Assembly (NCBI RefSeq): GCF_963853765.1 | Contig: NC_088858.1 | Span: 41,602,001 to 41,666,000, forward strand | DNA from: Magallana gigas | Taxonomy: Eukaryota | Reading direction: 5' to 3' | DNA length: 64,000 bases | Shown: positions 1 to 64,000 of the stretch, in pieces | Position numbering within the stretch: position 1 is the first letter of the stretch | Layout: every line of letters begins with the position of its first letter | Translations under genes and position numbers: made by a program | Notes under the pieces: generated by a model | Databases searched by the model: none | What the model saw: only the letters and a program-made list of their open reading frames with translations | What the model was told of the DNA's origin: nothing

Positions 1-567
1 GTATGCTACTTTCATGTCAATTCTGTAGATCCACGGTTCATCAACCTAAATTAACAGTAAAGCTGCAGAGTTCTGCAGCTAGATTTAAAATAGTTGTTTC
101 ATAATTTTGTTAACACTTAATTTGTCAACCACTAGCACATGTTGTTGACACTTTGGAAATGCGGGCCAACATTGCACATATGTTTCATATTACAGACATT
201 GTTAATATAGTCCACAGTCAGTACAGACATTGATATTTATATTGATTTCATGTCAACATCTACTGGTAGATGTTTATCACATGCATAAACACTGTGAACC
301 AATTTAGACAATAATTTTCTTTCATTAACAAATACTGTTAAACAGTATTTGTTAATGAATACAAAACAGTACATTGTTATTTATACAAAGCGTTTTTACA
401 TTTGTCATTAAAATTAACATTTGATGATGTCAAAGTGTCAAAATTAATATAATTAAACAAAAGTATATGTTTTTACAGAGGAGTAGTGGAAATTCTTTAA
501 TCTGCATAATACACTATATTTTTTTTCTCCATTACCACTTAGAATGATATTATCAGGTCCCTATATC

Positions 568-1636
568 GGGCTTGGGGTAATGCTAAATGTAATAGTAATG
601 CATTGCAATGCATTACATACAGTCGTTTTACCGGTAACGAATATTTGCCAGTATCGAATAATTTTTAGAAAAATTATTGGTGAAAGACGAAGTTAAGGTT
701 TCAAAAAATCCTAGCTAGGTAATTATAATACAGAAATAAATATTCTATCAGTGTGTGAAGTTGTTTGACATTTGCACGATTGTTCACCGTATTGTTTACA
801 GATTAAAAAGGTGACCCAGATATGAGCTGCCGGAAGTGCAAGGCAGAAAAAATGAAAGTGTGAAAACAATTAAGCCTGACTATGAAAATAAGTTTGTTAT
901 TGACCCCTATTTTGTGGATAATTAGTAATTATAATCCAGTTAATAAGATTAGGCATCATATCAAATAATAATGGAGTTTTGAATGAAATTACGACTTCCA
1001 ATAGAACCATGTGTAGTTTTCCTAGTTTCGGGTCATTGCGATAGAAGCATTATTTGGCTGGATATATTGATAGATGTACAAGAAAAACAAAGGCAAATGA
1101 CAATTACTTATCATCAATTACAAATATAGAGTGTTTTCATGAAAATTCAATTTTCAATTTCATTAAGTAACACAAATGAAAACTGTTAGTCCAGTTTCAA
1201 TTTGACGGGAAAACGGTATGACAAAAATAACGATCATATTATTTGTTTAAATGACATATTCACACAATTATTTTTCCTTCTTCATTTATAAGTCTATTAA
1301 CATGTACCTCTAGTATATTTTTTAAATTAATTCGCCTCAAAATATTCTGTCAGAAGTAATAGAGGGCGCTTGATTTGATACTGGAAAACGAATTCGAAAC
1401 TAGATTTTTGGAGGTTTGATTCTACAGTTTAGAAGGACAAAGAAACGTGATTTAAACAAAAAATAAAAACATTTGGAATTCTCATAATAATAGTCGCATG
1501 CACGATGAAACCGCATACTGATTCGTTAGCGGTAAAACGACTGTACATGTATTTTCAAAGTAATGCTAGTAATGTGTAATGCCACAATTTTAGCATTACA
1601 AGTAATGGTGATGTAAAATCTAGTGTAATGCTGGCA
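568..1636. mobile_element. Degenerate hAT-like non-autonomous DNA element; right terminus lost
   Basis: Left end (C)GGGCTTGGGGTAATGC followed by GTAAT/GCATT subterminal repeats (568-610). A matching GTAAT-rich block lies at 1560-1636. CCCTATAT (560-567) resembles GCCTATAT (1659-1666) as a possible 8-bp TSD. Family assignment is inference. Confidence 0.45.
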
Positions 1637-2528
1637 TTCTTTTCTCTCTTTATATAGGGCCTATATATAGAGAGAAAAGAATGAGTTTCAATCACATCAC
1701 TATGAGTATGTATCGCTTAAATGATTGGATCACAGAGATGGTTACATTATTGCAGCTAAGCAATATATGGATCAGGTAAATAAATTCATAGCCACTGTTA
1801 TATCTTTATTCAATCAAATATACCATTTAAGTAAAAAAAATGAATTGCGCAAGTTTTAAATTTTCTGCATGATGCATCTCGAAATTGAATTTAACGGTCG
1901 AGGAAATTCGAAAAAAAGTGATCACAAACCAAAATAATGGTATCTATAGATAAGATGCAGTCGGCAAGAAAAAATAAGCACAAACCATGATTTCCCCTTT
2001 CCAAAACTATTTCCAATTCTTCAAGTTCAAGGCTTGCCTCTGCCATAGGGTAAAACTTGTAGTTTCGATTTTACACCTCAAAGGGAGTGAGAGGTCGGTT
2101 ACAAGCTCTTTCGTGTGCGGAGGTGAAAATTAAAAAGCGTCCGTTAAACGTTGACAATCCGCCAGAAAGTTCTCTGACGCTTGGTGAAAAAAGAAATCAT
2201 GGAAGATATAAAGTTAATCAACGATCTACGTGAATTAAACAAAGTATGTATTTTTGATGTAACACTGATAAGAATAGATTTTTCAAATTGTCAAAAATAC
2301 AGAGGGACCCTTTAAAATTAATGAACTTACATTGTACGTTTTTTGTACATATTTTTGGCCAGGAAACATTGAAAAAAAAGGTTATCCTTAAATAAGAATA
2401 TTCATACTTTCACACAAGCAATCTTACAAAATAGAATAAATAGGTAGATTTAATATGTTTTCCGGTGCTACCGTTGTGGCGAGCACAACAAGAATTACAT
2501 ACATGCATAGCATCATTGTCAACTTAGT

Positions 2529-3291
2529 CAGGTTGGGCACAACCCCCCATTTGGTGGTTTGAGTCCCATTTGGTGGTTAAATGCCCAAATGATATACCTG
2601 TTTTACCTACCAAATGGGACTCAGTTTTTGTTTATTGCAGGTGTTTAGAAAACGGTCCCGGAAGTCGCATATAAACAAAGTGTTTCTGTCTGCAAAAAGA
2701 TCGATTTTATTTAAAACACGACATGGCCTTGTTCCTCGAACTCTTTACTTTTAATTCCTATCATCCGGCAAATGAAAAACAATTGGAGCCAATGAAAACA
2801 GTGATCTTTACCGATGTACGTTGAAAGCTCAATTTAGGTATTTTAGTTTTTAAGTACTTTTTAGTGAAAATTATTTCATTGCACGATCATGCCCCCATAT
2901 TAAAATTAGGTGATGGTGTGCACCTAGAAATCATTCTTTTGATTGGCTGCAATTGCTTTTTCATTTGCCCGGATGATAGTGTCATCGATCTTTTTGGAAA
3001 CAAAAGTACTTTGTTTATATGCGACTTCCAGGATGCATAACATTTCGATCTTTTTCTAAACACCCGTGCGGAAAAATCGACACATAGAATTTTTTAAACG
3101 AGTGTATTATGAAGAAAACATGTCAGAGTACTAGCCGCGGTGGTAAAAACGATGCGCTTTTTCTTCAGAAAAACGTCATCCACGATGAACGAAAAATGAG
3201 TCCCAATTGGTAGGTAAAACAGGTATACCATTTGGGCATTTAACCACCAAATGGGACTCAAACCACCAAACGGGGGGTTGTGACCAACCTG
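2529..3291. mobile_element. Fold-back MITE with ~95-bp TIRs, nested internal inverted repeats and 5-bp TSD
   Basis: CAGGTTGGGCACAACCCCCC...GGGACTCA (2529-2623) is the reverse complement of 3197-3291 with about 4 mismatches. TTAGT flanks both ends (2524-2528, 3292-3296). Inner inverted pairs: ~2640-2705 with ~2983-3064, and ~2758-2798 with ~2937-2978. Confidence 0.85.
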
Positions 3292-3299
3292 TTAGTGTT

Positions 3300-3304
<5 letters not shown>

Positions 3305-3376
<72 letters not shown>

Positions 3377-3435
3377 GACAGCCAGCCAGATCAGACAGAG
3401 AGATAGACAGGAGAGAGAACAGAGAGAGATAGAGA
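3305..3435. repeat. (GA)n microsatellite with degenerate GA-rich tail
   Basis: Pure GA run about 3305-3365, then interrupted GA/GACA repeats. Confidence 0.95.
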
Positions 3436-4175
3436 ATTATGATGTAACACTGATAAGATTAGATTTAGATCTGCTATAGTCTGTCCAAAGTTATTGCTTC
3501 CATCACTTTCTGATGATTTTTAATAAAAATACACATACCTGTAAAAGAAATACAGTTCAAATTGATGAAAAGAAATATATAAAAAATATCTTCATTGAAC
3601 AATTATCATTTTTCACTCATAAAAGTTCACAGGAACGAAAACAAATTTATTACGGAGATTTATAATTGGAAATGTTTACATCTTATCTCTATTCGGAAGT
3701 ACTCAGGATACCTCGCGCATTTTTTCAATGTTATCATCCGGGCTTATTAATGGCTGATGCAAAATCCCCAAGGTCTTTCTATTTTTGGATTTGTATTGAA
3801 ACCTGAAGTGGTAGGGGGGGGGGGGGGGGTTCAAAACAGATAATCTGGACATTTTTCATATTAGTGGATGAACGTAGTTTGAGCACAAAGGTATTTATGA
3901 TTATTGTAATATCAAGCAAAAAGTGGTGGAAGCAAAAATTCTGGACAGAGTATAGAAAGTTCTCTGACATTTGGTGAAAAGAGAGTCATGGAAGATATAA
4001 AGTTAATCAACGTTCTACTTGAATTAGTGAGCTGTGCTCGCTAATATTCAATTTGTAATTAAATTTAGATACTATCGAATCATGTTAATAACATAAAACA
4101 GGTCCAGCATAATCTTTTGAAACTGAACTTTTTTTATTGTACAACGATTGATAAGCAAGTTCTACAACTTATAGT

Positions 4176-4335
4176 AATATCTCTCGTTGGCACGGATGTT
4201 AGCGCGAGGGAACCCACATGTCCAAGCAGGCGACCTCCATACCCTATCACATACAGCCACTGTCAATCATGGGGATCGAACTTGGGTCGCAGCAATGACA
4301 AGCGAGTGAATTGTCCACTAAGCTACTTGGACACC
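4176..4335 (-). mobile_element. tRNA-derived SINE
   Basis: The minus strand begins GGTGTCCAAG-TAGCTTAGTGG (A-box-like) ... AGTTCGATCCC (B-box-like), followed by a non-tRNA body. It has no complete cloverleaf or CCA end. Confidence 0.65.
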
Positions 4336-4404
4336 TCAATTGGACACAAACGATTGTGCTGGACCTGATATAAATTGTAATCACTCTTTTAATTTATATT
4401 ATAG

Positions 4405-7400
4405 AATGATTTTTACATCACATGTAATGGGAAAATTGTCCAGAGACATGAAGAGATTAAGGAAGGAAATCTTTATCGGATTGTTCCCAGATTACTTGGT
4501 GGCAAGGGAGGTAAGATTTTAAATCATTTTTCTTATTCAGTAAACATGTACTATATTTATTTGCATGCAAAAATTATTCGAGAGGTTCATGAGAACCTCG
4601 TTTATGCAAATATTTCTCGCTGCAAACCGGTATTTAAATATTTCTGATATATTATTTTCCAGATAATCTATACATTTTTGTTGCAAAAATGAGTCATGCA
4701 AACCAGTATATATCTGGTCAATCACAATCTAAAGTTTTTGCAAATAAAAGTTGTTTTTTTACCAATCCATATGATAAACACCACAACAACCCCTTGAACT
4801 AAGTCTACAGACATTTTTAAATCCTTCCAAGGGGTTGAAAGGTGATAGGAAGTTGATTTTCAAAAAGCGAGATCATTAATATTTATATATTGTGGGGTAT
4901 GGATCATTACCAGAATTTACCATCAAATCACTTCCATTGCCAGCTTCAAATGCTCAGTTGGTTATCAGTATGTTCCTGACTTGAGTCTTGTCCAGTAGTT
5001 TTCTAAGAACATAGAGGATTGATATAAGATGTTGGTTTTTGTTAATTTATATAGGGTTTGGTTCAATGCTAAGGGCCATTGGAGCACAGATTGACAAAAC
5101 AAACAACAGAGAAGCCTGTCGAGATCTCAGTGGACGGCGGATGAGAGATGTTAACAATGAAAAGCAGTGAGTATTTGATTTTATAAACAACAGCATATCT
5201 TCATAAAGTTTTCTGTGCAAATACACAAATACATGAAATTTAATTTCACCCAGGAATAGAGTAACTTTAATTTCATGTTTTGAATTAAAAATTTTTAAGG
5301 CTTAAAGAGTGGGTTGCAAAAAAGGCAGAGAAAGAAAAAGAGCGAGAAGAAAAGAGAAAAGAAAGAATGGAGAGAAGACGAGCTGTACCAAACCACAAAT
5401 TTGATGACCCTCTTTATGATAAGCAAAGAGCAGTTGTGGCAGAAAATCAAGAAGATGCTCTCCAGATTGGTAAATTGTCACTTTAAAATCTTTGAGAGAT
5501 TCGTATGTCTCCACTGTGACTTATCATTTAAACAATAAAGTACTCTTTTTAGTGGTTCATGCAAGTATGAAAATAGTAAACATTGCAGAAATAAATAAAT
5601 TATTTATAACCTTTAATATACATGTAATACATGTATTACATTTAGAGTTGACTATGGTATATGGAAACATAATTATTTTTAAAGAAAAAAATTATCTTAG
5701 AGCTGCAATAATGTCATCTTCGCTAGCCAATGGTTTTCAGTCCACTCTGCTCTCCATAAATTTATGGGGTGCGGAGTGGACCGAAAACCCTTGGCTAGTG
5801 AAGATGCAATAATGAACAAATATTTTTTTGGTGGGGGGGGGGGTCAGGTTAAAAAAAACTTGGAGATGGCTACGTTATTCACGTTATTATAGCCACATCA
5901 TGTATTTATTTGATTATATAGCTCTAACACAGACAGGATCAATGGGTGTCAGAAAAAATACAGTTTTGAAACAAAAATATTTGAGAATTCTTCTCCACTT
6001 GCAAGAATTACATTGCTTGTGTTTAAAGAAATTTATTATGAACTCTGCTGATGCAGTAAAATAAAGCCCTTTGTCCAGTAATTCAGACAATATTAAATAT
6101 GACTTTATAACCGTAATCACCTCTAATACATGTACTGTAAATGTGTTATTACCCGAAAATACATAGATTGAAAGATTAGATAGAATTCAAATGTCTTTTG
6201 ATATTTTTTAGGACTACAACGAGCGCAAAGTAAACAAAAAGCATCTTGCACTATAACATCGGAGGAAGAGGCAGGACCTTCAGGGAGTGGACTGAAACGA
6301 AAGTCGGAGAGCAAGGGTGGACCCTGTAAAAAAGCAACCAAACACAATGAATGGTACATATTTTGTGTTTGTCTACCGGAAAAATCAATATTTTATCTAT
6401 CCATTTCAGAGGTTGTAACATTGTTTAAAAATAGTGTCACAAGATCACATACAGAAAATGTGCAACTTGTCATCTGATTGGTAAAATAAAAGTTCATTCT
6501 GACGTCACATAACATAACCCTGACTGGGTGACTGCCTGATCTCTTTGCACAGAGAGATCTGTATCTTAATCAGAATATCATTATAGATACATTAACCAGT
6601 ACATAATTAAGAATTGAAGCTCTGTTAGTTGACCATAAAAAAAAACAACTTGATGTACTCTGACCTTTAAATTTTTTAGGCTTGGAATTGACATTGAAAA
6701 TTTAAGTGACTTAGACAGTGAAGAAGAAAGTGACTCATCAAATAGCGAAAAGTCTTCAGAGGACCAAAGTGTCAGTTCTAGTAGCTGCCAAGAACAGACT
6801 GAAGCCACCAGCATTGATCCTTCCCAAAACACAGCCTCAAAATCACAAGTGACCCCAGATAGTGAGATGAACGTGGAGGAAACTCGGCAAACATCCTCTG
6901 ATTCTTGCAAGGAGTCTAAGCAAGAGAGTACAGTTGGTCAGACAGACAGTGGAGGTCAGAGTTCATCCTCCAGCAGCAGCACTGTAGAACCAGACAAAGG
7001 GTCAACAGAGACACAGGTGAGTCGGTGTAATTGATGCATTGACAAGTCCTCTGATTTGTCACTCTGAAAGTATTTTGCTTTATTTCATTACCTCCCTGCA
7101 AATTTCATGTAATCAATTGTGTTAAAATGTTACTGTATCGATACATGTATATTCACCAGTATTTCTGATATGTAGACACACTTGTAATTGTATTCTTGCT
7201 GTTTCTTCTACACTCGTAGGCAGTTGGTTGTAAATGTCACACCTCATTGAAAATGCATGAAATGAAATATGCAGAATAATATCGCTTAATTACTTCAGCT
7301 GTGGTGTTTATTGGAGTCCACACACTTTGTAAACTAGAATTTTGATATGCGTAAAATCTATACCCGATATGCACTCAAATTTAAATAAAAATGCAATATT

Positions 7401-9518
7401 TTATTGAAAAATTGTAAAAGATAAGGCCACATAAAATTAATTCTCTGGTTCTCAGGCCAAATTTTCCAAAATTAGATGAGGGAGGGAGGATTTTTTTTTT
7501 CTTTTTTATTGTTAAAAAAACAGATGAGGGAGGCTTTTTTTTATTTGGGAAAGAAATTAACTACCTAAAGTTAAAAAAAAAACCAAGATTTTCTTTATTC
7601 AAGCAGCTGTTTTATTATTTAATAAGGATAGCTATTAAATATTTTAACAGATAAAAACACCCCCAATGTATGTTTGAAAATACAGTCCAACTTTCAAAGT
7701 ACAACAATGATATTTAATATTTAGATCAAATGAAAAAACCTCTATTTTTTTTTTATAAGTGAACTGTTTGTTTTCATTTTGTCTGCTTCTTTGCTGTGGA
7801 GCTTTGAACATCCTTCTGTTTTTACAAAGCTGTCGTTGTGAAACAACACAATCATGACATATTGGGTACTGTCCTTCTTCTGTATCTGTGTCTTGTGTCC
7901 AACAGTGATAGCATATTGGGGGAAATACACCAGAGCTGTACATGTAGTAGGGGATCTGAATTGGAGATGCACAGGCTAAATTTGATGTCATATATTATAC
8001 TTTCTACAATGGGGCGCATATTGAGGGTGCTTTCTCAGGATTATAAGGTTCTAATTCCTGAAGTTCAGATCAACATGAAAACTGATAAAGTCCAATGATT
8101 TTTGTAAGCAAGGTACTTTCTTGGGCACCAAGTTTAGTAGCACTATATAACTTATAAGACTCTGGGTTTCTGGCAATCTATGCAGGTTCCCATTTGTTTC
8201 ACTGTTTTGGCAGTCTGAGCAGATAGACTAAATTGAATTCCATGTCTGCTTGCAGTTGATTGTGCTCATTTTGATGATAAAGAAGGACAGTGTTCCTCTG
8301 TAGTATCGGTTCAAAAACCTCACTGAACTCCTTGTAGTATCCTTCTTATCCTTTAATAAATGACAGTCATTTAAAAATAAAGAAAAATATCAATCCACTT
8401 TACAGAACGTAAAATGACATATATGATGTTTACTCTAAAATACCTGGCACTGGATCAGGAAAGTTGTGTAACTGGCTAGAGATATCATTATGCATTGCAA
8501 TCTCGGGGCCAATAATATCCGACAGTTACTGGGACCACATTTCTTCACAGTTAACTTGAATTAAGAAGCAAGTTAAGAAGTTATCGTTAAACCCCGCAAG
8601 TTTATAATGGTTAAAATCGCGGCGTCCAAACTGTTCTTGTGTTTGCCAACTGACAAAGAAACGAAGGCACCAAGTAATTTTTCTGGGGAGGTCCAACTTT
8701 TCCAATCGAATTTTATCGATTTCACGCCCTCGTACAGGTTTAACAGACAACATCCATCGGAAAAACTCTCAATTATATTCCACGGTAGAATTAACAGGGT
8801 TTCATGGCAGATACAAATCGAAACAGCAGACATTTTGATTCGTTTTAAGTCCAAAATTTCCATCGACCTCATTTTTACTAGTATCGTCTATATCATCGGG
8901 AGGTTTGGATCATAAAGTTTTTACTTAAAAAAATAAGCGACTTAATGATTAAGACTACACCGGAAGCTGCGTATTAGAAACGAAAGTAAAACTATATGCA
9001 AACCGAAAGCGGAAACTTTTTTTTTTCCGGATAGGTCTCCGCATTATCAACTTTTTATTTTATTGAAAATGCAATAAAATTTGCAATGCGGCACCCTCAA
9101 AATGGATGGGCGCGGGCCTGAGAACCGTAATTTCAATTTTATTTAGCCTAAATGAAATGGATTTATTTCTATGATTGTTAAAAAAGACATTGATGTACAT
9201 GTATTCAAATTTTTTGACAAGTTACTGTAATTCATATAGAACAAATTATCAAGATATTTTACTGTATAATATGTATACTTTGTTACTCTTTTTTTTCAGG
9301 AGGACAAGCCATTTGACTTCGATGACTACAGCAGTGCAACAGATATGGAGGTTTTGGGACTTGAGAAATTGAAGTCTCTCCTGATTGAAAGGGGGATGAA
9401 GTGTGGAGGAACCCTACAACAACGGGCAGAGAGGCTGTTCTCTGTCAAAGGACTGGACCCAAAGGACATTGATCCATCATTGCTTGCCAAACCCTTTAAG
9501 GGGAAAGGAAAGAAATAA
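4405..9518 (+). CDS. SDE2: Replication stress response regulator / splicing factor SDE2 (5'-partial model)
   Basis: Exons 4405-4510, 5055-5166, 5300-5469, 6212-6353, 6680-7016, 9300-9518 (1086 nt, frame-consistent, all GT-AG). They encode the ubiquitin-like end PRLLGG|[39 protein letters not shown] (SDE2 signature with di-Gly cleavage site), the WLG acidic region and the C-terminal [29 protein letters not shown] domain. The first coding exon was not identified. Confidence 0.93.
5715..5806. mobile_element. 92-bp fully palindromic micro-MITE in an SDE2 intron, 9-bp TSD
   Basis: Arms CATCTTCGCTAGCCAA... and ...TTGGCTAGTGAAGATG are 46 bp each with 6 mismatches and no loop. Flanks CAATAATGT and CAATAATGA. 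The TIR is the same as at 62708-62788. Confidence 0.85.
7424..9149 (-). mobile_element. DNA transposon relic with ~35-bp TIRs carrying a decayed transposase-like C-terminus (SDE2 intron)
   Basis: Left TIR AGGCCACATAAAATTAATTCTCTGGTTCTCAGGCC (7424-7458) matches the reverse complement of 9115-9149. Flanks ATAA and TAAA resemble a degenerate TTAA. Confidence 0.7.
7750..8350 (-). pseudogene. Frameshifted, stop-interrupted Cys-rich transposase-like C-terminal fragment
   Basis: The minus strand, read across frameshifts, gives [92 protein letters not shown], with several CxxC motifs and at least 4 in-frame stops. It lies inside the TIR pair. Confidence 0.7.
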
Positions 9519-10979
9519 AAGAGAGAAAATAAAAATTTTACAGGCTTAATGATATGATGGAAGATGGAAATAGAAAATAGCAAGTAGAGCATGGGCTTCT
9601 GCTGCTACAAATGACTTGGTATTTAAAAATGGGTAAACATGCAGCAATACATTACAATTCCTATGCTTGTATTCTTCATGTTCTTTGAAACATTTTCATA
9701 TGCTAAATGTGTTATAAATATGTACATCATGTCAAAAGGCTTACACATATGCCAGTACATTTACTATAATTGTAAATCATCTTGTGAAACTCAAAAAAAA
9801 ACTTCACAAAATGCTATAACACAAACACATAATATCAATTGCTTCTGCGCCTATTTTCATATTTTGATTTTTTCGATTTTGAGAAAAAAGTTCCTCTATT
9901 TCATATCTTGCATTTAAAGAAAATGCATGACTTCTGCATTGAAGTTTTGGCCTAAAAAGGTAGAGATTGTGTTATCTTATAATGTATTTGTTCTAAAATG
10001 CACATACATGAATATGTACATTTTGTAAGATTGCTTCAAAATTTCATAGCCCATCTTTTGTGGAGGAAATCAAAACTATTTGGTGGAGTTGTGGTTTTAA
10101 AGTATACTGCCATGTTTTAACTGTGAAATGTTGTTTGATGATGTCATTATAATAAATTTCTAATATGTACATGGATAATGAATCATTGATTTGAATCCTC
10201 TGGAAATAAAATAAATTTTATATGTAAATCAGGGTTTTGTAATTTTATAAGACATACATGTATATGGTGTTAACAAAAGAATGATGGATTGATAACAAGT
10301 TGTTTTACATACATGTGAAAATATTTCAGTTGTAGTGAAAACTAGTACAGGATCTTTATTTACACCTAAACTGCTTTGTTATAAATCAATTTACTTGGTC
10401 TTATACCTTTAGATATTCCATATTCTTATCATCATAATGCTAAATTGAATTTTGATTAATATCTCTTTAAGTGGTATATTGGACACCCTTTATAGATATT
10501 AATTAATTTAGGTGAAAGTTGCATGTACATGTATTATTGATGTTAAAATTTTCAAAATGTACAATTTTTGACCATACAATACATTTTAAAAGTATTAAGA
10601 AAGGAAATATTGTAAAAGCTCCAGTGGTCTTAAACTTATGTCATCCAGATAAGTAGCCAACATTTTATTCTTTTATGCTCTACTTATACATGTACTGTTA
10701 AACTTGTTTAGTACAAATACAGATGTAGCAAAATCTCAGATGTAGTGAAAATTTAAGGGAGTCACCTCTATAGGACATACCTAAAATATTTTTAAAAAGT
10801 AGTGTGTTGATTTTCGTTAGATATTAATAATTTAAATGAAAGTTTACTAAGGTAAACATTACTGAAATGGTCTGCACACCTTCAGGTTACCACAAAGGCC
10901 CACAGGCCTCTAACATGAAACCGAAAGTAGCTACCTAAAATTAACCTTGACTTGTTTTGCATATTGAAAGTAAACAAAA

Positions 10980-13900
10980 ATGGCAACCTCCGTAAGATCA
11001 CTTGGCTTAGGAATAAATCGTGTCCTTCTTCGGTCGTTGTGTAACCCTGTCGTAAACAGCTGTCGCACATTCAGGGTGAGTGTGATTTCCACAAGATGCA
11101 ATATAATTTTGGTATAAACTAAAGACGTTTGATCTCCATATGGTACATCTTATGTGTTATCTAAGGTATGATTACCCTAAGGTATTAACTTGAACTGTAT
11201 TTAGACGAGATTTAATAGTGCTGTAGACATATATTTCATTTTATTCTCTCAAATAATAACACAAAAGTTCACTTAAAATGTACAAAGAGAAAAAGTCGTA
11301 AAAATATAAAAGGGCATGGAATAAAAATTGTGTATGAACGTGCAATACTGTACCTGGTATGAAGTCGTGAGCTCACTTAGAGATGTTATAGATGTGCATT
11401 TAAAGATCTCAAAGACAGTTTCTGAAAGTCTCATGTTGATATCATATCACATATTGGACATAACCAACCAAGTCAAAGGCATGTTGGACAATGAACAACA
11501 ATCATCCCCCTTTACCAATTTTATTTCTTTTCTTTTTTTTCTTTTTTTTTTGGGGGGGGGGGGGTTGTATTCCCAATGTACATTACATGTTCTAAACTTA
11601 ACCATATTAAATATAATCTGCAGTTGAATAACCTATGCCAGATCAGTAGAATGGAAGATCATGTAATGGCGCATATGTAATTAATTTTCAGATTGGAGAA
11701 AAAATCCCACCAGTAGAATTGTACCCAGAGGACACCCCAACTAAACCACTGAACGCACAGGAGCTGTTCAAAGGAAAGAAGGGTGTTCTGTTTGCAGTGG
11801 TGGGTGCCTTCACTCCCGGGTGTTCACAGGTAGGTGACTACAAATATATATATGATATAAGCTCTTGAGTCTTCTCTTACTCATATTGCTAATTCCCTCT
11901 GATGCATAACAAATTGCAATTGGTTTAGTGGAGTCAGGTGAATATGTAGCACGTGTTAGTTACCAATATACTTTACAACTATTGAATCTGATTGAAATCA
12001 AGAAACAGGTTCAGATATCTGATTAAAAGATATATTCAAGTGAAGAGTGTAAATTCTCAGTCTTCAATGCTGTTTACCCACTTCCTTAAGGCTGAACACT
12101 ACTCGTATAAGACATAGTCTGCCATATTTCTCTTTCATCACCGCTATCCCTACAACCCCTAATTAAGTCACAGACCTCTAAACAGTTCAAAGTATTTTAC
12201 AGAAGTCTATCGTCGCAATGAAATTATGAATTTTTTACGCACTTTTCCAAGCCAGGAGAAAACTAACATCAACTATATATAAGTTAATGCATTATTATAA
12301 TAATTTACAAACAGAAAATGCACATAAAACAAAAACATGAAATAATGCACACAATCTAAGACTACGAAAGGAATACTACACTTCAGTCACGAGTTTCAGT
12401 TGTGCAATTGGGTGAAACAAAATCGAAGGGTTTATATACCTGTAATACAGTACTTATTAAGAAAGGTGTTCAGCTTTAAGTTCTAGAGAAATTTTTCTTT
12501 GAACCATTGAATTTTGACATTATTTTCAGATATTGTTATCTGTGTATATTGTACATCTACAAAGTAAACTACATTTTATTATTTTTCAGGCCCACATTCC
12601 TGAATATCTAAATAACTATGAAAAATTTAAGGTATGTATTAAAATCTATAAAGTATCTTTAAGTAATAAGTTAAAAATTATTATATAATGATATAACAGG
12701 AAGTCCCTCTGAGTCTCTAGTTAGGTGCTCTACCGACAGCGATAGAGCCGGTCTAACAGTCGCTGTCACACTGGTACATGTATTACACGTGACTCAGCCA
12801 AAACTGTCCGATTGCTGGTGCCAGATAGCTTAGTTGGCAGAGAACCTGACTAAATTTCAGGGGGTCCAGGTTAAACCTAGGTCTGTTCCATCATGTTAAT
12901 TTCTATCCTGTTACACTATTTGATAAATCAATCCATTTTGTTTTCAGATTTATCAAAAAGATATGAAATGCTATCATTTATGATTTACAAATCAATATAT
13001 GGCAAGCACGTGTTTCTACCAGTAAGTGTTTTTTACAGGAAGAAGGCTATGACATGATATGCTGTTTGGCTGTCAATGATCCATTTGTTATGTCTGCTTG
13101 GGCTGATAAACTCAAGACAAAAGGGAAGGTAGGTTGACTTTTGTTGTTTACACCATATTACCCGGGTATTTGTCAAGAATATTTTCTGCATGTAGATTAT
13201 AATAATACATAACATTTGAAAGTCTCATACATGTAAAATGATTTTGAAGGAAAGAGACAGAACGTTTGTTACCTGTGCTGTATACATTTACAATTGCTTC
13301 CGATATTAATTTTACGATTATACTTGTTTAAATACCTATGCACTTTCTGTTCGAATACTGTTTAATAAATTTGATTATTTAAAATTTAATTACCCCTTCC
13401 CCCTCCATAAAAGTTTTTTTTTTAAAGTTTATGATTTGAAACGCAAACATAAGTACATATATTATACAATGTTTAATATTGTTAAAACATGGCATTATAA
13501 AGAGTATTTGTCCTGCTGGCATATTTATTTTTAAATTCGGTAATGAAATATACCAGCAGAGCAGTAAAGATTCATAACATCATATTCATTGTAAAACATT
13601 TTACATCGCTTATGCGTAAAAATGAAGGGAGATACCACCACCTTTTATATGTTTGTGTTTTAGCACAACAAGTGTGATTGATTCAGTAAAAAAGTTTTAT
13701 CTAGTTGTTGTTCTATACAGATAAAGATGCTGGCAGATCCTCAAGGAAAGTTCACCAAAGCAATGAAAATGGATCTGGACTGCACAAAGCTACTGGGAAA
13801 TGTTAGATCGAAAAGGTGGGGCAGTGTACTCATTCAGTGATAATTACGGAATCATTGAGTGTTATGATGTGATCAAATACGGTCAGGGGTGATCAAATCC

Positions 13901-14421
13901 AATGAAGCCCAAAGGGCATTATGATAGATTTGCTCACCCTCAACCTTATTTGGTCATCTGATAATATCAAATAATGATTCCTTATTACTTGTATTTATAT
14001 TATTTTCATCAATTGCAAGGCTAATTAAATATTAGAATATTCATTAATGAAATGTATTGTGTTATTTGTTACAAAATTGATTTGCAGTTTAATCACAGAT
14101 AAAGACACTGGAGCATGTAAATATTTAACTAAAGAGCATGCTTGTACATTAAACTGGATTTAAAATCATTTTCTATGAATCATGATAATAGATCTTATAG
14201 GGTGTTACATAATTACTGGAAGTTCCTCCAAATTTATATGTTTGGCTTTGAAATGTTAGTTTTGTTAAGACAGCTCAGATTGTTCTGTTTTTGATAGATA
14301 CGCTCTGGTGATTGAGGACAGTGTCATCAAGAGTGTCAACACGGAGCCCGACCACACGGGCCTGGCCTGCTTACTGTGCATCAGGAACTTTAGGTCTGCC
14401 CAATCAGCAGGCGCCACGTGA
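10980..14421 (+). CDS. PRDX5: Peroxiredoxin-5-like protein, divergent paralogue with N-terminal mitochondrial-type leader (194 aa)
   Basis: Exons 10980-11075, 11692-11829, 12590-12631, 13039-13128, 13721-13815, 14298-14421 (585 nt). Motifs: [66 protein letters not shown]. Exon 1 is Arg/Ser/Leu-rich with no acidic residues (MTS-like). Confidence 0.92.
12090..12475. mobile_element. TTAA-TSD MITE (Kolobok-like termini) in a PRDX5 intron
   Basis: TTAA|GGCTGAACAC (TTAA at 12086-12089) ... GTGTTCAGCT|TTAA (12476-12479). Confidence 0.8.
12692..12915. mobile_element. Small element made of two inverted tRNA-like halves, with T(G/A)TAACAGGA termini
   Basis: TATAACAGGA (12692-12701) and TCCTGTTACA (12906-12915) are inverted termini. 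The tRNA-like segment GCCAGATAGCTTAGTTGGCAGAGAACCTGACT...GGTTAAACC (~12820-12880) has a partial inverted copy at ~12705-12740. Confidence 0.65.
13841..13987. mobile_element. Palindromic fold-back element in a PRDX5 intron
   Basis: TAATTACGGAATCATT...GGGTGATCAAATC is inversely repeated as GATTTGCTCACCC...AATGATTCCTTATTA around a central GCCCAAAGGGC hairpin. Confidence 0.7.
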
Positions 14422-15994
14422 TCTGTGCTGGGTGGTGCTGAGTGGTTCTGGTGTAAATGTGGGAGATTGAAAGAAGTGTGCGATTGTATGGTATTAAAGA
14501 GGATATTGATCTTGGGGAGAGCCTCGTACAACCTTGTGGAATTTACACAGCAGACACCTGTGACTTTCTGTTGGTTTTATTTATATTGTTGTATATTATT
14601 TCTACCAGTACAGGTCTCATTGTAAGGTGTTTTGTATATTTGGTAAAATAATCTAATTTGAATTATTTTTGTTGGTTTTATTTTTAAATGGATATGGTTT
14701 ATACAATGAATGACTGTCTTCAAAATTATGAAAACAGTTTTACTCATTCTCATGATATGCCTGCAGGTACAAGTGCAATGTGTATTATGTAATTTACCAG
14801 AGTCATTAATAAACTGGTGCTGTCAATTCAAAAAAAATTCTTCTGTATATTGAATATATTTTTAGAAATGTTCTTGAAAAATTGGAATGCTAAAAAAAGT
14901 GAGCTATTTAAAGTTTACAATTACTAGTAATACCATTTTCCTGACAACATTTCAACCATGTTAGGGTCAAAGAAATTTTAAAACACTTAGTTTTTAATCA
15001 TGATTAAGTGCTAGGATTTACATTGACTCCAGCATGATTGAGGGTAATTCAAGGACAACATACAATTTCTCCCCTACATTTTGTGTTAAGGTTTTAGAAG
15101 TATATATATGGAAAGCCAATCATAATTAAAATTTAAATCAATGTTTTGTACATCTTAAGGTTGCATAAACCTCCACACTAATTCTGTATATGTTTGTCGA
15201 CTTATTATTTAATATACATGTAAAAAGGCTTCAATTTTGTTCATATGGAATAGAGAGAAGTCCTTTGACGTAATTATTTGATAAATGTTGTTTTTTTTGC
15301 ATATGCATGCAAGATATTTTTTGAATTTGTAAATGAAAAATGTCACTAAAATTAAAAAAATTAAAAGTCAACAAATCAAGTCTGTCTGTTAGTCCAATCT
15401 TTCCGGCAATATCTCTGCTCTGGACAATCACTTGAAGTAAATATATCTACATCACACGAAAATCACTCATGACTTTATTTCCCTCTCATGTGTTTATGAT
15501 AGACGAAAAGGTAAAATTCTATCCAAAGATGTCTATAGATAAGCAACTAATGAAACTAGACAACATTGAGATCAGGTGATGATTTCAAAGGGCCCCACCT
15601 GAATAATGGACAATAGGATAAAACGAATTTCAGAGAATTTTGTGTTGACATTGACCTTAAAATTTTCCAGCTGGCATAGAACTTCTAATTCATATCTCAT
15701 TACCCTTTACATACAGGCATTTTTGTTCAATCTGACCAAGATTAATTAAGCTAGTGGGAAATAATCTACGGCCTACAACTGATTGTAAAGAGATCTGCTA
15801 TGACTTAATTTTTTCACATATTGACTTGTTTGTAGGTCACTGCTTGCCATTAACCAAAAAGCTCTGTTTAGGTAATTAAAGTATTAGCCAAATAGGGCTA
15901 AGTGGAGAGTATATAAATGCTCTTCAAAAAAGGATGTTTGTATGATCTGATATGACCTTGGCACTTGACCTACAAACATATCACGGTTCCAATT

Positions 15995-16445
15995 TCTATG
16001 ATATTGAATCATATCATATGATATTTTATCATATGATATTGTATTACATGATAAGATAATATAATGATACAATATTGTATCATATAATATTGTATTATAT
16101 GGTGTATATTTGTATATAGATGATATTGTATTATATGATATGGTATTTTATCATATGATATTGTATCATATGATTTTGTATCATGATATGATGCGCCATT
16201 GTATTATATTTTATTGTATCATTATTTATTAATATGAAATGCAACATTTATTTTAATGATACAATATCATATTATACAATTTTGTATCATATTTTAAAAT
16301 TATGTATCAAAACAATATTGTAATATCATATTATACATTATCATTTCATACCATACACCCGACATGATACAATATTATATCATATAATACAAAATCATAT
16401 GATACAAAAATCATATCAAATTCTACCATATCATATGTTAATAAT
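15995..16445. repeat. Degenerate AT-rich simple repeat (ATATTGTAT / TATCAT / GATAC units)
   Basis: Dense short repeats, very low GC; ends about 70 bp upstream of the KLHDC ATG. Confidence 0.85.
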
Positions 16446-16516
16446 ATTGACTTCTAAAAATTTGCATTTATTTACTATCGGGCTCGACATTCTGAAAAAA
16501 ATTACAAACACAAACA

Positions 16517-19500
16517 ATGGCCATCGCAAGCGAAAGTGATGGTAAAAAACACTTGATGTCCTTTCCTCCAGAACGTATTGGGCATGTAGCAGTTTGTAAT
16601 GATAAATACATGATCGTGTGGGGAGGTTACAATGTGAGTATAACTTATATCGACACAGTCAGTCAGTCACACGTCGAGTTTGAACGTTGTTGTCTTGAGG
16701 CTTGGGGTAAAATGCTGACGATGGACCCTCCACTTTGGAGGGTCCATAGTGGAGGGGGTGGAGCTTGGTGTGTCAGTCTTAATTCAGAGTCCGTTTGATC
16801 TATCATTCCAATTTAGTTATTAAAAACAGAATGGGGCACATTGTTTTATTTATATGACTTTTAAACACTTAAATACACTCATTTAGGTGCTGGGTTTTTT
16901 AAAAGTACATATTGTTCATTAGTTCTACACAAGAACATTGTCGCCGAAAACAATCCGCATTGTAAATACATATTTTGCAACTAAGCTGACACTCTTGGTG
17001 ACTTGGAATTTGGACTCAGATATTTCCGATAATCACTGGTTGAGAACAAGATCATTGGGTGGTTTTCTTAATTTTTCTGTAAATAATTGTCCACATCCAT
17101 TTTTTTTACATGTACTAAATTAATATATTTACATTTGTTACTCGGGGAAAAAAGATGAATCTCTCTCAACGTTGAGGTGAGTTAACTTCCTGTTCACAGT
17201 CTCACTGGACTCAGAATAATTGTTACACAAACATAGAGTAATTTATGTATTCTGATAAAGTTCATTTGAAGTTGCTAAATTCATTAAATGTTAGGAACTC
17301 CCTCTCCTTTTTTTAGCTCACCGAGACGAAGTCAGGGGGAGCTTATGCTATACCCTCGGCGTCTTATGATACTGATGCACCAGACAGGCTTGGGTGCTGA
17401 ATCTGAGCTATAGGTTACAGATGCTGAAGGAGGTTAAGGTTTTTAGAGCTGGTTAAAGTTTTTGTTGCAGGTGCCCTCTGATGATTATATCTTAGTTACT
17501 ACTTGTCCTAACTTCACCAGACTTCCATGGATGGTGCGTCTTACGATACTGATGCACCAGACAGGCTTGGGTGCTGAATCTGAGCCATAGGTTTCGAATG
17601 CTGGGGGAGAATAAGGTTTTTAGAGCTGGTTTAAGTTTTTGAAGCAGGTGCCCTCTAATGATCATATCTTAGTTATTACTTGTCCTAACTACACCAGACT
17701 TCCATGGATGGTGCGTTTTATTATACTGATGCACCTGACGGGCTTGAATGCTGAGTCTGAGCCATAGGTTTCAGATGCTGGATATGGTTAAGTGTTTTTG
17801 AACAGGTCACATGTTTAATAGATAATAGTACGGTACTATTTCAAACTTGCATAGTTGATTAAACTGTTATATGAATGAATCACAGAGGAAGCTTCAGATG
17901 CAGAGCTTGATCTCCATTATCAAGGATGCAAAAAAATATATCTTAGTTAATACAGGTCCTAACTTCACCAAACTTGAATGGATGGTGTGTCTTATGATAC
18001 AGATGCACCTGACAGGCATGGATGTTGAATCTTAGCCATATTAGGTTGCGGATGCTGGAGCAGGTTAAGGTTTTAATTGCTATTGCCCTCTGATGATAAT
18101 ATCTTAGTTATTACTGGTCTGAACGTCACCAAACTTGCATGGAGATGCGTCTTATGTAAACTGATGCACCTGACAGGTTTGAATGCTGAATCTGAGCCAT
18201 AGATTTCCGATGCTGGATGAGGTTTAGTTTTTTTGGCACAGGTCACATGTTTTGTAGATGATAGCTTGCATAGTTGATTTAACTATATTATTAATGAAAC
18301 ACAGAGGTTGCTTCAGATGCAGAGCCTGATCTCCATTATCAAGGATGCTAAAGAAATCTCCCACCTCACTCAAACCTGCTCGTTAGATAGATGTGTTTGT
18401 TGATAAATGATATAACATGATTCCTATGATATAGTATTGTATGGTATGAAACAATATTGTTTAATATGATACAATATAATATCATATGTAATATTATAAA
18501 AAGTGATATGATACGATATGATATTGAATCAATTTTTTAAATATTTTTTGTTATGATATTGTAACATGATATTGTTATGTATAGTATTGTATATTATGAT
18601 ACAATATTGTATAATATTATATTGTATTATTAATTTATTATTTTATCACATGATACTATTACATAAGATATTGCTAAATATAATATTGTATCCTATGATA
18701 CAATATTGTATATTCTATAATATTGTATCATACGATATTGTATAATATGATATTAGTTTCTGTAATATAGAATTATATCACATGAAATTGTATAAATTGA
18801 TACTGTAATATTATATAATATCGTATCATACGATATTGTATAATATGATTTTGGTTTATAATATGATATATTATCACATCACATGAAATTGTATTGTATG
18901 ATATTGTAAAATATATTATTGTATCATATGATACAATATGTATAATATAATGTTGTATTATATATTTTACTTTATCACATAATATTGTACCATTTGATAT
19001 GATACAATGATTTATCAAATTATATTGTATCATATGAAACAATATCATATTATGTTTCAAAAATGATAAGTATCATACAATATCATACTATATTATACAA
19101 TATAATATCATATGTTTCAATGTTATGATGTATTATGTTATATGATATTGTAATATAATACTATATTGTTTTATATATTATGATATTGTATTATGTGATC
19201 AAATACAATAATGTATAACACAATACAATGTCATACCATACGTTACAATATCATATCTCATCATTGTTTATCATGGTATTTTATTGTATTATATGATATA
19301 TGTTGTAAATGTGATAGGATGCAATATTTAATTTTATATTATTGTATTGATTGACATATGAACATATGATTATCATACAATTTTTGAACAGATGATATAC
19401 GATATATTGTGTCAAAACAGAATCCATGAATATCCAAGATCATAAAGTATGATTTTCATTTAATATGATAAAGGTGGTCTCATAAAGGTGAAGTCTCATA

Positions 19501-22500
19501 AGGGTGATGTCTCGTCTCGGTGAGCTTTGTAATCTGTGATTACCTATGTTTTAATTTCTAATAAACAACCCATATGTTTTAGCTATTAGGTGCATGATGA
19601 AATTGGAATGACAGATCAAACAGACCCTGAATTAAGAATGACACACCAAGCTCCACCCCCTCCACTATGGACCCTCCAAAGTGGAGGGTCCATCGTCAGC
19701 ATTTTACCCCAAGCCGTTGTCTTGATAATATATAAAATGTGCTTTGTCCTCTGACAATTATTCTTTGATTATCTGGTCAGAAATATGTGAAAACTGAAAT
19801 GTCAAGAATTTATTTTACAGGATGACTTTAATCCACCTTACACTGAAAAGTATCTTCCAGCAAATGAGATTTGGATTTACGACACAGAATTTAAAGTTTG
19901 GTTGGTATACTAGGTTTCCTGTTGATTTGTTGGACTTTCAAACAGAAATGTTGCCCATTGTCTCTGGATCCAACAAAACAAATGTTGCCTTCATACCTAG
20001 TCAATAACAGTATAAAACCAATGATCAATATTCTACAGTACCAAAGTGTTATATGGCATTGTGTCTAAAAACTTTGTTTACAGGTATTTTGAAAGACATA
20101 ATGTTCATCCTGTAGCAACCTCTGGTTCCACGGTGTGTGTTGGGGATGGCTACATGTACTTGTTTGGTGGCCATGCACGGCTTGGTAATGTCAATAACCT
20201 ATACCGACTGGATCTGAACAACTTAGAATGGGAGAAAATTGTACCTCAGAGTGAGAATGCAAATGAGCTGCCAAGTCCGAGAGACAAAGCAGTATCATGG
20301 TATCATCATAGAAAGTTAGTATGGAATCTTACCCATGTACGAATTTGTCATTTCTAAATCAAACAAGAACAGTAAATGTTGTTATAAATTGATCACACAA
20401 TCTTTTTATTTAAAAAATTACTGATGTCATTTTCTGATTTTGATTTCATACCATAAACCTGAATTAAAATATTCAATAAATGAGTTTAGTGCATTTTATT
20501 CCATTTCATGAATTTAAAAAAAAATTAATTATGTTTCAGATTTTATACATTTGGAGGTTTTGGAGTGCATTTGAAAGGATACATTGGTGATACCAAGTCA
20601 TTTTTTCAAGATGAAATTCCAGAGAATGTGTGTATACTAATTACTTATTATCTAACTAATATTTAAATATAACAATGTTCCTGTACACATGTATTCTAAA
20701 TAAATGAAAAAAAAAATGATTGATTGTACACAATATCTGTTAAAAGGTGTAAATTTTTCTTAGAACCCCCTTTTACCTTTTTTTGGAAAATGACAGAACT
20801 AATTTGGTATAAATATTTGTAAACTGTAATACTTTAATACGTAATCATACATATATGTTTAATATAAAGTTATGATATGTGACCTGGAAAAGACTGTAGA
20901 GAACATCATGCTTAAATTTTTACAGAGAGGATGGAACAACCAGCTGTGTGTTTTTGACTTAACCACAATGCAGTGGAGTGTACCGGATACCATGGTAAGA
21001 ATTTGGAAGTACATGTGTACATATATTAATGCATTTATCCATGCAAAAATTTCTTTGTGTTTTACATTTGCATGCATTGCTTAAAAATTCACACACAGAA
21101 CAAGAATACTGGTACATGAAAATTTCTGCCCCATTTTATGTTTGCTGTGTTTACCCTGAGATGCTGCAGCTATATTTAAAATCAGACAAATTGAAACTCC
21201 AACTTATTTCTCTAACCACAACTGAGTTATGGCAAAATCTTTTACAACTGTCACATGCCAAAATCAATGGGGCAAAAATAACCATGTAGTGATTTACTGG
21301 CACATGTAAACACACATTTGTGGCATTAAAACTTGTTTGTCATATTAAAACAGCAAAAAACCACTTTAATTTGTAGAATTCAAAACAGTGACCATAGATC
21401 ATATTAAAAGGGGGATAGATACCATAATAAATAAAAAGGGGATATGGTCTTTTTTGCAACCTCAAAATTACTTAAAATATATCAGCTGTATTGAATGTAG
21501 GGTCCAACTCCATCTGCCCGGGCTGCACATACAGCAGTAAGGTTTGGCAGTAAGGTGTACATCTTTGGAGGAAGGCATTCAAATATCCGGTTAAATGACG
21601 TCCATTGTCTGGATCTGAATTCTCTGGCCTGGAGTGGCAGGTATTGTTATTCTTGCATGGATTTATGAATTTATCAGTGAAGTTTTCAATAATTCTTTGA
21701 AGGTTTGATTTAGCTTAATATTTTTCTTGGCGTTCACAAAACAATAAACAAAAATAATAACACACTTTACATTATAGCTCAAACAAAAAAAGTGATTGGA
21801 CAGCATACATCTTATCTACCTTGGATTTGCATAGTATGCAAATTCAATGTACATATAGTGTATAAGCCACTTCCACTATGTATGTACATGTATATACATA
21901 TAGGATTTCTTTGTATGACTCACTGATAGGGATGGGACGATCCACCGATGCACCGATGCACCGGTGCATCGCGGTATTTATTTTGACGATATTTGGATCG
22001 ATACATTTACCATTAATACAACGATACCTTACCGAACTTTGTTTATTTTTCAAAAATATCCGAGCTTCATATATCGGCTATTTTTAGTCCGCACGCCTAA
22101 TATGAAAGTACAAAGATGGCGGAAAACCTCGTAAAGTTGTCAAAACTGTTAGGAAGCTAAATATGGAGTGTGGAAAACTTTTGGAGTACTTGTTTATGAA
22201 AAACTAGTGTACGCGAGACTAAAGTAATTTGTAAATTGTGCAACGCTCATTATGAATATAACAAAATAACTTTGGACATGCGGTAATACATCGGCAGGTT
22301 GAATAAATTTTAAACTTTTATTCATGTTTTCATTTAATTGTAATGTATCGTGATATGTATCGTATCGCATCTCATGTATCGTGATATGTACCGAATCGGC
22401 TCAGTACAGTATCGTCCCAGCCCTACTCACTGACCTCATTTTGAGTCTACTGCATTGTTTACAGTATATGTACTCACGGACCCCAGCCTGAGGGTAGATC

Positions 22501-62788: not shown

Positions 62789-62985
62789 CGGAATATATTG
62801 CTACTTTGCAGTCCGTAGGAACCATCAGAGAAAACATTTCAGTTTAAGTTTAACTTTCTTAAATCTCTTGATTGAGTTAACATAATGCGCGTAAAGATGC
62901 AGATAACATCGTCATTGAATTCTATAAAACATTTATTGATAACAAAAGACCCTCATTGATTTACCATTATGATAATAAGTGTAGA

Positions 62986-64000
62986 TTTAGCCTCACCTAT
63001 TGCAGTTGGTCTTCGTCCTCTTCATGTCCGTCCGTCGTGCATAAACAATTTTACAGTTTTAACTTCTTTTTGAAAACTAATAAGCCTAGTTGGTACCAAT
63101 TTTGTATGAAACATCGTTAGGATAAGAGGAATCTAAATCGCGAAATTTATGACCCTCAGGGCCTCATGGCCAGGACCAAATATGCAAAAAGATGGCCAGA
63201 TTTTAAAAATTCTTCTCTGTTCCTACATGTGGGGAAAACCAAATGCATGGTTACGAAGCCCTCTACCAAAATTGTAAAATTCATTAAACGAGCTAAGGGT
63301 TTAGATGCTAAAGCAGGGTCAATATGGCCATATACCGGCAGTGAACATGTATAGTCAGAGAAAGTCTTTACTTTCATGATTTTAGAAAAAAATGAATGCA
63401 TGGTTATGATGTTCGTCAGTGGCGTTGGAAGCAAATTGAAAGTTGGGGGGGGGGGGGGAGGGGTAGACTAATCCTCAGAAATCTTGACAAACCCAATTCC
63501 CAAAATCATGAAAATCCTAATCCGTGTGTGTGTGTGTGTGGGGGGGGGGGGGGAGGGGGGGGGGGGGAGTATACCTATACTTCCAAAAAATATTCTTACT
63601 AATTTTTCCCCCTATTCATTAATTTCTTATCGGGGGGGGGGGGGGGGCTAGGATACCTGTAACTCCAACTTCTCAATATTTCAATATGTTTTCAAGGTCC
63701 AATTTCAGATCAATTATGTCTACTGCGAGAAAAAGTGGGGGTGTTGAAGCCCCTATTATGCTATGTGCCTAATGGTTAGGTCTAACTTTGCAAAAAAAGT
63801 GGGGCGGTTCCGACGCCTATGTTCGTAAAACCCTCTACCTATATTGTGAAATGCATGACCTCTGGGTCAGCGGTTCAGGTCCTAGGGTGGGGACAATATA
63901 GCTATATTATGAAAATGTATTAAAACTTAGAAAATTATCTTCTACGCTTCCGTACACGTATAGTATTACATGTACATTTGAGAAAAACTAAGTGCATGAT
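62986..64000. mobile_element. Helentron/HINE-like element with tandem units, running off the window end
   Basis: 5' TTTAGCCTCACCT, a CGTCCGTCGTGC microsatellite seed, and repeated ACCCTCTACC..ATTGT(A/G)AAAT and ATGCATGGTTA modules. Confidence 0.65.
63417..63818. mobile_element. hAT-like G-tract MITE nested in the Helentron
   Basis: CAGTGGCGTTGGAA ... TTCCGACGCCT termini. ATGTTCGT is duplicated at 63409-63416 and 63819-63826. Internal poly-G and (TG)n. Confidence 0.75.

Follow-up and report, generated by a model that had tools for sequence, protein, structure and literature searches.

A CLLC-type peroxiredoxin-5 paralogue in the oyster Magallana gigas: an old, constrained copy with a substituted active-site proline and additional conserved cysteines

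A Pro-Thr-Cys-Arg active site is what defines a peroxiredoxin, and both the Pro and the Arg are, to our knowledge, reported to be absolutely conserved. In the folded form of human PRDX5, the peroxidatic Cys is far from the resolving one. Published accounts call the active-site Pro "absolutely conserved" in peroxiredoxins (PMC4749874), and identify Leu116, Ile119, and Phe120 of PRDX5 as active-site contacts near Cys47 (PMC13425361). Human PRDX5 (1HD2, 3MNG, 1OC3) and the oyster protein described here share the same fold (rmsd 1.4 A, TM 0.87) at 45-46% identity. They are also alike in the positions of the Thr, the peroxidatic Cys, the catalytic Arg, and the resolving Cys, in an N-terminal mitochondrial-type extension, and in a six-exon gene. 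Relative to human PRDX5, however, the oyster protein has Val for Pro40, Cys for Leu116, and Cys for Ala154, the last of which creates a CxxC. It also has neither an internal start nor an SQL-type PTS1, and its tail is longer and variable.

The oyster gene was found in a 64-kb window, the whole stretch of Magallana gigas DNA that was analyzed (64,000 nucleotides), where six exons on the + strand make up a PRDX5-type gene at 10980-14421 (Table 1). Spliced RNA contigs back five of five introns, with all joints present in two runs (X15, X18), and a single 1237-nt transcript contig covers 10975-15052. The 194-aa product is a 100% match to M. gigas XP_011452621.3 (P0351), which RefSeq labels "peroxiredoxin-5, mitochondrial". 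The gene is real, expressed, and spliced as modelled. The original prediction, made from the sequence alone, had placed it at 11692-14421; five exons do lie in that range, each bordered by AG/GT, but the first coding exon, which encodes an N-terminus with five Arg and no Lys, Asp, or Glu, was missed. The motifs that it quoted are all in the sequence ([29 protein letters not shown], with a tail ending SAGAT). So are the residues that it described: phmmer against the PDB sets Val69 opposite Pro40 of human PRDX5, the oyster keeps the Thr, the peroxidatic Cys, and the catalytic Arg as Thr73, Cys76, and Arg154, and Cys178 and Cys181 form the new CxxC, CLLC, at the resolving position.

Table 1. Positions of gene features within the 64-kb window
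Feature	Position	Strand	Evidence
Exon 1, start codon and 32-residue presequence-like N-terminus	10980..11075	+	ORF, GTGAGT donor; joint 11075/11692 in RNA (X15, X18)
Exon 2, start of mature domain and loop VVGAFTPGC	11692..11829	+	Pfam Redoxin E=2.9e-07; aligns with human PRDX5 residues 5-48
Val69 codon GTG, position of the family's active-site Pro (human Pro40)	11800..11802	+	phmmer vs PDB; clade columns
Thr73 (11812-11814) and peroxidatic Cys76 (11821-11823) codons	11812..11823	+	Clade columns
Exon 3, 14 residues, HIPEYL segment, clade-diagnostic	12590..12631	+	RNA-contig joints; column statistics
Exon 4, [19 protein letters not shown]	13039..13128	+	RNA-contig joints; column statistics
Exon 5, last two bases begin the Arg154 codon	13721..13815	+	RNA-contig joints
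Cys143 codon TGC, LDC motif, = human Leu116, in hydrophobic helix 116-120 lining the active site	13781..13783	+	Offset mapping, alignment
Exon 6, first base finishes Arg154 (= human Arg127); non-PTS1 tail; stop TGA 14419-14421	14298..14421	+	
Cys178 codon, = human resolving Cys151	14368-14370	+	Exon 6
Cys181 codon	14377-14379	+	Exon 6
3' untranslated region, to end of RNA contig	14422..15052	+	X18 record 16, covering 14296-15052

The Val69 codon showed no alternative letter in four runs from four studies (two RNA, two DNA), and GTG is two bases away from every Pro codon. The 90% cluster contains a dozen or so allelic or sister-species variants, none of which affects V69, T73, C76, C143, R154, C178, or C181. 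A tblastn search with the product over the 64-kb window returned this copy alone, which rules out a tandem duplicate within the window, and ARAGORN found no tRNA-like stretch in intron 3.

Membership in the family is supported by both sequence and structure. The Pfam Redoxin match in exon 2 passes its cut-off, and the protein family as a whole is recorded under PF08534. The AlphaFold2 model has a core with pLDDT >90, and Foldseek gave 2xhf, 2wfc, and human PRDX5 as the best matches, with PRDX5 structures making up all of the top 8; the structural rmsd to human and Arenicola PRDX5 is 1.4-1.5 A. In the same model, Cys178 and Cys181 are placed within the first turns of the last helix (176-191), where the pLDDT is only 40-59. 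The protein has the Redoxin fold, Thr73, Cys76, and Arg154 of a Prx5 and lacks the active-site Pro. It carries the resolving Cys found in the human-type PRDX5 orthologue group but neither falls within that group nor has its dual-targeting devices.

Homologues were gathered by an exhaustive search with exon 2 and then by searches from the full-length proteins that were returned. The resulting clade, which we call CLLC-type, holds 42 sequences from bivalves, gastropods, cephalopods, and one chiton, and was compared with 32 canonical PRDX5 sequences. At the Pro position the clade has V in 28 sequences, L in 12, and I and M in one each, whereas all 32 canonical sequences have P. C. angulata, C. 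virginica, Saccostrea, Ostrea, and at least 35 other molluscs share the state seen in M. gigas. The peroxidatic Cys76, the resolving Cys178 (human Cys151 position), and Cys181 are each present in 42/42 members, the last two forming the CLLC (C-x-x-C). Cys143 is found in 41/42, at a column where canonical PRDX5 has L, A, or V. These columns bear out the prediction that the Val and CLLC would be conserved: the CLLC is universal and the Pro position is always V, L, I, or M, so neither change is private to the oyster. Further cysteines had also been pointed out, in LDCT and ICC. The former is conserved and sits at the wall position of Leu116. ICC holds a single conserved Cys, which the canonical copies have too: in exon 4, Cys101 (human Cys72) is invariant in both paralogues and Cys100 is variable. 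Other clade-diagnostic states present in the oyster are HIPEYL, EEGY, GL-x-CLLC-I, an extended basic tail, and the lack of a second start.

The remaining classical residues are less uniform. The Thr73 column has T in 37 members, S in two, N in two, and V in one; the oyster has Thr, and N, V, or I occurs at this position in a few molluscs and in all three annelid-like members. The catalytic Arg (oyster Arg154) is kept in 27/42 and is Lys in the other 15, which are the 15/15 sequences of one gastropod subclade (caenogastropods and heterobranchs). Both Thr and Arg are strictly retained in bivalves, cephalopods, the chiton, and basal gastropods. The occurrence of Lys for the catalytic Arg in a large gastropod subclade, and of the paralogue itself in annelids, had been missed in the original prediction. 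Because of the Arg-to-Lys subclade and the Thr-position replacements, the function shared by the clade may not need fast peroxide reduction. The mature part is under strong constraint, with a dN/dS of 0.033 between M. gigas and S. echinata.

Phylogenetic analysis places the CLLC-type sequences in a clade with 100/100 support on a stem of 0.98 changes per site, and human PRDX5 lies outside it, such that the oyster protein is not its orthologue. Molluscan canonical PRDX5 sequences form a separate clade (96/93). A canonical Pro-type copy was found in M. gigas, C. virginica, S. echinata, O. edulis, Mytilus, a chiton, and scallops, confirming the second copy that the original prediction had anticipated. 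Since oysters retain this canonical copy on the same chromosome (XP_011455482.3, P0365, in M. gigas), the CLLC-type gene is an old PRDX5 paralogue, and a strongly constrained one. In S. echinata the two genes are 10.5 Mb apart on one chromosome and have 4/5 intron positions in common; synteny around the CLLC-type gene is conserved, in the order SDE2, CLLC-type gene, Kelch gene. The named molluscan matches were all V/L-type, which raised the possibility that this is the sole molluscan PRDX5, but a Lingula canonical query returned canonical copies from oysters, a mussel, scallops, and a chiton and ruled this out. A duplication specific to molluscs was not rejected by the AU test (p=0.371); the Capitella protein, however, falls inside the CLLC-type clade when added to the tree, with support still at 100/100, which argues for an older origin. 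A molluscan copy of PRDX5 has done without the supposedly invariant Pro, and with two extra (near-)invariant Cys, for hundreds of millions of years.

The two paralogues also differ in their targeting signals. An internal Met before the mature domain is present in 27/31 canonical proteins vs 2/39 CLLC-type proteins, and a strict PTS1 in 7/31 vs 0/39. The oyster CLLC-type protein has no Met from residue 1 to the mature domain, and its C-terminus is GAT. Given the Arg-rich presequence, the lack of an internal second start, and a tail unlike a PTS1, the protein is probably mitochondria-only; sequence logic supports the original prediction of this localization.

We give roughly even credence to a reading in which this ancient, constrained paralogue would be a mitochondrial thiol peroxidase whose pocket is remodelled and whose resolving step runs through a relay of several cysteines. 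The oyster protein would go to mitochondria only, where Cys76, with Thr73 and Arg154 retained in oysters, would still react with peroxides. Remodelling of the hydrophobic collar (Pro40 to Val, Leu116 to Cys) would probably alter rate or substrate preference. The Cys76 sulfenic acid could then be resolved by Cys178, or by the nearby Cys143 first, after which the disulfide may shift to the Cys178-x-x-Cys181 pair where the last helix begins, to be reduced by mitochondrial thioredoxin or glutaredoxin. Such a relay would release Cys76 early or hand oxidizing equivalents to partner proteins. We propose it on the basis of which residues are invariant and where those residues map. The functional ideas put forward in the original prediction, namely changed substrate access, alternative disulfide chemistry, and metal binding, likewise stand as hypotheses.

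The protein could instead be an ordinary mitochondrial PRDX5 isoenzyme, that is, an atypical 2-Cys peroxidase using Cys76-Cys178 and reduced by thioredoxin. Val would fill the hydrophobic place of Pro with little effect, the extra Cys would serve stability or regulation only, and duplication would merely have split an ancestral dual targeting over two genes. The retention of Thr73, Cys76, Arg154, and Cys178 in the oyster agrees with this, as do the unchanged fold, the clean division of targeting signals between the two copies, and the fact that V, L, I, and M are hydrophobic, as Pro is. However, loss in 42/42 members of a Pro that is absolutely conserved elsewhere (PMC4749874), and that all 32 canonical sequences keep, looks like a fixed shift, not drift, and (near-)invariance of Cys143 and Cys181 across a phylum would be surprising if these residues had no direct role. 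The tolerance of Arg to Lys and of Thr to N, V, or I in subclades, and the long stem branch, also speak against it, and we regard it as possible but on the unlikely side.

Another reading is that the protein is no longer chiefly a peroxidase, and that its fold now serves in mitochondria as a cysteine-based device that binds a metal or iron-sulfur cluster or transfers disulfide or persulfide as a sensor or relay. Four Cys (76, 143, 178, and 181) are (near-)invariant here, while three of the four classical residues vary (Pro in 0/42, Arg in 27/42, Thr/Ser in 39/42), the Thr position is I or V in the annelid members, and the CxxC sits within the opening turns of a helix, a placement shared with thiol-disulfide oxidoreductases. 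On the other hand, strict Thr and Arg in bivalves, cephalopods, the chiton, and basal gastropods imply selection for peroxide chemistry there; the distance between the two Cys in folded human PRDX5 means that a four-Cys site would need rearrangement; and a Pfam search of every exon gave no match to a metal-binding family. It is thus doubtful, in our judgment, that the CLLC-type paralogue has abandoned peroxide scavenging, with the classical Pro, Thr, and Arg dispensable and the four-Cys set doing the work, although, if true, this would account for the step-by-step loss of these three residues in annelids and higher gastropods.

Finally, the chance is negligible that the observation is an artefact, whether through misassembly, sequencing error, or private polymorphism, or that the gene is decaying as a pseudogene: nothing was found in favor of this, the sole gap being 14141-14474, which DNA contigs of two runs leave uncovered, and error and private allele are ruled out by agreement on the codon in four runs of four studies, two base changes from Pro, by identity to the RefSeq protein, and by conservation across the phylum in many molluscs, while the intact frame, the spliced transcripts, and the dN/dS of 0.03 argue against decay.

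The clade amounts to a natural experiment in which Pro has been replaced throughout one phylum under strong purifying selection, and Arg or Thr as well in some subclades. It allows one to study the contribution of Pro, and of the hydrophobic collar that surrounds the peroxidatic Cys, and the Cys in the active-site wall, together with the CxxC at the resolving position, suggests a testable resolving or relay pathway. There is also a practical consequence. Because both oyster genes are annotated "peroxiredoxin-5, mitochondrial", they are easily confused in expression studies, and reports of "PRDX5" in oyster stress and immunity may mix two proteins that differ in targeting and probably also in chemistry. 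Our literature search, whose coverage did not extend to most shellfish-immunology journals, returned no description of the paralogue, 2xhf, K1PVC4, or XP_011452621.

Among known proteins, canonical oyster PRDX5 (XP_011455482.3) shares with the CLLC-type protein its family, a presequence-like N-terminus, and its chromosome, but the two are only ~45% identical. The canonical copy has VPGAFTPGC, GLTCSLA, and a short tail, as well as a start of its own at an internal MPIK, and 157-aa short forms are on record. The best match in both sequence and structure is instead "peroxiredoxin 5" of Alvinella pompejana (2xhf; 185.6 bits, 56% identity). By similarity it belongs with the CLLC-type clade, and it shares HIPEYL, EEGY, GLACLL, and a Val in place of the Pro. 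It differs from the oyster protein in having Ser at the Cys143 and Cys181 positions and Val at the Thr position, and the peroxidatic residue is Ser in the chain as deposited. Capitella teleta CAPTEDRAFT_153829 (P0377) resembles the clade in its HIPEYL, EGY, CLLC, long tail, and lack of an internal start, but differs from the molluscan members in that Pro is kept, the Thr position is Ile, and the Cys143 position is Ser.

The gene in the window is a real, expressed, strongly constrained and ancient PRDX5 paralogue, belonging to a clade that we call CLLC-type (or V/L-type), in which absence of the active-site Pro is fixed and two cysteines are both invariant and specific to the clade. Exons 2 to 6 join in frame to give 162 residues, and every motif quoted in the original prediction (Val in place of the active-site Pro, GLACLLC, ICCL and LDCT) is present in this product. 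An upstream scan added a first coding exon, whose 32 residues include five Arg and no Lys, Asp or Glu. All five joints (11075/11692, 11829/12590, 12631/13039, 13128/13721 and 13815/14298; each GT..AG) are present in contigs from two RNA runs, and a single 1237-nt transcript contig spans 10975-15052. The complete product of 194 residues is identical to XP_011452621.3 (P0351), which is annotated as "peroxiredoxin-5, mitochondrial" of Magallana (Crassostrea) gigas. Three shorter Logan proteins in the oyster cluster (P0356, P0357 and P0361; 155 and 175 aa) have their first residue within the presequence or at the VELYPE Val; rather than true isoforms, they appear to result from start calls of an ORF caller on incomplete transcripts.

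Coordinates of the gene and its neighbors in the window
Feature	Position	Strand	Basis
Coding exon 1	10980-11075	+	upstream scan; ATG start, in-phase GTGAGT donor
Exon 2	11692-11829	+	AG/GT borders
Exon 3	12590-12631	+	AG/GT borders
Exon 4	13039-13128	+	AG/GT borders
Exon 5	13721-13815	+	AG/GT borders
Exon 6	14298-14421	+	AG/GT borders
SDE2-domain gene, last exons	6667-9518		match to S. echinata flanking gene
Kelch-repeat gene, first part	16564-16639		match to S. echinata flanking gene

The Val69 codon, GTG at 11800-11802, cannot be turned into a Pro codon with fewer than two base changes and reads the same in all four runs (two RNA, two DNA; four studies). An artefact was considered as the origin of the Val69 gene and excluded. 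The roughly 12 variants in the 90% cluster of P0351 (M. gigas alleles, C. angulata, C. virginica and unnamed transcript assemblies) are all identical at V69, T73, C76, C143, R154, C178 and C181. At 11007, the first base of the presequence Leu10 codon, the window has T and all four runs have C, a difference that is synonymous for a TTR codon.

A long T-rich run followed by about 13 G occupies 11515-11571 in intron 1; it interrupts the contigs of every one of the four runs and was skipped as a repeat in the read analysis. High-copy repeats with many loose ends at their borders lie at 11970-12470 and 13807-14140, with a summed word depth of up to ~1,400 and ~11,900, respectively, in the DNA runs versus ~10 in the flanks; both, in introns 2 and 5, are probably fragments of transposable elements. 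The stretch 14141-14474, with the last coding exon, has no contig in DNA runs X14 and X9 and is covered in both RNA runs with no differences; a hole left by filtering or a break caused by a repeat may account for the DNA gap. A weak joint from 13426 to 14636 (side 21) is also present in X14 and X9. In the Saccostrea echinata orthologue locus (L001), the intron before exon 4 holds a tandem array at 12436-13418 with a period of ~60 bp, in which the first 42 nt of exon 4 recur in at least 12 partial copies; the real exon lies downstream, at 13437-13526.

Exhaustive searching from exon 2 recovered full-length relatives with the same Val and CLLC, and a word search from the Saccostrea orthologue matched named proteins of bivalves, gastropods, cephalopods, a chiton and Solemya; in every one of them V or L (in rare cases I or M) replaces the Pro, and CLLC and a long non-PTS1 tail are present. 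The non-molluscan matches listed for that query all combine VPGAFTPGC with a GL-T/S-CSL motif and a short tail. Searching from the Lingula canonical protein revealed the second, canonical copy anticipated in the original prediction in scallops, Mytilus trossulus, the chiton Liolophura and the oysters S. echinata, Ostrea edulis, M. gigas (XP_011455482.3), C. virginica and C. angulata. Both genes lie on one 56.9-Mb chromosome record in M. gigas and on one chromosome in S. echinata (at 37.95 and 27.43 Mb). Gene order around the CLLC-type locus is conserved between the two oysters, with SDE2 upstream and a Kelch-repeat gene downstream, and four of five intron positions are common with the canonical gene of S. 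echinata, and one intron is private to each of the two genes. In one unnamed ENA protein of the canonical GLTCSLA type, P0383, Ser replaces the active-site Pro; among several hundred relatives this was the sole non-Pro sequence outside the clade, and it could be a real variant or an error.

Key residues in 42 CLLC-type and 32 canonical sequences (human numbers, for mature PRDX5, are our own sequence count and are consistent with the alignments)
Oyster	Human	CLLC-type	Canonical
V69	P40	V28 L12 I1 M1	P32
T73	T44	T37 S2 N2 V1	T32
C76	C47	C 42/42	C 32/32
C101	C72	invariant	invariant
C143	L116	C 41/42	L, A or V
R154 (catalytic)	R127	R27 K15	R32
C178	C151	C 42/42	C31 V1
C181	A154	C 42/42	A or S

Val69 aligns with human Pro40, and the last exon with the Arg127 and Cys151 segments (phmmer versus PDB). 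The non-Pro residue (V/L/I/M), Cys178 and Cys181 are found in all 42 sequences and are conserved across Mollusca, not private changes. Of the extra cysteines flagged in ICC, Cys101 is conserved; Cys100 is variable, so the motif contains just one conserved Cys. The dN/dS ratio of M. gigas versus S. echinata is 0.033 in the mature part (with dS saturated at ~2) and 0.355 in the presequence. Protein identity is 84% for the CLLC-type and 87% for the canonical copy, so the former is not evolving faster today.

Canonical proteins with an N-terminal extension usually carry a Met 4 or 5 residues ahead of the mature domain (27/31), and 157-aa short forms of the oyster canonical protein are recorded. 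Such an internal Met occurs in only 2/39 CLLC-type proteins, at different offsets, and a strict PTS1 ending in 0/39 versus 7/31. Mammalian PRDX5 is located in mitochondria, cytosol, peroxisomes and nuclei (PMC7971343); judging from sequence, we infer that the CLLC-type paralogue retained the mitochondrial route only.

In human PRDX5, Leu116, Ile119 and Phe120 make up a hydrophobic helix in contact with ligands beside Cys47 (PMC13425361), which places Cys143 in the active-site wall; the fixed clade changes at the Pro40 and Leu116 positions both touch one pocket. In an AlphaFold2 model built from 73 aligned sequences (mean pLDDT 81; >90 in the core, residues 31-170), Cys143 sits at a strand end directly before the short helix 144-147, and Cys178 and Cys181 fall in the first turns of the last helix (176-191), where pLDDT is only 40-59. 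Because Thr and Arg are retained in oysters, Cys76 would still be peroxide-reactive, probably with a remodelled substrate pocket and a resolving relay that may terminate on the Cys178-x-x-Cys181 pair. A rival explanation, a shift from peroxide reduction to metal binding or a thiol/persulfide relay, is kept alive by loss of Arg or Thr in subclades: all 15 Lys at position 154 fall within the caenogastropod and heterobranch clade, and the Thr is replaced by I, V or N in the three annelid-like members. Alternatively, the protein could be an ordinary PRDX5 isoenzyme with near-neutral changes.

In a maximum-likelihood tree of 74 proteins, 42 V/L-type sequences split from 32 canonical ones (100/100) on a stem of 0.98 changes per column, with molluscan canonical PRDX5 as a separate clade of its own (96/93); grouping all molluscan sequences was not rejected by the AU test (p=0.371). 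A third search found Capitella teleta CAPTEDRAFT_153829, which retains the Pro; in a new tree it lies on the V/L-type side of the same 100/100 split and groups with P0210, an unnamed metatranscriptome protein (92/70), the pair being sister to the 41 molluscan sequences (95/89).

The sequence itself is already known, through RefSeq and UniProt entries under a generic name, and the structure of an annelid relative is deposited. Our literature search, with most subscription journals not covered, found no paper naming the protein or paralogue or remarking on the missing Pro, and the sole paper found citing an oyster PRDX5 accession refers to the canonical copy (PMC4527670). The best PDB match, by sequence and fold, is Alvinella pompejana "PRDX5" (2xhf), which has Val, HIPEYL, EEGY and GLACLL as in the oyster protein; Foldseek ranks it ahead of Arenicola and then human PRDX5. 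Given this match and the Capitella protein inside the clade, the paralogue is most likely older than the mollusc/annelid split. According to Poole and Nelson (PMC4749874), Pro and Arg are absolutely conserved in peroxiredoxins and Thr gives way only to Ser, a signature from which the CLLC-type clade deviates.
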